A stretch of DNA of 64,000 nt, from assembly GCA_041665545.1 (NCBI GenBank), contig JBAYIQ010000001.1, positions 137,911-201,910 of the forward strand, read 5' to 3'. Under the pieces are notes generated by a model that saw only the letters and a list, made by a program, of their open reading frames with translations, ran no database searches and had not been told where the DNA came from. The position numbers and the translations under genes were made by a program. Of the stretch, positions 1 through 64,000 are shown piece after piece. The stretch comes from Patescibacteria group bacterium (GTDB lineage Bacteria; Patescibacteriota; Patescibacteriia; UBA1558; GWA2-36-10). Numbering within the stretch: the stretch's first letter is position 1; every line of letters begins with the position of its first letter.

Positions 1-4
1 ATAC

Positions 5-1024
5 GTGTCTTGGACAAAAAAATTGGAAATTTATTCTGGAGAAACTACTTTTGCTGAAGATATTGTTTTATTTTTGGACAACCGAGAAAAAACCCATCTA
101 TCAGCCGGCAGTAATACTTGGATTATCAACAAACAACAAAACCAATATGGCTTTTTTGACTCGGAAAATAATCTAAATATCACCGACATTGAGCAGGAAA
201 AATCCCAAGTGGCCTTCAAATTCACGGAAAAATACCAATTAGTTGATTGGTCGCCGAACAACCAAGAAATTTTGCTAAGTCTCAAAAATGTTTATTATTT
301 ATTTAACTTGGACCAAAAAAATCTGCGCCAGTTAAATATCATTGCTCCGGATAAAATAATTTGGGACAACAATGATGCTGGTTTAATCTGGTACCAAAAA
401 AATAAAAAAATATATCGTCACTACACTAATCAGCCCGATGCCAAAGACCAAGCAATAAGCGTTGATTTATCTTTTGTTGACTTTGATGTTGTTGGCGATT
501 ATTTATTGACTCTAAGCACTGATGACAAAACCTTTCAATTCCAAAAAATAAAAAAAACCGATTTCTCAATAGCTGATAAAATAGAAAATCTTAACAAAGG
601 CGCGCTCAAGGCCTGGCAAGCAGATGACAAATTAAGTATATTTGCTTTGGGTGCTGGATTATACATCAAAAAAGCTGACACCAACCCCACAATCATCCCC
701 CACACCGTGGCTGATATTCATGATGACCGGATTTTATTTACCAATGGCTATGAGACCAGTGTTTATAATTTTAAAGAAGACTGGTCAACGCTTATTGATC
801 GCTCTACCAAAATTGTCACTGATGTCCTCTGGCATCCCAATGGCAGTTATTTCTTGAGCGAGAGCAATGATCAGACATTTATTACCGAGATTGATGGCCG
901 TGACAAAAGAAATACTATTTCCATCTTAGAAAATCCTCTAAAGAAATTATACCTGTTCAACAATAAAGGTGATAAATTATTTATTCTGACACCTGACGAA
1001 AATTTTTATTTGACGATACAATAA
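5..1024 (+). CDS. hypothetical protein, possibly beta-propeller-like; may continue upstream of the window
   Basis: 339-aa ORF starting at window edge; no recognisable catalytic motif; ends at hairpin terminator 1046-1078. Confidence 0.45.
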   Translation: MSWTKKLEIYSGETTFAEDIVLFLDNREKTHLSAGSNTWIINKQQNQYGFFDSENNLNITDIEQEKSQVAFKFTEKYQLVDWSPNNQEILLSLKNVYYLFNLDQKNLRQLNIIAPDKIIWDNNDAGLIWYQKNKKIYRHYTNQPDAKDQAISVDLSFVDFDVVGDYLLTLSTDDKTFQFQKIKKTDFSIADKIENLNKGALKAWQADDKLSIFALGAGLYIKKADTNPTIIPHTVADIHDDRILFTNGYETSVYNFKEDWSTLIDRSTKIVTDVLWHPNGSYFLSESNDQTFITEIDGRDKRNTISILENPLKKLYLFNNKGDKLFILTPDENFYLTIQ

Positions 1025-1045
1025 AGTAAAAAAAATAACATTAAA

Positions 1046-1078
1046 GATCCACAAGTTAAAATGTGGATTTTTTAGTTA
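1046..1078 (+). terminator. rho-independent terminator (ATCCACA-loop-TGTGGAT + T-run)
   Basis: inverted repeat atccacaagttaaaatgtggat followed by ttttt. Confidence 0.55.
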
Positions 1079-1093
1079 TACACAGGCAAAGAC

Positions 1094-1123
1094 TTGACGT
1101 TCGCTTTTTGTTCGGTATATAAT
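1094..1123 (+). promoter_or_regulatory. sigma70-like promoter (TTGACG-17-TATAAT) with tandem GTTCG repeats in the spacer; candidate LexA operator
   Basis: ttgacgttcgctttttgttcggtatataat directly upstream of lexA; CGAAC direct repeats overlap -35/-10. Confidence 0.45.
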
Positions 1124-1307
1124 ATAAGTACAAAGTAACAAGTAGAAAGTAGAAAGTTACGACGACCCCCCCCGCAAGCTTTATGGTATACACAGCTAGA
1201 TGTCATGTAATAAATCATAAGACACATACTACGCATATACTTTTAACTTTACCGCCCAAAGGGCGGTCGCCCTGTGGGCGATACTTTCTACTTTTAACTA
1301 AAAACAT

Positions 1308-1910
1308 ATGTCTCACATTACAAAAAAACAAAAATTGATGCTGGATTACATTACCGAGTTTATTCAGCTCAATGGCTATGCTCCTAGCTACCGAGAAATA
1401 GCCGAATACTTTGGCCTATCCTCTACGGCCACAGTCCATGACCATGTGCGCGCTTTAGAAGACAAGGGCTTAATCACCAGCACTCACAATGCTGCCCGCT
1501 CTCTCGAGCTAGTCAAATTCCGCTTTGGTAAGGCCATAGAATTGCCTCTAGTAGGCTTGATTGCCGCTGGTGAGCCAATTGAGGCCATTGAGCAAAACGA
1601 AACCATTACAGTGCCCCAAAGCATGGCTAGGGATGAAAACAGCTATGTCTTGAAAGTACGCGGTGATTCTATGATTGAAGATGGTATTTTGGATGGCGAC
1701 TATGTGATTGTCGAGCGTAGCTTTTACCCACAAAATGGCGATGTTGTGGTAGCCCTGCTGGATAACACCTATGCCACCCTAAAGCGTTATTACCGAGAAA
1801 AAGACCGCATCCGGCTACAGCCAGCCAATAGGACTATGCAACCCATTTATGACAAAAACCCAGCCATCCAAGGTATAGTCAGAGGCGTCTTAAGAACTTT
1901 CAACCAATAA
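1308..1910 (+). CDS. lexA: LexA repressor (SOS regulator, S24 peptidase)
   Basis: N-terminal wHTH; Ala-Gly cleavage site (LIAAGEPIEA); catalytic Ser (RGDSMIEDGI) and Lys (TLKRY) spacing typical of LexA. Confidence 0.9.
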   Translation: MSHITKKQKLMLDYITEFIQLNGYAPSYREIAEYFGLSSTATVHDHVRALEDKGLITSTHNAARSLELVKFRFGKAIELPLVGLIAAGEPIEAIEQNETITVPQSMARDENSYVLKVRGDSMIEDGILDGDYVIVERSFYPQNGDVVVALLDNTYATLKRYYREKDRIRLQPANRTMQPIYDKNPAIQGIVRGVLRTFNQ

Positions 1911-2110
1911 TATGCCAAAAAGAAAACTAAAATTTTGGTACCGCAAAATGATGTTACATCAGGAAAATGAGCTGCTTAAAAAATATTCTCGTAAGATTAT
2001 GGTCCATCGCTATCTTAATTTTCTGCCAAAAAAACAGCTTTTAAAAATCATATAGTGCCTGCGAGTCAGGCCTACTGACTAGCGTCCAATCTGGAAACTA
2101 TTTAGTGGGC

Positions 2111-2139
2111 TTGACTTTTTTATATATTTCCATTATACT
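2111..2139 (+). promoter_or_regulatory. promoter TTGACT-17-TATACT for rpmA
   Basis: cttgacttttttatatatttccattatact 35 nt upstream of rpmA start. Confidence 0.5.
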
Positions 2140-2174
2140 ATTTTTACATTTTTAACATCTAATTTAATAAAAGT

Positions 2175-2453
2175 ATGGCACATAAGAAATCCCAAGGATC
2201 TACAACTCTCGGCCGTGATTCCCAAGCCCAGCGTCTAGGAGTCAAGTTATTTGCTGGCCAAGTAGCCAAAGCTGGCTCTATTTTGGTACGCCAAAGAGGC
2301 ACCAAGTTTAAACCGGGCTTGAATGTAAAACGCGGTAAAGATGACACTTTGTTTGCTACAGTTGCTGGCGCAATTAAATTCCGCACAGTCAAAAAACCTC
2401 GTTTTGACAGTAGTCTAAAAAATATGCGCTATATTGATGTAGTCGCCAAATAA
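2175..2453 (+). CDS. rpmA: 50S ribosomal protein L27
   Basis: [39 protein letters not shown] matches L27 signature. Confidence 0.9.
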
Positions 2454-2465
2454 TTTTTTATACTT

Positions 2466-2506
2466 AAAAACAGCCCCGCACCGTATGGTGTGGGGCTGTT
2501 TTTTTA
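2466..2506. terminator. bidirectional GC hairpin terminator (repeat copy 1 of 2; see 8427-8466)
   Basis: aaaaacagccccgcaccgtatggtgtggggctgttttttt; near-identical to element at 8427-8466. Confidence 0.6.
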
Positions 2507-2516
2507 AATAACTATT

Positions 2517-3437
2517 TTATTGAGATTTCAAATATTTTCTGACCGCAAAAATTGTACTTATGCTGTTTAAGAAAGCTAGAGCCAAAAACTGGCCACCAAA
2601 AATAACCCAGAACTTACTATGAAAATAATTGGTTAAATTAATAACCTCACTGCCCTGATAATAGACATTGAGTGAGGGCTGTAAAAAGTTAGCGGCTGTA
2701 AAGACAACCAAAACAACCAAGATCAGGGCTAACAAGGCATAAAGCAAACTCTCAATGATAAACGGTATTTGCACAAACCAATTGCTAGCGCCAACTAATT
2801 TAATTATTATAATCTCATCTTTCCGGGTATAAATACTCATGCGGATAGTGTTGAAAATCACAATAGCGGAAATAAGTATAAATATGCCAATGATATACCA
2901 GCTATAACGATTGACTGAATCGGAAATTTTATTGATCTGAGAAATAAATTGTTCATAATTATGAAAGGCACTACTCTCTACTATGGTTTTATACTTATCC
3001 TGCTGTATAAAAGTCAATATTGTTTGGTACTGATTCAAATCATAAGCGTTGACTGCTAGATTATAGGAAAAGGGGTTTTCATTCTCACCAAAAATATCCA
3101 AGGCCTTAAGTACCGAACTGTCGGCATTACGCTCTTGAAAAAGTTTTTTATTGTCCTCTGGTGTGATGATAGTAACTTTTTTTACCTCGGGCAAATACTT
3201 CAGATCATCGTATAGGGCATCAAGATTTTCCTTACTGACATTGGGCTTTAGTGACACCAAAATATCTACCTTCTGCTCGACGCCCTGTAAAGTAGCTTGC
3301 TTCAAATAATCAATGCCCAAAAGAAAAGTGACCGAAAATAAAGACAAAAACATCATGGTCACGGTGACTAGGGTCAGCCAAAAATTTCGAAAAAATCCCT
3401 GCAAAGCAAACTTGATGATTCTAAAAAAACTATACAT
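2517..3437 (-). CDS. ftsX: cell division permease FtsX
   Basis: 4-TM FtsX-like permease with large periplasmic loop; directly downstream of ftsE; C-terminal LVGASNWFVQIPFIIE motif region. Confidence 0.8.
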   Translation of the reverse strand: MYSFFRIIKFALQGFFRNFWLTLVTVTMMFLSLFSVTFLLGIDYLKQATLQGVEQKVDILVSLKPNVSKENLDALYDDLKYLPEVKKVTIITPEDNKKLFQERNADSSVLKALDIFGENENPFSYNLAVNAYDLNQYQTILTFIQQDKYKTIVESSAFHNYEQFISQINKISDSVNRYSWYIIGIFILISAIVIFNTIRMSIYTRKDEIIIIKLVGASNWFVQIPFIIESLLYALLALILVVLVVFTAANFLQPSLNVYYQGSEVINLTNYFHSKFWVIFGGQFLALAFLNSISTIFAVRKYLKSQ

Positions 3438-3442
3438 ATTTT

Positions 3443-4123
3443 TTATAATAAATAACGACCGTGCGTTTGATCACTGATCACATAACCATGATCTAAGGTT
3501 ATGACGCGACTCTTTAAATTATTAACCACATCCCGATTGTGAGTCACCAGCAAAACAGTAGTGCCCATACTATTTATTTTTTTCAACAAGTCAATAATAT
3601 CTCGCGTATTGATAGAATCCAAATTTCCAGTCGGTTCATCGGCCACTAGTAGTTTTGGCTTGTGCACCAAGCTACGACCAATAGCTACTCTCTGCTGTTC
3701 ACCGCCAGATAATTGATGGGGATAGCGATCGCCCTTGTCTTTGAGGCCAACCAGGGAAAGCATCTGTTGGGCTGTTTTGATAATTTCTTTTGGCTTATAG
3801 CCACAAACCTCCAAAGCAAAGGCAATATTTTCATAGGCCGTTTTTTTCGGCAACAACTTATAATCTTGAAAAATTATTCCCAATTGCCTACGCAAGGTTG
3901 GTATCTCATAATCCTTAATATTAGTAATGTCCCAGCCCCCTATTATTATTTTGCCAGAAGTGACTTTTTCTTCAGCAATAATTAACTTAATCAGGGTGGA
4001 TTTTCCACTACCGCTTTGACCAACTACAGAAATAAACTCACCTGGCAATACTTTCAAACTAACATCCTTTAGGGCCTGAATATTTTTTTTGTAAATTTTC
4101 GATAAATTAGTTATTTCAATCAT
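3443..4123 (-). CDS. ftsE: cell division ABC ATPase FtsE
   Basis: Walker A GQSGSGKST, signature LSGGEQQRVAIGR, Walker B LLVADEPTGNLD, about 226 aa. Confidence 0.9.
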   Translation of the reverse strand: MIEITNLSKIYKKNIQALKDVSLKVLPGEFISVVGQSGSGKSTLIKLIIAEEKVTSGKIIIGGWDITNIKDYEIPTLRRQLGIIFQDYKLLPKKTAYENIAFALEVCGYKPKEIIKTAQQMLSLVGLKDKGDRYPHQLSGGEQQRVAIGRSLVHKPKLLVADEPTGNLDSINTRDIIDLLKKINSMGTTVLLVTHNRDVVNNLKSRVITLDHGYVISDQTHGRYLL

Positions 4124-5070
4124 ATTGGTTCAACTTTTACATATATTAAGCCTGCCCCCAAAGAAGCAATTTGTTTAAAAGCTGTTTTGTCCATATCAAT
4201 CAAACGATTGGTCTTGGACTCTGGCCCATAATCATTGACAGTGACAATAACTGATTTGCCACTCAACAAACGCGTAACTTTCAACTTAGTTCCTTTTGGA
4301 TATTGGCGCGAAGCAGCATAAAGACCATTTTTATACCCAAAGCTACGATACCTAGACTGGTCATAAAAACTAGCCACACCATCATTGGCTGTTTCATCTT
4401 CAAAAACCGCCAAATAAATCGGCCCTGTTAATTTACTGAATGTCTGTTTCAAAAATTTTTCTTCCACATTGTTGTAGGCCCCTAACTTTAACCAAGTTTG
4501 CAATGACGGATCATATTGAAAAATTTGTTTATGCCAATTACTAGTACTTTGATAATAAAATTTTATGGCCAAATCATTTTTTTGAGAATCTAACTGATAA
4601 ACTCTTGATATCAGTTTAATATTTTCTGGCAGTTGGTAATCAGAGTATTCTGCAATATTAACCAGCTCTTTATCTTTGTCAACTACAATTTCTACTGGTA
4701 AAGAAGAACTGTCGGTGTTCTTTTTTAAATAAATTTTGTTATTCTTTATAGTGCTATTATCCAAAACCTGCCAATTATTTTGATCCGGGCTATATAACCA
4801 GGATTCAGCTGAGCTCAAAGAAAAAGCTGGCGTGGAATTTGATGGATAAAGCCCTAACTCAAATACGTTATTTGACACTGGATGCCAATCCACCACCCAC
4901 TGTTTTATTTCCTTATCCCAATCAACTAAAGTCAAATTTATACTGCCGACCGATATTTTATGAAAAAAATCCGTGTTAATAACATCAACATCCGCCTGAG
5001 CTGATGAAGCCAAAATACCAAAAAAACTAAATAGTATTAAATATTTTAATTTGTGTTTTATTTGTACCAT
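4120..5070 (-). CDS. secreted RlpA-like double-psi beta-barrel (DPBB) protein, putative cell-wall lytic/binding factor
   Basis: signal peptide; C-terminal GVASFYD..AASRQYPKGTKLKVTRLLSGKSVIVTVNDYGP..RLIDMDKTAFKQIA aligns with RlpA DPBB (ASWYG..VRVTNL.NGRSVVVRVNDRGP..RIIDLS). Confidence 0.7.
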   Translation of the reverse strand: MVQIKHKLKYLILFSFFGILASSAQADVDVINTDFFHKISVGSINLTLVDWDKEIKQWVVDWHPVSNNVFELGLYPSNSTPAFSLSSAESWLYSPDQNNWQVLDNSTIKNNKIYLKKNTDSSSLPVEIVVDKDKELVNIAEYSDYQLPENIKLISRVYQLDSQKNDLAIKFYYQSTSNWHKQIFQYDPSLQTWLKLGAYNNVEEKFLKQTFSKLTGPIYLAVFEDETANDGVASFYDQSRYRSFGYKNGLYAASRQYPKGTKLKVTRLLSGKSVIVTVNDYGPESKTNRLIDMDKTAFKQIASLGAGLIYVKVEPI

Positions 5071-5978
5071 TGATTTATTTGGGAGTTATTTTTCCAATCG
5101 GAAAAAAATTCATCCATACTCTTGGCCTTGATAGCGATGCCTCTTAATTCTTTAACCTCTTGCTTGGTTTCTGGATCAATACTATTACCTTGCAAACGCC
5201 ATATTATGTAATAACTAGGATTGCCGGGTAAAGTCATAATTTTGGTATATTCTCCGGGTTGCAAATTTTTTATTGGTTCACCAAACTCTCCCAGTTGATC
5301 AGTATTGACAAACATACTATCTTCAACATAAGTCATATCATCAGAAAACTCTTTGGCCACTTCTCCAAAATCTTTTTTATTATCAACTAGAGCTTGGTAG
5401 GCATTTTGAGCTTTTTGCATACCAGCCAAATCATTAAAATTATCCAATAAATACTTGTAAACCCTGGCTTCCCTAATCGCTGGTCTAACTACAAAATTTT
5501 CATAATCAGAGACATTAATCTTGGCTTTTTGCAGGCCTTGTTGCAAATTATCCTTACCACCCATGCTTTCATAAAAATCAGCTATATCTTGATCATTGAT
5601 GGTGATTTTATTATTTTTGGCAATACTTGCAACCCAAGTCTGGCGCAGAATCTTGTCCCAAGCAATTTCTTTAACCTGTTGGTCACTGGTTGTAAATTCT
5701 TCGCCTTGAGCAGTTGCTTGTTTTTTTAAATAATCAAAAGCAAAATTTTCATCACTAATATAATCCGCTAAAGCAATATTTATATTACCACTAGAATTAA
5801 TAACATTTCCGGCTGATAAATGATAAATTCTAGCAAATAGCGTGGCCACATCGCCAGTAAATTTTTTGGCGTAAATCATCCGAATCGTCCACCACTGGCT
5901 AGCCACAATCAAAATAAGCGCTGCTACAAGCAAGATTACGGTCTTTTTTTTAAAACTTACAATATTAAACTTTTTCAT
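5058..5978 (-). CDS. membrane-anchored periplasmic protein, possibly SurA-N-terminal-like chaperone domain
   Basis: N-terminal TM anchor; no parvulin motif seen; in operon between ftsB and RlpA-like gene. Confidence 0.4.
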   Translation of the reverse strand: MKKFNIVSFKKKTVILLVAALILIVASQWWTIRMIYAKKFTGDVATLFARIYHLSAGNVINSSGNINIALADYISDENFAFDYLKKQATAQGEEFTTSDQQVKEIAWDKILRQTWVASIAKNNKITINDQDIADFYESMGGKDNLQQGLQKAKINVSDYENFVVRPAIREARVYKYLLDNFNDLAGMQKAQNAYQALVDNKKDFGEVAKEFSDDMTYVEDSMFVNTDQLGEFGEPIKNLQPGEYTKIMTLPGNPSYYIIWRLQGNSIDPETKQEVKELRGIAIKAKSMDEFFSDWKNNSQINQWYK

Positions 5979-6367
5979 TTAAAAAAATAATTAAACCATT
6001 TAACATAATTTGGCGATGATTTGGCTAACTCTGTTTGAACTGAACCTGCAGTGCTAGAGACAAAATTTATCTGCTTTTCTCCGGGCTTTACTAAATTGAG
6101 CTTAGTCCTAGCTTCTTTTTCTATATACTGGTCAGTCTTAAGATAAGCTATCATATTTCCAATTTTATCGGACTTGCTTTCCAAATCATTGAGTTGATTT
6201 TCTAGGGTCCTGATTTCTTTATTGATTTCGTAGCGCACCATTGCTTCACGAAAAACTTTGACAACAGACAAAACTAATAATACAACTAAAATCAAATTAA
6301 CAAATCGGGACTCAAAAAAAGCCCTGACGGAATCTTTTTTTTTGCTTTGACCTATCATCTTCTGCAA
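5975..6367 (-). CDS. ftsB: septum formation initiator FtsB/DivIC family
   Basis: single TM + coiled coil + YIEKEARTKLNLVKPGE motif typical of DivIC/FtsB. Confidence 0.7.
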   Translation of the reverse strand: MQKMIGQSKKKDSVRAFFESRFVNLILVVLLVLSVVKVFREAMVRYEINKEIRTLENQLNDLESKSDKIGNMIAYLKTDQYIEKEARTKLNLVKPGEKQINFVSSTAGSVQTELAKSSPNYVKWFNYFFK

Positions 6368-6463
6368 AAAGCATTTATATAATTATAACACAAAAGGACT
6401 TTTTTTCAAAAGTTTCTTTGCTAGCACGAAAAAAAGTGCTATAATATAAACAAATAAAAATAA

Positions 6464-7384
6464 ATGCAAATTAACCAAATCAAAACAAAAAAAATGACTT
6501 GGCTGCATATCAGCAAGCCAACGCCAGCTGATATAGAATATCTGCGCACTGAATACCAGTTTCACCCACTTGACCTTGAGGATTGCATTGGTCGTATTCA
6601 ACGGCCACAAATCAGCGAATACCCTCACTATCTTTTCTTTATTTTAACTTTTCCTTTTTACGATCGAAAAAATAGAGTAATCGAATCCAGCGAAATGGAT
6701 TTTTTTATTGGACCAAAATATTTGATCACTATCAGTGACAGCCTGACCCAAGTGGTGGACAACTTTTTTCACGACATGCAAAAAAATGACTATAGTCAGG
6801 ATCAATACATGCAAGATCATCCTGTTTTTCTACTTTATGAAATACTGCACCGCCTGCAAAATTATACTATGCCCATGCTAGATCACGTCAATCATGATAT
6901 TGAAGAAATGGAACACAATATTTTTGCTGGCAAAGAAAAAATAGTGGCCAAAGAAATTCTCAACATCAAAAGAAACATTGTGAACTTACGCAAAATAATG
7001 CAGGCCCACAAAAATATAATAAAAAAACTGATGGCCAGCAACACCAAAGTTTTTATGCCTGACAACACTCAGATATATTTTTCTAACATTTTGGACCGCA
7101 CTAAGGATATTTGGGATATCTTAGAAACACAAAAAGAAAACATTTCCGCCTTTCAGGAAGCCAATGAATCACTGATGTCTTACAAGTTGAATGAAATAAT
7201 CCGCGTGCTAACTATAATCTCAGTGGTCTTGATGCCGGCCAATTTATTGGCTGTTATCTTTGGCATGAAGAGTGAGGCCACACCGATTGTCGGCGCACGC
7301 TTTGATTTTTATATTATTGTCTCTATAATGCTGGTAATAATGGTGGGACTACTCAGCTACTTCAAAAAAAAGGATTGGCTATGA
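6464..7384 (+). CDS. corA: CorA-family Mg2+/Co2+ transporter
   Basis: about 300 aa, two C-terminal TMs with GMK (GMN-like) motif IFGMKSE after first TM. Confidence 0.75.
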   Translation: MQINQIKTKKMTWLHISKPTPADIEYLRTEYQFHPLDLEDCIGRIQRPQISEYPHYLFFILTFPFYDRKNRVIESSEMDFFIGPKYLITISDSLTQVVDNFFHDMQKNDYSQDQYMQDHPVFLLYEILHRLQNYTMPMLDHVNHDIEEMEHNIFAGKEKIVAKEILNIKRNIVNLRKIMQAHKNIIKKLMASNTKVFMPDNTQIYFSNILDRTKDIWDILETQKENISAFQEANESLMSYKLNEIIRVLTIISVVLMPANLLAVIFGMKSEATPIVGARFDFYIIVSIMLVIMVGLLSYFKKKDWL

Positions 7385-7453
7385 TTCTTGCCAATACAGC
7401 TTTTATCTGCTATAAATAATCCCAACTTTCCAATTGGGATTTTTGAATAATTT

Positions 7454-8425
7454 ATGGATAATTTTTGGGAAAAACTTAAACCACCCATTCTGACCACCAC
7501 GCCAATGGCGGGAATTACTGACTCGGCCTGGCGCCAACTCTGCAAAAAATGGGGTGCTGATGTGGTTTATACTGAATTCGTGTCGGTCGATGCTCTGTTT
7601 TATGATAGCAAAAAAACCTTGCAAATGCTGGAGTACAAAGCTAGTGAACAGCCAATTGTTGCCCAAATCTTTGGCAAAAGAAGCGATTTGTACCCCAAGG
7701 CCGCTAAACTAATTGAAAAACTCGGTTTTACTGGCGTGGACATAAATTTCGGCTGTCCAGCCAAAAAAGTAGCTGGCCATGGCGGTGGTATATGCCTACT
7801 CCGCGATATGGATACTGTCAAAAAAATAGTAGCCAATACTATTGAAGCAGTGACAATTCCAGTTTCCATAAAAACTAGAATTAGCTTGAATGCTGTGTCT
7901 GGATCTCCAGAAAAGGGAAAAATTACGGCCGTAGATTTATTAGATGCCTTGCAGGATTGTCCCCTAGCCGCGATTATTGTCCATGGACGCACCTATGAAA
8001 CTCCTTTTGCTGGCCCTGTTGACTTAGAAATGTTAAAAAATTTGCGTGAAAAATTCACTAAAGGAATATTTTTAATCAATGGCTCTTTTCAAAGTGTAGA
8101 ATCAGTAGTCAGTGATTTACAATACACCCAAGCTGATGGCATTGCCTTGGCTAGATCGCTCTATGGTAGGCCATGGATATTCAAACAAATCAAAGATTAT
8201 TTATTGACTGGGCAGTATCAAGAAATTACTTGGCCGGAAATAAAAGCTACTGCTATTGAGCATGCTCACCTGCTCTACGAAAATAAAGGGCCAAAAGGTT
8301 TTCAAGAAATGCGTAAACATTTATTATTTTATGCCAAAGGCCATCCTCAGGCCAGCTCACTCCGATACAGTTTGGTAAGAGTAAACACTCCACAAGAAGT
8401 AGAAAAAATATTCTCGGAAATATAA
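7454..8425 (+). CDS. dus: tRNA-dihydrouridine synthase
   Basis: TTPMAGITDSAWRQL, FGCPAKKV, TIM-barrel Dus motifs. Confidence 0.85.
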   Translation: MDNFWEKLKPPILTTTPMAGITDSAWRQLCKKWGADVVYTEFVSVDALFYDSKKTLQMLEYKASEQPIVAQIFGKRSDLYPKAAKLIEKLGFTGVDINFGCPAKKVAGHGGGICLLRDMDTVKKIVANTIEAVTIPVSIKTRISLNAVSGSPEKGKITAVDLLDALQDCPLAAIIVHGRTYETPFAGPVDLEMLKNLREKFTKGIFLINGSFQSVESVVSDLQYTQADGIALARSLYGRPWIFKQIKDYLLTGQYQEITWPEIKATAIEHAHLLYENKGPKGFQEMRKHLLFYAKGHPQASSLRYSLVRVNTPQEVEKIFSEI

Positions 8426-8426
8426 A

Positions 8427-8466
8427 AAACAGCCCTGCACCGTACGGTGCAGGGCTGTTTTTATTT
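8427..8466. terminator. bidirectional GC hairpin terminator (repeat copy 2 of 2)
   Basis: aaaaaacagccctgcaccgtacggtgcagggctgtttttattt. Confidence 0.6.
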
Positions 8467-8469
8467 ATA

Positions 8470-11400
8470 TTACATTGGCGATGGATGACTGCCAGGTGGA
8501 AACTTGTTAATAACACCCCTAACCGTGCTTTTAATAGACTCTGCTCCTTTTTTCAAAAAAGCTTGTCGCATAGCATTATCATCCAGCTTCAAAGCATCAA
8601 CCTTATGATCACCATCAGTATCAATCAAATAATGATCCGACCTTAAAGGCCAAACACCGGTATGATATTTCTGAACCAGAGCATACTCATCACCCATTTT
8701 CACTGGTACCCAATGACCAGATGGTATATCTTTGACTTTATCAAAACTATCAAGGGCCGAAGCTTCAAAGCCATGCATGTTTTCGGCAATAATTTGCGGA
8801 TTGCTTAAATCAAAATGTCCCGAACTTAAATCTATTTTATCACCACGCTTCAAAGCATTAATAAATAAATTAGTTTTCTCTTCAGACCAGCCGTGATCTC
8901 TAACATAATCATGTACTAATCCCGACAACTGTTCTTGATTACCACTGGCCACTACCTTAGCCACCAATTCATCTAGATGACCGGAGTTATTTGCCGCCTC
9001 ATATAGACCATGATTATAATCCCCGCCCTGTGTTAAAAATGTTTCCATTTGTTGTTGAGCAGCTGCTTGGGTAGCGGCCTCGGCAGCTTGAGCTGTGGCT
9101 GCTTCGGCGGCTGTTTTAGCTGCTATTTCAGTATCTACCAAATGCTGAGCACTTTCTTTAGCGTGATTTAATACATTGGCCAATTGATCTGAACTTATTG
9201 CTTGATGCGAATCAGCCAAGGTAAATGAACCATCAGCCAGTCTATCTACAGCCTGGCCATTGAATGTCCACTCATGCACAGAGCCATTAGGACTCAAAAA
9301 ATCTGTGCCAAAACTTCTAACCTCATGAGACACGACATCAACATTTTCTGTAGTTAAACGGACGCCAGCTTTGGCGGCTGCTTCTAAAGCGTCATTGTTG
9401 GCTAGTATGTTTGCCTCTCCACCGGCAGCAGCCATAGCATCAGCTCCGGCTTGTAAATGATCAATGGAATCCGAATGGCCAAGTACGCTGCTCAAATCGA
9501 TATTCTCACCAGGTATCAATTGATCAATATCGTGATGCAAACCAAATGCTTCTGGATGCGCGGCTGCGCTGTCTTTGACAGCGTCTATCATGTGAGTTTG
9601 TTTGGCCTCACCCAAGGCGCTCCATTTTTCATCACCCATTTGCTCGTGTACCTTGGCCTCAATAATTTTCCATAACGAATCACCTTTTTTTACTTTTACC
9701 ACAAAATCAATGTTTTTCGTATTCTGCTCAACTGCCTGTTCTGCTGCTACTTGAGTAGAATTAGTTGCGGCTTCATTAGCAGCATGAGCGGCTTGTTCAG
9801 CAGCATCAGCAACAGACTTAGCCATCATTTTTGCCGCCATTATATTAGAATAAATGCCAGCACCAACACCCAGACCAATAGATACGCCTTGCCTAATCAT
9901 TGACTTGGTACGATATTTATCAACCTCTGGTATCAGCTGTTCAGCACGTTCATCTTCAGTCTTTCCTTTGAGCACGTTCAACAAACGATTTGCGGTTTCT
10001 TGTTTTTTTTGTTCAGCTGAATCTTCTGTCCCCGCGACCTCTTCTTTCCCCTTTTCTTTTTGCCCGGCCTTTTCTTTGGTCTTATCTAAAACTGACTCTT
10101 TTAATTTTTCATAATAAATCTTTTCAAGAGTCTTTACTACTTCAGACTGAGCTGCTCCAAAGCGACCAGCTTCGGCCACTCCTACACCTTTTTCCAAGCC
10201 CATCCCCCTGAGGCGAGCCAACTCTACACCCAAATCTGATAATGATTTTTCCTTGAGGCTAGCTTCAAAAACATGTAACAATCTATCATGATTATTTTTA
10301 TCTTTCTCTTTATAAAAATTATACCCATGAACCTCGTCAATCAAACCTTTTTGTCCTAATCTCTTGGTTTTGGTATCCATCAATCCTTCGGCCGTCATAT
10401 AAGTACCACCACCAGAGGTAATGGTTCTACCAGCCACAAACGCTGAACTAGCAAAAACATTGGAAGCAACGGCATTTGTTAGACTACCCAATATACCACC
10501 GCTAGCAAAAGTAGCACCGGCACCAACGGCCATTAAGCCAATACCAGCTACCAGTCTGGCTTTACTATGTCTCTTCCACCATTCTTTAAACTTGTTCATG
10601 GTGTTTTTGTCGCCTGACTCTGCTAGAGCATCAACATTGGACTCCTCTTTTTGCAAATATTTAATATAAGCCTCGGCCAATACTTTTGGATCTAGTTCTC
10701 CACCAGCTTTCATGGCCTCAATTATCTCAATAATCTCGCCATGCTTTAATGATTCATATTTATCATGAGCTGAATCCAATTCATCTTGCGCCTCTTCTTT
10801 GTATCCACCAATCAAAAAATTACGATTCTTGCTAAATATTCTTTTTCTCTTTTTAACCAAATCAAAATATTTTGCTCGAGCATCATCAAAAGTAGCAATT
10901 TGCTCTGCTGTTCTTTCTGGTAAAATCACTGTTTTTTCCGGCTTTTGTCCAGACTCAGTCTTGGGACCTGGAACTGGTTCAGAAACAACTTCAGGGGGTG
11001 TTTCTGGACTCGTAGCTGCTGGTTTTATCGTTTCTGGCTCGGGATTAACAATCGGCTTTTTCTCAGCACCATTTTTTAATTTATTTATTTCGTCTTCAAT
11101 TTTTCTTATTCTGGCCTCAGCCAATAAGACTGCCTGCTCCAAAGCATCGGGTACTAATAAATCTTGTTCTTCTTTTGATTTCTGCAAAATAGCTGTGGCT
11201 AAGTCTGGCTTACCTAATAATTGAGCGGCTTCTTGCAAAGCACTTAATTTAGTTTCCCTAGTTTTGGCTGAATTAATTTCGGTAATCAAATCTTTCAATG
11301 GAGCTATCAATCTCTCCATTTGGGCTGTTTTTATTTCAACTTCCAAGTCTCTGATTTTATTTTCAACTGACAACTGGGCTTGCTCCAAGGTAGAGCTAAG

Positions 11401-12162
11401 TTCTGTGGATTGATCAGCAAATCTAGGATCATTAAGTAAAACAGCGGCTTGCTCAAGAGATCTTTGTTTCAATGTACGGTCACTTTTTTGTATGGCAATA
11501 TTTATTTCGTCAAGTAAGGCCTTCAGACGACTTATGCTGCCCTTAATCCTAGCATCCCTAATATCGTGCTTTGCTTCAAAAATTACTGGCTCATTCTCCA
11601 TTGTATCGGTCACAATTGCCTCGGACGATTTGATGTTATCTTGAACAGGAATTTCTAAGTTAATAACTGGCTCGCTGGGTTTTTCATTAATCAGTAAATC
11701 TCTATTATGTAATTTTAAAACCGCTTCCTTGAGATGTGATTCTAGGGTACCGGGTATTTCTTTTTCGTTTATCTTACCCCGACGAAAAGCATTTATCCTA
11801 TCCGTCACCATGTCCGCATCAATCTCCTTCATATGCTGACCAATCTGCGAGTACAATTCCAACCAATCATTGGCCCCTGAATAATCAAAATTTTCAAACT
11901 CTGGAATTTTAGGTGCTTCTGGTTTTCCATCTAAAACGAGTTTCACTTCTTTTTTACTAACATTTGCTAATACATCAACTTCCGCTGTCAAATCAGGCTC
12001 ATCAGAACCTTCTTCTGCTCGAAAATTGGTTGCCACACCATCAATCTTCTCTATAAATTGGTTACCCTCGGCTACCACCTCTTGGTTGGAGGGTTCTGGG
12101 GCCTGCTCCTGACCAGCGGTTTCGAACACAGGAGTAACTTCTGGAGATTTTTTATCTGTCAT
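8470..12162 (-). CDS. giant membrane protein (1230 aa): coiled-coil N-terminus, Gly-rich TM segments, LysM-like motif
   Basis: long heptad-like Q/E/K-rich region; two hydrophobic Gly-zipper segments (VAGIGLMAVGAGATFASGGILG; GVSIGLGVGAGIY); VKVKKGDSLWKIIEAKV resembles LysM. Confidence 0.55.
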   Translation of the reverse strand: MTDKKSPEVTPVFETAGQEQAPEPSNQEVVAEGNQFIEKIDGVATNFRAEEGSDEPDLTAEVDVLANVSKKEVKLVLDGKPEAPKIPEFENFDYSGANDWLELYSQIGQHMKEIDADMVTDRINAFRRGKINEKEIPGTLESHLKEAVLKLHNRDLLINEKPSEPVINLEIPVQDNIKSSEAIVTDTMENEPVIFEAKHDIRDARIKGSISRLKALLDEINIAIQKSDRTLKQRSLEQAAVLLNDPRFADQSTELSSTLEQAQLSVENKIRDLEVEIKTAQMERLIAPLKDLITEINSAKTRETKLSALQEAAQLLGKPDLATAILQKSKEEQDLLVPDALEQAVLLAEARIRKIEDEINKLKNGAEKKPIVNPEPETIKPAATSPETPPEVVSEPVPGPKTESGQKPEKTVILPERTAEQIATFDDARAKYFDLVKKRKRIFSKNRNFLIGGYKEEAQDELDSAHDKYESLKHGEIIEIIEAMKAGGELDPKVLAEAYIKYLQKEESNVDALAESGDKNTMNKFKEWWKRHSKARLVAGIGLMAVGAGATFASGGILGSLTNAVASNVFASSAFVAGRTITSGGGTYMTAEGLMDTKTKRLGQKGLIDEVHGYNFYKEKDKNNHDRLLHVFEASLKEKSLSDLGVELARLRGMGLEKGVGVAEAGRFGAAQSEVVKTLEKIYYEKLKESVLDKTKEKAGQKEKGKEEVAGTEDSAEQKKQETANRLLNVLKGKTEDERAEQLIPEVDKYRTKSMIRQGVSIGLGVGAGIYSNIMAAKMMAKSVADAAEQAAHAANEAATNSTQVAAEQAVEQNTKNIDFVVKVKKGDSLWKIIEAKVHEQMGDEKWSALGEAKQTHMIDAVKDSAAAHPEAFGLHHDIDQLIPGENIDLSSVLGHSDSIDHLQAGADAMAAAGGEANILANNDALEAAAKAGVRLTTENVDVVSHEVRSFGTDFLSPNGSVHEWTFNGQAVDRLADGSFTLADSHQAISSDQLANVLNHAKESAQHLVDTEIAAKTAAEAATAQAAEAATQAAAQQQMETFLTQGGDYNHGLYEAANNSGHLDELVAKVVASGNQEQLSGLVHDYVRDHGWSEEKTNLFINALKRGDKIDLSSGHFDLSNPQIIAENMHGFEASALDSFDKVKDIPSGHWVPVKMGDEYALVQKYHTGVWPLRSDHYLIDTDGDHKVDALKLDDNAMRQAFLKKGAESIKSTVRGVINKFPPGSHPSPM

Positions 12163-12166
12163 ATAC

Positions 12167-12333
12167 TAAAAATTACTATTAATTTTATTTAATATGTCAT
12201 CAATTTCCGCTTTATTACTGGCCTCACTTTTCTTTTGACGTCGACTAATGGCTTCTTGTTTCAATTTATTTACAGCCAACAAAAAATTGTTATAAATCTC
12301 TTTAATTTTAGAAATCTTTTGGTTGTTATCCAT
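12167..12333 (-). CDS. possible small ORF (55 aa, coiled-coil) not in ORF track
   Basis: ATG at 12333 to TAG at 12167; MDNNQKISKIKEIYNNFLLAVNKLKQEAISRRQKK...; no RBS evidence. Confidence 0.2.
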
Positions 12334-12337
12334 AAAA

Positions 12338-12640
12338 TTAAACAATGGCCGTCTTGACTTTGCCCATTTCCACTTTCAAATCATCAATAATACTTTGATA
12401 AATTTCTTTATAATCCGACACTTTGGTAGCAATAAATTGATCGGCTTTTTCGGGATCATTGTCTCCTAATAATTTATCCAGGGCTTGTTTATCACCTTCT
12501 GACAAGCGAGTTAAAACCACACGGTTGAAACGAGTGGTTACTAATTCCATAATTTGCTCTTGAATTTCCTGCTTTTTTTCTTCAGGCAAGTCTTCTAGAC
12601 CAAATTCTTTAAAAAAATCTAATTGATTTGTGGAGTCCAT
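12338..12640 (-). CDS. hypothetical small acidic protein
   Basis: 100-aa ORF in AT-rich context, good codon usage consistency. Confidence 0.45.
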   Translation of the reverse strand: MDSTNQLDFFKEFGLEDLPEEKKQEIQEQIMELVTTRFNRVVLTRLSEGDKQALDKLLGDNDPEKADQFIATKVSDYKEIYQSIIDDLKVEMGKVKTAIV

Positions 12641-12696
12641 AAAAATAAGTATTAGCTTAATAATAATACGACTTAATTATAAAATCTTTCGGCAAA

Positions 12697-12746
12697 AAAA
12701 ACAAGCCCCAACCTCTGCACGCGTTGTGCAAAAAAGGTTGGGGCCC
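12697..12746 (-). terminator. GC hairpin terminator of GC-rich cassette A
   Basis: gccccaacctctgcacgcgttgtgcaaaaaaggttggggc immediately after stop of 12763..14079. Confidence 0.5.
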
Positions 12747-12762
12747 GTACGAATCTTGGAAA

Positions 12763-14079
12763 CTAGGCGGCTTCCGCACCCTCGGCAATGTAGGGTGCGA
12801 TCGACCCGAGCTGTCTGTCCACCAGGACACGCAACTCGCTGCGACCAGCGAAATCGGTCTTAGCCACAGCATCGACGGCCAGTTTGACGGCCGAGCCGAT
12901 ATCGGGATTATTGAGAGCGGTGACCAGAGGCATCAGCTCAGCCAGACGAGCATCGCCCTTGCCCTCGGCAGTGATCACTGCGATCCTCTTGTCGAGGGCG
13001 GTCTTGACGACATCGATACGCTTGGCCGCCAGCTCGTTCAGTCGAGCCTGAACCTCTGGGCTGGGTGTCGGGTCCTCAATCAGAACACTCTTTACCTTAT
13101 AGCCCGAAACGCTTTCCAGCCGGGCAATGGCCTCATCCCAGTTCGCGTCTTCAAAGACGCCGCCGACTTGGATCTTCTCCAGAGTTTGACCCTTAAGGAG
13201 AACCCGAAAGTCAGCACCGAAGATTTCACTCGCATACTTGACCAAGCCGGCATCAGTCCGCACCTCGGGCGGAGCAGACCAATAGGCATTCAGATTCTCC
13301 GGCCCATCAAGAATGGGGATGAACTTAACATTTACATCTCCCCCGACCTCGATATCGGGTTCACCATCAAGACCTGGGATCTTGCCACCAAGAGTAGGTA
13401 TTTTCTCAGTGACACAAGAGAGTTGTAAACCACGTCTTTCCAGGACGACATTGAATTCGAGACCTGGGGCATTCCTAGGAATCTTCGTCCGGTGGAAACC
13501 GTTGTAGAAGACATACTTGTCGAACATCCACCAGGCGTGAAAGCAACGGCGTCCGAACAGTTTCGGCGTCCATAGTTCCTGCTCCGGAACCTGAATGTTC
13601 ATGATGGCCATCGTAGATCCCGTGGCCAACGACCAAAAAATCACGGTCACCATGTGACCAAATGTCAGGATACCCAAGGTCAGGCACACGCCAGTCACAA
13701 TTGTCGAATAGAATGCCCAGGTGTCTCGCTTGTTGCCAAGCCACGGCCGCGGTTTGTAGGTGTAGTAGGCCTGTAGCGCCGTAATAGCCGCAACGAGCAG
13801 TGCCAACACCACACGAAACCACGGGAAATTGTGGGAGACCTCCTTACCAGCTGTCTTTCCAACTGTCACAGCTGTCTTTACGTCCTCAACTACAGCCGAC
13901 GGCGCAAAAAACAGCCAGTGATGGTTCCAGGAAGCGGCCAGCACTCCCACAGCCAGCAAGGCCGTGGTAATGATCGCTCTCCACCCCACCTTCAGCTTTG
14001 TGCTGTTATTGACCAGCGCGGCAACAACGGACACGATGATCGCAATCACCGCATCAAGGACGAACTTGTTCTGAAACAT
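12763..14079 (-). CDS. SPFH/band-7 domain membrane protein (HflK/C-flotillin-like), GC-rich horizontally acquired gene
   Basis: multi-TM N-terminus; C-terminal KAVDAVAKT..RIAVITAEGKGDARLAE SPFH-like region; GC content far above flanks; own consensus promoter and AAAGGAGGGG SD. Confidence 0.6.
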   Translation of the reverse strand: MFQNKFVLDAVIAIIVSVVAALVNNSTKLKVGWRAIITTALLAVGVLAASWNHHWLFFAPSAVVEDVKTAVTVGKTAGKEVSHNFPWFRVVLALLVAAITALQAYYTYKPRPWLGNKRDTWAFYSTIVTGVCLTLGILTFGHMVTVIFWSLATGSTMAIMNIQVPEQELWTPKLFGRRCFHAWWMFDKYVFYNGFHRTKIPRNAPGLEFNVVLERRGLQLSCVTEKIPTLGGKIPGLDGEPDIEVGGDVNVKFIPILDGPENLNAYWSAPPEVRTDAGLVKYASEIFGADFRVLLKGQTLEKIQVGGVFEDANWDEAIARLESVSGYKVKSVLIEDPTPSPEVQARLNELAAKRIDVVKTALDKRIAVITAEGKGDARLAELMPLVTALNNPDIGSAVKLAVDAVAKTDFAGRSELRVLVDRQLGSIAPYIAEGAEAA

Positions 14080-14189
14080 GACCCCTCCTTTGGGGTAATA
14101 GGTTAACGATTGACTATCTATACATTTCCAAGACTTGTCAACGAACTTGCCAAAAACCTATGTTTTGTGACAATATATTATTATATCAC

Positions 14190-14218
14190 TTTTTTCTATT
14201 TTAGTCAAGAAATAGCTG
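14190..14218 (-). promoter_or_regulatory. consensus promoter TTGACT-17-TATAAT for GC-rich SPFH cassette
   Basis: minus-strand ttgactaaaatagaaaaaagtgatataat; region 14090-14390 also carries multiple TTGACA/TTGTCAA copies. Confidence 0.5.
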
Positions 14219-14388
14219 CTCCCCAATATTTGACACCAGGGCTTGTCAATTTAATACTAAAGTTTGATGTAACTACGTCTCGCACGCCAAAGCAAACTTT
14301 AATTAATAAATTAAATTTTTTTATAGGCCACTATCCCTCCTTAAGTGTCAAGCATTGGATTTTAACGCGACGGCGTGTCAATATTTTT

Positions 14389-15249
14389 CTACTTCTGACA
14401 AATTGGACAAAAATGTGTGCCTCTACCAGCTATTTTGTGTTTTTTTATTTCGGTTTTTTTACACTTTAGGCAGAGTTGTTTAGCGCGACCATAAACTTTC
14501 AAATATTTTACATAGGCCCCCCCGTTGCCATCTGCAGTCCGATAATCACTGAAAGTAGTGCCACCAAATTTTACTGCTTTGTTCATGATATAGTGACAAG
14601 CCTGGAAAATCTTTTTCTTATCTTGATCCCCAAGTGTGCTAACTCGCCTATCAGGCCTGACACTAGCCCGAAAACAAATTTCATCAGCATAGATATTGCC
14701 AATGCCGGAAAAAATCTGCTGATTCAATAAAACGCTTTTTAAGACACCACTTTTTTTATTTATGGCTGACAAAAAATTCGGTAACGTAAAATTTTTAGTC
14801 AATGGCTCGAGTCCATATTTTTTTCTAATTTCTTCTTTAGCCAAATGACTGACTATTTTGAAATAACCAAATTGCCGCAGATCATTGTAAAACAAAATAG
14901 ATTTATCAGAAAAATATAATATAATATGAGAATATTTATTGGGCAACTCTTGACTGATTGGCAAATTATGACCACCAGCCACAATATTTTTTTTATTTTT
15001 ATAGATCAATTGACCGGTCATTTTCAAATGCACCAGCAAATAATCATTACCTTTTTTTAATTTAAAAATTAAGAGCTTACCAACTCGATCTACCTTGGAA
15101 AAACTATTGCCTACTAATTTTTTTCTAAACTCAAAAATATCACCATGAATCTGTTTGATTTTGTGGATCTCTATTTTTACAATCTTTTTATTAACAATTT
15201 TGGCTTGCAAACCACGCCTAATTGTCTCAACTTCTGGTAGTTCTGGCAT
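14389..15249 (-). CDS. mutM: formamidopyrimidine-DNA glycosylase (Fpg/Nei family)
   Basis: N-terminal MPELPEVE, C-terminal zinc finger CLKC..CPIC. Confidence 0.85.
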   Translation of the reverse strand: MPELPEVETIRRGLQAKIVNKKIVKIEIHKIKQIHGDIFEFRKKLVGNSFSKVDRVGKLLIFKLKKGNDYLLVHLKMTGQLIYKNKKNIVAGGHNLPISQELPNKYSHIILYFSDKSILFYNDLRQFGYFKIVSHLAKEEIRKKYGLEPLTKNFTLPNFLSAINKKSGVLKSVLLNQQIFSGIGNIYADEICFRASVRPDRRVSTLGDQDKKKIFQACHYIMNKAVKFGGTTFSDYRTADGNGGAYVKYLKVYGRAKQLCLKCKKTEIKKHKIAGRGTHFCPICQK

Positions 15250-15295
15250 ATTTTTGTATTTTGCTCACCCCGTGAAATATAGCACATCAACCAAA

Positions 15296-15330
15296 AAATA
15301 AAAACGCCCCACAAGTGGGACGCTTTTATT
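15296..15330 (-). terminator. rho-independent terminator
   Basis: gcgtcccacttgtggggcg + T-run downstream of 15338 gene. Confidence 0.5.
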
Positions 15331-15337
15331 CAATTTC

Positions 15338-17557
15338 TTAATATTGGTTTAGTACTGTATCTGTCACATTATAAATCTTATTTCCAGAATATTTTTTCAA
15401 TTCTTCCAAACTGACTATATGGACTTTTTTACCATTTATGATGACATATATTTTGCCATCATTGGCTTTTAACAAAGCGCCGTCGGAATAAAGCTTTATA
15501 CCATATATTTTACTAATTTTTCCTTGAGCGGCTTTATTATCAATTTTGGTTTCAACATATTGAGCTATTACTTCATCTGTCACATTGTATATTCTTTGAG
15601 CAAAATAGTTGTCATATAGATATTGCCAATTTGGTATATGATAAATCTGGTTACCAAGTACGTGATAAACTTCTGGTCCACAACCACGCACAAGAGATCC
15701 GGTAATAAATTCCATTACGCCTTTGATGTCACCATCGATATCTGGTTTACAGACGACTTCTTTGATACCCAAAACTTGTGGGGGTAATTGACCCAAGGTG
15801 TTTGGCGTAGTGAAGGTGCGATCAATGTCATAAGATGTACTGTTACCGCTATCTTTGGCTCTTATTTGATAATGATATGTGGTACTAGGCAACAAATCAG
15901 TTAGCGCCATAGTATGAGTAGCGTGATAATTGGTGCCTTGGTATTCGGAGCCATAAGAAGTGGAAGTACCATACAGCATCCAAGTCAGAGATTGACGAGT
16001 AGTTTCCCAAGTAATGTTGGCTGAATTAGTAGTTACGCTACTTTGAACATTAAATATATTGATGGGAATAAATCCGCCACCACCGCCACCACCACCGCCA
16101 GACGGTCCTGGCTGAGGATTAGGAGGCGTTATGGCAGTACACCTAGTACTACATACATCTGATCCATTGGGACCAGCGTCGCATTCTTCAGTACCAGTCA
16201 CTTCTCCATCACCACAAAATTGATCTACTGGAGCTGGGCACTGTAGCATTGGCGGTACAAAGTGGGCATAGCAAGCAACTTGATTATTTGGGATAACTAT
16301 TTGAGCGGCTAAGCTTACATCAGTCTGGTCAATAACTTCATCGTTATTTAAATCATAAAGAATATTATAATTACTATCGCCTGCTTGAGACCCGTCTGAA
16401 TCCTTTATACCCTGCCATAATCCCTGACACCAACCAATGTTGGTATAATTTTCGCAACTAAAGTGAAACTGGTCATTGGGATCTTCAAACTGCTGGTAAC
16501 ACTGGGCATCATCACCAGTGCCATGCATCAATGTCACAAAGGCCAAATCACTTAAATTAATAACTTCGTCGTTATTAATATCAGCTACATCATTATATAC
16601 TAAATGTGTTGAAGAGTTGGGATCAAAATAAGCTTTCAAAATGCCTAAAAGTGCACTGCACCAAGGAGCATAAGGTTTTGGCTCAGGTTCTTTTATTTTA
16701 CAAAGACGAACATCGTCAAGAAAAGTGCCATAACTATCACTTGGCCCAATGTCCTTAAAAGCTATTTCTGTATTTGTGCCATCAGCAGTAAATACGTAAT
16801 CAGAAGCGACCCAATTACTTTGAGCAAGTGGCGCAATACCAGTAGCCGGACCATTGGTAGCTACCTGATTACCATTAACTTCTACTGCTAGATTATTTTG
16901 CTCAGCAGCAATATCATGGCGGGCAGCAAATGACCAAAATAATTTATATTGTGCACCTACTTCTGTGACTATATTTTGTATTACACGTGTTGACTGGTCA
17001 CCATCAAGCTCAGAATATTGTAAGCCATCAGCTGCTATATTAGCACTCCATCCTCTGTGAAGCTCTAAAGTAGTAAGTGAATTATCAGAAACCTTTTCAA
17101 TTACCCAACCAGACACGGAGCTCATTATCTGCCACAAAGAACTATCTGTCACCATTGGCTCTTCAAAACTACCGTTTACAAAGAGATTGCTTTCTCCAGA
17201 ACATTCTTCTATCTCAATGAGTGTGCAGTTGGCCGTACAGGTAGCGGACCCACTTGGACCATCATCACATTGCTCACCTGGATCCAAAACTCCATTTCCA
17301 CACACTGGAGGAGGTACGGAACATTGTCCAGCTGTATCACCATGCTCTAAATGACCAGGAACGGCCTCTGGAGCCACCTTTATTTCCACCGCGCCTTCAC
17401 TAGTAGTGTGGCAAATGGAAACCAAAGTAATGTTTTCACTAATTAATTGATCACTAGTATCAATAGGCTGTTCAGCAAAGGCCGTTGCCCCACCTGACCA
17501 AACTATTACTGACAAGACGGCAAAACTAACAAAAATATTTTTTAATAATTTTTTCAT
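15338..17557 (-). CDS. secreted multi-domain surface protein (Cys-rich CxxGxxDxGExCDDG repeats, dockerin/EF-hand-like D-x-N-x-D-x-V repeats, Fn3-like domain, poly-Gly linker, C-terminal IYNVTD repeats)
   Basis: signal peptide MKKLLKNIFVSFAVLSVIVWSGGATAFA; CGNGVLDPGEQCDDG and CGDGEVTGTEECDAG; DINNDEVINLSDLA and DLNNDEVIDQTDVS; GGGGGGGG. Confidence 0.6.
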   Translation of the reverse strand: MKKLLKNIFVSFAVLSVIVWSGGATAFAEQPIDTSDQLISENITLVSICHTTSEGAVEIKVAPEAVPGHLEHGDTAGQCSVPPPVCGNGVLDPGEQCDDGPSGSATCTANCTLIEIEECSGESNLFVNGSFEEPMVTDSSLWQIMSSVSGWVIEKVSDNSLTTLELHRGWSANIAADGLQYSELDGDQSTRVIQNIVTEVGAQYKLFWSFAARHDIAAEQNNLAVEVNGNQVATNGPATGIAPLAQSNWVASDYVFTADGTNTEIAFKDIGPSDSYGTFLDDVRLCKIKEPEPKPYAPWCSALLGILKAYFDPNSSTHLVYNDVADINNDEVINLSDLAFVTLMHGTGDDAQCYQQFEDPNDQFHFSCENYTNIGWCQGLWQGIKDSDGSQAGDSNYNILYDLNNDEVIDQTDVSLAAQIVIPNNQVACYAHFVPPMLQCPAPVDQFCGDGEVTGTEECDAGPNGSDVCSTRCTAITPPNPQPGPSGGGGGGGGGFIPINIFNVQSSVTTNSANITWETTRQSLTWMLYGTSTSYGSEYQGTNYHATHTMALTDLLPSTTYHYQIRAKDSGNSTSYDIDRTFTTPNTLGQLPPQVLGIKEVVCKPDIDGDIKGVMEFITGSLVRGCGPEVYHVLGNQIYHIPNWQYLYDNYFAQRIYNVTDEVIAQYVETKIDNKAAQGKISKIYGIKLYSDGALLKANDGKIYVIINGKKVHIVSLEELKKYSGNKIYNVTDTVLNQY

Positions 17558-17726
17558 AAGTGTAATTACTTAATTTAATTAAAATATATAAAAATAAAAA
17601 TTATTTTTTATTTTATAATAGCTATCGACTGATAAATATTATTAGAGTATTTTTATCGCTTTTAGTCAATGACAATAAAACGACCATCTACCATTTCTTC
17701 TTACCACAAATCACAGCTGGAGTCAA

Positions 17727-19379
17727 TTAAAATAAAATCAATAAAGCCAACAAGCCAATAAAACCCATGGTCGAGGCAATGGTTTTTAAGTGTTGTTTCC
17801 TGATCTCAATAAAAATATTTAACAACAAAGCAATAACTGCTACCAAAATCATAATTTTATAATACCAAGCGGAAATATCAAAAATTGGCCTTAAGCTATT
17901 CGAATCGGTGTTCTTGATAAATAAATATTGATTAAGCGCGCTTTGATTATCCAATAATATTTTTTGCCAAGCCAAGTCTTGAGTTGTTATGTTTCCTGCT
18001 AAATCTGAGACTACTATTGTCGCTGGAACAACTGGACTAAAAAATTGATCATCCACGTTTTGCACAACCCTATGACCTGTCCATAAGTTATTATTTTGAT
18101 CATCATTCTTTAGAGCAATATCAAAGCCATGGTATCTGACAAGGGCTGATTTTGTATCAGCACTCAACACTGCTTCTATTTTTACAATGGCCTGATTGTT
18201 TGTGGACTTGATGGCTGATATAAAGCTTTTCTCTTCATCTATAGTCGGCGCTTGATCGTCATACTCCACTAAATATCCCTGTGAAACACTTAATTGCTGA
18301 CCAAGAACAGCTTGAACTGTAATTTTATTCATACCCGGATCCAAAATCATCTGAACCGTAGCCTGTCCTTCAACCACTTTGCTTGTAGATTGCTTGTTAT
18401 CATTCACAAATAAAACTACTTGCTCTGCCTCTGGCGCCAAAATATTTATATCAATATTACCTTCTTTGGTAAGCAAATTATCAATAGCAGTGGTTATTTG
18501 GGGCTTGGCTAATGGCTCAATGTCCTTTGGGATCACAACGCTGACACTCTTTTCTGATAACACCGTTGGTTCTGTGGTAGTCGAAACCAATGTTTTCAAT
18601 GGTTCAACTGGTTTTACTTCTTGCATTGGTGATGTTTTTTGAAAACCAAACATCTGAGCTACTAGTTTGGTATCGAATTCCTGATACTGGCCAGCTATCA
18701 TGGCTACACCAATTTCATTGTAGTCGGGGTCTACTAAATTAGCATAATGTGTGGGGCTATTTTTCCAAGCTTCAATTACTTCAGCTGGCGCCGAGTAGCC
18801 AATAGCTAAATTCTCGCCAGCTACTTGATAATTATAGCCCTTTGAAGTAAGCCAATACCGTAAACCTTTTTTTTCAGGACTGACATGGGCAAAATATTGA
18901 TTGACCACCATATCCTCGGCTTTAGCAAAAGCGGCTGCTTGTAAAATTTCGCTCTCTCTAAGCGGTTGCAAGTCCAAAGATTGTCTTAAAGTGTTGGTCA
19001 AAGTCACAATTTCTTTACTCTCTGCTTTCAAAAAATCCGGCGTCAACCAAGCAGTCACCGGAAAAACAAAAACAAAACCAACTACCAAAATTTTTATTAA
19101 AACGGCGCTCAGAGAATAAAAAAATATGCGCCGAGTTTTTAAAATATGCGGTTTGAAATTATTATTTTTATTAGGGATAAAAAAATCTTTCATAAATAAA
19201 TAATTTATTGAATCCATATCTAATTTTGCTCTTTGGAAGTCGTTAAGTCCATCATGACTAGAGTCGGTACTCAAAGGATCAGAGTGGTAAACAAAAATTT
19301 CATCATAATCTGATAGGCCATCGCCATCACTATCGCGCCTCTTTAGGTCCTCGAAATCACCAATTTTTTTTCTAGGCAT
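17727..19379 (-). CDS. membrane protein with thrombospondin-type-3-like Ca-binding repeats and CAP/SCP/PR1-like domain
   Basis: DSDGDGLSDYDE repeats; TM; YFAHVSP..GENLAIGY..AWKNSPTHYANL CAP-domain signature; C-terminal TM. Confidence 0.6.
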   Translation of the reverse strand: MPRKKIGDFEDLKRRDSDGDGLSDYDEIFVYHSDPLSTDSSHDGLNDFQRAKLDMDSINYLFMKDFFIPNKNNNFKPHILKTRRIFFYSLSAVLIKILVVGFVFVFPVTAWLTPDFLKAESKEIVTLTNTLRQSLDLQPLRESEILQAAAFAKAEDMVVNQYFAHVSPEKKGLRYWLTSKGYNYQVAGENLAIGYSAPAEVIEAWKNSPTHYANLVDPDYNEIGVAMIAGQYQEFDTKLVAQMFGFQKTSPMQEVKPVEPLKTLVSTTTEPTVLSEKSVSVVIPKDIEPLAKPQITTAIDNLLTKEGNIDINILAPEAEQVVLFVNDNKQSTSKVVEGQATVQMILDPGMNKITVQAVLGQQLSVSQGYLVEYDDQAPTIDEEKSFISAIKSTNNQAIVKIEAVLSADTKSALVRYHGFDIALKNDDQNNNLWTGHRVVQNVDDQFFSPVVPATIVVSDLAGNITTQDLAWQKILLDNQSALNQYLFIKNTDSNSLRPIFDISAWYYKIMILVAVIALLLNIFIEIRKQHLKTIASTMGFIGLLALLILF

Positions 19380-19530
19380 ACTTATTTAATAAACATGATA
19401 GTTTAACACTTTTTAACAGATTAGTCAATATATTTTTATTATAGCATATTTAACTATTTAATTAAACAAAAAACCAGTTAAAAAACTGGAGAAAAATAAC
19501 CGACTAGAAATGCAAAAAATAACTTATTAT

Positions 19531-19663
19531 CTCGTGCCCTTCGACGCTGAATGTCCCTCGACTTCGCTCGGGACACTCGATTCTTCAGAGTCGAATGGTC
19601 GGAGGTGCTGATAAGCACCGTAGACCACGAGTGAGACTTTTGCGAAGCAAAAGGCGAATCGAG
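19531..19663 (-). repeat. tRNA-3'-adjacent structured element, copy 1 (immediately follows CCA of tRNA-Thr; followed by terminator)
   Basis: RNA sense CTCGATTCGCCTTTTGCTTCGCAAAAGTCTCACTCGTGGTCTACGGTGCTTATCAGCACC...GAATCGAGTGTCCC..GGGACA..CACGAG; three hairpins plus two crossing long-range helices. Confidence 0.7.
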
Positions 19664-19739
19664 TGGAGCCGTCTCGCGGGCTTGAACCGCGGACCTACGC
19701 CTTACCATGGCGTTGCTCTACCAACTGAGCTAAGACGGC
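19664..19739 (-). tRNA. tRNA-Thr (anticodon GGT)
   Basis: cloverleaf GCCGTCT/AGACGGC acceptor, anticodon loop ATGGTAA, T-loop GGTTCAAGCC, CCA encoded. Confidence 0.85.
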
Positions 19740-19754
19740 ATATAAATTAAATAT

Positions 19755-19879
19755 CTCGTGCCCTTCGGCTCACTCCGTTCGCTCAGGGCATTCGACTCCT
19801 TCGAGTGGTCGAAGTCCGAGGCAAAGCCGAGGGCGCAGACCATGAGCGAAGTTCCGAGCCTGCGAGGAACGGAGTCGAA
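19755..19879 (-). repeat. tRNA-3'-adjacent structured element, divergent copy 2 (between tRNA-Tyr and tRNA-Thr)
   Basis: starts CCATTCGACTCC right after ACCA and pairs with downstream GGAGTCGAATGG; shares CCATTCGACTC, GAGCGAA and terminal CGAAGGGCACGAG with copy 1. Confidence 0.55.
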
Positions 19880-19965
19880 TGGTGGGTGGAGAAGGATTCG
19901 AACCTTCGAAGGCGTATGCCAACAGATTTACAGTCTGTCCCAGTTGACCGCTTTGGTATCCACCC
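19880..19965 (-). tRNA. tRNA-Tyr (anticodon GTA), type II with long variable arm
   Basis: GGGTGGA acceptor, anticodon loop CTGTAAA, variable arm, T-loop GGTTCGAATCC, CCA encoded. Confidence 0.85.
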
Positions 19966-19979
19966 AAAATAATAAATAT

Positions 19980-20222
19980 TTATTTTTTAAGCAACTTTTG
20001 AAAAGCTTCCCCGCCTTTGTACTTTTTAATCTGTAACTCCCTACGATAAGTATCATTACGATTATTAAAATTTTCAATATGCTTTATTACCCAGGAGATG
20101 CCATTTTTCGTAGATCTGACTTTACCAGCGTTATGCAACATTAATCTATTTTCTATATTTTTTGTATGACCAATATAATATCTATCTAACTTACTACTAT
20201 ATAAAATATAAACTACAAACAT
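19980..20222 (-). CDS. small GIY-YIG nuclease superfamily protein (YhbQ/UPF0213-like)
   Basis: FVVYILYSSKLDRYYIGHTKNIENRLMLHN = GIY-(10-11)-YIG spacing with downstream R and N; 80 aa; ends 14 nt upstream of tRNA-Tyr. Confidence 0.65.
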   Translation of the reverse strand: MFVVYILYSSKLDRYYIGHTKNIENRLMLHNAGKVRSTKNGISWVIKHIENFNNRNDTYRRELQIKKYKGGEAFQKLLKK

Positions 20223-20238
20223 CGCTTTCTTGAAGATT

Positions 20239-20321
20239 TATGCCGCCTCGGGCGGCACCCCGCCCGCCGGCGGTGGCAGTCTGTCCCGGTTGACCACTTC
20301 GGTACCGACCCTCCACACTAA
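20239..20321 (-). pseudogene. fossil 5' half of a tRNA-Tyr (acceptor, D-arm, anticodon stem through CTG of anticodon loop) interrupted by a 35-nt GC-rich double hairpin
   Basis: GGGTCGGTACCGAAGTGGTCAACCGGGACAGACTG + CCACCGCCGGCGGGCGGGGTGCCGCCCGAGGCGGCA + TAAATCT, then diverges into RBS/ATG of GIY-YIG gene. Confidence 0.6.
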
Positions 20322-20373
20322 TACTTACCCAAGATAATAAATATTTATTATCTATAAAAAATTACAAAACTCA

Positions 20374-21261
20374 CTAAGACAAATTATCTATTTTTTCGTT
20401 GAACTCGATTATTTTATTATTTTCCGGATTAACGGCCTTTAATTGCTCCAAATAATCATTAGCCAGCGCTTTGTCCTGGATAATTATACAAAGATTTATC
20501 AAAAAGTCAAGAATTTTAGGATTGTTTGGAGCCAAAATATAGGCACGTTGGGCTGTTTGCAGGGCTTTTTCTTTATCATCAAGCTCCATGTAAACCTCAG
20601 CTAATGACAAAAAATATAAATAATTATCATCAGAAAGTGAAATCGAACGCAAATAATCATCTTCCGCTTGTTTTAAATTGCCACGCTCTTTGGCAATATC
20701 AGCTAAAGAAAAATAGACGCTGGAGTCAGCTTCGTGTGTCAGTCGCAATAAATATTCCAAAGTTTCTTTGGCTTCATCAAATTGCTTGCGAGCTCGGTAA
20801 AGATCAACTAATAACTTATAAGCCTCGACATTATGAGTATCAAGAGACAAGCCATCAATTAATTTGTCTTCCGCTTTTTGATATTCTTCATTATTGATCA
20901 GCTGTCTGGCTTCTACTAAAAAGCTATCCAAGGTCTGCGATTTGCCAACGGCTTCGCTTAATTGCTTTTCGCCTTTTCTTTTTAACTCGTGTTCAAATGA
21001 TCTTAATCTTTGATAATAATTTTTAAAATTCAAATTTATTTGATCCTGAATCGGCTCCAATATTTTTTTTATTCTAGCAGACAAACTTTGAGCGCCACGA
21101 TACAAACGTCCTTGTAAAATTATCTGTTTTTGTCGCTCGGCTTTTATTTCCGGTAAATTATTAATATTAATACTGGCCAAATTTGGCGACTTGCGCAATA
21201 ACATCTGGACTATAAAAAAACCAGAAGCTAGTATTAATATTATAAGTAAAATGTCTGTCAT
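20374..21261 (-). CDS. membrane-anchored tetratricopeptide (TPR) repeat protein
   Basis: N-terminal TM; repeated A/Y/L TPR-like 34-aa units. Confidence 0.6.
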   Translation of the reverse strand: MTDILLIILILASGFFIVQMLLRKSPNLASININNLPEIKAERQKQIILQGRLYRGAQSLSARIKKILEPIQDQINLNFKNYYQRLRSFEHELKRKGEKQLSEAVGKSQTLDSFLVEARQLINNEEYQKAEDKLIDGLSLDTHNVEAYKLLVDLYRARKQFDEAKETLEYLLRLTHEADSSVYFSLADIAKERGNLKQAEDDYLRSISLSDDNYLYFLSLAEVYMELDDKEKALQTAQRAYILAPNNPKILDFLINLCIIIQDKALANDYLEQLKAVNPENNKIIEFNEKIDNLS

Positions 21262-21263
21262 AA

Positions 21264-22133
21264 TTAGGCCTTATTGGCGCTACCCAAAATTTTAATTATT
21301 CTTTCTACCTCGGCTTGCACGCTGACAATGCTGGGTGTCAAAATTGCCCGAGGATCAATAATATTTCTTTCCTGGTTCATGCTTTTCCACAAAGATTTTT
21401 TAAAAACCAAGCGTAAATTAGTGTCAATATTTACCACGCTCACTCCATTGGCCACGGCCTCTTTCAAATCCTTTGGTGGCAGACCAGATGCTCCATGCAA
21501 AACTAAAGGTATTTTTACTAAAGAGTGTATCTTTTTTAATCTCACCTGGTCCACTTTTTCCAAACCCACAAAGCGACCATGAATCGTGCCAACTGATATA
21601 GCCAAAGTGTCAACTTTGGTTAATTTAACAAATTTCTTGGCCTGCTCAGGATCGGTCATTAATTCTTCCATATTGATCTCCCCTTTTTCTAAGCGCACCA
21701 AGCCCTCTTTGCCCAAAATAGAACCCAACTCTGCTTGTACAAAACAATGGCTTTTTTTGGCTAATTGTCGCACTTTTTTGCTCAAACGGACATTGGTGGC
21801 AAAATCCTTTTCCGAAGCATCAATATGTACAGAATTGTAGCCAACTTTAATACATTCTTTGATAATTGACAAGTCCTTGCCGTGATCCAAATGGATAGCC
21901 ACTGGAATCTGCCTGGCCACAGTTTCGGCTACATTCTTGATTAAATTATAAACCACCACTGTGTTGGAATACTTAATAGCTGATTCTGATGTCTGAATAA
22001 TGACCGGCGCTCTCAGCTTAGCTGCCGCTTTAGCAATCGCTAAGGTAATTTCCAAATTGGAAGTATTAAACGCTCCGATGGCATAGCCACCTTTTTGCGC
22101 TTTGGCTAACATTTCGCCTAATGGTTTGATCAT
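21264..22133 (-). CDS. fba: class II fructose-bisphosphate aldolase
   Basis: AIGAFN, IHLDHG, class II FBA (TIM barrel, Zn ligand His) motifs. Confidence 0.85.
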   Translation of the reverse strand: MIKPLGEMLAKAQKGGYAIGAFNTSNLEITLAIAKAAAKLRAPVIIQTSESAIKYSNTVVVYNLIKNVAETVARQIPVAIHLDHGKDLSIIKECIKVGYNSVHIDASEKDFATNVRLSKKVRQLAKKSHCFVQAELGSILGKEGLVRLEKGEINMEELMTDPEQAKKFVKLTKVDTLAISVGTIHGRFVGLEKVDQVRLKKIHSLVKIPLVLHGASGLPPKDLKEAVANGVSVVNIDTNLRLVFKKSLWKSMNQERNIIDPRAILTPSIVSVQAEVERIIKILGSANKA

Positions 22134-22137
22134 TTTT

Positions 22138-22899
22138 TTATTTTATTTTTTTTATTATAGAAAAAAATTCTTGCGCATCTAAGCTGGCATTGCCAACCAA
22201 AGCTCCACAAATATTCGGCAGATCAACAAAATCCTTTATATTGTGAGGGTTGACACTACCGCCATAAATTACGCCACAGTATTTTTCTTCATGGCCAGGC
22301 AAACTATCAAGCAAGCTTTGCTGGATCAATGAGGCCGCATAAAAAGCATCAGCCGAACCGATAGCTTGGCCAGTACCTATCACCCAAACCGGCTCATAGG
22401 CAACAATTATTTTTTGGCGATGATCTACTGTAATATTTTTCAGAGCTTCATAAACTTGATGCATGATAACCAAATCTTTTTGGCCTTCTTTGCGCTCTTC
22501 AAATGTTTCGCCCACACAAATAATCGGCAACAATTTATTCTTCAGAGCGGCTTTGACTTTTTTATTTACCATTTCATCAGTTTCCCCCAAACGACGCCTT
22601 TCGGAGTGACCCAGTATTACATACTTGCAACCAATTTCTTTGATCTGTTTCATGGAAACCTGACCAGTGAAAGCTCCAACTTTTTCATAAAAACCATCTT
22701 GCGCTCCCAAAGCAATCTTTGAGCCCTTGATCACCTCGGCCACCGAGCTCAAGGCAACAAAATCTGGACACAAAACCACGTTGAGATCTTGGTTTATTTT
22801 TTCTTTGCTAAGAAAATTTTTCAAAGCCAAGGCCTGTTTAACTGCTTGTTTTTCATCAAGCTGCATTTTCCAATTGGCAATCAAGTATTTTTGGATCAT
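22138..22899 (-). CDS. tpiA: triosephosphate isomerase
   Basis: ILGHSERR, AYEPVWVIGTG, GGSV motifs. Confidence 0.9.
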   Translation of the reverse strand: MIQKYLIANWKMQLDEKQAVKQALALKNFLSKEKINQDLNVVLCPDFVALSSVAEVIKGSKIALGAQDGFYEKVGAFTGQVSMKQIKEIGCKYVILGHSERRRLGETDEMVNKKVKAALKNKLLPIICVGETFEERKEGQKDLVIMHQVYEALKNITVDHRQKIIVAYEPVWVIGTGQAIGSADAFYAASLIQQSLLDSLPGHEEKYCGVIYGGSVNPHNIKDFVDLPNICGALVGNASLDAQEFFSIIKKIK

Positions 22900-22962
22900 A
22901 TTTTTGGGGTCACGCTTATAATATATATAATAACATTTTTTCCCAGATAATAAAATTTTTCG

Positions 22963-23886
22963 CTAAAGCCACTGGTAATTTTTAAAAACCCAGCCACTCA
23001 ATATTTTGGCGTCTTGAAAACGATTTTCATGCGCCGATGAGCCCAAAACTACTGTCAAAATTTCATTACTATTATCATTGGCTACCTCTACTACCAGACA
23101 ATAGCCGGCGGCTTCGATGTAGCCAGTTTTTCCAGCTTTGACATTGAGATAGCTCTTGAGCAAATTATTGGTACTCAATACTTTTTGATTGCGCCCTTCC
23201 TGAGTAAGCAAGCTGTATGATTTTTGCACCACGGCTTTTTGGATTTCCTGCTTAGCAAAAGCCACCTTGGCCATTTTTAACACATCAAGTGCTGTGGCTT
23301 GATTCCTAGCATCCAAGCCAGTCGGTTCTACAAAATTGCTCTGATTCATTTTTAGCTCTAGGGCTTTGGTGTTCATGGCTTTGACAAAATCCTCGGCGCT
23401 TAAACCGGTACTTCTAGCCAAAGCGCGAGCGGCATTATTATCCGAAGCTACCAAAGCAATGTTAAACAAATCACGAACTGTCACATTTTCTCCCCGCAAA
23501 ATATTTGGTTTCAGTTCTGATGTTTCATCAGCTTGCTCCATGGTCACAATTTTGTCCCAACCAGGATTGTGATCTAGAAAAACTAATACCGTCATTAATT
23601 TGGTAATGCTAGCCAATGACCTGACTTGATCGGCATTTTTTTGCCACAAAACTAAGCCAGTATTTTTATCCATGACCGCGGCTGACTGGGCGCTAATTTT
23701 TACTCCCCAAGAATTGTTATCTATTTTACGGGGGATCAATTTCCCCTCTTCTAAACGCTGATCACCTAAAGTTACTTTGGTTTGCGTGTCATTTTCTTGC
23801 AACTGAATTTGTGGCAAATGATAAAAGCCCTGAACTGTCAAATTCCAGGAAAGTAAAACTGCTGCTAATGTCGCCCAAACATTCAT
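22963..23886 (-). CDS. D-alanyl-D-alanine carboxypeptidase (peptidase S11, PBP5-like)
   Basis: signal peptide; SITK (SxxK), SDN (SxN), KTG motifs in order. Confidence 0.8.
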   Translation of the reverse strand: MNVWATLAAVLLSWNLTVQGFYHLPQIQLQENDTQTKVTLGDQRLEEGKLIPRKIDNNSWGVKISAQSAAVMDKNTGLVLWQKNADQVRSLASITKLMTVLVFLDHNPGWDKIVTMEQADETSELKPNILRGENVTVRDLFNIALVASDNNAARALARSTGLSAEDFVKAMNTKALELKMNQSNFVEPTGLDARNQATALDVLKMAKVAFAKQEIQKAVVQKSYSLLTQEGRNQKVLSTNNLLKSYLNVKAGKTGYIEAAGYCLVVEVANDNSNEILTVVLGSSAHENRFQDAKILSGWVFKNYQWL

Positions 23887-24017
23887 CTGGTTAGAAATTT
23901 AGATAATTAAATCTTTGGCTACCAAAGTAAAATTTTAACAAATAACCTATACTATATATCATAAATATTATTTTTGTGAATTTCTAACCGGATTCATCCG
24001 CTTAGAAATTTAGATAA

Positions 24018-24713
24018 TTAAATAATATCATCCCTATTTATTTTTTTATATTGACCAAGTGGCAAATCGCCTAAAGTTAATTTTCCTTCTTGCACTCGCA
24101 CCAAATTAATTACTCGATAACCAATAGCACTCAACATGCGTCTGATTTGTCTTTTCCAACCTTGATGCAAGGTAATTTCAATATTATTATCACTGATTAT
24201 TTTTATTTGATCGACTCTGGCCAATCCTTCTTCCAACTCAATTCCTGACTCCAGCAACTTGGCATCTTGGGTTACAAATTTTCTATTGACTGTTACTTGA
24301 TATTTTTTTGACTTAGCGTAACGAGGGTGTGTCATCAGATTGGTCAATTCGCCATCATTGGTCAAGATAAGCAAACCACTCGAATCCTTATCCAGTCGTC
24401 CGACTGGCCATATTTTTTCTCCAGCTGGCAACAAATCCGTCACTTTATCTTTATTATGAGCATCCTCCAAAGAGCAGACATAGCCAACTGGCTTATGTAA
24501 AACATAATAAACCTTATTTTCAGTCTGCAATTTATGGCCATCAAATTTAATCTCATCAATGTCGGGATCAATATTGGTAGCCACATTTTTTTCTACTTGG
24601 CCATTGACCGAAACTCGCCCCGCCAATATCAAAAGCTCAGCTTTGCGCCGAGCAGCAATACCAGCTTGCGCCAAATATTTGGCTAATCTTTGTTTAGCTG
24701 GGGTTTTCGTCAT
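24018..24713 (-). CDS. rluB: pseudouridine synthase, RsuA/RluB family
   Basis: S4 domain N-terminus; GRLDKDSSGLLILTNDG catalytic Asp motif. Confidence 0.8.
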   Translation of the reverse strand: MTKTPAKQRLAKYLAQAGIAARRKAELLILAGRVSVNGQVEKNVATNIDPDIDEIKFDGHKLQTENKVYYVLHKPVGYVCSLEDAHNKDKVTDLLPAGEKIWPVGRLDKDSSGLLILTNDGELTNLMTHPRYAKSKKYQVTVNRKFVTQDAKLLESGIELEEGLARVDQIKIISDNNIEITLHQGWKRQIRRMLSAIGYRVINLVRVQEGKLTLGDLPLGQYKKINRDDII

Positions 24714-25257
24714 TATTGGTATTTTGAATTAACTTTTGCAAGTTCTCATCAGAATTGAGCTTGGCAAAATCCGGTAGCTCTTCCACACTATTAATGCCTA
24801 AATGACGTAAAAAATCCATAGTCACATTGTAGACCGGAGCCAAATTTTCTTTGTTTTCCTCTACTTCAATCAAACCGCGAATCAATAAATTCCTAATAAT
24901 CAAACTGCAATTTACTCCTCTGATCTGTTCCAATTCCTCTTTGCTGATTGGTTGTCGATAAGCAATGATGGTTAGGGTTTCCAAGGCCGGCCTAGTCAAT
25001 TCACTGCTTAATTCTTCTTGAAAATAACTATACAAATAATCAGCATTTTTCGGATTGCTTATGAATTGAATTTTTTTGTTATTGACGGCTAGATGCAGAC
25101 CACTGTCTTCACGGTTGTATTTTTCTTCCAAAGTAACAATGGCTTGTTTAATATCTTCTACTTCCACTTCCAAAAATTTTGCTAGCTCGTCAATGGCTAG
25201 TGGCTTGCCACTGGCTAGAATTAAACTTTCGATAATTGATGAAATATTATTTTTCAT
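24694..25257 (-). CDS. scpB: segregation and condensation protein B
   Basis: about 187 aa, tandem winged-helix ScpB pattern, adjacent to scpA. Confidence 0.75.
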   Translation of the reverse strand: MKNNISSIIESLILASGKPLAIDELAKFLEVEVEDIKQAIVTLEEKYNREDSGLHLAVNNKKIQFISNPKNADYLYSYFQEELSSELTRPALETLTIIAYRQPISKEELEQIRGVNCSLIIRNLLIRGLIEVEENKENLAPVYNVTMDFLRHLGINSVEELPDFAKLNSDENLQKLIQNTNNDENPS

Positions 25258-25259
25258 AG

Positions 25260-25970
25260 TTATTTTTCTGATTTTACGACAATATTTATTTCGCCAAACA
25301 TATTATCTTGTTCAGCCATTATTTCTCTTTGCTTGATCAGCTCCAGCATAGCCAAAAAACTGACAATCGTTTCCATTTTATTATTACTATCCGTCACCAA
25401 ATGAGAAAACTTCACTTCTAGCTTATCCTTGATAAACTCTTTGAGATGTAAAATTTTCTCCCCAATAGAAATAGCTTTTTGCATTACTACTTTCGGAATG
25501 TTCACAAAACGCTCAATTCTTCCCAAAACATCCACAAAAATACTATTTAAAATATTTATATTTGTACTAAGCGGTGCAACAAATTCTTGCTTGACGGGTA
25601 ATTTCATGGCTTGCTGACGAGACCAAGAATGACGATGTTTGTTGTTATAAAGTTTATTTATGGCTTTACTAGCTTCAAAATACTGCCGATAAATCTTTAA
25701 CTGCTTTTCCAAAGAAGCGGTATCGTCATCTGTCTCCAAGGCCAAATCAGGCAATAGATATTTTGACTTAATATAAATAAGTCGAGAGGCAATCAACAAA
25801 AAATCAGCCACTTCTTCTGAAACTAGATTATCAGCTCCCTCTATAAGGGTCAGATATTGATCAGTAATTTTGGCTAAAGATATTTCCGTAATTTGCAACT
25901 TATTTTTTTCGATCAGTTGCAAAAGTAAGTCCAGTGGACCTTCAAATTGTTCCAAGGTAATTTTGTGCAT
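25260..25970 (-). CDS. scpA: segregation and condensation protein A (start revised to MHKITLEQFEGPLDLL)
   Basis: ScpA N-terminal motif LEQFEGPLDLLL; ORF-track N-terminal 80 aa derive from GC-rich noncoding element; AAGGA RBS before internal ATG. Confidence 0.75.
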   Translation of the reverse strand: MHKITLEQFEGPLDLLLQLIEKNKLQITEISLAKITDQYLTLIEGADNLVSEEVADFLLIASRLIYIKSKYLLPDLALETDDDTASLEKQLKIYRQYFEASKAINKLYNNKHRHSWSRQQAMKLPVKQEFVAPLSTNINILNSIFVDVLGRIERFVNIPKVVMQKAISIGEKILHLKEFIKDKLEVKFSHLVTDSNNKMETIVSFLAMLELIKQREIMAEQDNMFGEINIVVKSEK

Positions 25971-25989
25971 TTTTTCCTTAAATTCTGCC

Positions 25990-26340
25990 AATATTATATC
26001 ATTTATCAAGTTTTTTTCCAAATGAAAAGAGGGCCCTGTGCAACGTGGTGCGCGGCAACAGGACCCCCCGCGAGGCCGTTGACATGGAGTCTTCGGCCGC
26101 AAATTTTGTTTCGGGGAGCCTCCGCAAGCGACTGACAGAGGCTCCCCAGTAACAAGTGTCGGTGACACCTTGAACCAGTTGTGACGCGCAGGGTGTGTGC
26201 CCCGCGTCAAGCAGCATGGCTAAAGCGCCGCACTTGTAACTACCCCTCGGCAATCTTAGAACCCGCATACCATGCAACTGCGGGCGAGCGTTGGTTGCCG
26301 ATGGGCCTATTGCTTATATCACATTTATAGTTTTATGTCA
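25990..26340. ncRNA. GC-rich highly structured intergenic element (candidate ncRNA of unknown class)
   Basis: about 350 nt at roughly 60% GC in AT-rich genome; 10-bp stem GGGGAGCCTC/GAGGCTCCCC, GACGCG/CGCGTC, GGTGTC/GACACC hairpins; no ORF in correct context. Confidence 0.3.
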
Positions 26341-26342
26341 AT

Positions 26343-26373
26343 ACCAAAAACGACCCGCCGGGTCGTTTTTTAA
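26343..26373 (-). terminator. rho-independent terminator after aspS
   Basis: aaaaacgacccgccgggtcgtttttt. Confidence 0.6.
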
Positions 26374-26377
26374 AATA

Positions 26378-27772
26378 CTACGCTTTTTTTAATTTCAATT
26401 CGTCAAGTTGTTCCTTGCTAACTTCCGATGGCGAATCCATAAGCGGATCCCTATTATCCGTAGTTTTCGGGAAAGCAATGACTTCTTTGATACTCTGTTC
26501 GCCAGCCAAAATCATCAGCAATCTATCCAAACCAAAGGCAATACCGCCATGCGGAGGCACGCCATACTTAAAGGCCTCCATCAAATGTCCAAATTGATTT
26601 TGAATTTCTTTATCGCTATGTCCCAGAGCTTTGAATACTTTTTTCAAAACTTCAGGATCATGAGTACGGATGCTACCGCCAGCCACCTCCGAGCCATTGA
26701 GTACCAAGTCATACTGAAAAGCTTTAATGTCTTTCAAATCACCTTTTTCCACAACCGCTATTTTGTTTGGATCAAAAGCGGTAAAGGGATGATGCACTGC
26801 CCCCCAACGCTTATCACCTTCTTTGTATTCAAACATTGGAAAATCCACAACCCAAGCAAAGGCCAATTCATTATTATCATTTTTGTCTTTACGCAAATCT
26901 GGTTTATCGGAATTATATTTAGATATTGCTTCTTGAAAACTAATACGCGGAAAAGGCGTTTGCTGAATTTTTTTATTTGGTAAAATTTCTTTAACCAAAT
27001 CAATCATTAATTTTTCTGTCAAAACCAAAATGTCTTCTTGTTCCACAAAACTTTGCTCGATATCCAGTTGAGTAAACTCCGCTTGCCTATCTCCTCGCTG
27101 ATCTTCATCGCGGAAACAGCGCACAATCTGGCAATATTTGTCAAAACCAGCCACCATCAACATTTGTTTGTATTGTTGTGGTGATTGAGGTAAAGCATAA
27201 AATTTACCAGGATAATTACGGGATGGCACCAAAAAGTCGCGAGCACCTTCGGGCGTGCTTTTGGAAATGTATGGTGTTTCAATCTCAAGAAAATCCTGTT
27301 TATAAAGTTCATTTCTCAAAAAATTTATTACCTTGTGTCGTAATATAATATTATTTTGCAAACGCTCATGACGCAAATCTAAATAACGATATTTTAAACG
27401 CAATTCTTCATTGGCTTGACGTTCTTCATTGTCAATCTCAAAAGGCGGAGTTTCAGCCGAAGACAAAATTTCTATTTTTTTGGCCAACAACTCTACCCCA
27501 CCAGTAGGCATGTCCTTATTTATCTGTTTAACGCCTCTGGCCTGAACAATACCAGTAATCGCCAAAACAAACTCGGTCCTAACACCAGCCAAAATTGCTT
27601 GGGAAGCTTCATCTAACTCGGCGGGCACAGCTACAACCTGAACAATGCCCCAGCGATCTCGCAGGTCCAAAAAGGCAATTTTGCCCATATTGCGACGAAC
27701 ATTGACCCAACCCTTGAGTAATACTTCTTGGCCAACTAAATTGCTTGTTTCTATTGTTTTTGTTCTTGTCAT
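26378..27772 (-). CDS. aspS: aspartyl-tRNA synthetase (short, non-GAD-insert type)
   Basis: class II motifs; CFRDEDQRGDRQAEFTQLDIE matches AspRS motif 2 region; 464 aa. Confidence 0.85.
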   Translation of the reverse strand: MTRTKTIETSNLVGQEVLLKGWVNVRRNMGKIAFLDLRDRWGIVQVVAVPAELDEASQAILAGVRTEFVLAITGIVQARGVKQINKDMPTGGVELLAKKIEILSSAETPPFEIDNEERQANEELRLKYRYLDLRHERLQNNIILRHKVINFLRNELYKQDFLEIETPYISKSTPEGARDFLVPSRNYPGKFYALPQSPQQYKQMLMVAGFDKYCQIVRCFRDEDQRGDRQAEFTQLDIEQSFVEQEDILVLTEKLMIDLVKEILPNKKIQQTPFPRISFQEAISKYNSDKPDLRKDKNDNNELAFAWVVDFPMFEYKEGDKRWGAVHHPFTAFDPNKIAVVEKGDLKDIKAFQYDLVLNGSEVAGGSIRTHDPEVLKKVFKALGHSDKEIQNQFGHLMEAFKYGVPPHGGIAFGLDRLLMILAGEQSIKEVIAFPKTTDNRDPLMDSPSEVSKEQLDELKLKKA

Positions 27773-27780
27773 AAAATATA

Positions 27781-28083
27781 TTATTTACTATCAGTTTTTA
27801 ACAAAGACCAAATATCACTATTTATGTTTGAAAATAAAGCATGAGCTTCCATTTGATCCTTATCTGCCCTATAAGCATCTACCAACCCATGGCTGGTAAA
27901 ATAAATAGCATCTTGAATGGACTTATAGTGGCTAGACCAATTTTTAAATTTTTCCAAAAGCTCTTTAAAGGCAACTTTTGTTTTATCTTCCACCGCTGAT
28001 TCGTCAATCAAAGAACACCAAAGTAAAAATTTTTCTTCGATATGGCTGTCTGGGGCTTTAAAAATTTTATTTTCTGATAACAT
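27781..28083 (-). CDS. hypothetical protein
   Basis: 100-aa ORF, no recognised motif. Confidence 0.4.
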   Translation of the reverse strand: MLSENKIFKAPDSHIEEKFLLWCSLIDESAVEDKTKVAFKELLEKFKNWSSHYKSIQDAIYFTSHGLVDAYRADKDQMEAHALFSNINSDIWSLLKTDSK

Positions 28084-28094
28084 ATTAATTTTAA

Positions 28095-28170
28095 TGGAGC
28101 CACCCGTCGGAATTGAACCGACAACCTATGGTTTACGATACCATTGCTCTGCCAGTTGAGCTAGGGTGGC
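28095..28170 (-). tRNA. tRNA-Thr (anticodon CGT)
   Basis: GCCACCC acceptor, anticodon loop ATCGTAA, T-loop GGTTCAATTCC, CCA encoded. Confidence 0.85.
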
Positions 28171-28196
28171 AAATTTATAACTTTAATTATAAGGTT

Positions 28197-28270
28197 TATC
28201 GCCCAGAGGGCGACCCCGTCCCGCAACGCGAGATGGCGACACCACTGCTCTACCAATTGAGCCCGCCCGG
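28197..28270 (-). pseudogene. fossil 5' half of tRNA-Thr(CGT)-like gene fused to GC-rich hairpins
   Basis: GCCGGGCGGGCTCAATTGGTAGAGCAGTGGTGTCGCCA resembles 5' half of adjacent tRNA-Thr, then GC hairpins GCCCAGAGGGC etc. Confidence 0.5.
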
Positions 28271-28322
28271 CACGCCGATGGCGTAGCCATGGCGGAAGGG
28301 CTATCTCGGCCCAAGGCCGTCT

Positions 28323-29618
28323 TTATGGCCTTAATCTATAAATCGTCCTAGGAAACGGTATGGTCTCCCGGACATGTTCCAAGCCGCAAACCCAAGCCAC
28401 AATACGCTCTAAGCCAAAGCCAAAACCACCGTGTGGGACCGAACCATATTTTCGCAAATCCAAATACCACTCAAATTCTTTGAAGGGCAATTTATGCTCT
28501 TTGATGCTTTTTAGTATTGTGTCATAGTCATCTTCTCTTTGTGAACCACCGATTATTTCACCATAACCCTCAGGTGCCAACAAATCACTGCAGGCCGCCT
28601 TGTCTTTATCTTTCTGATCACGCTTCATGTAAAAAGCTTTTATCCGGCTTGGATAGTTATTTATAAAAATTGGATTGTCGTATTCTTTGGTCAGCATGGT
28701 TTCATCATCAGCCCCAAAATCATCACCATCTTTGATATCTGAGCCAAGCTTTTGTAATTTTTTTATGGCTTCAGAATAAGTCAAATGATAAAATGGCTTA
28801 TCAATATTTTGCAAAATCTTAACATCACGTTCTAATATTTCAAGTTCTGTTTTATTTTTTTCCAAAACTCGTTTGACCATGTGTCTGATCAATGCCTCTT
28901 GAGTGCCCATATTCTGTGTTAAGTCTACAAAAGCCATTTCAGCGTCCATCATCCAAAATTCTGTTAAGTGGCGTCTGGTCTTGGACTTTTCTGCTCTGAA
29001 AGTCGGACCAAAATCAAAAACGCGTCCATGAGCATAAATAGCTGCCTCTAAATAAAGCTGGCCACTCTGTGACAAATAAGCAGTTTCATCAAAATATTTT
29101 ACCGAAAATAAATCAGTTGTCCCTTCACAAGCACTAGGCGTCAAAATTGGTGAATCAATTTTAATAAAATTATTTTGCGCCATGAATTCATAAGTGGCCT
29201 GAATCAAAGTATTGCGTACGCGCTGGATAGCCCACTGCTTTTTGGAGCGCAACCACAAATGACGATTGTCCAGCAAAAAATCAATGCCATGATCTTTTTT
29301 GCTAATCGGATATTCTTCGGCAATCTGAAAAAAATCAAAATCTTTTACCAAAATTTCATATTCCTCTTTTTTGGGATGCTTGTTAACTAGGCCAATTATT
29401 TTCACCGAAGATTCTAGAGATGCTTTTTGGGCTAGCTCCCATTTGTCTTTTGGCAAATCATCGGCATTGACAATAGCTTGAGAAAAATCCGAGCCATCCC
29501 TAAGTTGCCAAAACATAATTTTGCCAGAAGAACGAAAATTATAAATCCAACAGCGAATCTCTACTTCTTGGCCGACAAATTGAGCTAAATCTTTTAATAA
29601 TATTGCTTGCATAATCAT
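28323..29618 (-). CDS. asnS: asparaginyl-tRNA synthetase (start revised to MIMQAILLKDL)
   Basis: GPTFRAEKSKTRRHLTEFWMMDAEMAF matches AsnRS motif 2/3; class II; N-terminal 28 aa of track ORF likely spurious. Confidence 0.8.
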   Translation of the reverse strand: MIMQAILLKDLAQFVGQEVEIRCWIYNFRSSGKIMFWQLRDGSDFSQAIVNADDLPKDKWELAQKASLESSVKIIGLVNKHPKKEEYEILVKDFDFFQIAEEYPISKKDHGIDFLLDNRHLWLRSKKQWAIQRVRNTLIQATYEFMAQNNFIKIDSPILTPSACEGTTDLFSVKYFDETAYLSQSGQLYLEAAIYAHGRVFDFGPTFRAEKSKTRRHLTEFWMMDAEMAFVDLTQNMGTQEALIRHMVKRVLEKNKTELEILERDVKILQNIDKPFYHLTYSEAIKKLQKLGSDIKDGDDFGADDETMLTKEYDNPIFINNYPSRIKAFYMKRDQKDKDKAACSDLLAPEGYGEIIGGSQREDDYDTILKSIKEHKLPFKEFEWYLDLRKYGSVPHGGFGFGLERIVAWVCGLEHVRETIPFPRTIYRLRP

Positions 29619-29712
29619 TATTTTTATATGTAAATAATACCTAAAAATACGCTTTATTACAAGTAAGATAACTAAATAAAAAATGCTCAAAAATACCAAC
29701 AAAACATACCCC

Positions 29713-29741
29713 TTGACAGGTTTTTAATTATATGCTATCAT
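29713..29741 (+). promoter_or_regulatory. promoter TTGACA-17-TATCAT upstream of candidate RNase P RNA
   Basis: ccttgacaggtttttaattatatgctatcat. Confidence 0.45.
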
Positions 29742-29761
29742 ATTTTATTGATCTTCGAAAT

Positions 29762-30110
29762 AACGAGTTGGGGGGTGTTGGGACGCTCGAGAAGTCCTGG
29801 GGACACCTGCTAGTTGTGGTCAGGGCCCGAACTGTTTGGGCTCGCTGTAATCCCGCAAAGGTTAGCGGGTGCAGTTTATCAGACCACGGATGGCAATCCT
29901 GATCCTTGTCTGTTGGGACAATGGGGATGGACCCGTCTTATCGTCGTCCCGAGGCCTCGGGCGACCAGCTGGCAGTGCCGATTTTTGAAAAACGTTCCCC
30001 ACAGACGGTGACGTGAAGCGCTCACGTTTCCTAGCGGGGATATCCTTGGCCAGGAGAGAATACAGGCCTCGGCTTACCTTCAGGACTTGTCCTGGCACCC
30101 CCCGTGTTCC
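29762..30110 (+). ncRNA. rnpB: candidate RNase P RNA (bacterial type A-like)
   Basis: P1 pairing GGGGGGTG (29769-29776) with CACCCCCC (30096-30103); CR-I-like GAGAAGTCCTGGGG; CR-IV-like ACAGGCCTCGGCTTA (30062-30076); GC-rich about 340 nt with own promoter and terminator. Confidence 0.55.
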
Positions 30111-30116
30111 TACCGA

Positions 30117-30165
30117 TGAGGAGTCTTTGTCTACACCATGGCAAGACTCCTTTTCTTTTTGTTTA
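30117..30165 (+). terminator. rho-independent terminator after RNase P RNA
   Basis: ggagtctttgtctacaccatggcaagactcc + ttttcttttt. Confidence 0.55.
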
Positions 30166-30220
30166 AAATAAAGAAATACCGCCGTCGAACCAGTGGGTTC
30201 GATGGCGGTACGAAATGTCC

Positions 30221-30412
30221 CTACACCTTCATGCAGGGAGCGTGAGGTGTGTCGCGATGCAAGCGCAGCTTCTCGGGAGTGATGTTGTTCCCGCACTCCG
30301 CCATACTGCACTTGACGCAATGCTCGCTCTTGAGGTGCCGAAGCCCCCTTTCCGAACGCGGAAGCGTTCTCCTGTTCGCATTGTTCCCCTTGGTGACCTG
30401 CTTCTTGCCCAT
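30221..30412 (-). CDS. small GC-rich Cys-containing protein (64 aa), moron-like cassette B
   Basis: start MGKKQVTKGNN preceded by AAGGAGGG SD; Cys cluster HCVKCSMAECGNN; promoter TTGACA-17-CATAAT at 30461-30489 (minus); 14-bp GC hairpin terminator 30178-30212. Confidence 0.45.
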   Translation of the reverse strand: MGKKQVTKGNNANRRTLPRSERGLRHLKSEHCVKCSMAECGNNITPEKLRLHRDTPHAPCMKV

Positions 30413-30547
30413 GGGTCCCTCCTTGAGATACATGATCACCAACGAAAGAGCAGTCTATATATTATGTATAGAAATTATTCTTTTGTCAAACAAACAACCC
30501 GCCCGCCACCGCATTGCGGGGCGAAACGGGTTGAAATTAAAAATAAT

Positions 30548-31720
30548 TTATACTGTAACGGTTGCTCTTTGTTTGCGCCGACCAAAAAATACTACAAAAA
30601 AAGCAATTAAACAAAATAAAGCACTAACAAAAAATGGCAGATGTAAATGAGTCTGAAATAAAAAGCCAGCAATCAGTGGCCCAAAAATTGAAGCCATATC
30701 AGATAAGGCGGTTAAAGTACCCAAAACTTCACCGCGTCTTTGTGGATCGGCACTACCGACAGTAATGCTATTCATTATGGCGCGCAAAACACCTTGAGAA
30801 AAAGTGGTTATGAATACGCCCAAGAAAAAAATAATTGGAAACCATGATCCCATAAAAATAAAACCAACTACACACAACAATAACAACCAGAGCTCTAATT
30901 GAAGCACCTTAAATCTTTTTAACCAAAAATGCTTTAGGGCTAGGCCTTGGTTAATGACTAAAACAACACCCATTATAGTGATGACCATACCACTCAAAAA
31001 GGAACTAAAGTGCAAAACATCTTTGAAATAGATGGCCAAAATTGATTGCATGCCAAAAGCCGCCATTCCAAAGAAAAACCAAGAAGCAAATGATGGCCAC
31101 AGCGGTTTATTTAGCACGGCCCGCTTGAGTGGCACAAAAGGATTGATACTGATCTTACCTGATGTGCGATGATTGATATTTGATTCGGGCAAATATTTCC
31201 AAGAAATAATGGCATTAACTAAAGCCAAAAAACCCACAAATAGAAAAGGAAAATTTGGTGAAATGGCGCTTAGCACACCACCAATGAAGGGGCCGATCAC
31301 AAAACCTAAACCAAAAAGAGCGCCAATATAACCAAGATTGGTGGTTCTTTCTTTTTCATCTTTAGCCAAATCAACTAAATAGCCCTGGGCTGTAGATATA
31401 TTACCAGCGGCCAGACCATCGATCACTCTACCCAAAAATAATTGGAACACATTGTGAGCAGAGGCAAAGACAAACCAGCCAATGGAAGTGCTCAACAGTG
31501 ACAAAAATAAAACCGGCTTGCGACCATAGCGATCAGAAATTGCGCCTAAAACTGGATTGCTAAAAAACGAACAAAAAGCGTATACCGCAATCAAAGAAGT
31601 GATGGTCAAGGGCGAAATTCCAAAAGAACTAACAAAAAAAGGCAGGACTGGTATGATGATACCCAGTCCAACAACATCTATTAAGACCGTGAATAATATT
31701 AACGATTTCGCTCTTGGCAT
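30548..31720 (-). CDS. MFS transporter
   Basis: 12 TM; GAISDRYGRKPVL MFS motif A. Confidence 0.8.
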   Translation of the reverse strand: MPRAKSLILFTVLIDVVGLGIIIPVLPFFVSSFGISPLTITSLIAVYAFCSFFSNPVLGAISDRYGRKPVLFLSLLSTSIGWFVFASAHNVFQLFLGRVIDGLAAGNISTAQGYLVDLAKDEKERTTNLGYIGALFGLGFVIGPFIGGVLSAISPNFPFLFVGFLALVNAIISWKYLPESNINHRTSGKISINPFVPLKRAVLNKPLWPSFASWFFFGMAAFGMQSILAIYFKDVLHFSSFLSGMVITIMGVVLVINQGLALKHFWLKRFKVLQLELWLLLLCVVGFIFMGSWFPIIFFLGVFITTFSQGVLRAIMNSITVGSADPQRRGEVLGTLTALSDMASIFGPLIAGFLFQTHLHLPFFVSALFCLIAFFVVFFGRRKQRATVTV

Positions 31721-31721
31721 A

Positions 31722-32237
31722 TCAGATACGCTTGATTGATTTCAAAAAAATCCAAGCAATGATGCCACCCAAAAGGGCATTGAGTAATTGCTGATAGCTC
31801 ATCATACTACTAACCAGATTGGCTAGAGAGGTAGTTTTGATTATTTTAGAAACAAGTATACTAGCCAGAGAATAAATAAAAATATATTTAGCAAAACTAG
31901 CCACAGCCACAGCCAGCCAAAAATTTTTTTCTTTGAAATAATTAAAAAATAAGACTAATAAAATATTGCCAATAATAATCACTGGAATCAAGGGCAACAT
32001 GATGGCTGGCAAGAGTCCAGTACTAAAAGCAATCACGCTGGGTAAAAAACAAATTAACAAAGCATTGTTTGCTCCCAACATTATTACCGCAATATACAAC
32101 AAGGCGTTGACCAAAGGGCCAGTGATTTGCTGTAAAGGAAAAAGTGGCAACAAAGCAGCCAAACTCATCATGGCCAAAAGTTGTGTGACTACAACTATTT
32201 TTTTATCACTAATTGCTTCTGCTTTTGCTTCAGCCAT
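31722..32237 (-). CDS. small integral membrane protein (possibly ECF-transporter S-component-like)
   Basis: 5-6 TM, 171 aa; no diagnostic motif. Confidence 0.35.
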   Translation of the reverse strand: MAEAKAEAISDKKIVVVTQLLAMMSLAALLPLFPLQQITGPLVNALLYIAVIMLGANNALLICFLPSVIAFSTGLLPAIMLPLIPVIIIGNILLVLFFNYFKEKNFWLAVAVASFAKYIFIYSLASILVSKIIKTTSLANLVSSMMSYQQLLNALLGGIIAWIFLKSIKRI

Positions 32238-32239
32238 AT

Positions 32240-33958
32240 TTATATTTTGACCTGCCTGCTAGTTTTATTAAAATGCGTATGACAAATTTTGTGAATTATT
32301 TTTTTGTCAGTAAAATACTCGGCGTAAAGTTTTTTCATTTCCGGACTATCTTGAGCAGCTTTTAATTTAGAAGCAATGTCAATATTAAATAAACTCTTGG
32401 CTCTTTTGGCTCTAATTTTTTGATTAGTAGGCACTGGTTGTCCGCCACCGCCAATACAACCACCCGGACAAGCCATGACTTCCACATAATCATACTTAAC
32501 TTGTTTTTTCTTTAATTTTTTTAATAATTTTTCAGCTGAACCAGAACCACTGACAAAAGCCACTTTATATTCTTGGCCTTTTATTTTCAAAGTCGCTTCC
32601 CGCAAACCTGCTATGTCACTAGAATTTTGCCAGCAAATATTTGGTAATTTCTGGCCAGTCAGTTGAAAATATACTGTCCGCAAAGCTGACTCCATCACAC
32701 CACCTACGGCACCGTAAATAACTCCCGAGCCAGTCGGCCGACCCAGCGGGTCGTCTAGAGCTTTGGGCTTCAAATTTGGCAAATCAATTTTGTGTTTTTT
32801 AAATAAATAAGCTAATTCGCGTGTTGTCAGAACATAGTCAACTGGCTTTAGGCCATTTATTTTCAACTCCGATCTATTCATTTCCCATTTTTTGGCCACA
32901 CAAGGCATGACTGAAACCACAACTATATTTTTGGGATCTATTTTTTTGCTCTGAGCCCAATAAGTTTTTATTAATCCACCCAAATTTATCTGCGGAGAGC
33001 GAACCGTGGTCAGATTGGGAATAAACTCTGGATAAAAAAATTCAATGTATTTTACCCAAGATGGGCAACAAGAGGTGAACATTGGCAATGTACCTTTGGC
33101 TTCAACGCGCTCAATGAATTCCTTGGCTTCCTCAATAGTAGTCACATCAGAACCAACTGCTACATCAAAAACATAGTCAGCACCCAGCATCTTCAAGCCA
33201 GCTGAGAGCTTTTCGGTCACAATAGCGCCTGGTTCCAAGCCAAACTCCTCACCAATACTGACCCTGACACTAGGCGCAAATTGGAAAACCACTACTTTAT
33301 TTTTGTCTAACAAGGGCTTTTCTACACCTTCAAACTCGCCAGCGCCCTCAAAAGCACCCACCGGACAATGCACTAAACACTGACCGCAATAGATGCAGTC
33401 AATATTTTTATCTTTAGTGGGTACCACATTGAAAAAAGTATTGTCTTGCTCGTAAGTCAAAAAATCAACTCCCTGCTTATGACAAATCTCCACACAGTTA
33501 CCGCAATCAATGCACTTGGAACTGTCGTATTGCAAAGCCGTACTAAAAGGATAAGTGGGAAATTTATTTTTTCTATCTGGAAAACGAGTAATAGTAGAAT
33601 TAAATTTTTTGGCCAAATCTTTGATCTGGCACTTATACATATAGACACAGTCGTTGCACTCTTCACGGTGCTGAGCAAAAATCAATTCCATATTTACTTG
33701 CCGCGCCTTGGCAATCTCTTCTGACTCAGTGAAGACTTCCATACCCGGTGAAACATAAGTACTGCAAGAAGTAGGCAAACCTTTTTGGCCTTTAATCTCC
33801 ACCACACAAATACGACAATTTGGTTTGATTTCTAAATCCGGATGCCAACAAAGAGTTGGTATGTAAATACCATTGGCTTCAGCCGCTTGCAAGACGGCCT
33901 GGCCTTCTTCGGCGATTATTTTTTTATTATTTATTTTTATTTCAATTTTTTTGGCCAT
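32240..33958 (-). CDS. hydA: [FeFe]-hydrogenase catalytic subunit HydA
   Basis: 2Fe-2S N-term (CRICVVEI); two 4Fe-4S ferredoxin motifs (CIDCGNCVEIC, CIYCGQCLVHCP); H-cluster motifs TSCCPSW, MPCVAKKWE, ACPGGCIGGGGQP. Confidence 0.9.
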   Translation of the reverse strand: MAKKIEIKINNKKIIAEEGQAVLQAAEANGIYIPTLCWHPDLEIKPNCRICVVEIKGQKGLPTSCSTYVSPGMEVFTESEEIAKARQVNMELIFAQHREECNDCVYMYKCQIKDLAKKFNSTITRFPDRKNKFPTYPFSTALQYDSSKCIDCGNCVEICHKQGVDFLTYEQDNTFFNVVPTKDKNIDCIYCGQCLVHCPVGAFEGAGEFEGVEKPLLDKNKVVVFQFAPSVRVSIGEEFGLEPGAIVTEKLSAGLKMLGADYVFDVAVGSDVTTIEEAKEFIERVEAKGTLPMFTSCCPSWVKYIEFFYPEFIPNLTTVRSPQINLGGLIKTYWAQSKKIDPKNIVVVSVMPCVAKKWEMNRSELKINGLKPVDYVLTTRELAYLFKKHKIDLPNLKPKALDDPLGRPTGSGVIYGAVGGVMESALRTVYFQLTGQKLPNICWQNSSDIAGLREATLKIKGQEYKVAFVSGSGSAEKLLKKLKKKQVKYDYVEVMACPGGCIGGGGQPVPTNQKIRAKRAKSLFNIDIASKLKAAQDSPEMKKLYAEYFTDKKIIHKICHTHFNKTSRQVKI

Positions 33959-34946
33959 TTTTTTCAGGTGTAATAATTTTATAAATCAAACTACGAAATG
34001 GTCCGGGCACGCTCTTACCCAAGGCGCAAAAGCTAGTATTTTCCATAACCAAAAATAAATCATTCAAAATCGCTTGGTCAATCATGCGTTTGTGCACCAT
34101 TTCAGCCAGACGATAAACTCCCTCGCGACAAGGCGTGCATTTATCACAATTGGCTTCCATAAAAAACTTGGCCCAGCGATAAAGTAATAAATAGGGGTCA
34201 GTTTTTTGCTTGTCATAGACTACAATGGCGCCAGATCCGCCCACTGGGCGATCAAGCTCACTGCTTAAAAAAATCTCCCTGCTAGCGCCCCCACCAGCTT
34301 GCACAAAAAAATCTTTTTTGGGCCAAGAGCCAGTTTTTTCCAAAACATCTTTGATGGTCAAGTCCAAAGCCATTTCATGAACGCCTGATTTTTTGACATC
34401 ACCAGAAATCGTATAAAATCTGGTCTGCTGATAATCATCGTGCGCTATTTTGGAAACACAATAAAAAGTTTCAATATTATTTATCAGTGTAGGGTAGCCG
34501 TAAATACCTTTTTGACCGGGAAAAGGCGGTCTGATTCTTGGGCGCGCTAATTTATTTTCTATTTCCTCACAGACAACAGTTTCTTCGCCAGACAAATATC
34601 CACCCTTTTCTTCAAAGACCGTAATTGGCGCTTTGCCAATTATTTTTTCCAAGGGTTTTTTGAAACGGCGATAATATTTTTTGTTTAAATAAATTATACC
34701 CACACTTCCAGGGATACAAGCCAGAGCTTGCTTAACTCCATCAACTAAAATATTAGCGTGATGTTGTAAAATAAAAAAATCTTTGTGGACATTGGGTTCA
34801 CCTTCTGAACCATTAGCCACAATATATTTTTTGCTCCCACTGGCATCAAGCACCATTTGCCACTTCAAATAAGTAGGATAGGCGGCTCCGCCACGCCCTA
34901 GTAAATTACTTTGTTTTAATTTTTGTATTAAATCTTTTTTAGCCAT
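33942..34946 (-). CDS. NuoF/HydB-like NADH-binding FMN flavoprotein subunit (short form)
   Basis: GRGGAAYPTYLKW (NuoF GRGGAGFPTGLKW), 4Fe-4S CDKCTPCREG. Confidence 0.8.
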   Translation of the reverse strand: MAKKDLIQKLKQSNLLGRGGAAYPTYLKWQMVLDASGSKKYIVANGSEGEPNVHKDFFILQHHANILVDGVKQALACIPGSVGIIYLNKKYYRRFKKPLEKIIGKAPITVFEEKGGYLSGEETVVCEEIENKLARPRIRPPFPGQKGIYGYPTLINNIETFYCVSKIAHDDYQQTRFYTISGDVKKSGVHEMALDLTIKDVLEKTGSWPKKDFFVQAGGGASREIFLSSELDRPVGGSGAIVVYDKQKTDPYLLLYRWAKFFMEANCDKCTPCREGVYRLAEMVHKRMIDQAILNDLFLVMENTSFCALGKSVPGPFRSLIYKIITPEKNGQKN

Positions 34947-35014
34947 AATTAAATATTATTTTACCATATTTTGGCCTTAAAGAAAAATTTGACAAAAAGA
35001 AAACAGGGAGGACT

Positions 35015-35368
35015 TTGCCTGATGGCGCGATCCTCCCTGTGCGTGGTACAAGCGGCCATTCGGCCGCGCGGCGTTCGGGCTTGGCCAAACATCCAGACTG
35101 CACCTGTCCAGACCCACTTGTAGACAACGGCGAATTCCGCTGTAGACGAATGGTCGTTGACCTTAGGGCTCCTAGCCGCAATACCCGATATCGGTGGGCT
35201 CCGCTGGCTCGGTATCAGCCAGAACAACGACTATGGCGTTGTTATGAGAAATATGTGGAGGCCCAAGCGCTTGGTATTTGGCCAGCTGACCAGCCGAACC
35301 CGCCAAGGGAAGAGCCGAACAGCGGTCTAGCCGTGGCTTTGGGCCCCCTTGAAAAAAGAGCGTACTAA
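35015..35368 (+). CDS. GC-rich hypothetical ORF (cassette C); could alternatively be noncoding
   Basis: GGGAGGA SD before ATG; GC far above flanks; terminator ctgccaaaattagcag+T at 35421-35450. Confidence 0.3.
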   Translation: MPDGAILPVRGTSGHSAARRSGLAKHPDCTCPDPLVDNGEFRCRRMVVDLRAPSRNTRYRWAPLARYQPEQRLWRCYEKYVEAQALGIWPADQPNPPREEPNSGLAVALGPLEKRAY

Positions 35369-35457
35369 GGGGAAATAGTAGCATAATATCTAATTTGTGT
35401 CAATAACAACAAAAAACTGCCAAAATTAGCAGTTTTTTAGATGACAACCAATATTTA

Positions 35458-36114
35458 CTATTTTTTATCAAGATTTTTACTAGCTTCTTGATAAATTAAA
35501 CTTAATCGATCATACCAAGTATTAAAAAACATTTCAAACTCTGCCCTAACTTTTACCAAATCCTCCTTATGTTCATAAGTATTGACCTCTTGCTGAAACT
35601 CGTTATAATCCATATCCCACTGATGAATTTGGCTGATAATTATTTTTTTTACTTCGCCGGCAATTTTAGGAACTATATTCAGTACTAATTCTCGCCGCAA
35701 ATCAACTATTTTCTTTGATTTTTCTCTTATATATTTAGCGGCCTCACTAATTTGCTCACCGGCATCAGGGGTTTTTTGTTCTGTTTCCGGGCTATCAACT
35801 TCTCTAAGGGCGTGCTCAACTAATTTATCAGTGTCATCAGCGGATGATGGGGCCGCAATACTTTCTGTTTCACCACCATCATTAAAGGGAGATGCTAAAA
35901 TGCTTTCTAGTTCTCTAAACTTTTGAGCGGCTCCTGGAGCGGTCAATTCAGTCAAACGCTGACTCAGTATCAAAATTCTTTTATCATCATCTGCTACTCC
36001 TTGGGCGATCAATTTTTGACGCTCGTCATATAATTTATTTATTTCCTCCTGCCTCGCATCTTCAACTCTATGTCGTGGTGTATCCTCAACAAAGCCTGAT
36101 AATTTTTCAGTCAT
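35458..36114 (-). CDS. hypothetical coiled-coil protein
   Basis: 218 aa, charged heptad-rich. Confidence 0.4.
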   Translation of the reverse strand: MTEKLSGFVEDTPRHRVEDARQEEINKLYDERQKLIAQGVADDDKRILILSQRLTELTAPGAAQKFRELESILASPFNDGGETESIAAPSSADDTDKLVEHALREVDSPETEQKTPDAGEQISEAAKYIREKSKKIVDLRRELVLNIVPKIAGEVKKIIISQIHQWDMDYNEFQQEVNTYEHKEDLVKVRAEFEMFFNTWYDRLSLIYQEASKNLDKK

Positions 36115-36165
36115 ATTTTTTTAATTAAATTTTAAATAAAATAGATGTTTATAATAACAAAAAAA

Positions 36166-36906
36166 CTATTGGGCTGTCCAACCGCCATCCACATGCAAAA
36201 TCTGCCCCGTCACATAACTAGAAGCATCGCTAGCCAGATACAAAGCCGCATCAGCAATATTTTCTGGCTGTCCGACATGCCCCAGGGGCGTCATATTGGC
36301 GACCAGTTGCTGAAATCCAGAATCAGCTAAATATGACTTAGTCATATTGGTGTCAATGACTCCTGGAGCAATACCATTGACTCTAATCTTAGCTTTAGCC
36401 AAATCTACAGCGGCCGCTCTAGTCAATTGAGTAATGCCACCTTTAGAAGCACAATAAGCCAGAGAACCAGCAAAACCAACTGTGCCAGCAATTGAGGTCA
36501 TGTTAATAATAACTCCAGGGCTTTTTTGAGCCAACATAATTTTGGCTGCCGCTCGCAAGCCATAAAAAACTCCCGACAGATTGACTTCAATAGTTTTGTG
36601 CCAAATTTCATCACTGGTGTCCTGTGCTGTACCACTAGTAGCAATGCCAGCATTATTTACCATGATATCCAAACGACCAAATTTTTTCACTGTCTGTTCC
36701 ACCAAAGCATCAACTTCCGTTGATTTAGAAACGTCACACTTTATAAACATAGCTTGCTCGCCATATTTATTAGCGATTTCTTGCCCTGATTCATTAATAT
36801 CTGATAGCACTACTTTAGCGCCTGCGCTCAAAAACTTTTCGACTATGGCCAAGCCAATGCCAGAAGAGGCACCGGTCACAATGGCTATTTTATTTGCTAA
36901 TTGCAT
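36166..36906 (-). CDS. SDR-family oxidoreductase (3-oxoacyl-ACP reductase FabG-like)
   Basis: TGASSGIGLAI Rossmann motif, NNAG, YxxxK (YCASK). Confidence 0.8.
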   Translation of the reverse strand: MQLANKIAIVTGASSGIGLAIVEKFLSAGAKVVLSDINESGQEIANKYGEQAMFIKCDVSKSTEVDALVEQTVKKFGRLDIMVNNAGIATSGTAQDTSDEIWHKTIEVNLSGVFYGLRAAAKIMLAQKSPGVIINMTSIAGTVGFAGSLAYCASKGGITQLTRAAAVDLAKAKIRVNGIAPGVIDTNMTKSYLADSGFQQLVANMTPLGHVGQPENIADAALYLASDASSYVTGQILHVDGGWTAQ

Positions 36907-36939
36907 ATATTTTTATATTAATTATTAAATATTTTAAAA

Positions 36940-37266
36940 TTATTCACTGCTTATTTGGCAAACCGTATCCACGCATTTTATCTGATCCTTATTTATTTGT
37001 GGACAAGGACCACAGACACTGCTTGGGGGATTTTTAAACGGACAATAGGGTTGCCAACGAACATTAGCCACAACACCGCAGGCACAAAGAGTACAATCCG
37101 ACGCCACTAGATGACACTCAGTATCAGCGGTACAAGTTACTCTTGGCTTATTATTTATTAGATTATTAAGATACTGATTATAAGTATGAAAACTGCCCTG
37201 ATTATTCAAATAAATAAAGCCATAAATCAGACCAGCCAATACTAAAATAAATAATATTAATTTCAT
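36940..37266 (-). CDS. small secreted Cys-rich protein
   Basis: signal peptide + 10 Cys in 85 aa. Confidence 0.45.
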   Translation of the reverse strand: MKLILFILVLAGLIYGFIYLNNQGSFHTYNQYLNNLINNKPRVTCTADTECHLVASDCTLCACGVVANVRWQPYCPFKNPPSSVCGPCPQINKDQIKCVDTVCQISSE

Positions 37267-37311
37267 GGATTAATATTACCATTTTATTGAATTTTTTGGT
37301 ATGGCTACAAA

Positions 37312-37479
37312 AAAACTGACCCTAGTCTGTCATTCCCGCGCCCCTCGGTCTTGAGCTCGGGGTCGAGAGAAAGGCGGGAATCTACCATGGTTATGCCTTA
37401 GGGCAAATCAATGGTAGATCCCGGATCACCTGTCCGCCTCTGGCGGAAGTCCGGGATGACAGTGTGAGGTCAGTTTTTT
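37312..37479. repeat. 168-nt GC-rich imperfect palindrome / long hairpin (bidirectional terminator or structured ncRNA)
   Basis: aaaaaactgacc...ggtcagtttttt outer stem; TGTCATTCCCG/CGGGATGACA; GGGAATCTACCAT/ATGGTAGATCCC inner stems. Confidence 0.5.
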
Positions 37480-37500
37480 ATAATTACTTTTAAAAAAATA

Positions 37501-38118
37501 TTATTTTTTCTTGGCTGTTTTCTTTTTGACAACTTTGGCCTTAGCTTTTTCTTTAACAGCTACTTTAGCTGCGACTTTGCTTTCAATTTTTGGTTTGACT
37601 GCTTTTTCTACAACAGCGTTAGGAGTCAATATTTTGATCAATTGATCCATCTTGGTGTTTAACAGCTTAATCTGTTGCATGACTTCTCCTGAATCTTTCG
37701 TATCATTCCCACCTTTACCAAAACAATTATCGCAAAAAATTGGCTTACCAGCAGTCGGCCTAAATGGCACCTGACAATCTTTGCCGCATTTAGCGCAAAC
37801 AGCGTTATGCATTTGTTTATCTTCAAAGTTAAAACGATCACGTCTGTCGCCACCAAAATTACTTGGTCCTTGCTTGGAAGAACCACCATTTTTCTTTTCA
37901 AAACATTTACTGCAAAAAATTGGTCTGTCGCCACTTGGTCTAAAAGGAATTTCGCAAGCTTGACCACATTCACTGCAAGTTGCTTGATGCATGGCTGGTC
38001 TGGCGCCATCTCGGCCACCTGACCTGCGATTTCCACCAAATGATTTATTGCGGTCAAATCCACGACTAAAACTGCCACTGGAGGGCCTTCTATTATTGTC
38101 TCTATCAAAATTTCCCAT
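37501..38118 (-). CDS. tandem zinc-ribbon (CxxC...C...C) protein with RGG/Arg-rich N-terminus and Lys-rich (KAKAK) C-terminal tail; candidate nucleic-acid-binding protein
   Basis: two copies of C..CG..C..PFRP...PIFC..CF; C-terminal AAKVAVKEKAKAKVVKKKTAKKK. Confidence 0.55.
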   Translation of the reverse strand: MGNFDRDNNRRPSSGSFSRGFDRNKSFGGNRRSGGRDGARPAMHQATCSECGQACEIPFRPSGDRPIFCSKCFEKKNGGSSKQGPSNFGGDRRDRFNFEDKQMHNAVCAKCGKDCQVPFRPTAGKPIFCDNCFGKGGNDTKDSGEVMQQIKLLNTKMDQLIKILTPNAVVEKAVKPKIESKVAAKVAVKEKAKAKVVKKKTAKKK

Positions 38119-38199
38119 TATTTATGCTTAATTACTTAATAATAAGCGACTATAACACATTTTTAGATAAAAATCAATGGGCAGAGGAAACACCACTAA

Positions 38200-39303
38200 T
38201 TACAAACTTATTCTTCCTTCTACAATTTCTGATTTTTTTTCAAGGGGCACAGTAGACCAAGAATAAAATTGCTCCAAAAATTTCTTTTTATCATTATCCA
38301 AAATTAAACTAACTTGAGAGCCCTGACTTTGCAAGGGAAATAAATAAATAGACCCTTTTTTTGTTTGAACATCTATATTCAATCCCAAGCCCAAGCCAGT
38401 TTGGGTATCAGCGGAAAAATATTGATCAAAGATAAAATTGCCTAAAGAGTAAAAAATTGGCTTATTATTATAAATTTCTAAACCCTGAACCACGTGCGGA
38501 TGATGACCAATGATGATGTCAGCGCCGCTATCTGACAGAGCGTGGGCGCTTATACTTTGTGTCGTATTATATTCATGCTCGTACTCTGTGCCCCAGTGAA
38601 TATTCACAACTACTAAATCTGCTTGCTTTTTATACTCCCCAATTATTTTTTTTGCTTCCTCTAGATCAAAGCTGTGATAAACCATACTAAAACCAAGCAT
38701 GGCAACTTTTACACCATTAATCTCTACTACTTTACCGGTGCACTCCCCTACTTCGGCATCTGCACAGCCAGAAAAATTAATACCCAGATTTTTTAAATTT
38801 ACTCTAGTCTCCTGTACACCACTAACACCTTGATCAGTCAGGTGATTATTGGCAATATTAAAAAAATTAAAATTATATTTTTTAAATTCACTGACTACTT
38901 CTGGACTAAAAGCAAAATCATTGCTAGCCACTGGCGGATAATGCTGACCATTGTCAGTCACTGCTCCTTCCAAATTGGCCGAAATTATATCACTGCCCAT
39001 AAAAAATCTTTTTTCTTCACCAGCCAATTGGTCAAGCAATGGTGCTACTCCATTTTTAGCAATCTTGACACCGACATTTCTATCTAGCATGATGTCACCA
39101 AAAAACAAAAAAACCACCGACTTTTCAATCGGTGCTTGGTTTATTTTTTCATCGTCTAACAATTCTTTGTACTGCTGATTGACCATAATCGCTGGTTTGA
39201 TAGTAGAGACTACCGCATCTAGACTTTTATTATAATAATCTACTACCAAAAAATGTCCGGCAATGGCCAAGGCAATGATAATAATGGCAAGTTTTTGATT
39301 CAT
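38200..39303 (-). CDS. capA: CapA/PgsA-family metallophosphatase (poly-gamma-glutamate capsule synthesis protein-like)
   Basis: NNHLTDQG, NIHWGTEYEHE, GHHPHVVQG, SLGNFIFDQ motifs. Confidence 0.75.
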   Translation of the reverse strand: MNQKLAIIIIALAIAGHFLVVDYYNKSLDAVVSTIKPAIMVNQQYKELLDDEKINQAPIEKSVVFLFFGDIMLDRNVGVKIAKNGVAPLLDQLAGEEKRFFMGSDIISANLEGAVTDNGQHYPPVASNDFAFSPEVVSEFKKYNFNFFNIANNHLTDQGVSGVQETRVNLKNLGINFSGCADAEVGECTGKVVEINGVKVAMLGFSMVYHSFDLEEAKKIIGEYKKQADLVVVNIHWGTEYEHEYNTTQSISAHALSDSGADIIIGHHPHVVQGLEIYNNKPIFYSLGNFIFDQYFSADTQTGLGLGLNIDVQTKKGSIYLFPLQSQGSQVSLILDNDKKKFLEQFYSWSTVPLEKKSEIVEGRISL

Positions 39304-39355
39304 TAGTTGTTTTCTATATTATTATAATACTGGTGACACTGGCTTTTGTAAATAG

Positions 39356-41092
39356 CTAACCCATTTGTTCGCGCCACAAAGCAGCGTAAAGACCAGATTT
39401 TTCTAAGAGCTGCTGATGAGTACCACTTTCTACTAAACTGCCTTTTTCTAAGACAAATATTTTATCAGCATGCAAGATAGTTGATAAACGATGAGCAATA
39501 ACAACTGTAATCAAGTCTGGTCTTATTTTTTCGATATTCTTTATAGTCTCGGTAATTTCTTTTTCAGTCAGTGAGTCTAGACTACTAGTGGCTTCATCAA
39601 AAATAATAATATCAGGATTACGCAACAAAGCCCTAGCAATAGCTAATCTTTGTCTCTCGCCACCAGATAATTTCAAACCACCTTCGCCTATTTTGGTGTC
39701 TAAACCCTTTTCCGCGCGACTCAAAATATTATCAGCCGCCGCTTGGTGTAAAACTTCTAGACACTCAGCATCAGAGGCACTAGATCTTACAAACAATAAA
39801 TTTTCCCTGATAGAACCTGCGAAAAGCTGAGTCTCTTGGGCCACCAAACCAATGCGCTGACGAAACTTATCAAAATCAATTTGGGTACTGAGATGATTAT
39901 TGAATCTCAATTCGCCACTGGCTGGTTGGTACAAACCGACAATGAGTTTTATTAAAGTAGTCTTACCAGAGCCAGAAGGTCCTACAAAAGCCACATTTTC
40001 CCCAGATTTTATAACAGCATTTAAATTTTTTATAGTCTCAAATTCAGCGCTGTTATATTTGAAACCAACGTTAACAAAACTAATTTCTTTAAGATCATCC
40101 AAAATGATAGCGTGCTCTGGCTTCTTGGCTGGTTCTTGCTTCAATATCTCATCGAGGCGACTCATGCTAGCGGATGTCTCTTGATACTTGGCCACCACCT
40201 GTCCAAACTGAGCTAGGGGTGTAAAAATAAAAAATGAATAAATAAACAAAGTAAAAAATTGACCCAAAGAAATATTTTGTGTAAAGATCAAATACATCAT
40301 CACGCCAATCAAAATAGTGCGCATAGTATTTAATAATGTCCCTTGCCAGAAACTAAAAGTCCTTACTATCCGTACTTTTTTTAATTCCAAAACCAAAATA
40401 TCGTCATTTACTTTATTTAATCTATTAATTTCCTGTTGGTCCAAGCCGAGTGATTTTACTAATTGCACATTACGCAAAGTTTCGGTAGTGGATCCAGCTA
40501 ACTCAGCTTGTTGGGTGATAATTAATTTTTGCGCCTCTCTAATTTTTTTACTCAAAAAATAAGTACCAAAACCCAAAATTGGTAAAAGTAAAAAATAAAT
40601 CAAACCAATCAACCAGTGTACTATAAAAGCATAAACCAAAACAAAAATAATACCGATCAATGATACAAATACCATGTTTATCAATTGACCGATTAATTCT
40701 TGAGCGTCATTTCTGGCCTTTTGTAATTTCTGCAACAATTCACCGGACTGTTGGTCTTCAAAATTTATATAAGGCAAGGAAAATGAATGTTTAACGCTGT
40801 TAGAATACAGGGTAGTACCTACTCGCTGCGTAATAACATTGACATAATAATCCTGAAAATTCTTGGCAATCCTAGAAATTAGTGCTACGCCCATGAAAGC
40901 CAACAAGAGCCAGCCAATGCCCATAAAAAATTGGCCTTGAGTCAAAGTGTCAAACTTAGAAGCATAATTATCAATCATTAACCTAAACACTTGGGGATCA
41001 AGTAAAGAAAAAAGCTGGTTGATACTAGCCAAAATCAAGGCATAAACTAAATGTTTTCTATACCCCAATAAATAATTCCATAATAATTTCAT
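39356..41092 (-). CDS. ABC exporter, fused permease/ATPase (MsbA-like)
   Basis: 6 TM + Walker [18 protein letters not shown], Walker [10 protein letters not shown]. Confidence 0.85.
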
Positions 41093-41096
41093 ATGT

Positions 41097-41300
41097 TTAC
41101 ATTACTTCGTGACCTTGGGCTTTGATTATTTTTTTTATTTCGGCCAAGCTTATTTTATGCTCATCAAACTTAAGTTTTGTTTCCTGCTTAGCAAAATTTG
41201 TTCTAGCTTCTTTGACACCAGCATCTTCCAAGGCACCATCAATATTCATGGCGCAAGAGCTGCAGTGCATACCATTTATTTTTAATATAGTCTCTGTCAT
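41097..41300 (-). CDS. copZ: copper chaperone, HMA domain
   Basis: [11 protein letters not shown] MxCxxC motif. Confidence 0.85.
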
Positions 41301-41301
41301 A

Positions 41302-41490
41302 TTATTTTATTACATTAATTACTCCCCGATACATACCCATACTACAAGTAAAGGCAATTTTTCCAGATTCAGACGGAGCCGTAAACTGTATTATTTCTTC
41401 TGTGCCAGGACTCACTACTTTTTCTATATTTAATTTTGGTATAGTAAAGGCCTGAGCGCAACTATAGGCATTGTTATTTTTTAAAGTCAA
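41302..41490 (-). CDS. C-terminal part of a cupredoxin-like (PF13473-type) domain; probably frameshifted from upstream ORF
   Basis: AYSCAQAFTIPKLNIEKVVSPGTEEIIQFTAPSESGKIAFTCSMGMYRGVINV matches cupredoxin_1 C-half; TTG start; A6 homopolymer at junction. Confidence 0.4.
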   Translation of the reverse strand: MTLKNNNAYSCAQAFTIPKLNIEKVVSPGTEEIIQFTAPSESGKIAFTCSMGMYRGVINVIK

Positions 41491-41495
41491 GGTTA

Positions 41496-42308
41496 CTAAG
41501 TCGCCGGCTTAACATTGATACTTTTTGGCTCATAGCCATTGTTGCTTATGTTGATAGTGATTTTATCTTCTGTGACGACTTGGTCATCAATATTTTGGTT
41601 AGAAATATTCTTGGTCAAATTGGAAAAATTCCAAGTGCTACCAGACAAGGCAATAGCGCTGTTTATTGAAAATAATGACAAGCCAATAATTAAAACAGCG
41701 GCCACTCGATAAAAATTCTTCTGCCATTTGGCACTCAAACTGTTGGCCGTATAACCCAAGATAAAAAATAAAGGAATGGTGCCTAATATAAAAGAAAACA
41801 TAATTAGCGTGCCGGCTAAGCTTGAACCCGTAGAAATGGCCAAGGCCATCATAGCTTGTGTAGTGCCACAGGGTATAAATATGGTCATAAGTCCAAGCAG
41901 AGCTGGCGTAAAAATATCCGCGCTCTTGGCTTTGTTACGCACCATCTTGGTCAAAAAGCGTGGCGGCTGGATCACAAAATATCGAAATATTGGATGGACA
42001 TTCAACAAGCTCAAGGCCGTCCCAATCATAAACAAAGCAATCAAAATCTGTAAAATAACCCGCACTGTAAATGACAGTGTAAAAAATGAACCTAGCCAAC
42101 CTAGAATAAAACCTAAAATAGTATAGGCAATAAGTTTGGCCACCAAGAAAGCCACGATTGGCAAAGCTTTGTTTGGCTTAGATTCTTGTTCTCCCTCATG
42201 ACGCTGAGCAATGGCTGTGGCTAGTAATCCACCTTGGACTGCTAGACAAGTGAGCCCACCCGTCAATAAACCAGTCAAAAATATGGTTAACAAATTTGTT
42301 TCTGACAT
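41496..42308 (-). CDS. multi-TM permease with conserved TM cysteines (CcdA/DsbD-TM-like or TauE-like) ending in N-terminal part of cupredoxin-like domain
   Basis: GLTCLAVQGG and FIPCGTTQAMM; C-terminal EDKITINISNNGYEPKSINVKPAT resembles start of cupredoxin_1 domain. Confidence 0.45.
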   Translation of the reverse strand: MSETNLLTIFLTGLLTGGLTCLAVQGGLLATAIAQRHEGEQESKPNKALPIVAFLVAKLIAYTILGFILGWLGSFFTLSFTVRVILQILIALFMIGTALSLLNVHPIFRYFVIQPPRFLTKMVRNKAKSADIFTPALLGLMTIFIPCGTTQAMMALAISTGSSLAGTLIMFSFILGTIPLFFILGYTANSLSAKWQKNFYRVAAVLIIGLSLFSINSAIALSGSTWNFSNLTKNISNQNIDDQVVTEDKITINISNNGYEPKSINVKPAT

Positions 42309-42314
42309 AAAAAA

Positions 42315-44534
42315 TTAATTAATTTTTACTTTTTTTAAACGCAAGGAATTCAAAACTACCGAAACTGAACTCAAGGCCATGGCCGCTGACGCCAAGATAG
42401 GATTCAACAAAACACCAAACCAAGGATAAAGTGCGCCCATAGCTACCGGAATCAAAATAATATTATAAGCAAAAGCCCAAAATAAATTCATTCTGATGGT
42501 GCTGATAGTTTTTTTGGAAAGATTCAAGGCCAGGGCTACAGAGTGCAAATCTTTGTTCACCAAGGTAATGCTAGCCGACTCCATGGCTACATCAGTACCC
42601 GATGACATAGCAATACCGACATCAGCTACAGCTAAAGCTGGTGCATCATTGACACCATCGCCAACCATAGCCACTACTTTGTGCTTGGCTTGCCAGCTTT
42701 TTACAACTTTAGCTTTATCATCGGGCAACACTTCGGCCACTACTTCATCAATGCCCAGGGTTTTAGCAATGGAACTGGCTGCCAATTTATTATCACCAGT
42801 CAACATGACAGTGGTAATACCCTGCGCCTGTAAAGCAGCGATCGCACTTTTGGCACTATCTTTGACTACATCGGCTACAGCCAAATATGCTAAGACTTGT
42901 TTATCCCTAGCCAGTAGCATGACGGTCTTGCCCTGACTTTCTAAATTAGCAATTTTATCTTCTGGATAAGACAAAGAATTTTCTTGCATCAAAGCGCGAT
43001 TACCAAAAAATAATTTACTGTTTTTTATTTCTCCTTTGATACCCTTACCAGGTATCGCTTGCCAATTATCTATATTTAAAAATTCTAATTTCTGATCTAA
43101 AGCGGCCTGCACTATACAAGTAGCCAAGGCATGCTCAGAATTATTTTCCAAACTAGCAGCCATTTGCAAAATATCTTTATCCGACATATCCACCAAAGGA
43201 ACAATGTCGGTAATTTGTGGCCTTCCTTGAGTCAAAGTGCCAGTTTTATCAAAAATCACTACCTGCACTTTGTGAGCTAATTCTAAACTCGCGGCATCTT
43301 TAATCAAAATACCATTTTGCGCGGCTCGGCCAGTGGCTACCATGATAGCCGTCGGTGTCGCCAGACCCATGGCGCAAGGACAAGCAATAATCAAAACTGC
43401 CACCATATTGAGCAATGCTCTAGTCAAAGCTGGCTCTGGTCCAAAAATAAACCAAATCACAAAAGTCGCCGCCGCCAACACCAAAACAATTGGCACAAAA
43501 TAAGCGGCAATCAAATCAGCCAATCTCTGAATGGGAGCTTTTGATCCTTGGGCTTGGGCTACCAGCTTAATAATCTGCGCCAACATAGTATCAGCGCCAA
43601 CCTTGCTGGTCTGAAAATTGAAACTACCAGTTTTATTGATAGTAGCACCAATCACTCGATCGCCAACTTTTTTATCCAAAGGCAAACTCTCACCAGTAAT
43701 CATTGACTCGTCAACCGCTGACTGACCACTGACAATCACGCCGTCAACGGGAATTTTTTCACCCGGCCTGACTCTAATGATATCTCCGACTTTGACCTGC
43801 TCAATCGGCAAATCAATTTCTTTATCGTTTTTTACTACGCGAGCCGTCTTGGCTTGCAAGCCAATTAATTTTTTGATAGCGGTAGAAGTGTTGAGTTTGG
43901 CTTTGGCCTCTAAATAGCGACCTAATAAAATCAAAGCAATGATCAAGACCGAAGCATCAAAATAAGGCATGACTTCAATGCCTAGAGACATGACGAGGTC
44001 AGGCAATAAAGTAACTACTACTGAATATACAAAAGCTACGGTTGTGCCAATAACTACTAATGTATCCATGTTGGCTCGCCTTTTTTTCAAAGCCTGCCAA
44101 GCCGAGTGATACAAAGCAGCGGCTGCCCAAAGTTGTATTGGTATAGCCAAAATCAGTTGGACATAAAAATTTTTAAGCAAAGTGGGAGCAAACATATCTA
44201 GCCCCGGAAAAGTACCCCACAGCAACAAGGCGCCAAAAAACAAAGAAACAATTACTTTGGTCTGTAATTTTTTTAAAGCAATATTTTTATCCAACTGCTG
44301 TTGATCCCAAGTATAGTTTTCGGTAACAATTGCCTGATAGCCAACAGCGGCTACGGCGGCTGACAAATCAGCTGGCGATATTTCTTTTTCTAAGGTTATA
44401 GTCGCTGACTCGGTAGCCAGATTAACATTGGCCTCCAAAACTCCGGGTAATTTTTTTAAAGCGCGCTCCACAACACGCACGCATGAAGCACAATGCATAC
44501 CAACTATTGGTATGTCTTTTGTATATTTGGCCAT
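42315..44534 (-). CDS. copA: copper-translocating P1B-type ATPase
   Basis: N-terminal HMA GMHCASC; CPC motif [13 protein letters not shown]; DKTGTLT; [10 protein letters not shown]. Confidence 0.9.
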
Positions 44535-44559
44535 AATAAATTATTAATTTTTTTGAAAA

Positions 44560-44829
44560 TTAAGACCAACGCTTGATGATGGCCATCACTTCGGCGACAG
44601 CTGTATTGGCCTTACCTTTTTTGATATCACGGGCCGTACAGGTCTTCAAATGATTTTCTAAAATCAGATGATCAGTCTGTTTCAAAGCGCGTTGAACGGC
44701 TTGGGACTGATGGATAACGTCTAAACAATAAGCGCCTTTGGAGACCATGTCTTCTACTTTTTGTAGTTGACCAATAGAAATACGCAAGCGATGTAAAATT
44801 TTCTCGTGAGTGTTTTTTGGTTTATACAT
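44560..44829 (-). CDS. csoR: copper-sensing repressor, CsoR/RcnR family
   Basis: 89 aa; conserved Cys-His-Cys positions (YCLDVIHQ...KTC). Confidence 0.75.
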   Translation of the reverse strand: MYKPKNTHEKILHRLRISIGQLQKVEDMVSKGAYCLDVIHQSQAVQRALKQTDHLILENHLKTCTARDIKKGKANTAVAEVMAIIKRWS

Positions 44830-44900
44830 ATGGTTATAATATTAAATCCATATCCCCCCCCTAGGGATATAGTAACACATAGAATAAAATAGCACAATGT

Positions 44901-47585
44901 TTATTTAGAGTGATGACGATTATGATAATGAATAAAGACCATTTTGATAAGCTCTAACAGAACAAACAATGCTACAGTCATCAAAATAATCGCCTGCCAA
45001 TGCCACCAATTCAATGGCACGGTCTTAATAAAATGATTTAAGAAAGGCACATAGACAGCCGCTATTTGTAATAGCACTCCTATCACTACGGCTAAGTTTA
45101 ATAAATGATTCTTAAAAGGATTGGATTTGAATATATTTTTTTCCAAATTTTTTATACTATAAATATACAGCAGAGTACTAATACCTAAAGAAGCAAAGGC
45201 AATGGTCCTAGCCAAAGCTAAATCACCTGTGCTTTTCCAAAAATAATAATACAAGCCCAAAGAGCCCAAAGTAGTCAGTACGCTAATTATAAATATTAAA
45301 AACTTGCCTTCAAAGTCGAGCAGCGAATTACCAGGACGCTCCCGATGCTCCATGATGTCTTTGTCTTCTGGCTCTTGAGTCAAAGCCAAACTAGGCAAAC
45401 CATCGGTAATCAAATTGATCCATAAAATATGCGTAGTCAAAATAGGCAAAGGATAACCCAGCAACATAGCCACGGCAATAATAGTTATTTCTGAAAAACT
45501 ATCGGACAAGAGATATAAAATTACTTTTTTCAAGTTAGCAAATATCAATCTCCCCTCTTTGATAGCCATGACAATGGTCCGAAAATTATTGTCCAACAAA
45601 ATCAAATCAGCCACTTCTTTGGCAATGTCTGATCCCGTGCTGACTGTCACTCCCACATCAGCGGCTTTGAGCGCTGGTGCATCATTGACACCATCGCCAG
45701 TCATGGCTACTACTTCTCCTCGCGCTTTCCAAGCTTGAATAATCCTTAATTTGTCTGATGGCGTAACTCGCGCATAAACTTTTATCTGTTCTACTCTGTC
45801 GTTGAGTTGTTTGTCGGACATTTTTATCAACTCATCACCAGTCACTACTTGATCGTTGTCTGTCGCCAGCTTTAAGCTTTGTGCAATATGAAAGGCCGTG
45901 AACTTACTATCGCCAGTAATCATAACAGTTTTGATGCCAGCTTTTTTGGTCTGTTCTAGGGTTTCCAACATTTCTGGTCGAAGAGGATCTGACAAACCCC
46001 ACAAGCCAACCATTACTAAATCTGTTAATTCTTTTTTAACACTAATATCTAAGGGATAATTTTTTGGCACTAGACGATAGGCGCCAGCCAAAACACGCAG
46101 CCCCCTCTTGGAAAGATGCTCTAATTCTTCGTGCCAAATTTTCTTACTACGTTCATCTTGTAATAAAACTTGGCCGTTATCGGTGTACTTAATACTATTA
46201 GGAATAATTATTTCTGGCGCTCCTTTGATATAGATAATATCTTTTTCAGCATCATGGGAATAACGTGTAACCATAAACTTATAACTAGAGTCAAAAGGTA
46301 TTTCTTCCAAACGAGCTTTTTTTTGTTGTAAATTATAATCGCCATAAGTCATGGCAAAAAACAACAGAGCTTTTTCAGTTGGCGTGCCAAAAATTTCCCA
46401 GCGCTTATCTGGATCATCGGGATTTTGGACAACAGCGTCATTACACAAAATAGCAATATCAATAAGCTGTGACATATCTTTGTCCCATTTTATTTCTCGT
46501 ATGGCTTGGGACTGAAAATCAATATGACGTTTGATAGTCAAAAGCTCGGTCACTCGCATCTCGCCTTCGGTCAAAGTACCGGTCTTGTCAGCACAAATTA
46601 CAGTCGTAGCTCCCAAAGTCTCGGCTGACACCAGCTGACGCACTAAGCCCTGTTTTTTCAAAATGCGTTGCATACCCACAGTCAGAATCACCGTCAAACT
46701 AATCAGCAAACCCTCGGGTATAGCAGATACGGCCAAAGCCACAGCTACGGTAAATATTTGCGCCCAATGATAGCCCTGCACCAGACCCAAAATCATGACT
46801 ACAAAAGCCACGCTGACAATAATAGTAGAAATTGTTTTGGCAAATTTGTCCAGCTTTATCTGTAGAGGTGTAAAATCGTTTTCCACTTCATTTAGCAATT
46901 TAGCAATTTTGCCCAACTCTGTTTGCAAACCAATGGCCATGACCACTCCTTCGCCTCGCCCCTCGGCTACCACTGTACCCATATAAGCCATATTCTGGCG
47001 CTCAGCCAAAACAGTGCCAATGGGCAAGGAGGTAACTATTTTTTTTATAGGCCAAGACTCACCAGTCAGAGCCGACTCGCTAATAGTTAAATTATTAACT
47101 TGTAATAATCTAAGGTCAGCTGGCACTTTATCACCAGCGCGTAAAATAACTATGTCACCCGGCACCAAAAACTTGGCGTCAATCATTTGTTGGTGATTAT
47201 CCCGCCGGACTATGGCTTGTTGCTTGATGACTTGGCTCAATTTGGCCAAAGAATTATTGGCCTTGTACTCTTGCAAAAATCCAATGACCACATTCAAAAC
47301 AACCGCCAAAATTATCACATAAGCATCAACTACTTCTTTGAATAAAAAACTAATCACCGCGCCAACTAACAAAACATAAACCAAAGCACTTTTGAATTGG
47401 GAAACAAATATTTTCCAAGCTGGCAAACTTTTCTTTTGAAGCAAAATATTATATCCGTAATTTTTGCTTCTTTTTTTTATTTCTTGGGCATCTAAGCCCC
47501 GAATATCTGAACTAAGCTCTTTTATAGCTTGATGCTCTTTAAGATGATGCCATTCAATTTGTTTTTTTGCCATTTTATTTATCAA
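44901..47585 (-). CDS. P2-type cation-transporting ATPase (Ca2+/Mg2+-type)
   Basis: 894 aa; [25 protein letters not shown], 10 TM. Confidence 0.85.
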   Translation of the reverse strand: MINKMAKKQIEWHHLKEHQAIKELSSDIRGLDAQEIKKRSKNYGYNILLQKKSLPAWKIFVSQFKSALVYVLLVGAVISFLFKEVVDAYVIILAVVLNVVIGFLQEYKANNSLAKLSQVIKQQAIVRRDNHQQMIDAKFLVPGDIVILRAGDKVPADLRLLQVNNLTISESALTGESWPIKKIVTSLPIGTVLAERQNMAYMGTVVAEGRGEGVVMAIGLQTELGKIAKLLNEVENDFTPLQIKLDKFAKTISTIIVSVAFVVMILGLVQGYHWAQIFTVAVALAVSAIPEGLLISLTVILTVGMQRILKKQGLVRQLVSAETLGATTVICADKTGTLTEGEMRVTELLTIKRHIDFQSQAIREIKWDKDMSQLIDIAILCNDAVVQNPDDPDKRWEIFGTPTEKALLFFAMTYGDYNLQQKKARLEEIPFDSSYKFMVTRYSHDAEKDIIYIKGAPEIIIPNSIKYTDNGQVLLQDERSKKIWHEELEHLSKRGLRVLAGAYRLVPKNYPLDISVKKELTDLVMVGLWGLSDPLRPEMLETLEQTKKAGIKTVMITGDSKFTAFHIAQSLKLATDNDQVVTGDELIKMSDKQLNDRVEQIKVYARVTPSDKLRIIQAWKARGEVVAMTGDGVNDAPALKAADVGVTVSTGSDIAKEVADLILLDNNFRTIVMAIKEGRLIFANLKKVILYLLSDSFSEITIIAVAMLLGYPLPILTTHILWINLITDGLPSLALTQEPEDKDIMEHRERPGNSLLDFEGKFLIFIISVLTTLGSLGLYYYFWKSTGDLALARTIAFASLGISTLLYIYSIKNLEKNIFKSNPFKNHLLNLAVVIGVLLQIAAVYVPFLNHFIKTVPLNWWHWQAIILMTVALFVLLELIKMVFIHYHNRHHSK

Positions 47586-47710
47586 AAATTTTCTAAAGTC
47601 CAGTATTTTACTGTTGTCTAGCTATTTATTATACCAAAAAAACCTGTTTTGAGCGAAAATTTTGCTCTCCTCTTGAAACTTGCCGGCTTTTTCAGTATTA
47701 TTAACTCACT

Positions 47711-49525
47711 ATGGATATACAAAAACAGCTAATTGACCAGCTGGCTAAGACCATTGGCACTATATTGGAGCAAGCTGTCACCAGCGACGATCTTAAATTA
47801 TCAACTCCGCCACAAGAAAATTTAGGCGACTATGCTTTGGCTTGTTTTGTCTTGGCCAAAAAGAATAATATTTCTGCTCCTGAGCTAGCTAAAAAACTAG
47901 CTATAGCTTGGCCAAAGAATAATTTGTTTGCCACAGCGCAAGCTATGGGGCCCTATCTTAATATCAAAATGGACGCCAACAATTTTAGCAAGTTGGCCCT
48001 TGACGAAATTTTGAGCAATAAAAAATTTGGGCAAAACAACTCTGGTAAAAATAAAAAAGTTCTAATAGAATTTTCTAGCCCCAACACCAATAAGCCCCAA
48101 CACATTGGTCATATACGCAATAATCTTTTGGGGCAAAGTTTAGTAAATATTTATAGGACTTGTGGTTATAAAGTGACTAGTATGGTCAACATGAATGACC
48201 GTGGTATTCATATTGTCAAAAGCATGTTGGCTTGGCAGGAATTCGGGCAAAACGAGACACCACAAAGTACTGGTATCAAGGGCGACCACTTGGTCGGCAA
48301 ATATTATGTAAAATTTAGCCAACTACTAAAAGAAGAGGAAAAAGTATACCTGCTCAAAAATAATATTGATTTATCAAAGATCAATGATTTGGCCAAAAGA
48401 AAAATCAATGATGATTTTTTAAAACAATCTATTTGGATGCAGAAAGCTCATAAAATGCTTATCCTATGGGAAAAAAATGACCCCCAAATAAAAAAACTTT
48501 GGCAGACCATGAACTCTTGGGTTTATGAGGGCTATAAAAAAACCTATGATGATTTAGGTGTAAAATTTGACCACACTGATTATGAAAGCGAAAATTATCT
48601 ATTAGGTAAAGATATTGTTGACTTTGGTTTAAAAAATAAAGTTTTTTATAAAAAAGAAGATGGCTCTGTCTGGATTGATCTGACTAAAGAGGGCTTAGAT
48701 GAAAAGATAGTCTTGCGTAGTGATGGCACCTCTGTTTATATGACTCAAGACATGGGCACAGCTAAACGACGCTATGATAAGTTCAAATTTGACCAAGCAA
48801 TTTATGTAGTAGCTTCCGAGCAAGACTACCATTTTAAAGTATTATTTTTGATCTTAGCCAAACTTGGTTTTGCTTGGGCCAAAAACTTATATCATTTATC
48901 TTATGGCATGATTTCTACGCCTGACGGTAAAATAAAATCTCGCGAAGGCAAAACTGCTGATGCTGACGCTATTATTGAGGAGACAATCGCCCGTTCCAAA
49001 ACCATGATGGCTCAAGCCGAAAAAAAGAACCTAAAACAAAATGATCAGGAAGCTATTGCCAAAGACGTAGCTATGGCGGCTATCAAATTCTGCATGCTTG
49101 GTACCAATCCGCAAAAAAATATTGTTTATGATGCCCAAAGCTCTATCACGCTTGATGGCTACACTGGACCATTTGTCCAATATACTCATGCTCGTATTTC
49201 TAGCATCCTAAACAAAGCTGAAAAAGTAAAAAAAATTAACTGGTCTACCTTACAAATAAACGCCGAGGAAATAAAATTAATCAAACAATTGGTACTTTAT
49301 CCGGAAATCATCAAACAAGCCGCTCTAGAATATAATCCAGCCGTACTGACTCACTATCTTTTTGACTTGGCTAAAATATTTAATAATTTTTATCAGCAAC
49401 ACTCAGTATTATCAGCTGACAATGAAGCTCAGAAAAATTTTAGATTAAATATTTGCCTGAGTTGCCGACAAATCATAGCCGCTGGTTTGGAAATTTGCGG
49501 TATCAAGGCCCCAAAAATAATGTAG
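47711..49525 (+). CDS. argS: arginyl-tRNA synthetase
   Basis: class I HIGH motif (PQHIGHIRNNLLG), C-terminal DALR-like anticodon-binding region, about 600 aa. Confidence 0.8.
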   Translation: MDIQKQLIDQLAKTIGTILEQAVTSDDLKLSTPPQENLGDYALACFVLAKKNNISAPELAKKLAIAWPKNNLFATAQAMGPYLNIKMDANNFSKLALDEILSNKKFGQNNSGKNKKVLIEFSSPNTNKPQHIGHIRNNLLGQSLVNIYRTCGYKVTSMVNMNDRGIHIVKSMLAWQEFGQNETPQSTGIKGDHLVGKYYVKFSQLLKEEEKVYLLKNNIDLSKINDLAKRKINDDFLKQSIWMQKAHKMLILWEKNDPQIKKLWQTMNSWVYEGYKKTYDDLGVKFDHTDYESENYLLGKDIVDFGLKNKVFYKKEDGSVWIDLTKEGLDEKIVLRSDGTSVYMTQDMGTAKRRYDKFKFDQAIYVVASEQDYHFKVLFLILAKLGFAWAKNLYHLSYGMISTPDGKIKSREGKTADADAIIEETIARSKTMMAQAEKKNLKQNDQEAIAKDVAMAAIKFCMLGTNPQKNIVYDAQSSITLDGYTGPFVQYTHARISSILNKAEKVKKINWSTLQINAEEIKLIKQLVLYPEIIKQAALEYNPAVLTHYLFDLAKIFNNFYQQHSVLSADNEAQKNFRLNICLSCRQIIAAGLEICGIKAPKIM

Positions 49526-49562
49526 TTAATTATTAATTTTTAAAAAGAAAGTTTTACAAAAA

Positions 49563-50735
49563 ATGGACAAAAAATTATACAAGTATTGGAGCGAGGAAGA
49601 ATTTAAAAAAGCCAAGGACTTTGCCGCCAACAAGCAAACTCCTTTTTTATTAATTGATCCTAAGCGCGTTGCTAAAAAATACAAAAGTTTAAAGGCCAAC
49701 CTACCCTTGGCCAAAATATACTACGCCATGAAGGCCAACCCGCACGATGAAATCATCAGGACTTTGGCTGACTTGGGCTCAAATTTTGATGTGGCTTCTA
49801 TTTTTGAAATACAAAACTTGATGGACTTGGGTATTGCTGGCGACCGCATGAGCTTTGGCAATCCAGCCAAAAAAGAATCAGATATTATATTTGCCTACCA
49901 ACATGGCATCAGGATATTTGTCACTGATTCCATGGATGATGTGCACAAATTAGCCAAAAATGCTCCTGGCGCCAAAGTTTTTTTCCGCTTACTATTTGAA
50001 GGCAATGGCGCTGTCTGGCCATTATCCAAAAAATTTGGTGCTCATCCTGATATGTTGTACAAACTTATCTTGGAAGCCAAAAATCTAGGTCTAGAGCCCT
50101 GTGGCATTTCCTTTCATGTTGGCTCCCAACAAAAAGATATTGGTCAATGGGATCACGCTCTTTCTTTGTGCAAATACATGTTTGACACTATGAAATCCGA
50201 GGGCTTGGAGCTCAAAGCTATCAACTTGGGTGGTGGCCTACCAACCAAATATGTCGGACCAATACCCAGTCTAAAAAAATACACTGACGTTATCAACCGT
50301 TTGCTTAGTGAAAATTTTGGCGACAATATGCCAGAAATAATGATTGAACCCGGCAGATATATTGCTGGCGACTGCGGTATGATCATCAGTGAAATAATTT
50401 TGATTTCCAAAAAATCCGAGACCTCTGAACATCGCTGGGTTTATATTGATGTCGGAAACTTTACTGGCTTGTGTGAAACCGAAGAAGTGATTTTTCCGAT
50501 CTACGCTGACCCAGAAATTTATCTTCCAGGACAAACCTCGGAAAGCGAAGTAATATTGGCTGGACCAACTTGCGATTCCTCGGATATTATTTACCAAAAC
50601 TACAAGCATAAATTGCCCGATGATCTCAAAGAGGGTGATCGACTGTATGTCATGAGCACTGGCGCTTACACCTATGCTTACAGCGCTGTTTGTTTCAATG
50701 GCTTTCCAGTTTTGAAAACTTATATCCTAAGATAA
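49563..50735 (+). CDS. fold-III PLP decarboxylase (ornithine/lysine/arginine decarboxylase family)
   Basis: YAMKANPHDEIIRTLADLGSNFDVAS (YAxKAN PLP-Lys motif), GGG loop, CDSSD. Confidence 0.8.
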   Translation: MDKKLYKYWSEEEFKKAKDFAANKQTPFLLIDPKRVAKKYKSLKANLPLAKIYYAMKANPHDEIIRTLADLGSNFDVASIFEIQNLMDLGIAGDRMSFGNPAKKESDIIFAYQHGIRIFVTDSMDDVHKLAKNAPGAKVFFRLLFEGNGAVWPLSKKFGAHPDMLYKLILEAKNLGLEPCGISFHVGSQQKDIGQWDHALSLCKYMFDTMKSEGLELKAINLGGGLPTKYVGPIPSLKKYTDVINRLLSENFGDNMPEIMIEPGRYIAGDCGMIISEIILISKKSETSEHRWVYIDVGNFTGLCETEEVIFPIYADPEIYLPGQTSESEVILAGPTCDSSDIIYQNYKHKLPDDLKEGDRLYVMSTGAYTYAYSAVCFNGFPVLKTYILR

Positions 50736-50836
50736 ACAAAAAAACGCCCTGCAATTTCTGTGGGGTGTTTTTTATTTTAAACAAAATTAAGAACGCGTCC
50801 CCGAAGAAACGCGTTCTGGAAAGAACAGGCCTACTT

Positions 50837-51253
50837 TCACTTGCTCACACTGGGAAAATGCGGGTCACGGTACTCGTCATTGTCGTCTTTGACAACGAAA
50901 GGAGAAACATCCTCCAAGCGCAACTCGGTGGTGCAGATGAAGGGTGACGACTCGACGACACGCGGTGGTTGAAACAGATTGGCCTCAGGAGTCAGCTTAG
51001 AGGCCAAAAAGTCCCGAATCCTCCTATGCCAGAGCAAGCCCAATGGCTTCTTGTTCTTCCTTTGCCAGACCAACTCCAAGCGCCAAGGCCTTTCCTCAGC
51101 CGTGATCGACACCTCCAAGCCACGATGGCTGATGTACTTCATAATCTCCGGCAACAGTAGCCCAAGCTGCTGACCCAGATGCCTCCTGACAGCCAAGGTG
51201 TTGACATGACGACCGTTAGCGAACTTAATGTCAGCTCTTTTCTTACCGACCAT
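50837..51253 (-). CDS. GC-rich hypothetical protein (cassette D), 138 aa
   Basis: AAGGAGGAA SD before ATG; promoter TTGACA-17-TATGTT at 51303-51331 (minus); GC-rich. Confidence 0.5.
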   Translation of the reverse strand: MVGKKRADIKFANGRHVNTLAVRRHLGQQLGLLLPEIMKYISHRGLEVSITAEERPWRLELVWQRKNKKPLGLLWHRRIRDFLASKLTPEANLFQPPRVVESSPFICTTELRLEDVSPFVVKDDNDEYRDPHFPSVSK

Positions 51254-51339
51254 GAGCTATTCCTCCTTGAAGGTTCAAGTGCCCCAAAAAATGGGAATAT
51301 GATAACATATAATATTTATCCCCTCTTGTCAATGGCAAA

Positions 51340-51372
51340 ACAAAAAAACAACCCAGTGGGTTGATTATTAAT
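51340..51372 (-). terminator. terminator of tRNA-Lys/structured-element transcript
   Basis: caacccactgggttg + T7 on minus strand. Confidence 0.55.
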
Positions 51373-51382
51373 AATGCATGCT

Positions 51383-51507
51383 CTCGTGTCCCTCGACTCA
51401 CTCCGTTCGCTCGGGACACTCGATTCGCAGGAATGAGAATGGTCGGAGGTGCGATAAAGCACCGTAGACCACGAGTGAGTCTTTTGCAAAGCAAAAGGCG
51501 AATCGAG
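51383..51507 (-). repeat. tRNA-3'-adjacent structured element, copy 3 (immediately follows CCA of tRNA-Lys)
   Basis: about 88% identical to copy 1 over first 70 nt; compensatory changes in hairpins (GGTGC-TTTATC-GCACC vs GGTGCT-TATC-AGCACC). Confidence 0.7.
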
Positions 51508-51584
51508 TGGTGCGCCCAGTAGGATTCGAACCTACGACCGTTTGCTTAAAAGGCAACTGCTCTACCAGGCTGAGCTATAGGCGC
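51508..51584 (-). tRNA. tRNA-Lys (anticodon TTT)
   Basis: GCGCCTA acceptor, anticodon loop CTTTTAA, T-loop GGTTCGAATCC, CCA encoded. Confidence 0.85.
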
Positions 51585-51666
51585 ATAAATATAAAAATAC
51601 GCAAATTATTATAGATTAATTATTGGGTATTGTCAATTTTGCTTTAATACACCTTTAGCGCTGTTA

Positions 51667-51695
51667 TTGACAAAAATAAATAAATATGATATAGT
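51667..51695 (+). promoter_or_regulatory. promoter TTGACA-17-TATAGT for DHH phosphoesterase cassette
   Basis: ttgacaaaaataaataaatatgatatagt. Confidence 0.5.
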
Positions 51696-51718
51696 AACGA
51701 ACTTGTTCTTTATAAACT

Positions 51719-51771
51719 CCTAATCAGAATTTTGTCCAGCAAATTGCCTGATAAAGCTCTGATTAGGAAAC
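51719..51771 (+). promoter_or_regulatory. 5'-UTR stem-loop (11-bp stem TCCTAATCAGA/TCTGATTAGGA with 29-nt loop)
   Basis: perfect inverted repeat between promoter and SD of DHH gene. Confidence 0.4.
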
Positions 51772-51800
51772 TATCACTTCTCTGAACTGGAGGACTTACC

Positions 51801-52700
51801 ATGGATTACCCGCGGAACTCGGTCTGCATCTATCACAGTGCGGACAATGACGGCGCTTGCAGTGCGGCCATCGCCAAGTTGGCGGCTCGTGTCAGACTGA
51901 TCCCCTGGAATTATGGACACCCCATACCCTGGGAGAGAATACCCGTCGGCGCTACGATCTTTGTGGTCGATCTGCTGCTCACCAGCCAGAACGACAACAG
52001 TGGTTTCCAGGACATGGAGCGCCTGCGCAAGATCGGTAAGCTCGTCTGGATTGACCATCACGACAAGGCCATCAACGACGCCAAAGTGTTGGGTTTGGCC
52101 TATGATGGCATCCAGCGAGTTGGTCAGGGCGCTTGCGCTTTGACCTGGGAATATTTCTTCCCCAACAAGCCCATGCCCGAAGCAGTCCGGCTGATCAGTA
52201 ACTTCGATGTCTTTGACCATAGGGAGGTAAAGACAGTCCATTTCCAGTACGGCTTGCGTGCTTGCAATGCCAAGCCCTGGATGGACATTTGGAAAGATCT
52301 TCTTAAGCCACCCTTCCAAAGCGATGCTCTGGTCAACCAGCTGGTCAGTGATGGTATCCCCATCACCAAGTACCTGACCTTGGAATTCGCCCGCTACATG
52401 CGAGTCTGTGGCTTCGAGACTATTCTCGACGGGCACCGTGCCATTGCGGTGAATCGTGCTCTGGTCAACAGCCAGATCTTCGAATCTGTACACAACCTCG
52501 AAGACTATCCGTTGCAGATGTACTTTTACTGGAGCTCTGACGGCTCATGGAAGGTGAGCATGCGTTCGCCCGACGGTCGCGTGAACTGTGCAGAACTCGC
52601 AGCCAAGTACGGTGGTGGCGGACACAGCCGAGCAGCCAGTTTCGTGTGCCAGGAACTGCGCTTTGAACTCAAAGGGCGACCTGACGCCGATCCTGACTGA
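51801..52700 (+). CDS. DHH/DHHA1 phosphoesterase (NrnA/DhhP-like nanoRNase or cyclic-dinucleotide phosphodiesterase), GC-rich cassette E
   Basis: motif I HSADNDGA, motif III WIDHHDKA, DHHA1 GGGGHSRAAS; GC-rich; TGGAGGA SD. Confidence 0.7.
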   Translation: MDYPRNSVCIYHSADNDGACSAAIAKLAARVRLIPWNYGHPIPWERIPVGATIFVVDLLLTSQNDNSGFQDMERLRKIGKLVWIDHHDKAINDAKVLGLAYDGIQRVGQGACALTWEYFFPNKPMPEAVRLISNFDVFDHREVKTVHFQYGLRACNAKPWMDIWKDLLKPPFQSDALVNQLVSDGIPITKYLTLEFARYMRVCGFETILDGHRAIAVNRALVNSQIFESVHNLEDYPLQMYFYWSSDGSWKVSMRSPDGRVNCAELAAKYGGGGHSRAASFVCQELRFELKGRPDADPD

Positions 52701-52711
52701 GTAACGAGAAG

Positions 52712-52745
52712 TTGATCCTGACCCCGGCTAGTGGCAACACTGGTC
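52712..52745 (+). terminator. GC hairpin terminator (GACCCCGG...CCGGGGTC)
   Basis: inverted repeat after DHH gene stop. Confidence 0.45.
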
Positions 52746-52855
52746 GGGGTCTTAAATTTGTTTATAATTTATAAATATTGGGTATAAATTGTATATAAAC
52801 CCGGCTTGAAAAAAGCCGGGAAATGGGTTAAGCTAATCCTACATTAAGCAAACCC

Positions 52856-54301
52856 ATGCTAAAAATACCTCCGCAAAACATAGAGGCTGAAGCCAGTATT
52901 TTAGGCGCTTTATTGATAGACAAAGAAGCCATCATCAAAGTAGCCGATGTTTTACGTTCTGATGATTTTTATAAAGACAGCCATGGCTTGATTTACCAAG
53001 CCATTCTTGATTTGTTTGAAAAGCATGAGCCAATTGATATTTTATCAATGGCCAATCGCTTGAGCGAAAAAAAACAACTGGAAGCAATTGGTGGCAAATC
53101 ATACTTAGCCGAACTGACAGCGTCTGTACCCAATGCTTCACATGTGGCCAACTATGCCAGCATTATCCGTAAAAAAGCCACCTTGCGCAAACTAGAACAA
53201 GCGGCCTCAGAAATCAGCGAATTTAGTTTTTCGGAAGATCAGGATGTGGAAAAATTATTGGATCGTGCTGAACAAAAACTTTTTGCTATTTCCCAGTCTT
53301 CGCTGAAAAGAAACTTTATACCCATCAAAAATGTTTTAAATGATGCCTTTGCTCGTATTGATGAATTACACAAAACTGGTGGCCAAGGCACCAGAGGCAT
53401 ACCTACTGGCTATACTGGTCTAGACAAAATCCTATCCGGTTTACAAAAATCCGATCTCATCATTTTGGCCGCTCGCCCATCTTTGGGCAAAACCACTTTG
53501 GCTTTGGACTTAGTGCGTCATGTGGCTATTCGTGCCAAAGTACCGGTCGGCATCTTTTCTTTGGAAATGTCCAAAGAACAATTGGTTGACAAACTGCTAG
53601 CGGCCGAGGCGCAAGTAGATCTGTGGCGCATGCGCACTGGCAAATTATCCGATCGTGAGGAAGATGATGATTTTCCCCGCATTGGCAAAGCCATGGGTGT
53701 GCTATCTGAAGCACCAATTTTTATTGACGACTCTCCTAACATCAGCATCATGGAAATCCGCACCAAAGCTCGTCGCCTCAAAATGGAACATAATTTGGGC
53801 TTTTTGGTAGTTGACTATTTACAACTCATGGACTCTGGTGGTCGCCAAGAAAACCGCGTCCAAGAAATATCAGAAATATCTAGAGCTTTAAAACAAATTG
53901 CCAGAGAGCTTGATATACCGGTCATGGCGCTATCTCAATTATCCAGAGCCGTGGAAAGCCGCTCGCCAGCCATACCAAAATTGGCTGACTTGAGAGAATC
54001 TGGCTCCATTGAACAAGATGCTGATATTGTTATGTTTATTTATCGCCGAGCCAAAGACAAAAGTCGCGGTGAGTGCCCTGAAGAAGAAAAATTTGTAGCC
54101 GAAATTCACATTGATAAACACCGCAATGGCCCGACTGGCTTGACCCGCTTATTCTTTGACGAAAACAAAGTAACCTTCAAAAACTTGGACACTGACAAAT
54201 CAGAAATACAAGATCAGACCGGCTCCGGCCAAGGCAATATCCAAGAGCCAATATCCAGCGAAGAATTCCCCGTGGCTGGCGGCTGGCAAAATATACCCTA
54301 A
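52856..54301 (+). CDS. dnaB: replicative DNA helicase DnaB
   Basis: N-terminal PPQNIEAEASILGALL; Walker A ARPSLGKTT; RecA-like C-terminal domain. Confidence 0.9.
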   Translation: MLKIPPQNIEAEASILGALLIDKEAIIKVADVLRSDDFYKDSHGLIYQAILDLFEKHEPIDILSMANRLSEKKQLEAIGGKSYLAELTASVPNASHVANYASIIRKKATLRKLEQAASEISEFSFSEDQDVEKLLDRAEQKLFAISQSSLKRNFIPIKNVLNDAFARIDELHKTGGQGTRGIPTGYTGLDKILSGLQKSDLIILAARPSLGKTTLALDLVRHVAIRAKVPVGIFSLEMSKEQLVDKLLAAEAQVDLWRMRTGKLSDREEDDDFPRIGKAMGVLSEAPIFIDDSPNISIMEIRTKARRLKMEHNLGFLVVDYLQLMDSGGRQENRVQEISEISRALKQIARELDIPVMALSQLSRAVESRSPAIPKLADLRESGSIEQDADIVMFIYRRAKDKSRGECPEEEKFVAEIHIDKHRNGPTGLTRLFFDENKVTFKNLDTDKSEIQDQTGSGQGNIQEPISSEEFPVAGGWQNIP

Positions 54302-54459
54302 TTAGTAAAAAGTATCGCCCACAGGGCGATAAAGTTTCAAGGTTAGAAAGTAAAAACATCCCTTAAATAAAAACTGATCCTTGAAACTTCAAACAAACAC
54401 ATATATAATACGGCTGTAACTTTTAAACTTTCGACTTTAATAACTTTTAACTAAATTTT

Positions 54460-54753
54460 ATGTTTAATAAACTAAAACAATTCAACGATTTGAGAAAACA
54501 AGCTGGCGTTCTAAAAAATGCCTTGGCTGGAGAAATTGTTGAAGTAGAAAATAAAGCTGTTAAAATAACTATGGATGGCAACCAAGAAATAAAAAGCTTG
54601 GAAATAAAACCAGAATTCATGCACACTGAAAAGAAAACTGAGCTAGAACAAGAGCTTAAAAATGCTTTTGCAGAAAGCATCAAAAAAGTCCAACGCAAAA
54701 TGGCCATGAAAATGCAATCTATGGGTGGTTTTGACATGCCGGGATTAAAATAA
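54460..54753 (+). CDS. ybaB: nucleoid-associated protein YbaB/EbfC
   Basis: 97 aa; typical YbaB length and MxxxxxQAQ..ELE pattern; precedes recR as in many bacteria. Confidence 0.75.
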   Translation: MFNKLKQFNDLRKQAGVLKNALAGEIVEVENKAVKITMDGNQEIKSLEIKPEFMHTEKKTELEQELKNAFAESIKKVQRKMAMKMQSMGGFDMPGLK

Positions 54754-54834
54754 TGCGCCCCGTTAAAAATTCACGAAAAAAACTATTTTTTATTTACGAA
54801 ATCTGCACTAGCTAAATACATAAATTTTTAACGA

Positions 54835-55426
54835 GGTGAAACATCTACCAGATTTTATCCAAAAATTAATCAATGAATTTGATAAACTGCCGGGCATTGG
54901 GCCAAAAACATCCACTCGGTTGGTTTTTGATTTACTGCATCGTCGCGAGGACATCCAGGAATTTGCCAAAAGTTTGAACGAGGCCTATGAAAAAGTTCAT
55001 TTCTGTCCCCAGTGCTTCAATCTGACAGATACGGGACTCTGCAATATCTGTCGTGATCCCCAGCGGGACCAAAGTATTATTTGCGTTATTGCTCACAACC
55101 AAGATATTGAAGCTATTGAAAGAACCAATGAATTCACTGGCACCTACCATTTGCTTAATGGACTCTTGGGACCACTAGAAGGCATCACGCCTGATAAACT
55201 AAAAATTAAAGAACTGCTCGAGAGAGTCAAAAAAAATAACATCAAAGAAATTATTCTGGCGCTTGACCAAAGTATGGAAGGCGGAGCCACCACTATGTAT
55301 CTTTTGAAAATTCTGGCTGACAAAAATGTTGTGGTCAGTCAGCTAGCCCGTGGCATACCCATGGGCGCCAATATAGAATACACGGACGAAGTCACACTGT
55401 CTTCGGCCTTAAAAAATAGAAAATAA
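54835..55426 (+). CDS. recR: recombination protein RecR (GTG start)
   Basis: HhH LPGIGPKTS, C4 zinc finger CPQC..CNIC, Toprim domain. Confidence 0.85.
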
Positions 55427-55428
55427 AA

Positions 55429-55452
55429 TACCCCGCAGCTAGCGGGGATTTT
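55429..55452. terminator. bidirectional terminator CCCCGCagctaGCGGGG
   Basis: between converging recR and rplU. Confidence 0.55.
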
Positions 55453-55453
55453 T

Positions 55454-55774
55454 TTATTTAGTAACAATCTTTTCGATGTTTACTTCTTCTTTGATTTGTC
55501 TGTGACCGTATCTTTTTCGATAACGAGTTTTGTTGTGGTATTTGAAAACATCAATTTTCTTCTCTTTGAATTCTTTGACCAAGGTAGCTTCAACTTTAGC
55601 ACCTTTGACCAAAGGAGCACCAACCGTAATATTTTCTTTATCATCGATTATAGCCAACACTTCTTCAAAAACAACAGTTTGACCTGCTGTAGTGCCTTTT
55701 ATTCTTTCGACGCTTAATTTTTGCCCAGTGGCAATCAAATATTGTTTACCACCAGTTCTGATTATTGCTTTCAT
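55454..55774 (-). CDS. rplU: 50S ribosomal protein L21
   Basis: MKAIIRTGGKQY...KYHNKTRYRKRYGHRQ L21 signature. Confidence 0.9.
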   Translation of the reverse strand: MKAIIRTGGKQYLIATGQKLSVERIKGTTAGQTVVFEEVLAIIDDKENITVGAPLVKGAKVEATLVKEFKEKKIDVFKYHNKTRYRKRYGHRQIKEEVNIEKIVTK

Positions 55775-55853
55775 AAAATCTATAGCTATTTTTAATACGG
55801 GTTAAATATTAACAAAGATTAGCAATTGTGTCAATAATACTGAATACACGCCA

Positions 55854-55882
55854 TTGACAAGATATGAAATGTGTGATATAAT
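55854..55882 (+). promoter_or_regulatory. perfect consensus promoter TTGACA-17-TATAAT (cassette F, gene 1)
   Basis: ttgacaagatatgaaatgtgtgatataat. Confidence 0.6.
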
Positions 55883-55958
55883 ATAAAATCGTGGTTAATT
55901 TCTACCACGTGCACCTTAGCAAGACACAAGGTAAATATGGCCAATGGAGGTCCTTGAA

Positions 55959-56693
55959 ATGGAAAAGACCGAAAAGACCGCCTTTGCTGTTCTGCACATG
56001 AGCCGTCACGAATCCAGCTCGCCCCAAGCCAACTATGGCCTGGGAACACTGGGTCCCATGGACTACCGCGGAATCCCGGTTCGCTACCACCCCAATTCCT
56101 TCATGCGTGACTCCGGTTACCGCATGCTGGAAATCCAGCTCCCGAAGAACCAGAACGAAGCGGGAGTCGCGATGGCTGTCATGCACGCAGGTCAGATTCG
56201 GGGAGCCATCAGTTCCCTGCAGGATCAGCTCAACAGTCTGACACCGGAAAAGATCTCCCACTACAACCTGATGATCAACGAACTGCTTCGCAAGGGCTAC
56301 CTGATGCACAGCCAAGTCCTCTACTTCAAACCCTGGCAATCCGGTCTCGTGGCCAAGTACGGCTGGGGCATCAATGGCTCTGGTGGCATGGTCATGTTCG
56401 GACAGAACAACTTCGGACAGAGCTTCGGAGTACAGGCCGGACACCAGCTGGTGCAGGTGGTCTTCCGACCCACTCCGTACGCCGACGGACTGATCTGTCG
56501 CTACGGCTGGGGCATCACCGTATGCCAGCCGGAAAGCATCAAACGTGTGCTGAGTGGTCTGCGCAAGCAGCTCGACAACGCCGTGTTCTTCCAGGAGCAC
56601 GGCTGTCTACTCGAAGACTTCGATCGGCCGAGTCTGGCATGCCGACTGATCGCCCGTCAGGCGACCCACGCGTGCCAGCAAACCACCGCATAG
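55959..56693 (+). CDS. GC-rich hypothetical protein with duplicated YGWGI motif (alt start 55944)
   Basis: GGAGG SD 7 nt before ATG at 55959; repeats AKYGWGINGSGG / CRYGWGITVCQ; GC-rich. Confidence 0.5.
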   Translation: MEKTEKTAFAVLHMSRHESSSPQANYGLGTLGPMDYRGIPVRYHPNSFMRDSGYRMLEIQLPKNQNEAGVAMAVMHAGQIRGAISSLQDQLNSLTPEKISHYNLMINELLRKGYLMHSQVLYFKPWQSGLVAKYGWGINGSGGMVMFGQNNFGQSFGVQAGHQLVQVVFRPTPYADGLICRYGWGITVCQPESIKRVLSGLRKQLDNAVFFQEHGCLLEDFDRPSLACRLIARQATHACQQTTA

Positions 56694-56772
56694 CGAGCAA
56701 CTGCTTGCTACGGTGACAACGACAGGACATTTTCTGACGCCAAGCGTCTGAAGGTGTCCTGTTTTCTTATAT

Positions 56773-56800
56773 TGACAATAGCTATATTATATGCTATAAT
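56773..56800 (+). promoter_or_regulatory. consensus promoter TTGACA-16-TATAAT (cassette F, gene 2)
   Basis: ttgacaatagctatattatatgctataat. Confidence 0.55.
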
Positions 56801-56858
56801 ATTAAATGTACCCCAGGATTCTAGTCTCGGGTTGTTCATTTCCAAGGAGGGATTTCTC

Positions 56859-57257
56859 ATGAGTCCGAAACAGCTTGCTGCCATCCCGTTCTGCATTTTG
56901 ACCGTAGTTGCCATGTTCTTATGGGTTGCCGGTCGTCCCACTGGCAAGCCCGACACAACGCGACTCTTCTCAATTGGGACTGATGCCCATCAGGTTCCGT
57001 GTGGTGACATCGGCTACGATGCCACCTTCCGCTACTATGCCGGAAACGACACGGCGGGCGTGACGGTAGCCAATCTCAATCCCGGGCTCGTAACGATCCA
57101 TCTCATGGATCGCCTGAGCAGGGATATCTACGGACGCAAACCCGTGCGGATCAACGGTGATCAGGCCAACCTGGAGATCATCAACAACGCCACCAATGAG
57201 GTGATTTGCCGCTGGCAGATCACCATCGATCGTCAGGTCGGTGTTGCCACCCGCTGA
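56859..57257 (+). CDS. GC-rich small secreted/membrane-anchored hypothetical protein (start revised to MSPKQLAAIPF)
   Basis: AAGGAGGGA SD precedes ATG at 56859; N-terminal hydrophobic segment; track ORF start 56754 lacks SD. Confidence 0.5.
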   Translation: MSPKQLAAIPFCILTVVAMFLWVAGRPTGKPDTTRLFSIGTDAHQVPCGDIGYDATFRYYAGNDTAGVTVANLNPGLVTIHLMDRLSRDIYGRKPVRINGDQANLEIINNATNEVICRWQITIDRQVGVATR

Positions 57258-57295
57258 GTACGCCCTCCTCCGGTCAGGCCACAAATGCCCGACCA

Positions 57296-57346
57296 AAACT
57301 CGTCGTCCATATCTTTTGGATCAAGCGACGAGTTTTCTTTTTACAA
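57296..57346 (+). terminator. long-stem terminator
   Basis: aaaactcgtcg...cgacgagtttt + ctttttac. Confidence 0.5.
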
Positions 57347-57399
57347 AAAAACCACTAAATAAATTAGTGGCTCTATAAACAAATTATTTCTAGATTTAG

Positions 57400-57876
57400 C
57401 TAAGATTTAACTATTATACAACGACCAGTAAAACCGGCCTTAAATTTTTCTAGTTCTATAAATTTATATTGCCAATTATAGTCAGGGATTATAGAAGTAT
57501 GATTAACATAAAACCCTTTTATATTTTCTATATTACCCTCAAATCCTACAATAAGAGCTAAATGGCCTCCAAATCTTTTCCAGAAAAAAATTCTTTCCCT
57601 GAGTGGTTTATAATCTTCGAAAGCCCATTTGATTGAAATAATTGGTAGACAATTTTGCTTTAATGCCTCGCCTAGTTGAACAGAATCTACATTGCACTGG
57701 GTCGTTGCCTGAAAACCATACTCTTGAGCCAAACGAACTAACCCGCCATGACTCCACCCGGAAGAATCTTTATAGGCACCAAACTCAATACCTTTTTTAA
57801 TATATTCTATTATTGATGGTGAAAGGGGTTTAGCTTGCATTGCGAGAAATCCATCTATTGCCATTTTAAGGCACAA
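57400..57876 (-). CDS. C39-like (papain-fold) peptidase domain protein
   Basis: 158 aa; TQCNVDS (Cys), GWSHGG, GGHLALIVGF (His) arrangement resembling Peptidase_C39_2/BtrH-like. Confidence 0.4.
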   Translation of the reverse strand: MCLKMAIDGFLAMQAKPLSPSIIEYIKKGIEFGAYKDSSGWSHGGLVRLAQEYGFQATTQCNVDSVQLGEALKQNCLPIISIKWAFEDYKPLRERIFFWKRFGGHLALIVGFEGNIENIKGFYVNHTSIIPDYNWQYKFIELEKFKAGFTGRCIIVKS

Positions 57877-58086
57877 AATACCACACGAAGATTTTTCCTA
57901 ATATTCAGCGTCCTTAGAACTCTTAAAACCGAGCTCCTGCCATTTAGACAAATCCCACTTTTGTGAATAAAATGGCACTTCTATTTTCACGGAATTTATT
58001 TCTTTTCTTATTATATAAAAACTGGCCGTCGCACCTGCCTGTCTGCCGATAGGCGGGCACTTGACCCAATAGCATATATTTACTAT

Positions 58087-58139
58087 CGAATGGTCGTAGA
58101 CCACGAGTGAGTCTTTTGCGAAGCAAAAGGCGAATCGAG
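58087..58139 (-). repeat. truncated copy 4 of tRNA-3'-adjacent structured element
   Basis: CTCGATTCGCCTTTTGCTTCGCAAAAGACTCACTCGTGGTCTAC then deletion of hairpin and distal half. Confidence 0.55.
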
Positions 58140-58224
58140 TGGTGGGCATAAGAGGACTTCCGCCTCCGCCCCTCACTTTGTTCGGGGCTATGGCGGACAG
58201 GCGAACCTCTGATTATTTTAGAAA
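58140..58224 (-). other. acceptor-stem-like structured element ending in GCCCACCA, 3' of tRNA-Val; pairs with sequence 5' of tRNA-Val (around 58340-58375)
   Basis: TATGCCC/GGGCATA, GGCGGAAG/CTTCCGCC, CCTGTCCGCC/GGCGGACAGG long-range complementarities flanking tRNA-Val. Confidence 0.4.
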
Positions 58225-58301
58225 TGGTGGTCGCACCTGGACTCGAACCAGGGACCTTCGCAATGTGAATGCGACGCTCTAACCAACTGAGCCATGCGAC
58301 C
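58225..58301 (-). tRNA. tRNA-Val (anticodon CAC)
   Basis: GGTCGCA acceptor, anticodon loop TTCACAT, T-loop GGTTCGAGTCC, CCA encoded. Confidence 0.85.
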
Positions 58302-58531
58302 ATATTAATAACCAACTGCTTGTCCGCCAAAGCTCCAAGGGAGCGACGGCGGAAGCTATATGCCCTTAAATAATAAACTACCGAAAATGGCTTAGCCATC
58401 CGTAGCTCCAAATAAAAATAACTATACTTTATACGTTTTGTCATCCTACTCCGCCAGCTGGCGGATATGGATGACATCCTTCGCACCGCGAAGGATGGTA
58501 AAAACCCTTAGCATTCAAAGCTATTTTCTTT

Positions 58532-58606
58532 TGGTGACCTCTAGGGGAATCGAACCCCTGTTGCCAGGATGAGAACCTAGTGTCCTAACCACTAGACGAA
58601 GAGGCC
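58532..58606 (-). tRNA. tRNA-Glu (anticodon CTC)
   Basis: GGCCTCT acceptor, D-loop AGTGGTTAGG, anticodon loop TTCTCAT, T-loop GGTTCGATTCC, CCA encoded. Confidence 0.85.
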
Positions 58607-58647
58607 AGAACCAAAAGAAAATAGCTTTTAGAATAAAGGTTGCCTGC

Positions 58648-58757
58648 CCGCCGAAGCTTTGAGCGTAGCGAGGAGCGAAGGCGGGAGAACCTGATGTCCT
58701 AACCGCTCGCCTCGCTTCGCGAGCGAAGCGGGTTAGACGATGGGGCCAAAACACTGG
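58648..58757 (-). pseudogene. fossil 5' half of tRNA-Glu with GC-hairpin insertion in D-loop and GC-rich tail
   Basis: GGCCCCATCGTCTAAC[CCGCTTCGCTCGCGAAGCGAGGCGAGCG]GTTAGGACATCAGGTTCTC vs tRNA-Glu GGCCTCTTCGTCTAGTGGTTAGGACACTAGGTTCTC. Confidence 0.5.
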
Positions 58758-58795
58758 ATATTAAATCAAAAATTTAGCTAAAAGTCAAAGTTATA

Positions 58796-60076
58796 CTATT
58801 TTTTCACAGACCCCACCAAATATTCCCCTGCCTCCCAAGGTCGAGCCATAAGTTCATAAACTATCTGCTCCATTTTCATGCCCCGTGAACCTTTGACCAA
58901 AATAACATCACCAATCTTTATCCTCTCTTGCAAAAAAATACCAGCTTCAAGGGTTTTGGGAAAATGAAAAATTTTATCTTCACTCAGGCCGGCCTGTATA
59001 GCGCCTCTAGCAATGTCCCTGGATCGCTCACCAACGACAAACAAATAATCTATTTTCAAATCATAAACCATTTTGCCAACCCTTCGGTGATCATTTTCAC
59101 TCTCAGCGCCTAGCTCCAGCATATCGCCAAAAACAGCAATTTTTCTACCCTGACTGGGTAACTCGCTTAAGATTTGCAAAGCCACCTTGGAAGACTGCGG
59201 AGAAGAATTGTAGCTATCATCAATCAACCAGCTATTTTTCACACCAGGCAAAAGCTTGGTGCGCCCTGACGCTGACTGATAATTTTGAATATTTTCCGCT
59301 GTCTCTACTAGGTTGAGACCCATAACCAGAGCCACTGTACAGGCAGAAGCTGCGGCTAGAGCATGCTGACTGCCTAAAACATTTGGCAAAAACACTGGCA
59401 ATTCTGCGCCTTGATAATGTATCTTGAAATTGGTGCCATATGTTTCATCATGGAAAGTAAGATGTATATTAGAAATTTTGACATCACAAGTATCGCTCAA
59501 ACCAAATGTTTTGACTGGTGCTGGGCTATTTTTTTTCAAACTTTGTAAAAATGGATCGTCGCCATTGAAGATTATCCAATCATGACTGCCCAGACGCTTA
59601 GTAATACTAATTTTTTCTTTGGCAATATTTTCTATTGAACCAAAATATTCCAAGTGACTTTGGCCGATAGCAGTAATGACGGCAATGTTTGGCTTAGCCA
59701 AACTAGTCAAATATTGTATATCTTGCGGCCGGTCAGCGCCCATTTCCAAAATCAATACTTGTGGATATTTTTTATTCTTAAACAAAAGCAAACGCCAGGC
59801 CTTAAAAATTATACTAAGCCAAGAAAAAATATTCTTGCCACCGCTCTTAGCCGAACCCAAAATAGCCAAGGGCAAACCCAATTCATTGTTAAAATTTTTA
59901 GCGCTACGCCCCACTTTATATTTATTTTTTAAAACCGCAAAAACTGCCTCTTTAGCTGAGGTTTTGCCCACAGAGCCGGTAATACCAATAATACGCGGCT
60001 GGTATTTTTTAATTACTGCCTTGATTAATGGCTTCAAAAGCCAAGAAATAAACTTACGATACTGTCTTTTGTTCAT
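58796..60076 (-). CDS. murF: UDP-MurNAc-tripeptide--D-Ala-D-Ala ligase
   Basis: Mur ligase GITGSVGKTS; dcw cluster position upstream of ftsI. Confidence 0.8.
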   Translation of the reverse strand: MNKRQYRKFISWLLKPLIKAVIKKYQPRIIGITGSVGKTSAKEAVFAVLKNKYKVGRSAKNFNNELGLPLAILGSAKSGGKNIFSWLSIIFKAWRLLLFKNKKYPQVLILEMGADRPQDIQYLTSLAKPNIAVITAIGQSHLEYFGSIENIAKEKISITKRLGSHDWIIFNGDDPFLQSLKKNSPAPVKTFGLSDTCDVKISNIHLTFHDETYGTNFKIHYQGAELPVFLPNVLGSQHALAAASACTVALVMGLNLVETAENIQNYQSASGRTKLLPGVKNSWLIDDSYNSSPQSSKVALQILSELPSQGRKIAVFGDMLELGAESENDHRRVGKMVYDLKIDYLFVVGERSRDIARGAIQAGLSEDKIFHFPKTLEAGIFLQERIKIGDVILVKGSRGMKMEQIVYELMARPWEAGEYLVGSVKK

Positions 60077-60077
60077 A

Positions 60078-61886
60078 TTAGCGTTCTGGTGCTATCTTAT
60101 AATATTGTATTAAAAATTGGGCAATTTCACCAAACAAAGGAATGGCCGTGCCTTCAGAGTATTGTGCTGTCTTCGGATTGTCAAGTTTGGTCAGTAGCGT
60201 GAACTTTGGCTTACTAGCCGGAGCAAAACCAATGAAGCTATGGATAGTCACGGTACTATCATATTTTTTGGCGCCAATATTGGCGACCTGCGCTGTGCCT
60301 GATTTACCAGCTACATAATAACCCGACACACGAGCACCTACGGCATGTTCACTATCAACCACATTGACCAGCATAGCGGAAATTTGCGAAGCCGTACTGG
60401 CACTGATCACATTTTGTCTAATTATTTTTGGCTGATAACTTTCTATCACCTGATCATTATACCTCAATTCCTTAATAACGTAGGGTTGCATTAGATTACC
60501 ACGATTAGCCAAGACATTAAAGGCGTTAATCATCTGCAATGGCGTGACCGTAATGCCCTGACCATAAGAAGCCGTGGCTTTGTAAATATCGCCTTTTTTT
60601 TCTAAAGAGCTAATATCACCCTCTGATTCCTGACTCAATAAAATATTACTTGTTTTACCAAAGCCAAAATTACTCATGTAATCATGAAAAATTTTATTAG
60701 GCACATCTTGAGTAGCAAAAATAATACCAGTATTGATAGAATAGGCCAATACTTTTTTCATATCTGACCAGCCATACTCTTTTTTGCCAGCATTGCGAAT
60801 CACTTGGCCAAAAGCAAACTTTACTTCGCCAGTATCCTCATAGCTAGTCTCGGGTGTCACCTTTCCTTCATTGATAGCAATGGCCATACTAATGGCCTTC
60901 ATCACTGATCCGGGCTCATAATTTTGAAATACGGCCAAATTATTATAAACCTCTGGACTATCTACCTTCCCATAGTCATTGGGATCAAAACTAGGATAAT
61001 CGCACATGGCCCGAATAGCCCCAGTAGCTGTTTCCATAACAATTACTGTGCCACTATCAGCCATGTTTTTTTCAACGGCTTTTTGCAAAGCTTGGCAAGC
61101 TTTGTATTGCACAGTGTGATCAATAGTCAAGACCACATCCACTCCTGGCCTGGCTTGTTCGCCTTGGCTATCGGCAAGCAGTACTCCTTTTTGATCTTGC
61201 TCACCAACAATCTTTCCGGACAGACCGGATAATTCATTATTCAAATATCCTTCCAATCCATATTTACCCTCTCGACTTATACCGTCTTCATTAAAACCCA
61301 AAAAACCTAAAATGTGAGCCCCCACTTCTTTGTCAGGATAAAAACGTAAAACTGATTTTTTAAGACTAATACCCAAGTCTTGGATAGCGATTAATTTTTT
61401 TGACCCAGACAGCCCCTTATTTACATCATCCAACAAAATATTTAGTTCGTCTTTGATACGGTCAACTTTATCTTCACTGACGTTTTTGGCTATCACTTCA
61501 TAACGCTTGTCAGTGAGATTGGCTTTTTCTTTAATTACATTAACATCTATTTCTAAATTCTTAGCCAAAATATCCGCAATATTTTGAGGCCGGGTGATCA
61601 TTTTGGGGTCAAGGGCTACTTCATAAAAAACTTTGTTTACAGCCAATGGATATAGCTCGCCATCTTCACTTTGACTAGCCAAGGCAAAAATCCGACCCCT
61701 TTCAGGAATCACTTCTTCATCAACTGTTCGCTGGTTTAAGCCCAACTGCACATAGTAATCATGCTTGATAATTTGCAAATAAAACAAACGACCAATAATT
61801 ATCAAGACAAACAAAAAAATAATCCCTTGTAAAACATTGATCCTTGAAGCAATGGTCTGTTCTTGATTATTACGGCCGATATTCAT
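60078..61886 (-). CDS. ftsI: penicillin-binding protein 2 / FtsI transpeptidase
   Basis: N-terminal TM; SVMK (SxxK), SIN (SxN), KSGT (KTG) motifs. Confidence 0.85.
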   Translation of the reverse strand: MNIGRNNQEQTIASRINVLQGIIFLFVLIIIGRLFYLQIIKHDYYVQLGLNQRTVDEEVIPERGRIFALASQSEDGELYPLAVNKVFYEVALDPKMITRPQNIADILAKNLEIDVNVIKEKANLTDKRYEVIAKNVSEDKVDRIKDELNILLDDVNKGLSGSKKLIAIQDLGISLKKSVLRFYPDKEVGAHILGFLGFNEDGISREGKYGLEGYLNNELSGLSGKIVGEQDQKGVLLADSQGEQARPGVDVVLTIDHTVQYKACQALQKAVEKNMADSGTVIVMETATGAIRAMCDYPSFDPNDYGKVDSPEVYNNLAVFQNYEPGSVMKAISMAIAINEGKVTPETSYEDTGEVKFAFGQVIRNAGKKEYGWSDMKKVLAYSINTGIIFATQDVPNKIFHDYMSNFGFGKTSNILLSQESEGDISSLEKKGDIYKATASYGQGITVTPLQMINAFNVLANRGNLMQPYVIKELRYNDQVIESYQPKIIRQNVISASTASQISAMLVNVVDSEHAVGARVSGYYVAGKSGTAQVANIGAKKYDSTVTIHSFIGFAPASKPKFTLLTKLDNPKTAQYSEGTAIPLFGEIAQFLIQYYKIAPER

Positions 61887-61908
61887 AATCTATGCGGCAC
61901 TTTTGGGA

Positions 61909-62229
61909 TTATTTTAAAGCCACTTTGTCTATGGCTGTACTCAAATAAATTATATTAGCATTATCAACTTTTACCAAATTTAATCTCTGACTTTCCTGCT
62001 CAACCCGCTCAATTGACTGCAAAGTACCAATCTCTGCATTCAACAAACGCAGTTTGTCTTCGGTCTGCCGAATATTATCGCTCAGCTCACTGCGCTGCAA
62101 ATTTTGAGCATTGCTGTAATTGGTCAAAAACAGGCCAGCCATCCAAAAAACTATGGTCAAGATTAGAAATAAATGACTAAACTTCTTCATGTTTTCCCAA
62201 AGTGATAACTTGTTAATTTTGTAAGACAT
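61909..62229 (-). CDS. ftsL: cell division protein FtsL-like
   Basis: 106 aa, single TM + coiled coil, between rsmH and ftsI. Confidence 0.6.
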   Translation of the reverse strand: MSYKINKLSLWENMKKFSHLFLILTIVFWMAGLFLTNYSNAQNLQRSELSDNIRQTEDKLRLLNAEIGTLQSIERVEQESQRLNLVKVDNANIIYLSTAIDKVALK

Positions 62230-62250
62230 ATTTTTATTTTTGTTTTTTGC

Positions 62251-63222
62251 TTAAAAGGCGATTTTTTGAGCGACGCGGAGTTGTGCGCTACGACAACGCG
62301 GATTAGCTTTTATTTCCTGTTCGCTTGGCTTGATCGGCTTCTTGGTCAAAACTTTCAAGCTAGCCTGGCTGTCACAGGTGCAGATAGGTGAGTCGGGCGG
62401 GCACTGGCAGAGCCCAGTTTGCTCCTTAAAAAAATTCTTTACTATTCTGTCTTCTAGCGAATGGAAACTGACCACTGCCAGGTGCCCGCCCGGGGCCAAG
62501 ATATCAACTGCCTGTGGCAAAGCTAATTGTAAATTTGCTAATTCCTGATTTACCTCTAGGCGCAAAGCTTGAAATACTAAGGTCGCTGGATGGCGTCTAA
62601 ATTTTGGCAAATCTGTTTCTTTTATATTCAATATTCGGAGTATGACGGAGACAAGCATGGAAGTTTTTACAAATTTTTGTTTTTGTTTATTGAGTTGTCG
62701 CCAGGCAACTAGCCCAGTGGCAATCTTTTTGGACTTCACTTCTTCGCCATACTCCCGCAATATTTTTTCAATTTGTTTTTCTGGATAGTTCAAAACAACG
62801 TCCGAAGCAGTCAATTTTTGGTTTTGAGTATCAAAACGCATGTCTAGATCCGCGCTGTCTTTGAAAGAAAATCCTCGTCCAGCTTGATCCAGCTGATCAG
62901 AAGACAGCCCTAAGTCAAATACTATCCCAGAAATTTTATCTAATTTATCGCGGTTTTTTTCAACCGCTGACTTTAAATGTACAAAATTATCATGAACTAT
63001 TATTAAACGATTTTTATACTTTTTTAACTTTTGCACGCTGTGCAGTATGGCTCGCTCATCAAGCTCTAGAGCCAAAACCTTGCCGTGCGGACCATTTTTT
63101 TGCAATATTGCTTCACTGTATCCTCCGCCTCCCAAAGTACAATCAATGTAATTCTGATTCTTCTGTGGCGCCAATTGCTGAATCACCTCTTGGAGCAAAA
63201 CACTGCGGTGCTGATAATCCAT
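62251..63222 (-). CDS. rsmH: 16S rRNA m4C1402 methyltransferase
   Basis: HRSVLLQE, YIDCTLGGGGYS SAM-binding motif. Confidence 0.85.
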   Translation of the reverse strand: MDYQHRSVLLQEVIQQLAPQKNQNYIDCTLGGGGYSEAILQKNGPHGKVLALELDERAILHSVQKLKKYKNRLIIVHDNFVHLKSAVEKNRDKLDKISGIVFDLGLSSDQLDQAGRGFSFKDSADLDMRFDTQNQKLTASDVVLNYPEKQIEKILREYGEEVKSKKIATGLVAWRQLNKQKQKFVKTSMLVSVILRILNIKETDLPKFRRHPATLVFQALRLEVNQELANLQLALPQAVDILAPGGHLAVVSFHSLEDRIVKNFFKEQTGLCQCPPDSPICTCDSQASLKVLTKKPIKPSEQEIKANPRCRSAQLRVAQKIAF

Positions 63223-63223
63223 A

Positions 63224-63664
63224 CTAAATGCCTAGGTCAACAAGCCCTTCGGAAATCTGATTGCTATCTTTTTCAGAAACACGTTGATATTTGGACCAAG
63301 CTTTTTCATCCCAAACTTCCAGTCTGTTGTATAAGCCAGCCAAAACGACCTGCTTGTTGAGATCGGCAAATTGCTTCAAATAATCGGGCAAAATAATACG
63401 GCCTTGTTTGTCCAAGACCACATCCATGGCTCCAGCCAACATCATTCTAGAAAAAGCTCTAGACTTGGCTTGAGAAATTGGCAAATTACTTAGCTTGTCC
63501 ACTAATTTTTGCCATTCTTTAGCAGTATAGATGAAAAGACAATTGTCCAAGCCCTTGGTAATGACAGCGCCATCCGGAAAAAGATTCCTAAATTTGCTAG
63601 GAATTGCCAAGCGGTTTTTGTCATCTAAATTATATTTGTACTCGCCAATAAACATAGAGCCCAA
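63224..63664 (-). CDS. mraZ: transcriptional regulator MraZ
   Basis: MFIGEYKYNLDDKNRLAIPSKFR; tandem SpoVT/AbrB-like domains. Confidence 0.85.
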   Translation of the reverse strand: MGSMFIGEYKYNLDDKNRLAIPSKFRNLFPDGAVITKGLDNCLFIYTAKEWQKLVDKLSNLPISQAKSRAFSRMMLAGAMDVVLDKQGRIILPDYLKQFADLNKQVVLAGLYNRLEVWDEKAWSKYQRVSEKDSNQISEGLVDLGI

Positions 63665-63666
63665 TG

Positions 63667-63835
63667 TTATCCACAGCTTTAATAATTAATCCCCCACTTT
63701 TCACCACTTTTTTCTATATTATTTACATTATACCCCACCGAAGCATTTTAAGCAATAAAAAAAGACCTTATTTATCCACAGATCAAGGTCTTATTACAAC
63801 ATAAATTATTAAAATGCGTATAGAACTTATCCACA
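63667..63835 (+). promoter_or_regulatory. cluster of three perfect DnaA boxes (TTATCCACA) upstream of mraZ
   Basis: TTATCCACA at 63667-63675, 63772-63780, 63827-63835, all same orientation; box 2 flanked by 8-bp inverted repeat AAGACCTT/AAGGTCTT. Confidence 0.5.
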
Positions 63836-64000
63836 CCCACACAGTTCGCCATACTTCTTGGGTAATAAATTGTTGCGTAAAATCGAATTTTCTAGAGATT
63901 TTTTTTAGAAAAAAAAGACCCTATTCTAACCCGGGTCTTGTGAGGGGTTTTACTGGCCTTAAGCCAGCAGCACAGGAAGGAGAATGATCACAAACTCCGT

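Follow-up and report, generated by a model that had tools for sequence, protein, structure and literature searches.

A GIY-YIG nuclease gene between a partial and an intact tRNA-Tyr gene in a Patescibacteria genome, and the case for a homing-like cassette

Layout of the tRNA-Tyr locus

The window (the whole 64,000-nt stretch of DNA that was analysed) contains a short open reading frame (ORF) for a GIY-YIG nuclease, which is flanked on one side by an intact tRNA-Tyr gene and on the other by a partial copy of the 5' part of such a gene. All features of the locus are on the minus strand:

19880..19965, minus strand: intact tRNA-Tyr(GTA), 'A-type' allele (GGGTGGA...TCCACCC), found with ARAGORN and the Rfam tRNA model (57.5 bits)
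19966..19979, minus strand: 14-nt spacer separating the stop codon from the intact tRNA, read from the sequence
19980..20222, minus strand: ORF for an 80-aa GIY-YIG nuclease, assigned as a minimal Slx1/UPF0213-type domain (Pfam PF01541, PDB profiles, AlphaFold2)
20223..20233, minus strand: purine-rich 11-nt leader TCAAGAAAGCG preceding the ATG, presumed ribosome-binding region
20234..20240, minus strand: TAAATCT, the partial copy resumed 3' of the hairpin (tRNA positions 35-41)
20241..20276, minus strand: GC-rich double hairpin of 36 nt, between G34 and U35 of the partial copy
20277..20311, minus strand: partial 5' tRNA-Tyr copy GGGTCGGTACCGAAGTGGTCAACCGGGACAGACTG, positions 1 to G34, covering the acceptor 5' strand, the D-arm and the 5' side of the anticodon arm as far as G34 of the loop, 'B-type' allele (GGGTCGG...)
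20312..20353, minus strand: putative 3' end and spacer remnant of an older cassette, AGATAATAAATATTTATTATCTTGGGTAAGTATTAGTGTGGA, directly upstream of the partial copy

A tRNA-Thr(GGT) gene was called at 19664-19739 by ARAGORN and Rfam.

The position of the nuclease ORF between a 5' partial copy and an intact tRNA-Tyr had been proposed in a first-pass annotation, and was confirmed by ARAGORN, Rfam and Pfam; the distance of 14 nt given there between the nuclease stop codon and the intact tRNA was exact. The fragment had been described as a 5'-half copy with a compensatory stem change, and this agrees with the alignment: the partial copy is identical to the adjacent intact gene at 30 of 35 positions, and in the D-stem one pair is altered on both sides, from A-T to G-C. 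The GC-rich double hairpin in the anticodon loop and the TAAATCT following it were also found as annotated, with the length of the hairpin insert corrected from 35 to 36 nt. When TAAATCT was included, the fragment matched the adjacent intact gene at 37 of 42 positions. Its local alignment score was 45, compared with a maximum of 23 for shuffled sequences, and the similarity is thus far above chance. Without the insert the fragment was identical at all 42 positions to the intact tRNA-Tyr of L003, a sister lineage, and at 39 of 42 to the tRNA-Tyr of the empty site in L096. Although the tRNA covariance model did not report the fragment even at E<=10, this is expected for half a tRNA carrying a 36-nt insert.

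The possibility that the fragment belongs to a split or intron-containing tRNA was rejected. No partner 3' half was found for it on the tRNA strand: CCGACCC, the complement of the fragment's acceptor sequence, had four matches in the window. Every one of them is on the opposite strand, and the single match in this region, at 20305-20311, is the fragment's own sequence. Downstream of the ORF there is a complete tRNA and no 3' exon.

In the sequence directly upstream of the partial copy (20312..20353) 23 of 24 nt are those of the window's own GIY-YIG stop and spacer region at 19966-19986, and the rest is homologous to the spacer before the intact tRNA-Tyr in L003, L097 and L105. The ~24 nt located 5' of both tRNA-Tyr copies (AATAAATATTTATTAT[C/T]TT) are likewise repeated. 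The insert is flanked by a direct repeat consisting of 35+7 nt of tRNA plus ~24 nt of upstream spacer. The total insertion is ~345 nt, of which only ~55 nt lie outside the ORF. No tyrosine or serine recombinase was found between the repeats, where the sole coding ORF is that of the 80-aa GIY-YIG protein. A simple scan detected no convincing sigma-70-like promoter upstream of the fragment, and the only minus-strand terminator-like site found by the same scan was at 19474-19489, beyond tRNA-Thr. Because an independent assembly (L002, SRR6484324) gave exactly the same 450 nt of the locus, the arrangement is real and not an assembly artefact. The L002 contig terminates within the tRNA.

The nuclease and the double hairpin

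The 80-aa protein matched Pfam PF01541 with E=2.7e-12 (47.2 bits, cut-off 22.6), and profile searches against the PDB returned UPF0213 BH0048 (1.9e-16), EF2693 (3.5e-13) and SLX1 (4e-07). The AlphaFold2 model (pLDDT 95.3) has the three-stranded sheet and flanking helices of the GIY-YIG fold, in strand-strand-helix-strand-helix-helix order, and its closest folds in the PDB were UPF0213, Slx1 (TM-score ~0.7, rmsd 1.7-2.2 A) and the catalytic domain of I-TevI. Residues Y5, Y16, G18, R26, H30 and E62 were invariant among 23-26 homologues, the catalytic set of the GIY and YIG tyrosines, Arg and Glu thus being conserved, and dN/dS of the ORF was 0.12-0.30. The low dN/dS, the invariant catalytic residues and the confidently predicted GIY-YIG fold indicate that the ORF is functional, and that it encodes a minimal Slx1/UPF0213-type domain under purifying selection. 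The 80 residues make up one domain, the catalytic core, with no accessory domain; a DNA-binding domain of the homing-endonuclease kind, which would recognize a long specific target, is absent. The window protein had no match in NCBIfam, TIGR01453 included; some members of the family were weakly similar to TIGR01453, below its cut-off. We know of no activity or target for any UPF0213 member and, to our knowledge, all GIY-YIG enzymes characterised so far act on DNA.

The double hairpin consists of two adjacent hairpins (CCACCGCC-GGCG-GGCGGGG, then TGCCGCC-CGA-GGCGGCA). An equivalent module occurs in more than 20 loci at the same position 5' of the GIY-YIG start. Its stems are nearly invariant across hosts whose proteins share only ~55% identity, and the loops vary freely, some of them with expansions of 20-60 nt. 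Since the stems are nearly invariant, the comparative data contain very little covariation. Single-sequence folding of the fragment with the hairpin was no better than folding of shuffles (z = -0.5), so only the comparative data are informative here; they argue that the stems are under selection. The segment following the hairpin covaries in other loci with the anticodon stem of the local tRNA (TAAACCT, TAAATCAG...) and can be up to 14 nt long. The leader motif GAA(A)GCG-ATG is kept in L003, L004, L005 and L097.

The motif CCGCC..GGCGG was found 11 times in the window against 0.41 expected (27-fold), mostly beside tRNA genes, and this clustering includes sites that have no ORF. Members of the motif family (TCCCGCC..GGCGGGA, CCACCGCC..GGCGGGG) are located in D-loops, anticodon loops and T-loops, and span phyla. 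The module interrupts tRNA-Tyr of the window at 34/35 and other tRNAs at 35/36 or in the D-loop, as in L026. This does not support the earlier proposal that the hairpin sits at the canonical tRNA-intron position, which is 37/38. Similarly, no group I intron or any other Rfam family was detected over the fragment, the hairpin or the trailer, and the Intron_gpI covariance model had no match at E<=10 in 19400-20500, nor at the gathering score anywhere in the window.

Distribution in relatives and in other species

Related genomes were compared along the synteny TIM - aldolase - TPR - tRNA cluster. In L095, L096, L099, L102 and L112 the site is clean and empty, the TPR gene being separated from an uninterrupted tRNA-Tyr by 28-70 nt. 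The site is occupied in the window and in L003, L004, L094, L097 and L105. The presence of a paralogous cassette in front of tRNA-Thr(GGT) is independent of that of the first, and all four combinations were found.

The sister lineage L003 (~90% nucleotide identity) has the reciprocal arrangement: its broken copy is of the window's intact (A) type, and its intact copy is of the window's fragment (B) type. The A-type tRNA of L003 is in two separate parts, one 5' and one 3', which flank the cassette and are each broken up by hairpins. Such reciprocity would fit co-conversion, but both alleles also occur without a cassette. The idea that carriers of the cassette have a resistant tRNA allele was rejected, as no systematic difference was seen between tRNA-Tyr alleles with and without it.

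The nuclease gene and the flanking genes are equally diverged between the window and L003 (~89% nucleotide identity each), so the cassette was probably already present in their common ancestor. Across the TPR clade the identity of the proteins is roughly in line with that of their hosts, which together with the in-step divergence suggests that inheritance was largely vertical and that much of the patchiness could be due to loss. As far as the two sequences tell, deriving either arrangement from its counterpart requires an intact allele from an outside source, and the history was probably one of repeated turnover rather than one simple invasion. The first-pass annotation had suggested that an incoming nuclease-plus-tRNA unit displaced the resident tRNA-Tyr. 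Displacement is supported by the allele matches to L003 and L096 and with the empty sites, but a single event has to give way to repeated turnover. Nor is the locus a one-off fossil: it is one member of a widespread and stereotyped architecture, of which the partial copy and the hairpin are conserved parts.

The recurrence was surveyed in the 60 closest homologue loci, one per species. A same-strand tRNA was present within 150 nt in 45 of the 60, and in 37 of the 44 testable loci the opposite flank contained part of this tRNA, duplicated, with a score that exceeded the 99th percentile of shuffles. The tRNAs involved include Tyr, Ser, Thr, Trp, Val, Ala and Pro, and the protein clades follow tRNA identity, with some cross-phylum nesting. 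The hosts include Patescibacteria and Bacteroidota; cultured Flavobacterium strains are among the carriers, for example Flavobacterium sp. LPB0248 (L043) and F. cucumis DSM 18830 (L068). Two mirror layouts were observed: 5' partial copy - ORF - tRNA, in which the 5' half is duplicated as in Patescibacteria, and tRNA - ORF - 3' partial copy, which has no anticodon-loop insertion. The stop codon may overlap the tRNA by as much as 38 nt or precede the 5' end by up to ~30 nt. The ORFs of L030, L053 and L066 are fragmented or frameshifted, partial copies with hairpins and without an ORF precede three other tRNA genes in the window, and arrays of partial copies were found in L003, L009 and L022. These broken ORFs, ORF-less copies and arrays look like signs of a cycle of gain and decay. 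No partial tmRNA copies were found beside the tmRNA-linked homologues L070 and L075. Relatives were absent from phage, plasmid and IMG/VR viral-contig collections; thus, no vector is evident. Many of these ORFs have been over-extended by gene callers through the tRNA fragment, and the partial tRNAs confuse tRNA gene counts. We found no description in the literature of GIY-YIG genes nested in duplicated tRNA genes.

Interpretation and comparison with known systems

The locus is probably one copy of a small, selfish and homing-like cassette, which would break up a tRNA gene while providing a substitute for it. Since the layout is repeated at numerous tRNA genes across dozens of species, it probably represents an undescribed family of selfish elements that enter tRNA genes without destroying them. 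The cassette would consist of the GC-rich double hairpin, the short leader and the 80-aa GIY-YIG gene, located inside a tRNA gene. Because it is accompanied by a duplicated part of the tRNA, the host keeps one intact tRNA and suffers no loss. The displaced copy of the window would be tRNA-Tyr positions 1-41, with the hairpin at 34/35, and the functional copy is the one 3' of the ORF. The ORF may be transcribed from the tRNA promoter as the leader of the tRNA precursor, from which the tRNA would be freed by RNase P cutting at its 5' end. To spread, the nuclease would break DNA in or near a cassette-free tRNA gene, and repair templated by the cassette-bearing allele, with conserved tRNA sequence serving as homology arms, would copy in the cassette, often together with the donor tRNA allele. 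This could result both in allele replacement, such as the A/B swap between the window and L003, and in tandem arrays of partial copies. Since the protein is no more than a catalytic core, and its relative is a structure-specific nuclease, it is likelier to recognize a DNA structure than a long sequence; the tRNA-gene cloverleaf and the GC hairpins are candidates. As for the hairpins of the partial copies, they most likely abolish the target or disrupt repeat homology; this is the weakest step of the proposal. Several observations count against the cassette. The adjacent intact tRNA retains any tRNA-borne target, so self-immunity is left unexplained. The missing homing-type DNA-binding domain, the signs of vertical inheritance and the failure of the searches to find a vector or, in the simple scan, a sigma-70-like promoter weigh in the same direction. 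So does the occasional occurrence in prokaryotes of a TrmH-like tRNA methyltransferase fused to an Slx1-like domain (PMC1564403), which hints at a cellular, RNA-related role.

Such a role is the core of the first alternative: the UPF0213 protein would serve tRNA metabolism (processing, repair or quality control) in an operon with the tRNA, and the partial copy and hairpins would form a regulatory leader or a decoy bound by the protein or by a tRNA-binding factor. The tight linkage to tRNA on the same strand, frequently with overlap, the purifying selection acting on the ORF, sequence-invariant hairpin stems adjoining the start codon, divergence in step with the flanking genes and the published methyltransferase fusion (PMC1564403) would all fit. 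Nevertheless, we consider a host function unlikely, as close relatives lack the gene at the same locus, many different tRNAs are accompanied in two mirror layouts, decayed ORFs and ORF-less partial copies are common, and the allele swap between the window and L003 is hard to account for by regulation. The characterised GIY-YIG enzymes, all of them DNA-acting as far as we know, also speak against it.

Alternatively, it could primarily be the GC hairpins that move, in the manner of REP elements or mitochondrial GC clusters, accumulating in partial tRNA copies because they are harmless there, and the GIY-YIG protein could be their structure-specific nuclease as RAYT is for REP. The 27-fold excess of CCGCC..GGCGG in the window and its clustering at tRNA genes, also at sites without an ORF, the occurrence of a single motif family in D-, anticodon and T-loops across phyla, and the structure-specific nucleases among the closest solved relatives of the protein are compatible with this. 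It seems quite improbable, however, since strand transfer is beyond a hydrolytic nuclease alone and the original tRNA duplication would be left unexplained. Moreover, the double hairpin is placed identically with respect to the ORF start even in distant Tyr cassettes, which argues that it was inherited with the cassette and not inserted independently.

The locus could also descend from a group I intron that carried a GIY-YIG homing endonuclease and occupied the anticodon loop of tRNA-Tyr; its ribozyme would have decayed, and a duplicated 5' exon would have made splicing needless. The insert does lie in the anticodon loop, group I introns are common in anticodon loops of Patescibacteria tRNAs, including tRNA-Tyr at 35/36 (PMC13011429), and some family members have the weak, sub-cut-off similarity to TIGR01453. 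But a group I signal is missing even at E<=10, the ~55 nt outside the ORF are few, the same module sits in the D-loop in L026, the mirror layout lacks an anticodon-loop insertion, and no GIY-YIG endonuclease genes have been reported in bacterial tRNA introns (PMC13011429), all of which makes an intron remnant very improbable. Finally, ordinary tandem duplication of tRNA-Tyr with decay around an unrelated small ORF, or misassembly, to which the direct repeats, the proneness of tRNA clusters to duplication and misassembly and the end of the L002 contig inside the tRNA might point, is hardly credible given two identical independent assemblies, dozens of species sharing layout, break point and hairpin module, and a fragment that is an exact copy of another lineage's allele rather than a decayed neighbour copy.

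The selfish cassette may exemplify something wider. Tentatively, and with less confidence than for the locus itself, we suggest a hitherto unrecognised cross-phylum class of minimal mobile elements of ~350 bp, in which an Slx1-like core and GC hairpins would find tRNA genes by DNA structure, insert in their loops, rescue them by partial duplication, and drive tRNA allele replacement and a litter of hairpin-bearing fragments in Patescibacteria and Bacteroidota. Essential RNA genes are known to be entered by self-splicing introns and by integrase-mediated integration with att duplication; rescue by partial duplication would be a third route. If true, the proposal would also give a concrete biological role to the stand-alone GIY-YIG domains of the UPF0213/Slx1-like type, a large, widespread and uncharacterised family. 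The many tRNA fragments and GC-rich hairpins near CPR tRNA genes would then be explained, as would switches of tRNA allele between close relatives and repeated mis-annotation, and an 80-aa nuclease that finds its sites via DNA structure would be a possible tool. As cultured Flavobacterium strains carry the family, the idea is directly testable.

Integrase-dependent islands and prophages at tRNA or tmRNA genes resemble the cassette in being flanked by a direct repeat of partial tRNA and in carrying a copy that preserves function. In contrast to them, the insertion described here is ~345 nt, lacks an integrase and has loop break points decorated with hairpins, and in the Patescibacteria layout it is the 5' half that is duplicated. 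In organelles, a mobile endonuclease ORF reportedly brought a replacement piece of its target gene into Allomyces atp6. In insertions of that type the ORF is said to enter an essential gene and to carry a copy of the displaced part, leaving a non-functional resident remnant alongside, as here; those, however, concern mitochondrial protein genes, in-frame fusion and different nuclease architectures, whereas the present target is a bacterial tRNA gene of which a 5' or a 3' part is duplicated. GC-rich palindromes, some with a dedicated nuclease, are also known as REP/RAYT, yeast mitochondrial GC clusters and fungal double-hairpin elements. Like these elements, the hairpins are short GC-rich palindromic modules scattered through an AT-rich genome; unlike them, they are concentrated in tRNA-derived fragments and have a fixed position in the cassette, and the enzyme is a GIY-YIG hydrolase rather than a HUH transposase.

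Closer to the host, the group I introns of Patescibacteria enter essential tRNA genes in the same phylum, the same genes and the same loop (PMC13011429). Here there is no ribozyme, and rescue would be by duplication and not by splicing; the endonuclease genes of those introns are HNH, LAGLIDADG and PD-(D/E)XK, not GIY-YIG. In CPR rRNA genes GIY-YIG ORFs have been described in non-intron insertions, at the tops or bases of stem-loops (PMC11270868). These share with the cassette the phylum and a GIY-YIG ORF in a structured RNA gene without an intron, but their targets are rRNAs and no compensating duplication was described. The T4 SegB GIY-YIG endonuclease is encoded in a tRNA cluster whose preferential inheritance it drives (PMC2330249), and it also promotes segmental tandem amplification of tRNA genes (PMC13096335). 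In both systems a free-standing GIY-YIG gene lies among tRNA genes and outside introns, and the arrays of partial copies resemble the amplification driven by SegB. SegB, however, is a larger, phage-borne protein that includes a DNA-binding part, and its gene is located between tRNA genes, whereas the protein described here is a bare 80-aa core encoded in the chromosome, nested in a partly duplicated tRNA gene and accompanied by a conserved GC double hairpin.

The tRNA-Tyr locus and its nuclease gene

The region is identical in an independent assembly and is laid out as follows.

19664-19739, minus strand: tRNA-Thr(GGT) (ARAGORN and Rfam)
19880-19965, minus strand: intact tRNA-Tyr(GTA) (ARAGORN and Rfam)
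19980-20222, minus strand: GIY-YIG ORF, 80 aa (Pfam GIY-YIG, E=2.7e-12)
between the ORF and TAAATCT, minus strand: 11-nt leader, then ATG (sequence reading)
20234-20240, minus strand: TAAATCT (sequence reading)
20241-20276, minus strand: GC-rich insert, 36 nt (sequence reading)
20277-20311, minus strand: partial tRNA-Tyr 5' piece, GGGTCGGTACCGAAGTGGTCAACCGGGACAGACTG (sequence reading)
20312-20353, upstream of the fragment: remnant of a cassette 3' end plus spacer, 42 nt

The first-pass annotation had described a degenerate tRNA-Tyr 5' half upstream of a GIY-YIG gene. The Pfam match confirmed the GIY-YIG assignment, and the 35-nt piece is identical at 30/35 positions to positions 1-34 of the adjoining tRNA-Tyr, from which one D-stem pair differs on both sides. 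The fragment aligned to tRNA-Tyr with a score of 45, compared with at most 23 in shuffled sequence, and approximately 24 nt preceding the fragment and the intact gene are repeated too. A tRNA covariance model run over the locus did not report the fragment; this result is uninformative because the fragment is half a tRNA carrying an insert. Comparison with related genomes was taken as the decisive test of its identity. The distance of 14 nt between the nuclease stop codon and the intact tRNA-Tyr was correct as described, and so was the GC-rich double hairpin in the anticodon loop, except that the two adjacent hairpins occupy 36 rather than 35 nt. The only terminator-like site follows tRNA-Thr.

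The GIY-YIG protein is the catalytic core alone. Among solved structures its family profile matched UPF0213 protein BH0048 (E=1.9e-16), EF2693 and then SLX1; an AlphaFold2 model (pLDDT 95) matched the same structures (Slx1 TM-score ~0.7), followed by the I-TevI catalytic domain. The homologues compared all retain the catalytic residues (Tyr, Tyr, Arg and Glu), and dN/dS of the ORF is 0.12-0.30. Its similarity to a structure-specific nuclease and its lack of a binding domain make it plausible that the protein would recognise DNA structure. At E<=0.001 the family includes 3351 cluster representatives, and at E<=1e-10 it includes 260; the phage, plasmid and viral collections searched yielded no relatives. 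Many database homologues (P0029-P0178; P0010, P0018) are annotated as 100-130 aa and match from residue 20-50, probably because gene callers placed the start too far upstream and read across the tRNA fragment and hairpins. Two fused GIY-YIG domains make up a few of the entries.

Turnover of cassettes and tRNA-Tyr alleles

In the nearest related locus, L003 (L-numbers denote homologous loci in other genomes or metagenome contigs), the flanking genes show ~90% nt identity and the TPR protein is 96% identical. The layout is the same with the two tRNA-Tyr alleles swapped. The intact tRNA-Tyr of L003 (GGGTCGG...CCGGCCC) is identical to the window's fragment at 42/42 positions, which also bears out the reading of the fragment as tRNA-Tyr. 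The broken upstream copy in L003, GGGTGGATACC..., is of the type that is intact in the window; its corresponding 3' end, TCCACCCACCA, lies ~300 nt downstream and is hairpin-interrupted as well. The nuclease genes share 89% nt identity, a divergence equal to that of the flanking genes, indicating that the cassette was probably present in the common ancestor. Since the two layouts cannot be interconverted without an outside intact allele, at least one replacement must have occurred after the lineages split, and the cassette remnant at 20312-20353 points the same way. The earlier proposal that a nuclease-plus-tRNA unit displaced the resident tRNA-Tyr is supported in part by the exchanged alleles, but the history was probably one of turnover, not of a single invasion.

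In L003 the intact tRNA-Tyr is followed by a tandem pair of 3' partial copies (L003:3355-3640), each starting with CAGACTG, the 36-nt hairpin module and TAAATCTGTTGG...; the second has an extra T-loop insert and terminates with the other allele's acceptor strand. Comparable copies follow the tRNA in L014, L018, L035, L124 and L167. Close relatives that share this gene order (L093-L172) differ in the acceptor stem of tRNA-Tyr, which is GGGTGGA/TCCACCC in some and GGGTCGG/CCGGCCC (also GGGTGGG) in others, independently of cassette presence; this suggests that whole tRNA-Tyr alleles are often replaced.

Metagenome contigs were scanned with the neighbouring TPR protein for empty sites. The TIM - aldolase - TPR - tRNA cluster was conserved across these contigs but the cassette was not, and the uninterrupted tRNA-Tyr that the first-pass annotation had suggested looking for was found.

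Cassette occupancy at the tRNA-Tyr locus
No cassette: L095, L096, L099, L102, L112 (tRNA-Tyr 28-70 nt past the TPR gene, no fragment, no hairpin)
Tyr cassette alone: the window
Paralogous Thr(GGT) cassette alone: L104, L108-L111, L114, L115
Tyr and Thr(GGT) cassettes: L003, L004, L094, L097, L105

The four states indicate that the Thr(GGT) cassette, which precedes tRNA-Thr(GGT), is present or absent independently. L005 and L006 are identical in the GIY-YIG protein, in tRNA-Tyr and in the tRNA-Thr(TGT) downstream, yet differ upstream: one context is the TPR locus, the other an rpsB-tsf-PSP1 locus whose tRNA-Tyr 5' fragment is very different. Either the unit was recently transferred or rearranged, or the end of a contig is chimeric.

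Hairpin modules, recurrence and a tRNA 3' element

Over 20 Tyr cassettes have the insert between G34 and U35, ending 8-23 nt upstream of the start codon. It folds into two adjacent hairpins, CCACCGCC-loop-GGCGGGG and TGCCGCC-loop-GGCGGCA, whose stems are nearly invariant although the cassette proteins are only ~55% identical. The loops vary freely and tolerate 20-60-nt expansions; the few differences seen in the stems preserve pairing (a C-G pair is U-A in L017, both strands are shortened alike in L097 and L105, and an outer pair differs in the L009 type). The same module occurs at 35/36 of a tRNA-Ser(GGA) fragment (L046) and in the D-loop of a tRNA-Ser(GCT) fragment (L026), and in a mirror layout a single TCCCG..CGGGA hairpin substitutes for the partial copy's anticodon arm. 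This ties the module to the partial copies rather than to the ORF start. The window has 27 times the expected number of CCGCC..GGCGG hairpins, and they cluster at tRNA genes.

Four of the six tRNA genes in the window have such a fragment. Ahead of tRNA-Thr(CGT), tRNA-Glu(CTC) and tRNA-Val(CAC) lies in each case a partial 5' copy of the same gene that has GC hairpins in its D-loop, its anticodon loop or both. No ORF separates copy and gene; the copies are probably scars left by cassettes, or relatives that lack an ORF.

28171-28310, minus strand: partial copy before tRNA-Thr(CGT)
58642-58747, minus strand: partial copy before tRNA-Glu(CTC)
58309-58365, minus strand: partial copy before tRNA-Val(CAC)
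30060-30360: GC-rich stretch (window otherwise 40% GC) with a CCGCC..GGCGG hairpin, T-loop-like GGTTCGA in its loop

Several long ORFs on both strands overlap the last stretch, which gave no match in an Rfam search.

When one genome per species was searched with a protein alignment and the 60 closest loci were kept, a same-strand tRNA lay within 150 nt of the ORF in 45, and 37 of 44 testable loci had a partial copy of the same tRNA on the ORF's other side (above the 99th percentile of shuffles). The order 5' partial copy - ORF - intact tRNA was found in Patescibacteria and some other phyla (Tyr, Ser, Thr, Trp, Glu, Met, Pro, Asp), the mirror order intact tRNA - ORF - 3' partial copy in Bacteroidota and Ignavibacteria, including cultured Flavobacterium (Ala, Val, Pro, Arg, Ser). 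Protein clades track tRNA identity, homologues below ~37% identity have no tRNA linkage, and some loci contain decayed GIY-YIG ORFs. At L009:2622-3584 (also L010-L012, L022) the intact tRNA-Tyr gene comes after an array of three 5' partial copies, all hairpin-bearing; the ORF lies in the second unit only, and the anticodon-loop inserts measure 70-107 nt (AT-rich expansions within hairpin loops). The Flavobacterium loci L041-L043, L061 and L068, of the mirror layout, consist of an intact tRNA-Ala or tRNA-Val, a terminator-like hairpin, the ORF and a 3' partial tRNA with a TCCCGA-TGCA-TCGGGA hairpin in place of the anticodon arm. These cultured carriers offer an experimental system for the cassette.

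A GC-rich element of ~125-135 nt begins right at the CCA end of tRNA-Tyr, tRNA-Thr(GGT) and tRNA-Lys, and a shorter piece lies downstream of tRNA-Val.

19755-19879, 19531-19663, 51383-51507 and 58086-58139 (the shorter piece), minus strand: GC-rich element, window
L096:3496-3633, L105:3829-3940, and after tmRNA in L070 and L075: CCA-end element, other loci

It starts with CCA-(C/T)TCGA(C/T)TC and ends with GTCGAGGGACACGAG. The consensus fold of five copies has a long-range stem around variable hairpins, then a conserved hairpin, with both-side changes in 12 of 28 pairs. No Rfam family matched; the element may be a tRNA 3'-trailer RNA or processing element.

A proposed selfish cassette and known systems

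The simplest account posits a selfish cassette: it inserts into tRNA genes, and duplication preserves their function. It is suggested by the partial tRNA duplication, patchy presence at one locus and ORF decay, and by the many tRNA targets in two mirror layouts, the partial-copy arrays and the exchanged tRNA alleles. T4 SegB and other free-standing GIY-YIG endonucleases serve as the analogy (PMC2330249, PMC13096335): the nuclease would break tRNA genes that lack the cassette. The break would be repaired from a template that carries it, the conserved tRNA sequence providing homology, and the cassette, often with the donor's tRNA, would be copied in. The tight packing suggests that the ORF may be expressed from the tRNA promoter and released by RNase P. 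Weak points of this account are the largely vertical inheritance and its lack of an explanation for self-immunity and for the hairpins. Rival readings assign the GIY-YIG protein a host tRNA-related function, or make the GC hairpins, present also at the ORF-less copies, the centre of mobility. The third takes the insert for an intron remnant; the tRNA group I introns described from Patescibacteria encode HNH, LAGLIDADG and PD-(D/E)XK endonucleases, and no GIY-YIG (PMC13011429).

GIY-YIG ORFs have been reported in non-intron insertions of CPR rRNA genes (PMC11270868). A 2006 superfamily survey described minimal prokaryotic Slx1-like proteins, including fusion with a tRNA methyltransferase, and did not mention tRNA-gene linkage (PMC1564403). 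No description of the GIY-YIG/duplicated-tRNA architecture was found in the non-subscription literature searched. The proposed cassette would be a free-standing nuclease gene bringing a replacement for the gene that it disrupts.

Follow-up and report, generated by a model that had tools for sequence, protein, structure and literature searches.

What are the broken pieces of tRNA genes that lie just ahead of intact ones in an ultra-small bacterium of the Patescibacteria, and how did they come to be filled with GC-rich hairpins? The window analysed here, a 64-kb stretch of DNA from that bacterium, carries six tRNA genes, all on the minus strand ("upstream" means at higher coordinates), and just upstream of four of them (Tyr, Thr-CGT, Glu and Val) sits the broken 5' portion of a former gene. 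All four relics are interrupted by GC-rich hairpins of 27-43 nt. Comparison with relatives, whose loci bear L numbers and whose genomes are all metagenome assemblies, leads us to an explanation to which we would give a probability of about two in three: incoming alleles of the same tRNA have overwritten tRNA genes of this lineage again and again, and the agent at the Tyr locus was a mobile cassette made up of a short double hairpin ("hp"), a gene for a GIY-YIG nuclease and a tRNA-Tyr gene.

Relics of displaced tRNA genes

The first 40 nt of each tRNA were aligned segment by segment with the gene's own 400-nt upstream region, using 300 dinucleotide shuffles as the control. The copies scored 47 for Tyr (shuffle maximum 23), 39 for Glu (shuffle maximum 25) and 34 for Thr-CGT, and with shuffle maxima of 23-25 not one of the 300 shuffles reached these values. 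The Val copy scored 25, which was reached by 5 of 300 shuffles, and the same alignment found no copy within 400 nt upstream of tRNA-Lys or tRNA-Thr-GGT. The 5' portions that a preliminary description had reported upstream of the Thr(CGT), Glu and Tyr genes are therefore real, as the identities with relatives given below also attest. They do lie upstream of an intact gene with the same anticodon, but at corrected coordinates, 22-311 nt away on the minus strand, and a fourth relic, upstream of tRNA-Val (58365-58309), adds to the three loci recognized before. Over the whole window and two loci, no relic reaches E <= 10 with the Rfam tRNA model, and the hairpins and a post-tRNA element have no Rfam match at that threshold either. 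The relics thus fail the covariance-model significance that the preliminary description had looked for, but this is to be expected of half molecules split by insertions and is outweighed by their identities with the tRNAs of relatives.

At the Tyr locus, the relic (20277-20311, minus strand; tRNA positions 1-35, acceptor GGGTCGG) is identical at 35 of 35 positions to nucleotides 1-35 of tRNA-Tyr in the close relative L001, which has the same odd leader too. That leader (GGGTaagtattagtgtgga; 20312-20352, minus strand), delimited by comparison with L001, L002 and L189, is common to L001 and L189. About 20 nt before it resemble the 3' end of a GIY-YIG ORF and probably are a remnant of an earlier cassette. 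The intact tRNA-Tyr(GTA), found by ARAGORN and Rfam at 19880-19965 (minus strand), has a different acceptor, GGGTGGA, and is the cassette's own tRNA. Read directly, it appears to match tRNA-Tyr of L002 at every position, within a 100% block over 98 bases that comprises the gene and a 12-nt leader; in L002 this gene has no relic, hairpin or ORF beside it and represents an empty site. ARAGORN run with its intron option on the window and 80 loci made a single call, a spurious one that only joins part of the Tyr relic to the 3' half of the intact gene.

The Glu relic (58638-58747, minus strand), delimited by the relatives' alignment, holds tRNA positions 1-40 in three segments (58747-58732, 58704-58685 and 58641-58638) that are identical at 40 of 40 positions to the intact tRNA-Glu of L186 and L187; the truncated L185 locus agrees over the bases that it holds. 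The segments are separated by a 27-nt hairpin in the D loop (58731-58705, minus strand) and a 43-nt hairpin after C36 (58684-58642, minus strand), and the replacing allele is an intact tRNA-Glu(CTC) with acceptor GGCCTCT (58532-58606, minus strand; ARAGORN, Rfam). Further along is the intact tRNA-Val(CAC) (58225-58301, minus strand; ARAGORN, Rfam), preceded at a distance of 7 nt by the newly found Val relic (58309-58365, minus strand), which is truncated in the D loop. Comparison with relatives and DNA folding resolve it into GGGCATATAGCT (58365-58354), a 35-nt hairpin (58353-58319) and CAGTTGGTTA (58318-58309). L187 has the same relic in uninterrupted form (GGGCACATAGCTCAGTTGGTTA), and in L186 there is no Val relic at all, with Glu and Val only 1 nt apart. 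The window and L187 provide a filled and an empty version of one hairpin site, which means that the window's Val hairpin came after the gene was already dead. On this comparison, the Val hairpin is a secondary coloniser, and so, on the same basis, are the other hairpins outside the Tyr locus.

The Thr(CGT) relic lies in the window's AsnRS neighbourhood, where 152 nt separate AsnRS from tRNA-Thr, versus 9-16 nt at the empty sites of L001, L005, L006, L011 and L020. Read along the minus strand, it begins with tRNA positions 1-9 (GCCGAGATA, acceptor type B; 28302-28310), continues with a 39-nt hairpin inserted in the D stem (28263-28301; its boundary is ambiguous by 2 nt owing to a GC repeat) and positions 10-35 (GCTCAATTGGTAGAGCAGTGGTGTCG; 28237-28262), and is then split between anticodon G35 and T36 by a 38-nt double-hairpin insertion (28199-28236) of the form CCATC-hairpin-GG-TCGCCCTCTGGGCGA. 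These features were defined by alignment, including that with relatives, and the insertions also by DNA folding. The alignment ends with TAAACC (28193-28198), positions 36-41 of the displaced tRNA-Thr, where tRNA homology stops; a 22-nt spacer (28171-28192) leads to the replacing allele, an intact tRNA-Thr(CGT) of type C with acceptor GCCACCC (28095-28170; ARAGORN, Rfam 64 bits), all on the minus strand. The preliminary description had let this copy start at about 28270 instead of 28310, had missed the D-stem hairpin (28301-28263) and had cited as a hairpin unit GCCCAGAGGGC, which is part of TCGCCCAGAGGGCGA (28199-28213). The relic matches the type-B tRNA-Thr(CGT) that is intact in L003, L004 and L008. 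Its truncation point is identical in L002 and L004, a homologous insertion lies at the same place of the D stem in L004 and L007, and alignment puts a related insertion at the same anticodon position in L002, L004, L007 and L036. Type C occurs also in L005, L006 and L017, but is missing from L001-L003, the closest relatives. A 100-aa ORF (27781-28083, minus strand) of a family without assignment and with no Pfam match lies in the stretch that separates the new tRNA-Thr from the AspRS gene; the ORF's only homologue among 200 loci is in L005, where the tRNA is likewise of type C, and it is absent from L002 and L004. The ORF appears to have been acquired together with the type-C tRNA-Thr.

Comparison of orthologous tRNA loci in sister genomes, which the preliminary description had proposed, yielded intact counterparts and empty sites as well as nested and stacked forms, and shows relics and at least one hairpin to be present in some relatives and absent from others. 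In L007 and L036, a complete outer tRNA-Thr with two to three insertions contains a whole inner tRNA-Thr in its D loop; in L018, the T arm of the outer gene is ruined. Stacked relics are found in L139 and L196-L198. The Glu and Tyr identities, the empty sites and these nested and stacked forms show, at the level of sequence comparison, that the relics stem from former residents, displaced alleles of the same tRNA, and are not split tRNAs, introns or terminators. The types of tRNA at the relatives' loci are also incongruent with AsnRS similarity, which together with the empty sites supports replacement of the tRNAs at the relic loci. The earlier idea of a small GC-rich element that hits a tRNA and is followed by tRNA replacement thus survives as regards the replacement, but not as regards the order of events, given the hairpin-free Val relic of L187.

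The hairpins and the Tyr cassette

The GC content of the window is 39.7%, higher than the roughly 33% assumed before. Against shuffled sequences, five of six isolated hairpin stretches gave DNA-fold z values of -1.8 to -4, and the Glu anticodon insertion (z -0.4) was not distinguishable from shuffles. The hairpins occupy defined positions, in the D arm and the anticodon loop, in agreement with their earlier description as inserted elements; they are related between loci and between genomes, and several families recur both in the window and across genomes. A double GC hairpin of the same design had also been noticed elsewhere in the window; it is indeed present, but at 1251-1281 (plus strand), where CCGCCCAAAGGGCGG and TCGCCCTGTGGGCGA lie at an intergenic site without a tRNA, 27 nt upstream of lexA. 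A solo TCGCCCTGTGGGCGA hairpin (54315-54329, minus strand) has the same TA...TACTTT flanks as the copy at 1267-1281. As for other candidates, the "H3" hairpins (...GGCGGRCARG) offered too few events, within 41-nt relics, for a claim of loop specificity, and a regular expression for the D-loop palindrome was so broad that its matches were of no use.

The Tyr hairpin, hp, is a 36-nt double hairpin (CCACCGCCGGCGGGCGGGGTGCCGCCCGAGGCGGCA; 20241-20276, minus strand) between G34 and T35 of the relic's anticodon. It folds as DNA with -17.4 kcal/mol (z -3.8) into one long or two short hairpins, leaving about 6 unpaired nucleotides on each side to the anticodon stem. In Tyr, Thr-CGT, Thr-TGT and three Ser tRNAs, hp is located at one and the same phosphodiester bond, after the anticodon G; it is found at the same site in L002, L011, L036 and L189-L198, and metagenomes add 92 non-redundant copies. 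For 42 of these 92, often inside short tandem repeats, no tRNA was called within range, which fits an independent REP-like element, and in some copies other elements nest inside hp. The 3' remnants that follow hp vary among relics from 6 to 17 nt. In the window, alignment identifies TAAATCT (relic positions 35-41) and an 11-nt linker to the ATG (20223-20240, minus strand); the string TAAATCTtcaagaaag is identical in L189. The ATG opens a gene that the preliminary description had overlooked between relic and tRNA-Tyr, coding for a stand-alone GIY-YIG nuclease of 80 aa (19980-20222, minus strand; Pfam PF01541, E 2.7e-12). The cassette order is accordingly the 5' relic, the 36-nt hp exactly after G34, the 80-aa GIY-YIG gene and the intact tRNA.

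This architecture recurs. The succession relic-hp-GIY-YIG(-tRNA) was seen in 22 of the 92 metagenome copies (on 22 contigs), with Tyr, Ser-CGA, Ser-GGA or Ser-TGA as the tRNA, starting 256-336 nt after hp, and it is shared by all 10 of 10 places in Patescibacteria sampled through close homologues of the protein rather than through hp. The GIY-YIG ORF is present in the window, L011 and L189-L198 and absent at the same locus from L001-L004. Between L192 and L194, hp, ORF, tRNA and some 1.1 kb downstream are common (97.6% identity in an alignment of 1,227 nt, the relic included); the relics differ at about 11 of 35 positions by manual count, and the genes upstream show no relationship. In the window and L189, hp is the same and the ORFs are 88% identical, with the relic type and the intact type swapped. 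The breakpoint of homology between genomic backgrounds coincides with the relic/hp boundary. Taken together, L192/L194 and the swap between the window and L189 indicate that the cassette is mobile or re-invading. At the Tyr locus, hp is part of the replacing cassette, of which it forms the conserved left end and which also includes the GIY-YIG gene. In the literature searched, we came upon no description of cassettes in Patescibacteria that join a GIY-YIG gene or hairpins to tRNAs.

The association with tRNAs extends to other GIY-YIG genes. At loci anchored by AsnRS or MurF (1.34 Mb with 96 tRNAs), 11 of 14 GIY-YIG ORFs are within 35 nt of a tRNA and two more adjoin relics. The nuclease gene is conserved in the homologues compared: among 24 of them, the catalytic residues Y5, Y16, G18, R26, H30 and E62 are invariant and N31 nearly so, and dN/dS values of 0.12-0.21 point to purifying selection. 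The AlphaFold2 model (pLDDT 95.6) has the GIY-YIG fold and comes closest to UPF0213 proteins and Slx1. A sequence search of PDB gave only weak matches, to UPF0213 proteins, and searches of NCBIfam and PHROGs gave no family. Selection, catalytic residues and predicted fold together indicate that the putative nuclease is functional. Its 80 aa are catalytic domain throughout, with no separate DNA-binding domain, which makes sequence-specific homing doubtful.

How the tRNAs may have been replaced

According to the explanation that we favour, an incoming tRNA gene would land within or just behind the old one, whose front, reaching to the D loop or a little beyond the anticodon, would survive upstream as dead DNA, and small GC-rich palindromic elements of several families would then occupy the relic. 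For the Tyr locus we infer a mechanism of the homing type, as regards cleavage by the nuclease, the cleavage site and the repair route alike. The nuclease would make a break in the anticodon arm of the tRNA gene, the 3' end to the left of that break (...CAGACTG) would prime on the matching relic end of a cassette-bearing copy, and hp, the nuclease gene and a fresh tRNA would be copied by synthesis. The recipient's own 5' half would be kept as the new relic, function being restored without splicing, and repeated cutting with misaligned repair might produce the stacked and nested relics. Several observations weigh against parts of this scheme. Thr, Glu and Val, three of the window's four relic loci, have no nuclease gene today, and no visible agent accounts for the replacements there. 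A GIY-YIG subfamily linked to Thr(GGT) has relics without hp (L020, L031). The cassette tRNA has the anticodon-arm sequence of its own presumed target, which raises the problem of self-immunity. Finally, the Val hairpin being a later colonist, hairpins and replacement are not always coupled.

A rival explanation is passive turnover, in which ordinary horizontal transfer together with recombination, homologous or illegitimate, would exchange the alleles and leave the relics as by-products; the hairpins would be unrelated REP- or MITE-like colonists that settle wherever intergenic DNA is dead, and the GIY-YIG genes would be occupants of safe sites beside tRNAs with no causal role. The lack of a nuclease gene at the Thr, Glu and Val loci, the secondary insertion of the Val hairpin, the hairpins of the same families at sites without a tRNA (1251-1281, 54315-54329 and the 42 metagenome copies of hp) and the arrival of the type-C tRNA-Thr with an unrelated 100-aa ORF all agree with it. 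However, it leaves unaccounted for the single fixed bond after the anticodon G that hp occupies in six kinds of tRNA, the order and spacing of relic, hp, ORF and tRNA kept on dozens of contigs, the breakpoint at the relic/hp boundary and the 13 of 14 GIY-YIG ORFs that abut tRNAs or relics, and we regard it as unlikely.

It is much harder to believe that the hairpins are removable intervening sequences, either a new kind of bacterial tRNA intron or an RNase III-type one, and that the interrupted genes, or halves with GC tails, function like the multi-intron and split tRNAs of archaea. In silico removal of the insertions does turn the outer genes of L007 and L036 into flawless tRNA-Thr(CGT) cloverleaves. 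Insertions are seen in D arm, anticodon loop and T arm alike, and the arms on either side of the nested tRNA are paired, with compensatory changes between genomes. Patescibacteria are also known to have tRNA introns at 35/36 (PMC13011429) and short uncharacterized insertions in rRNA loops (PMC11270868). Yet all four interrupted genes of the window lack 3' halves: the T-arm motifs and expected acceptor strings in the 64-kb window, where such halves would end in TCTCGGCTCCA, TGGGGTCACCA or CCGGCCCACCA, all belong to the six intact tRNAs, to relics or to unrelated sequence. Between the relics' acceptor strands and the neighbour's 3' end no pairing is possible, an uninterrupted tRNA called with the same anticodon stands beside the interrupted one in every tRNA-context case examined, and the relics decay progressively, as in the lost T arm of L018 and the 6 to 17 nt left after hp. 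In addition, the insertion splits the anticodon itself, and hp is 36 nt long and follows a G, versus about 257 nt and a U for group I introns, with no match to an Rfam intron at E <= 10. Inspection by eye of junctions and DNA folds showed no bulge-helix-bulge geometry (two 3-nt bulges, a 4-bp helix and complete exons), the 3' exons being missing from the window. The likeness to the split and multi-intron tRNAs of Nanoarchaeum and Thermoproteales, put forward as an alternative in the preliminary description, is formal: a 5' portion is followed by GC-rich pairing sequence, insertions fall in D and anticodon loops, and the paired flanks of the nested genes in L007 and L036 look similar. The host here, however, is a bacterium, the intact gene is alongside, and the interrupted genes decay.

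Integration leaves partial duplicates of tRNA genes, which are classic integration targets, and L069 has repeated 3'-end fragments of tRNA-Met of this classic kind. That the fragments studied here are att-site remnants of integrase-mediated islands or prophages since deleted is nevertheless scarcely credible. The duplicate is the 5' part and not the 3' end, only 22-311 nt of DNA intervene, and the relic and the intact gene are different alleles. No integrase was found among the Pfam-scanned neighbours of the relic loci (AsnRS, AspRS, a TPR protein, MurF, a CAP-domain protein and the GIY-YIG protein), and 2.9 million viral contigs contain no match to hp. Least of all can the hairpins be ordinary terminators or leader structures unrelated between loci: the window has true bidirectional terminators elsewhere (2465-2502, 8426-8461) and a terminator-like hairpin after the AsnRS stop codon region (28307-28319), but terminator scans found no such site at the Tyr and Thr relic hairpins, including the Thr anticodon insertion (28199-28236), no T run follows the relic hairpins of any of the four loci, and the hairpins lie at exact positions inside tRNA sequence and recur across loci and genomes.

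Going beyond the main explanation, we tentatively suggest that hp and the 80-aa Slx1-like protein may constitute a new mobile element guided by structure, an idea that is possible but on balance doubtful. The putative cut after the anticodon G would be made in extruded hairpins (the anticodon arm and hp itself) and would need no long sequence, and a whole replacement tRNA would make splicing unnecessary. Such an element could drive continual horizontal turnover of tRNA alleles across Patescibacteria and give rise to nested tRNA-in-tRNA genes. As a rarer variant, some interrupted outer genes (L007, L036) might still be expressed, with the hairpins removed at the RNA level. It is usual to regard tRNA genes as stable markers passed on by vertical descent and to check the completeness of MAGs by them; in this lineage they are hot spots of allele replacement with fossil layers of successive invasions. 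Annotation of tRNAs and searches for introns in Patescibacteria can be led astray by the relics and by genes that contain hairpins. If its inferred mode of action is right, the cassette would also suggest a role for many small stand-alone GIY-YIG proteins (UPF0213/COG2827), for which no described function was found in the literature and databases searched.

Comparison with known elements

Integrative elements that restore their tRNA target share with the cassette the tRNA as target, a replacement sequence that preserves function and a partial tRNA duplicate at the boundary. They rely, however, on an integrase and an att core, and the relic loci hold no recombinase gene, no 3' att core duplicate and no island on the kilobase scale; here the 5' part is left, the element measures about 0.3 kb, and relic and new gene are often different alleles. 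The group I introns in tRNAs of Patescibacteria, at 35/36 and 36/37, have a mean length of 257 nt, come after a U and have G as their last nucleotide; in vitro they splice themselves (PMC13011429). Phylum, tRNA families (Tyr, Thr) and the neighbourhood of the anticodon loop are the same as for hp, which differs in that it has 36 nt, follows a G, ends in A, has no ribozyme core or Rfam match and sits in genes without a 3' half. The insertions, at 27-43 nt, are far from the core of about 200 nt or more of RF00028, with its exon-end U and intron-end G.

Like REP/REPIN sequences and miniature palindromes, the hairpins are short, GC-rich, multi-copy and nested, with insertion polymorphism among relatives. 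No RAYT/IS200-type transposase was seen near any copy examined or among the part of the window proteins scanned, and hp, unlike those palindromes, has a fixed single-nucleotide target in anticodon loops and fixed partners in the nuclease and tRNA genes. The rRNA genes of CPR bacteria contain short non-intron insertions at the tops and bases of stem-loops, some of them encoding GIY-YIG proteins (PMC3116915; PMC11270868).

A precedent is SegB. The SegB protein is much larger than the one described here and has a DNA-binding region. This free-standing GIY-YIG homing endonuclease, encoded in a tRNA cluster of phage T4, recognizes a stem-loop motif of tRNAs and promotes the spread of the tRNA genes beside its own (PMC2330249). 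In both systems a GIY-YIG gene lies among tRNA genes, spreads with them while markers of the recipient are displaced, and is present or absent in close relatives (PMC2330249). The catalytic residues are intact here as well, and the gene lies beside its putative target and shows co-transfer with its flanks in L192/L194 and in the window and L189. The differences are considerable: SegB targets the T-psi-C arm, whereas the junction here is in the anticodon loop; the protein is a bare 80-aa domain, without a separate domain to bind a long recognition site and with a predicted fold nearer to Slx1/UPF0213 than to I-TevI; and the element is cellular, belonging to Patescibacteria, and not phage-borne. 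What remains of the old gene is a 5'-half relic with a conserved hairpin as its plug, and the element brings its own replacement tRNA. Selfish elements are known to reside inside essential RNA genes in two ways, as self-splicing introns and as integrase elements; if it works as we infer, the cassette would represent a third, in which a spare copy of the gene is brought along.

Relics of displaced tRNA genes in the window

The window belongs to a Patescibacteria (Parcubacteria-type) genome; the best relatives of the AsnRS gene adjoining the finding (61–90% identity) are mainly MAGs labelled Patescibacteria or Parcubacteria-group, and of the remaining records many have a generic title or one that places the MAG in another phylum. 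ARAGORN and Rfam recognise six tRNA genes, all on the minus strand. The tRNA 5' halves and GC-rich hairpins reported in the preliminary description are real sequences: read on the minus strand, tRNA-Thr(CGT), tRNA-Tyr and tRNA-Glu are each preceded by a front-part copy of the same identity, interrupted by GC-rich hairpins. When the first 40 nt of each tRNA were aligned with its own 400-nt upstream region, with long insertions allowed, the Tyr, Glu and Thr(CGT) copies scored 47, 39 and 34, respectively, values that 0 of 300 dinucleotide shuffles reached in each case (shuffle maxima 23–25). The tRNA-Val signal (score 25, reached by 5 of 300 shuffles) is weaker yet real and represents a fourth relic, overlooked until now; segment alignment found no copy in the 400-nt region upstream of tRNA-Lys or tRNA-Thr(GGT). 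None of the copies matched the Rfam tRNA model at E ≤ 10, as expected, because they are half molecules split by insertions.

All four relics lie on the minus strand. The Thr(CGT) relic comprises 28310–28302, 28262–28237 and TAAACC (28198–28193), with insertions of 39 nt (28301–28263) and 38 nt (28236–28199), and is followed by a 22-nt spacer and the tRNA at 28170–28095. In the Glu relic, the segments 58747–58732, 58704–58685 and AACC (58641–58638) are separated by 27 nt (58731–58705) and 43 nt (58684–58642), with the tRNA at 58606–58532 downstream. The Val relic (58365–58354 and 58318–58309) carries one 35-nt insertion (58353–58319) ahead of its tRNA at 58301–58225. Finally, the Tyr relic, 20311–20277 and TAAATCT (20240–20234), is split by 36 nt (20276–20241) and followed by an 11-nt linker, an 80-aa ORF (20222–19980) and the tRNA at 19965–19880.

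Displaced alleles and interrupted genes in sister genomes

Orthologous loci in relatives (numbered here with the prefix L) were located by AsnRS-anchored synteny for two of the three sites, the order AsnRS, tRNA-Thr(CGT), ~8 kb, tRNA-Tyr, tRNA-Thr(GGT) being kept in dozens of relatives, and through MurF homologues for the third. Over its three segments, the Glu relic matches the intact tRNA-Glu genes of both L186 and L187 at 40/40 positions (MurF 79 and 78% identical), and the tRNA-Glu of L185 (MurF 93%) agrees with it over the bases present in that truncated locus, whereas the functional tRNA-Glu of the window is another allele (acceptor GGCCTCT). Similarly, the Tyr relic matches the tRNA-Tyr of L001 at 35/35 positions and shares its odd 15-nt leader; the functional tRNA-Tyr is apparently identical to the allele of L002, whose locus contains neither relic, hairpin nor ORF. 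The Thr relic belongs to 'type B' (acceptor GCCGAGA), of which L003, L004 and L008 have intact genes, and the functional tRNA-Thr(CGT) is of 'type C' (acceptor GCCACCC). Four types of this gene exist, distributed incongruently with AsnRS similarity, and the gap between AsnRS and tRNA-Thr is 152 nt in the window versus 9–16 nt in L001, L005, L006, L011 and L020. Type C appears to have arrived together with a 100-aa ORF (27781–28083, minus strand) that is flanked by tRNA-Thr(CGT) and the AspRS gene and has no Pfam family: its sole homologue in 200 loci follows the type-C tRNA-Thr of L005. In relatives this position is either empty or occupied by a GIY-YIG gene (L001), and it is therefore an insertion hot spot.

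The relics are thus former resident alleles, and tRNA replacement has been recurrent and horizontal; we put the probability that the tRNA fragments are relics of replaced genes at about 0.9. Split tRNA genes, the alternative raised in the preliminary description, find no support. The reading of insertion followed by replacement holds only in part; the hairpins other than hp (the 36-nt GC-rich double hairpin that follows the anticodon G) insert into relics that are already dead. At the Val locus, L186 has no relic, L187 has an uninterrupted one (GGGCACATAGCTCAGTTGGTTA), and in the window a hairpin of 35 nt separates AGCT from CAGTTGG in the same relic. The original observation is confirmed and extended.

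Interrupted genes are also found in other states. In L007 (11336–11604) and L036 (11339–11580), and likewise in L018 (3162–3355), the D loop of an outer tRNA-Thr(CGT) contains a complete second tRNA-Thr(CGT) between GC-rich arms that are complementary to each other. In L007 and L036 the outer gene has additional D-stem and/or anticodon insertions and becomes a flawless cloverleaf once the insertions are deleted in silico; that of L018 has a GC hairpin in place of the T arm and is unrecognised by ARAGORN. In L004 the arms occur without an inner tRNA, as a 20-nt palindrome, and a Thr(GGT) relic in L002 has this palindrome too, again at GGTA|GAGC. An alignment of the Thr relics from five genomes shows invariant 'exon' blocks with three insertion slots between them, and tRNA fragments found by BLAST have recurrent breakpoints (1–21, 22–43/48, 36–76, 1–35 and 1–37). 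This series, from complete but interrupted through damaged to truncated, is the expected appearance of redundant-gene decay, and the hairpins are very probably insertions at the DNA level rather than introns.

Several further elements were seen around these genes. A conserved structured element of ~120–150 nt immediately follows the CCA of many tRNA genes (window 51380–51507, 19530–19663 and 19752–19879, all minus strand; L186 4513–4630; L187 4462–4582 and 4869–5010; also L003, L015, L029 and L031). It has the pattern CCA|YTCGAYTC ... GARTCGAR-TGYCCYGAGCGAA...GTCGARGGRCAYGAG and 28 pairs predicted by RNAalifold, 11 of them with compensatory changes, has no Rfam match, and is a second GC-rich, tRNA-linked element family, at the 3' end. 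Its presence differs among relatives: tRNA-Glu and tRNA-Val are 1 nt apart in L186 and 330 nt, with two copies, in L187. In L185–L187 a 9-nt direct repeat, GGCCCCATC, equal to the first 9 nt of tRNA-Glu, lies ~35 nt upstream of the gene with 25–26 nt in between; it represents a target duplication or else an older relic with its break at position 9/10. Two near-identical 38-nt hairpins (2465–2502 and 8426–8461; AAAAACAGCCCYGCACCGTAYGGTGYRGGGCTGTTTTT), flanked by A and T runs, look like bidirectional terminators and give rise to weak 'Thr_leader' Rfam matches. Two stretches of ~60% GC (12763–14079, minus strand; 55902–57257, both strands), against 39.7% for the window overall, have long ORFs that belong to no Pfam family and may be foreign DNA.

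The hp element and the Tyr cassette

The hp consensus is CCACCGCC-N3-4-GGCGGGGTGCCGCC-N3-GGCGGCA, and within AsnRS-anchored loci the element is confined to tRNA anticodon loops. A metagenome scan for its core gave 104 stretches, or 92 non-redundant copies: 22 in the order 5' relic, hp, GIY-YIG ORF (and intact tRNA), 14 in the mirror form (intact tRNA, then hp and a 3' relic), 7 followed by a tRNA with no ORF between, 42 with no tRNA called within range (a few being truncated tRNA contexts) and 7 chance matches in GC-rich DNA. The first arrangement involves Tyr, Ser-CGA, Ser-GGA and Ser-TGA tRNAs; from hp it is 12–29 nt to the ATG and 256–336 nt to the tRNA start. In tRNA contexts hp always directly follows the anticodon G (Tyr, CTG^TAAA; Thr, TCG^TAAA and TTG^TAAA; Ser, TCG^AAA, TTG^AAA and TGG^AGA). 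As to its role, hp may plug the relic and thereby abolish the target site there, may be a nuclease substrate or may be an independent REP-like element. Copies with no tRNA called nearby are embedded in short tandem repeats (metagenome loci L089, L093, L095, L097, L121, L126, L129, L136, L149, L170 and L174), whose unit varies by contig (GTTTGCCC, GGTAGTAG, GGTCTGCC, GAAGGCT, TTCGCGGG, CAGCTGAAAGC); in those inspected, a G immediately precedes the element. A double GC hairpin like those of the relics also occurs upstream of lexA (LexA_DNA_bind and Peptidase_S24; 1140–1300 and 1308–1910, plus strand), 27 nt from the start and within short repeats resembling AGTAGAAAGT/ACTTTCTAC.

The ORF between the Tyr relic and tRNA-Tyr encodes a GIY-YIG domain protein (PF01541). 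Sampling by protein rather than by hairpin recovered the relic-hp-ORF-tRNA architecture in 10/10 Patescibacteria places; in the eleventh, that of a distant Bacteroidetes homologue, the ORF lies between tRNA genes with no hp. This homologue (MAG locus L199, 1089–1466; 41% identical) has tRNA-Val(TAC) upstream and overlaps the start of another tRNA with its 3' end, and the GIY-YIG–tRNA linkage may extend beyond Patescibacteria. The ORF of L194 is identical to that of L192, L193 and L195, and these loci also have the tRNA-Tyr and ~1.1 kb of sequence downstream in common (an alignment of 1,227 nt, relic included, is 97.6% identical), whereas the relic of L194 differs at ~11/35 positions by our count and its upstream genes are unrelated. 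The window and L189, which are syntenic, agree in hp and in TAAATCTtcaagaaag, and their ORFs are 88% identical, but relic type and intact type are swapped between them; two additional copies of hp and 3' relic lie downstream in L189. Thus, hp-ORF-tRNA is a conserved unit in different backgrounds, and the Tyr cassette is probably mobile. In several cassettes the duplication extends past the tRNA start by 25–40 nt on the upstream side and enters the 3' end of a GIY-YIG ORF, and L196–198 read relic-hp-ORF-relic-hp; such stacked or extended duplications would be the expected trace of re-invasion or misaligned repair at an occupied site. In the window, a stretch of ~20 nt upstream of the Tyr relic resembles the 3' end of such an ORF and may be a retained piece of one.

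A second GIY-YIG subfamily lies directly upstream of tRNA-Thr(GGT) in L020 (19780–20178), L031 (20607–21032) and L015 (20825–21165). Behind the ORF of L020 and L031 comes a 5' relic (positions 1–37) of the L015/L007-type tRNA, with no hp, and 100–115 nt further on an intact tRNA-Thr(GGT) that differs from it; this relic seems to come from the donor, the opposite of what the Tyr cassette shows.

The nuclease, its possible action and known systems

In a census of loci chosen without reference to the nuclease (1.34 Mb, 96 tRNAs), 11/14 GIY-YIG ORFs lay within 35 nt of an intact tRNA, a zone that by our estimate from the census counts makes up only ~1.4% of the sequence, and 2 more lay beside relics. 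The family is under purifying selection (dN/dS 0.21 and 0.12), with invariant GIY, YIG, Arg, His/Asn and Glu positions. The AlphaFold2 model of the 80-aa protein (pLDDT 95.6), which is the catalytic domain only, is closest to BH0048 and EF2693, which are UPF0213 proteins, and to the Slx1 nuclease domain (TM ~0.7, rmsd 1.7–2.4 Å), I-TevI being a poorer match. Slx1 acts on branched DNA as a structure-specific nuclease, according to the titles of the matched PDB entries, and the modelled likeness, together with the lack of any further domain, suggests that the protein may recognise hairpin or cruciform DNA rather than a long sequence.

Movement of the Tyr cassette by nuclease-initiated repair is a tentative proposal, to which we give slightly less than even odds. 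The nuclease would break a tRNA gene within its anticodon arm. Resection in the 5'-to-3' direction would leave the left-side 3' end (...CAGACTG) intact, to pair with the relic end in a cassette-bearing template and prime copying of hp, the ORF and a fresh tRNA, and the right side would pair in or beyond the tRNA 3' half, with long co-conversion. The recipient would retain its own 5' half, which would account for the resident origin of the relics and for the sharp breakpoint, and no splicing would be needed because a complete tRNA gene is supplied. The anticodon arm of the cargo tRNA is identical to that of the presumed target, and the stacking suggests that the cargo is not always spared cutting. 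The Thr, Glu and Val replacement loci of the window have no nuclease gene today.

Patescibacteria are known to harbour group I introns at positions 35/36 and 36/37 of tRNA genes (PMC13011429); their rRNA genes contain both short insertions other than introns and insertions that encode GIY-YIG proteins (PMC11270868). In a limited literature search, which leaves novelty unproven, we found no description of a relic-hairpin-nuclease-tRNA cassette, of nested tRNA genes or of tRNA-linked UPF0213-type nucleases. The nearest precedent of the Tyr cassette is SegB of phage T4, a free-standing endonuclease of the GIY-YIG type, encoded within a tRNA cluster, whose recognition motif is a tRNA stem-loop and which spreads the tRNA genes next to it (PMC2330249). 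We class the cassette as a kind of homing element, with putative site-specific cleavage, and place it outside the SegB family because the DNA-binding domain looked for was not found.

Follow-up and report, generated by a model that had tools for sequence, protein, structure and literature searches.

The gene for a DHH/DHHA1 phosphodiesterase that lies between dnaB and a tRNA-Lys gene in the 64-kb stretch of Patescibacteria DNA analysed here (the window) is a recent single-gene addition, a complete transcription unit of 1.1 kb, and it stems from a pool of stand-alone enzymes of this type that is carried by viruses. The second GC-rich gene of the interval, the orphan p138 on the other side of the tRNA gene, differs from it in history and is an old, fast-evolving resident. 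The interval holds three independent things, the DHH gene, p138 and a structured RNA that trails the tRNA (Table 1), and the locus as a whole is probably to be read as ordinary gene gain next to an orphan gene, in which a phage-type DHH unit has been newly inserted and p138 is ancestral.

Table 1. Features of the dnaB/tRNA-Lys/p138 interval, in positions of the window; L003, L004 and L005 are relatives that lack the DHH unit.
Feature	Position	Strand	Remarks
p138 intrinsic-terminator-like hairpin	50790..50817	-	12-bp stem, T-rich tail; same sequence in L003, L005
p138 CDS (NCBI WCV69_00965)	50837..51253	-	138 aa, orphan; GC3 0.67
p138 promoter (51332..51304), short leader and SD	51254..51332	-	TTGACA-17-TATGTT; SD AAGGAGGAA; conserved in L003, L005
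Hairpin CAACCCAGTGGGTTG	51349..51363	.	on the minus strand, T7-tailed terminator of the tRNA-Lys unit
Structured RNA element directly after the tRNA-Lys CCA	51372..51507	-	no Rfam family match
tRNA-Lys(UUU)	51508..51584	-	
tRNA-Lys promoter	51608..51636	-	perfect TTGACA-17-TATAAT
DHH promoter	51667..51695	+	TTGACA-17-TATAGT; 11/12 matches, TG extension
DHH insertion	51673..52773	+	1,101 bp, by comparison with the empty site of L003, L004, L005
DHH leader hairpin	51718..51768	+	11-bp perfect outer stem, 7-bp and 3-bp inner stems; z = -4.3
DHH SD	51788..51794	+	TGGAGGA
DHH/DHHA1 phosphodiesterase CDS (NCBI WCV69_00975)	51801..52700	+	299 aa
DHH terminator-like hairpin	52720..52751	+	14-bp stem, 9 G-C pairs
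dnaB promoter after the insertion	52768..52797	+	TTTATA-18-TATATA; TTGACA-18-TATATA in relatives without the insert

The flanking genes dnaB, tRNA-Lys, ODC and ArgS stand in conserved synteny, and the old core layout consists of dnaB and tRNA-Lys in divergent orientation, followed by the tRNA terminator and by p138 converging on ODC/ArgS. Within 50.7-52.9 kb only p138 and the DHH gene are supported as ORFs. The GC content of the window is 39.7%, and positions 50791-52770 are among its few stretches with at least 50% GC. As stated in the original prediction, GC-rich genes do occupy both sides of tRNA-Lys, the coding sequences of p138 (GC 0.53, GC3 0.67) and of the DHH protein (GC 0.55, GC3 0.68) contrasting with a GC3 of 0.28-0.43 in the core genes of the window, and the consensus-like promoters and strong Shine-Dalgarno sequences (SDs) attributed to both genes are likewise present. 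Their codon usage correlates with that of the remaining GC-rich cassettes but does not follow that of the core genes. By consensus-pattern matches, the single DHH ORF is flanked by a predicted promoter and a predicted terminator of its own; the pattern scan recovered six promoter-like sites for 2.3 expected and seven terminator-like sites for 2.2 expected, and near-consensus promoters number 13 in the 64 kb. An artefact of assembly is excluded by two independent Logan assemblies, built from different sequencing runs, which match window positions 51555-53589 and 51555-52993, respectively, at 100% identity and agree with the window across both DHH junctions.

The insertion of the DHH unit can be read directly from close relatives, whose core proteins are highly similar to those of the window (DnaB 99%, ODC 97% and ArgS 82-91% identity). 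In three of these (L003, L004 and L005) the corresponding empty site reads ...ATTATTGACAAATATTGGGTATAAATTGTATATAAG..., and in the window 1,101 additional bases separate the -35 hexamer from AATATTGGG; two more distant relatives (L150 and L151) are likewise without the gene, so that the unit is missing at the same site in five relatives. Junctions were mapped by separate local alignments, MAFFT having misplaced the flanks. The ends of the insertion can be shifted by the 6 bp of the -35 hexamer, 51667-52767 being equally possible, and because the sequence at the junctions is AT-rich, neither the exact point of crossover nor a possible target duplication can be pinned down. The inserted unit comprises a promoter spacer and -10 box, a 100-nt leader, an SD, the ORF and a terminator, and the -35 hexamer of the DHH promoter coincides with that of the dnaB promoter at the relatives' empty site. 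Because the insertion ends at the dnaB -35 hexamer, the DHH gene is transcribed from a hybrid promoter, a weakened one being left to dnaB; the new gene has split the promoter of an essential gene. The absence of the gene from five relatives, the distance of its nearest homologues (43-45% identity) and the GC content of the unit (0.55 against about 0.40 in the flanks, some 15 points apart) uphold the view that it is foreign to this genome. The case documents to the base pair that a very small, salvage-dependent bacterium gained a ready-to-express gene of the viral pool without an integrase.

The identification of the encoded protein as a DHH/DHHA1 phosphoesterase is supported, the catalytic motif set being complete. 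The residues of the DHH domain (H12, D15-N-D17, D57, D85-H86-H87 and D136) are all present and are invariant in an alignment of 49 family sequences, and the substrate-binding motif of the DHHA1 domain (G271-GGG-H275) is present too, with G271, G274 and H275 invariant in the same 49 sequences. The HMM search proposed with the original prediction gave a divided result: the Pfam DHHA1 model matches above its cut-off (26.6 against 25.9 bits), and the DHH model (PF01368) stays below its gathering score (23.4 against 28.1 bits), for which we hold responsible a sequence too divergent for the curated model, motifs and fold being in agreement. The AF2 model is of high confidence (pLDDT 92.3, pTM 0.86) and shows the two lobes of the DHH + DHHA1 fold, and Foldseek matches it with a probability of 1.00 to 41 DHH-family PDB chains, the best of which are the NrnA-type proteins Rv2837c, TM1595, PggH and DhhP (E = 1e-12 to 1e-10). 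The assignment to the NrnA/DhhP family, however, proved too specific. The NCBIfam equivalog model for NrnA (NF053633), which has a cut-off of 350 bits, reaches a score of 32.1 and aligns only with the C-terminal 100 residues, and the family to which the protein belongs is the virus-associated phrog_4771, matched over residues 5-286 (E = 5.3e-37, 128.7 bits). With the NrnA type, as represented by B. subtilis NrnA, M. tuberculosis Rv2837c/CnpB, T. maritima TM1595, V. cholerae PggH and B. burgdorferi DhhP, it shares the architecture of about 300 residues with DHH and DHHA1 domains and all metal-binding and catalytic residues (H-x3-D-x-D, D, DHH, D and GGGH). Identity to these enzymes is only 13-17%, even though they are the best structural matches, and the protein falls in a distinct clade that is carried mostly by viruses and in which cysteines (C20, C112 and C283) and tryptophans are conserved. 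It has an NrnA-like fold and is not an NrnA orthologue.

The origin of the gene in a viral pool follows from the distribution of its relatives. The nearest homologues, at the 43-45% identity given above, sit on viral or unassigned contigs, and the CPR homologues, only 28-34% identical, are not the closest relatives and stand further away; the neighbour-joining tree is star-like, and the family is scattered patchily over bacterial and archaeal phyla. We found 286 relatives on IMG/VR contigs, all in viral loci, and tblastn matches in 50 phage records. The contigs with the best matches carry ERF, YqaJ, SSB and terminase genes, and thymidylate synthase, DNA polymerase, MazG, a DnaB-like helicase, portal and terminase recur as viral neighbours; an all-against-all BLAST of the neighbours yielded no conserved partner gene of DHH in viral loci. 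Among viral homologues the GC content varies between 27 and 63%, and elsewhere the GC content of a homologue matches that of its flanks, in contrast to the copy in the window. The direct profile match is to the 'DHH phosphoesterase' phrog_4771, known from the jumbo phages Pseudomonas phage EL and Serratia phage 2050HW, from Vibrio phage P2 and from crAss-like phages. The copies of these isolated phages are only 21-30% identical to the window protein, whose gene, unlike theirs, stands alone in a bacterial chromosome and not in a phage or prophage.

Regarding function, motifs and fold suggest a two-metal phosphodiesterase that would act on short substrates with a free 5'-phosphate, candidates being nanoRNA or nanoDNA, linear dinucleotides (pApA, pGpG) and pAp, with mononucleotides as the product. 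In phages such an activity would feed nucleotide supply, and a Patescibacteria cell that depends on salvage would gain capacity for recycling oligonucleotides. The same closest structural relatives, which act on pApA, pGpG and c-di-AMP, are compatible with a conflict gene that degrades cyclic or linear second messengers (c-di-AMP, cyclic oligoadenylates, CBASS signals), a viral anti-defence function co-opted here to reset or dampen signalling. A role against SMODS and type III CRISPR signals has been predicted for DHH phosphodiesterases of jumbo phages (PMC7824862), the family is mainly virus-borne, and the expression unit is autonomous and strongly signalled, all of which would suit such a role. 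We nevertheless consider it unlikely, given that PADLOC returns no match for the DHH protein, p138, p249, p167 or p438, that neither a cyclase nor an effector is seen in the immediate vicinity, and that the viral neighbours belong to nucleotide metabolism, replication and packaging and not to known anti-defence systems. More improbable still is a minimal RecJ-like 5'-3' exonuclease of single-stranded DNA, at work in recombination or replication as the adjacency of dnaB might invite one to think. Homologues lie beside ERF, YqaJ and SSB genes on the best-matching phage contigs, DNA polymerase and helicase genes are recurrent neighbours, and RecJ and GAN have the fold in common (ranks 36-42 of the fold search); against this, NrnA-type proteins come far above RecJ in that search (E = 1e-12 versus 4e-6), the AF2 model of the 299-residue protein shows neither an OB-fold nor any additional domain, and the proximity to dnaB is an accident of insertion, as the relatives without the DHH gene indicate. 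The short-substrate phosphodiesterase thus remains the reading we prefer, and the large virus-borne family to which it belongs, as yet uncharacterised, deserves to be flagged, for its substrate would tell nucleotide supply from counter-defence.

The history of p138 is of a different kind. In eight Patescibacteria genomes the slot beside ODC/ArgS is taken by orthologues or family members of p138, which overturns the view of the gene as recently received foreign DNA and makes the slot older than the divergence of these genomes. The family is small, confined to one Patescibacteria clade and very fast-evolving: across the eight genomes DnaB identity drops to 81% and that of p138 to 22-30%. A dN/dS of 0.18-0.25 denotes purifying selection. 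Pfam, PHROGs and NCBIfam return nothing for p138, p249, p167 or p438, and the AF2 model of p138 (pLDDT 74) gives only a weak YajQ-like match. Common lineage with the neighbouring genes, together with uniform codon usage, had been put forward as the observation that would speak against foreign origin; p138 does share their lineage, and its codon usage is not uniform with theirs. We conclude that p138 is an ancestral, clade-restricted and rapidly evolving gene, the GC-richness of which is a persistent property and not a mark of recent transfer, and that recent transfer should not be read from a deviating GC content by itself.

It could be argued from this that high GC content is not a foreign mark at all and reflects forces acting on the individual gene, for instance selection on the mRNA or GC-biased gene conversion in accessory slots that are prone to recombination, with the DHH gene sharing the same regime or pool. 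In all eight genomes the GC3 of the p138 family exceeds that of the flanking core genes in spite of the divergence just described, the five GC-rich cassettes of the window have a GC3 of 0.64-0.74 whether old or young, and other small GC-rich orphans are found in core-gene spacers of relatives (p125 in L150 and p156 in L151). The DHH gene, on the other hand, is clearly new here and has viral homologues of widely differing GC content, and the third-position changes of p138 that could be polarised, 28 from GC to AT and 16 from AT to GC, are few and not significantly unlike the core-gene regime; these counts fit a slow decay towards host composition and do not set it apart from the maintenance of high GC. 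Gene-specific forces are hence a possible, if doubtful, explanation. That the newly arrived DHH gene and the long-resident p138 have the same GC3 (0.67-0.68) is, at the same time, something for which a simple "foreign versus native" account fails to provide. A classical tRNA-targeted island, in which tRNA-Lys is a hotspot of integration and has received GC-rich DNA from elsewhere on both sides, had been the original prediction, and it finds some echo in the variability of the locus: the spacer between dnaB and tRNA-Lys holds the DHH unit in the window and a GIY-YIG ORF in L151, the genes and repeats downstream of the tRNA differ among the window, L003, L005 and L150, a degenerate partial tRNA-Lys copy precedes the intact gene in L003 and L005, and the codon usage of the cassettes is unlike that of core genes. 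The attachment-like repeats that such an island would predict were nonetheless absent, since a search of the 64 kb with the tRNA-Lys 3' end (22 and 32 nt, up to 3 mismatches) retrieved a single occurrence; moreover, there is no integrase within 50.7-52.9 kb, p138 is ancestral at its position, and the DHH unit was inserted at the dnaB -35 hexamer, upstream of the tRNA promoter, and not at the tRNA 3' end. For this window the island is largely refuted, and it is the least probable of the readings considered here.

The junctions point instead to recombination at repeated terminator and promoter modules, by which the DHH unit may have been inserted without an integrase. Three insertions or deletions at or near the locus end at such modules: besides the DHH unit, a 918-bp cassette (p249) sits between two TTGACA hexamers, and an extra gene block in L005 is bounded by two copies of CAACCCAYTGGGTTG-T7, the hairpin CAACCCAGTGGGTTG that also ends the tRNA-Lys unit flanking this block on both sides. 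The likeness between promoter modules amounts to 70-80% over 27-32 nt, which is weak for homologous recombination. Two systems described in phages resemble this arrangement. Morons of the HK97/HK022 type are single genes with their own promoter and terminator and a GC content unlike that of their neighbours (PMC3594210), and the DHH unit is alike in being a single gene with predicted promoter and terminator, deviating GC and absence from close relatives; it differs in that its surroundings, dnaB on one side and a tRNA gene on the other, belong to a cellular chromosome and not to a prophage. In T4-type phages, promoter-early stem-loop (PeSL) shuffling involves modules of a strong sigma-70-type promoter and a stem-loop terminator that border orphan genes (PMC2839356, PMC4122927), and here, likewise, the indels that distinguish close relatives (DHH, p249 and the L005 block) end in modules, although in a cellular genome, with modules that share hexamers and 70-80% identity over only about 30 nt, and as known from sequence comparison. 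An integron-cassette arrangement was considered only in passing; the units have their own promoters and the interval is devoid of an integrase. It is conceivable, though we think it rather unlikely, that this clade carries a chromosomal counterpart of PeSL or moron shuffling, in which autonomous GC-rich orphan units in fixed core spacers are gained, lost and exchanged by recombination at terminator and promoter modules and come from a pool of about 55% GC, possibly of virus or plasmid origin, with the DHH unit as its latest recruit. If so, the high GC3 of old residents such as p138 would reflect the shared pool, or GC-biased conversion at recombination-prone slots.

The leader of the DHH gene contains the predicted perfect 11-bp stem, formed by TCCTAATCAGA (51718-51728) and TCTGATTAGGA (51758-51768) with 29 nt between the arms, and what had been described as its loop pairs further. 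The leader folds at -28.7 kcal/mol, compared with -15 to -17 in shuffled sequences (z = -4.3). This hairpin occurs nowhere else in the window, and no 5' hairpin is common to the cassettes, the other leaders having z values of -1.5 to +1.3 and only that of DHH being significant. It does not itself cover the SD, and pairing of the 5' end with the SD appears in the minimum-energy fold and is missing from the centroid fold; most likely the hairpin would stabilise the mRNA or tune translation. Searching 50.7-52.9 kb against Rfam (gathering thresholds and E <= 10) returned the tRNA only, with no match for either the DHH leader or the tRNA trailer. The trailer RNA, in turn, folds into a closing helix P1, in which the terminal CA of the tRNA is paired, a hairpin P2, a helix P3 with an inner hairpin P3a, and a hairpin P4. 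As an observation apart, conserved structured RNA is found directly 3' of the CCA end of tRNA genes, and probably also of tmRNA genes.

The tRNA-Lys gene is flanked on one side by p138, a GC-rich orphan gene, and on the other by a DHH/DHHA1 phosphoesterase gene (DHH). All the features described in the original prediction were found in place, including the high GC of both genes and the leader hairpin of DHH. While GC content across the window is 39.7%, positions 50791-52770 are among a handful of stretches with at least 50% GC; third-codon-position GC (GC3) is 0.67 in p138 and 0.68 in DHH, against 0.28-0.43 in eight core genes, and the codon usage of both genes correlates with that of the other GC-rich cassettes in the window and not with that of core genes. 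The interpretation placed on this composition, in which foreign DNA arrived on both sides of a tRNA acting as integration hotspot, was correct for one of the two genes: DHH was acquired recently, but p138 is ancestral and the tRNA was not the route of insertion.

Features of the tRNA-Lys interval and copies of the RNA-like element elsewhere in the window
Feature	Position	Strand
ODC-like decarboxylase gene (ODC)	49563-50735	+
p138 terminator hairpin	50817..50790	-
p138 ORF, 138 aa	51253..50837	-
p138 SD (AAGGAGGAA) and promoter TTGACA-17-TATGTT	promoter 51332..51304	-
Bidirectional hairpin	51349-51363	both
GC-rich structured stretch, ~135 nt	51507..51372	-
tRNA-Lys(UUU)	51584..51508	-
tRNA-Lys promoter, perfect TTGACA-17-TATAAT	51636..51608	-
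DHH promoter TTGACA-17-TATAGT	51667-51695	+
DHH leader, ~100 nt, with hairpin	hairpin 51718-51768	+
DHH SD TGGAGGA	51788-51794	+
DHH ORF, 299 aa	51801-52700	+
DHH terminator hairpin	52720-52751	+
dnaB	52856-54301	+
Element copies after tRNA-Thr and tRNA-Tyr	19530-19663, 19750-19879	-
Truncated element copy downstream of tRNA-Val	58090-58140	-

Syntenic loci of related Patescibacteria were located through p138 homologues. In the close relatives L003, L004 and L005 (identity to the window: DnaB 99%, ODC 97%, ArgS 82-91%), the region upstream of dnaB is continuous with the tRNA-Lys promoter region and there is no DHH unit; the empty site reads ...ATTATTGACAAATATTGGGTATAAATTGTATATAAG... and is the dnaB promoter, TTGACA-18-TATATA. 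The window has 1,101 bp between this TTGACA (51667-51672) and AATATTGGG (52774 onward), and flank-by-flank local alignments overlap at the promoter. Insertion at the dnaB -35 box hence places DHH on a hybrid promoter, whose -35 box was already resident and whose spacer and -10 box came in with the insert, and leaves dnaB with TTTATA-18-TATATA (52768-52797). An assembly chimera is ruled out for this insertion, since two independent assemblies from other sequencing runs show 100% identity over both junctions. The DHH gene is also absent from the more distant L150 and L151, and parsimony favors its gain in the lineage of the window. The same dnaB/tRNA-Lys spacer harbors an 80-aa GIY-YIG ORF in L151 (1742-1984, GC 0.28) and is therefore a recurrent insertion site.

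Use of tRNA-Lys as an integration target is contradicted by several results: no second copy of its 3' end (22 and 32 nt) was found in the window with three mismatches allowed, its interval contains no integrase gene, and the DHH unit entered on the upstream side of the tRNA promoter. For this unit and two further insertions or deletions, the end points fall on transcription signals. The cassette of the orphan gene p249 (55854-56777; GC 0.58, GC3 0.74; likely start codon ATG 55959, after GGAGG) is a 918-bp promoter-to-terminator unit between TTGACA hexamers at 55854-55859 and 56772-56777; L003 has a copy (87% identity) and L005 has none, the promoter of the orphan gene p167 standing directly in its place. 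Likewise, extra genes between tRNA-Lys and p138 in L005 are bracketed by two copies of the terminator CAACCCAYTGGGTTG-T7, of which the window holds a single copy, fused to the p138 promoter. [quoted passage not shown] In T4-type phages, shuffling is mediated by promoter/stem-loop modules, or PeSLs (PMC2839356), and the insertion and deletion ends at promoter and terminator signals seen here are reminiscent of this process, even if identity between the promoter modules is limited to 70-80% over ~30 nt. By analogy, we infer that a promoter/stem-loop-module mechanism may account for the insertions.

Further GC-rich orphans were observed. Both p438 (12763-14079, minus strand) and p167 (56859-57257, plus strand) have near-consensus promoters and no match in any profile library; the former has a hydrophobic, probably membrane-spanning N-terminal half and the latter an N-terminal hydrophobic segment, being 77-80% identical in relatives with core proteins at 93-99%. 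A 53% GC island without a convincing long ORF (29713-30489), bracketed by convergent near-consensus promoters (29713-29741, plus strand; 30489-30461, minus strand), carries a 73-aa ORF with a strong SD on the minus strand and may represent either a gene for a small protein or an RNA gene that has escaped recognition. Small GC-rich orphans also lie between core genes in L150 (701-1078) and L151 (4680-5150), with GC3 of 0.70 and 0.62 (background, 0.25-0.40); one of them adjoins the L21 gene, which in the window is the slot of p249 and p167.

For the DHH protein, both of the best-hit contigs whose context is usable are phage-like, one with ERF, YqaJ and a tail-like block and the other with SSB and terminase. 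A scan of IMG/VR yielded 286 relatives, beside which no conserved partner gene was found; recurring neighbors of viral homologues are thymidylate synthase, DNA polymerase, a MazG-like pyrophosphatase, a DnaB-like helicase, portal and terminase. Distant copies occur in 50 isolated phages, including the jumbo phages EL and 2050HW and Vibrio phage P2. In one-genome-per-species assemblies, the family is patchy in prokaryotes (Pirellulales, Methanotrichaceae, Desulfobacterales, Nitrospira, Poribacteria and others), and homologues in five Patescibacteria reach only 28-34% identity. The neighbor-joining tree has a star-like shape in which viral and cellular labels intermingle, and the window protein is on its own long branch, apart from the Patescibacteria copies. 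The GC content of homologues elsewhere equals that of their flanks, whereas the window copy lies 15 points above. Given this phage-like context, patchy distribution, mixed tree and deviant GC, the gene came from a mobile, largely viral pool, in agreement with its predicted foreign origin. It represents a recent, moron-like acquisition from this pool, and its point of entry was a promoter, not the tRNA.

Profile matches to the DHH protein are weak in Pfam (DHHA1, 26.6 bits, barely over the cut-off; DHH, 23.4 bits, under it), while PHROG phrog_4771 ("DHH phosphoesterase") covers almost its whole length (E = 5e-37). Among 5.8 billion proteins searched, the identical record is a hypothetical protein from a Patescibacteria MAG, and the best non-identical homologues show only 43-45% identity. 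Residues H12, D15, D17, D57, D85, H86, H87, D136 and GGGGH271-275 are invariant in a 49-sequence alignment and comprise all the metal-binding and catalytic residues of DHH enzymes. AlphaFold gives a confident model (pLDDT 92.3), and the PDB entries that match it best are Rv2837c, TM1595, PggH and DhhP, all stand-alone NrnA-type phosphodiesterases, together with a pAp phosphatase. With complete motifs, an NrnA-type fold match and a score of 32 bits against a cut-off of 350 for the NCBIfam NrnA equivalog, the protein is an NrnA-like DHH/DHHA1 phosphodiesterase with its catalytic residues intact, and not an NrnA orthologue; the proposed NrnA/DhhP family is too narrow an assignment.

The two-metal active site, GGGH substrate loop and NrnA-like fold suggest that the enzyme would cleave short 5'-phosphorylated substrates (nanoRNA/nanoDNA, pApA/pGpG, pAp) to mononucleotides. 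In a phage setting, their release would suit the nucleotide-metabolism and replication neighborhoods of the homologues; in Patescibacteria cells, which usually rely on nucleotide salvage, it would add to recycling capacity. A rival reading is a RecJ-like DNA exonuclease, and RecJ, exopolyphosphatase and family II pyrophosphatase rank much lower in the PDB comparison. Another is the breakdown of signalling nucleotides in phage-host conflict, a role predicted for jumbo-phage DHH enzymes (PMC7824862). The DHH unit is an autonomous expression unit, and the hairpin predicted upstream of its SD was confirmed as much more stable than shuffled sequence (z = -4.3). It starts ~17 nt into the transcript as predicted, its end falls 20 nt ahead of the SD, and it therefore does not mask the SD directly; pairing between the leader 5' end and the SD appears only in the minimum-energy fold. 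Our best guess at the role of the hairpin is mRNA stabilisation or tuning.

Across the whole protein collection, the p138 protein has only about 20 relatives, and none of the profile libraries searched gave a match; its structure model is of moderate confidence only, with a weak YajQ-like resemblance. All relatives with usable context (L003-L007, L088, L089, L150, L151) occupy the same slot, converging on ODC or ArgS and downstream of tRNA-Lys where the contig extends there; across these genomes, DnaB is 81-99% identical and p138 falls to 22-30%. In the four closest genomes its dN/dS is 0.18-0.25, against 0.01-0.13 in core genes, which marks p138 as a genuine protein on which purifying selection acts, less strongly than on core genes. 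The shared slot, this selection and the retention of promoter, leader, SD and terminator in L003 and L005 argue against the proposed import as foreign DNA: p138 is an old, ancestral orphan. Directly upstream of the p138-family gene in the more distant relatives L088 (106-711), L089 (128-724) and L150 (5241-5837) lies a ~200-aa gene without Pfam hit, 27-41% identical between genomes and missing from the window lineage; the two may once have formed one module.

In every genome compared, p138 has a higher GC3 than the core genes flanking it (L089, +0.07; L150, +0.12; L151, about +0.15 to +0.2; L088, +0.22; window, L003, L005 and L007, +0.24 to +0.31), and the excess persists even though synonymous sites are near saturation (dS ~1, four closest genomes). 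The five GC-rich window cassettes have GC3 of 0.64-0.74, new (DHH) or old (p138) alike, and the composition of p138 is not explained by recent transfer. Polarised third-position changes (28 GC-to-AT versus 16 AT-to-GC) do not differ significantly from the core-gene regime and fit slow decay and maintenance alike; candidate explanations are GC-biased conversion at recombination-prone slots, selection and a shared GC-richer reservoir. Together, DHH and p138 amount to a well-resolved but ordinary gene gain plus a lineage-specific orphan; module-bounded cassette turnover, the lasting GC3 excess and the RNA element trailing tRNA genes are worth closer study.

A repeated RNA-like element of ~110-135 nt makes up the structured stretch 3' of tRNA-Lys and is present also 3' of tRNA-Lys in L003 (7055-7190) and L004. 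Among the matches of a 17-nt core pattern to metagenome contigs, twelve are further copies; most of the other 67 look like chance, judging from the 25 best matches (scores 21-23 versus 35-97). Copies lie in L186, L173, L213, L226, L168, L219, L218, L155, L230 and L195. Nearly all metagenome copies start directly after a CCA end, belonging to a tRNA or, by eye, to a tmRNA-like 3' end. The closing helix P1 pairs the last two bases (CA) of CCA, hairpin P2 shows clear compensatory changes (UA/CG/GC/AU at the same positions), a GGUC/GACC helix is invariant, the inner hairpin P3a also covaries, and the junction sequences CUCACUCGUGGUCUACGG and CCUCCGACCA are nearly invariant. No Rfam family matches the element, which is probably a tRNA 3'-trailer RNA motif; 3'-end processing and a small mobile element are the candidate roles. 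In L005 (6871-6985) the element trailing tRNA-Lys is replaced by three ~36-nt tandem repeats, each hairpin-capable (CCATAAAC...GTTTATGG). Degenerate tRNA copies split by short GC-rich palindromes were also seen: in L003 (6876-6940) and L005 (6677-6750), the promoter is separated from the intact tRNA-Lys by a partial copy with inserts such as TCCGCCAGCCGGCGGA or CTGCCTGCCGGCAGGCAGG, and the window carries a tRNA-Glu-like sequence with GC-rich inserts (~58620-58745, minus strand) upstream of tRNA-Glu(CUC).
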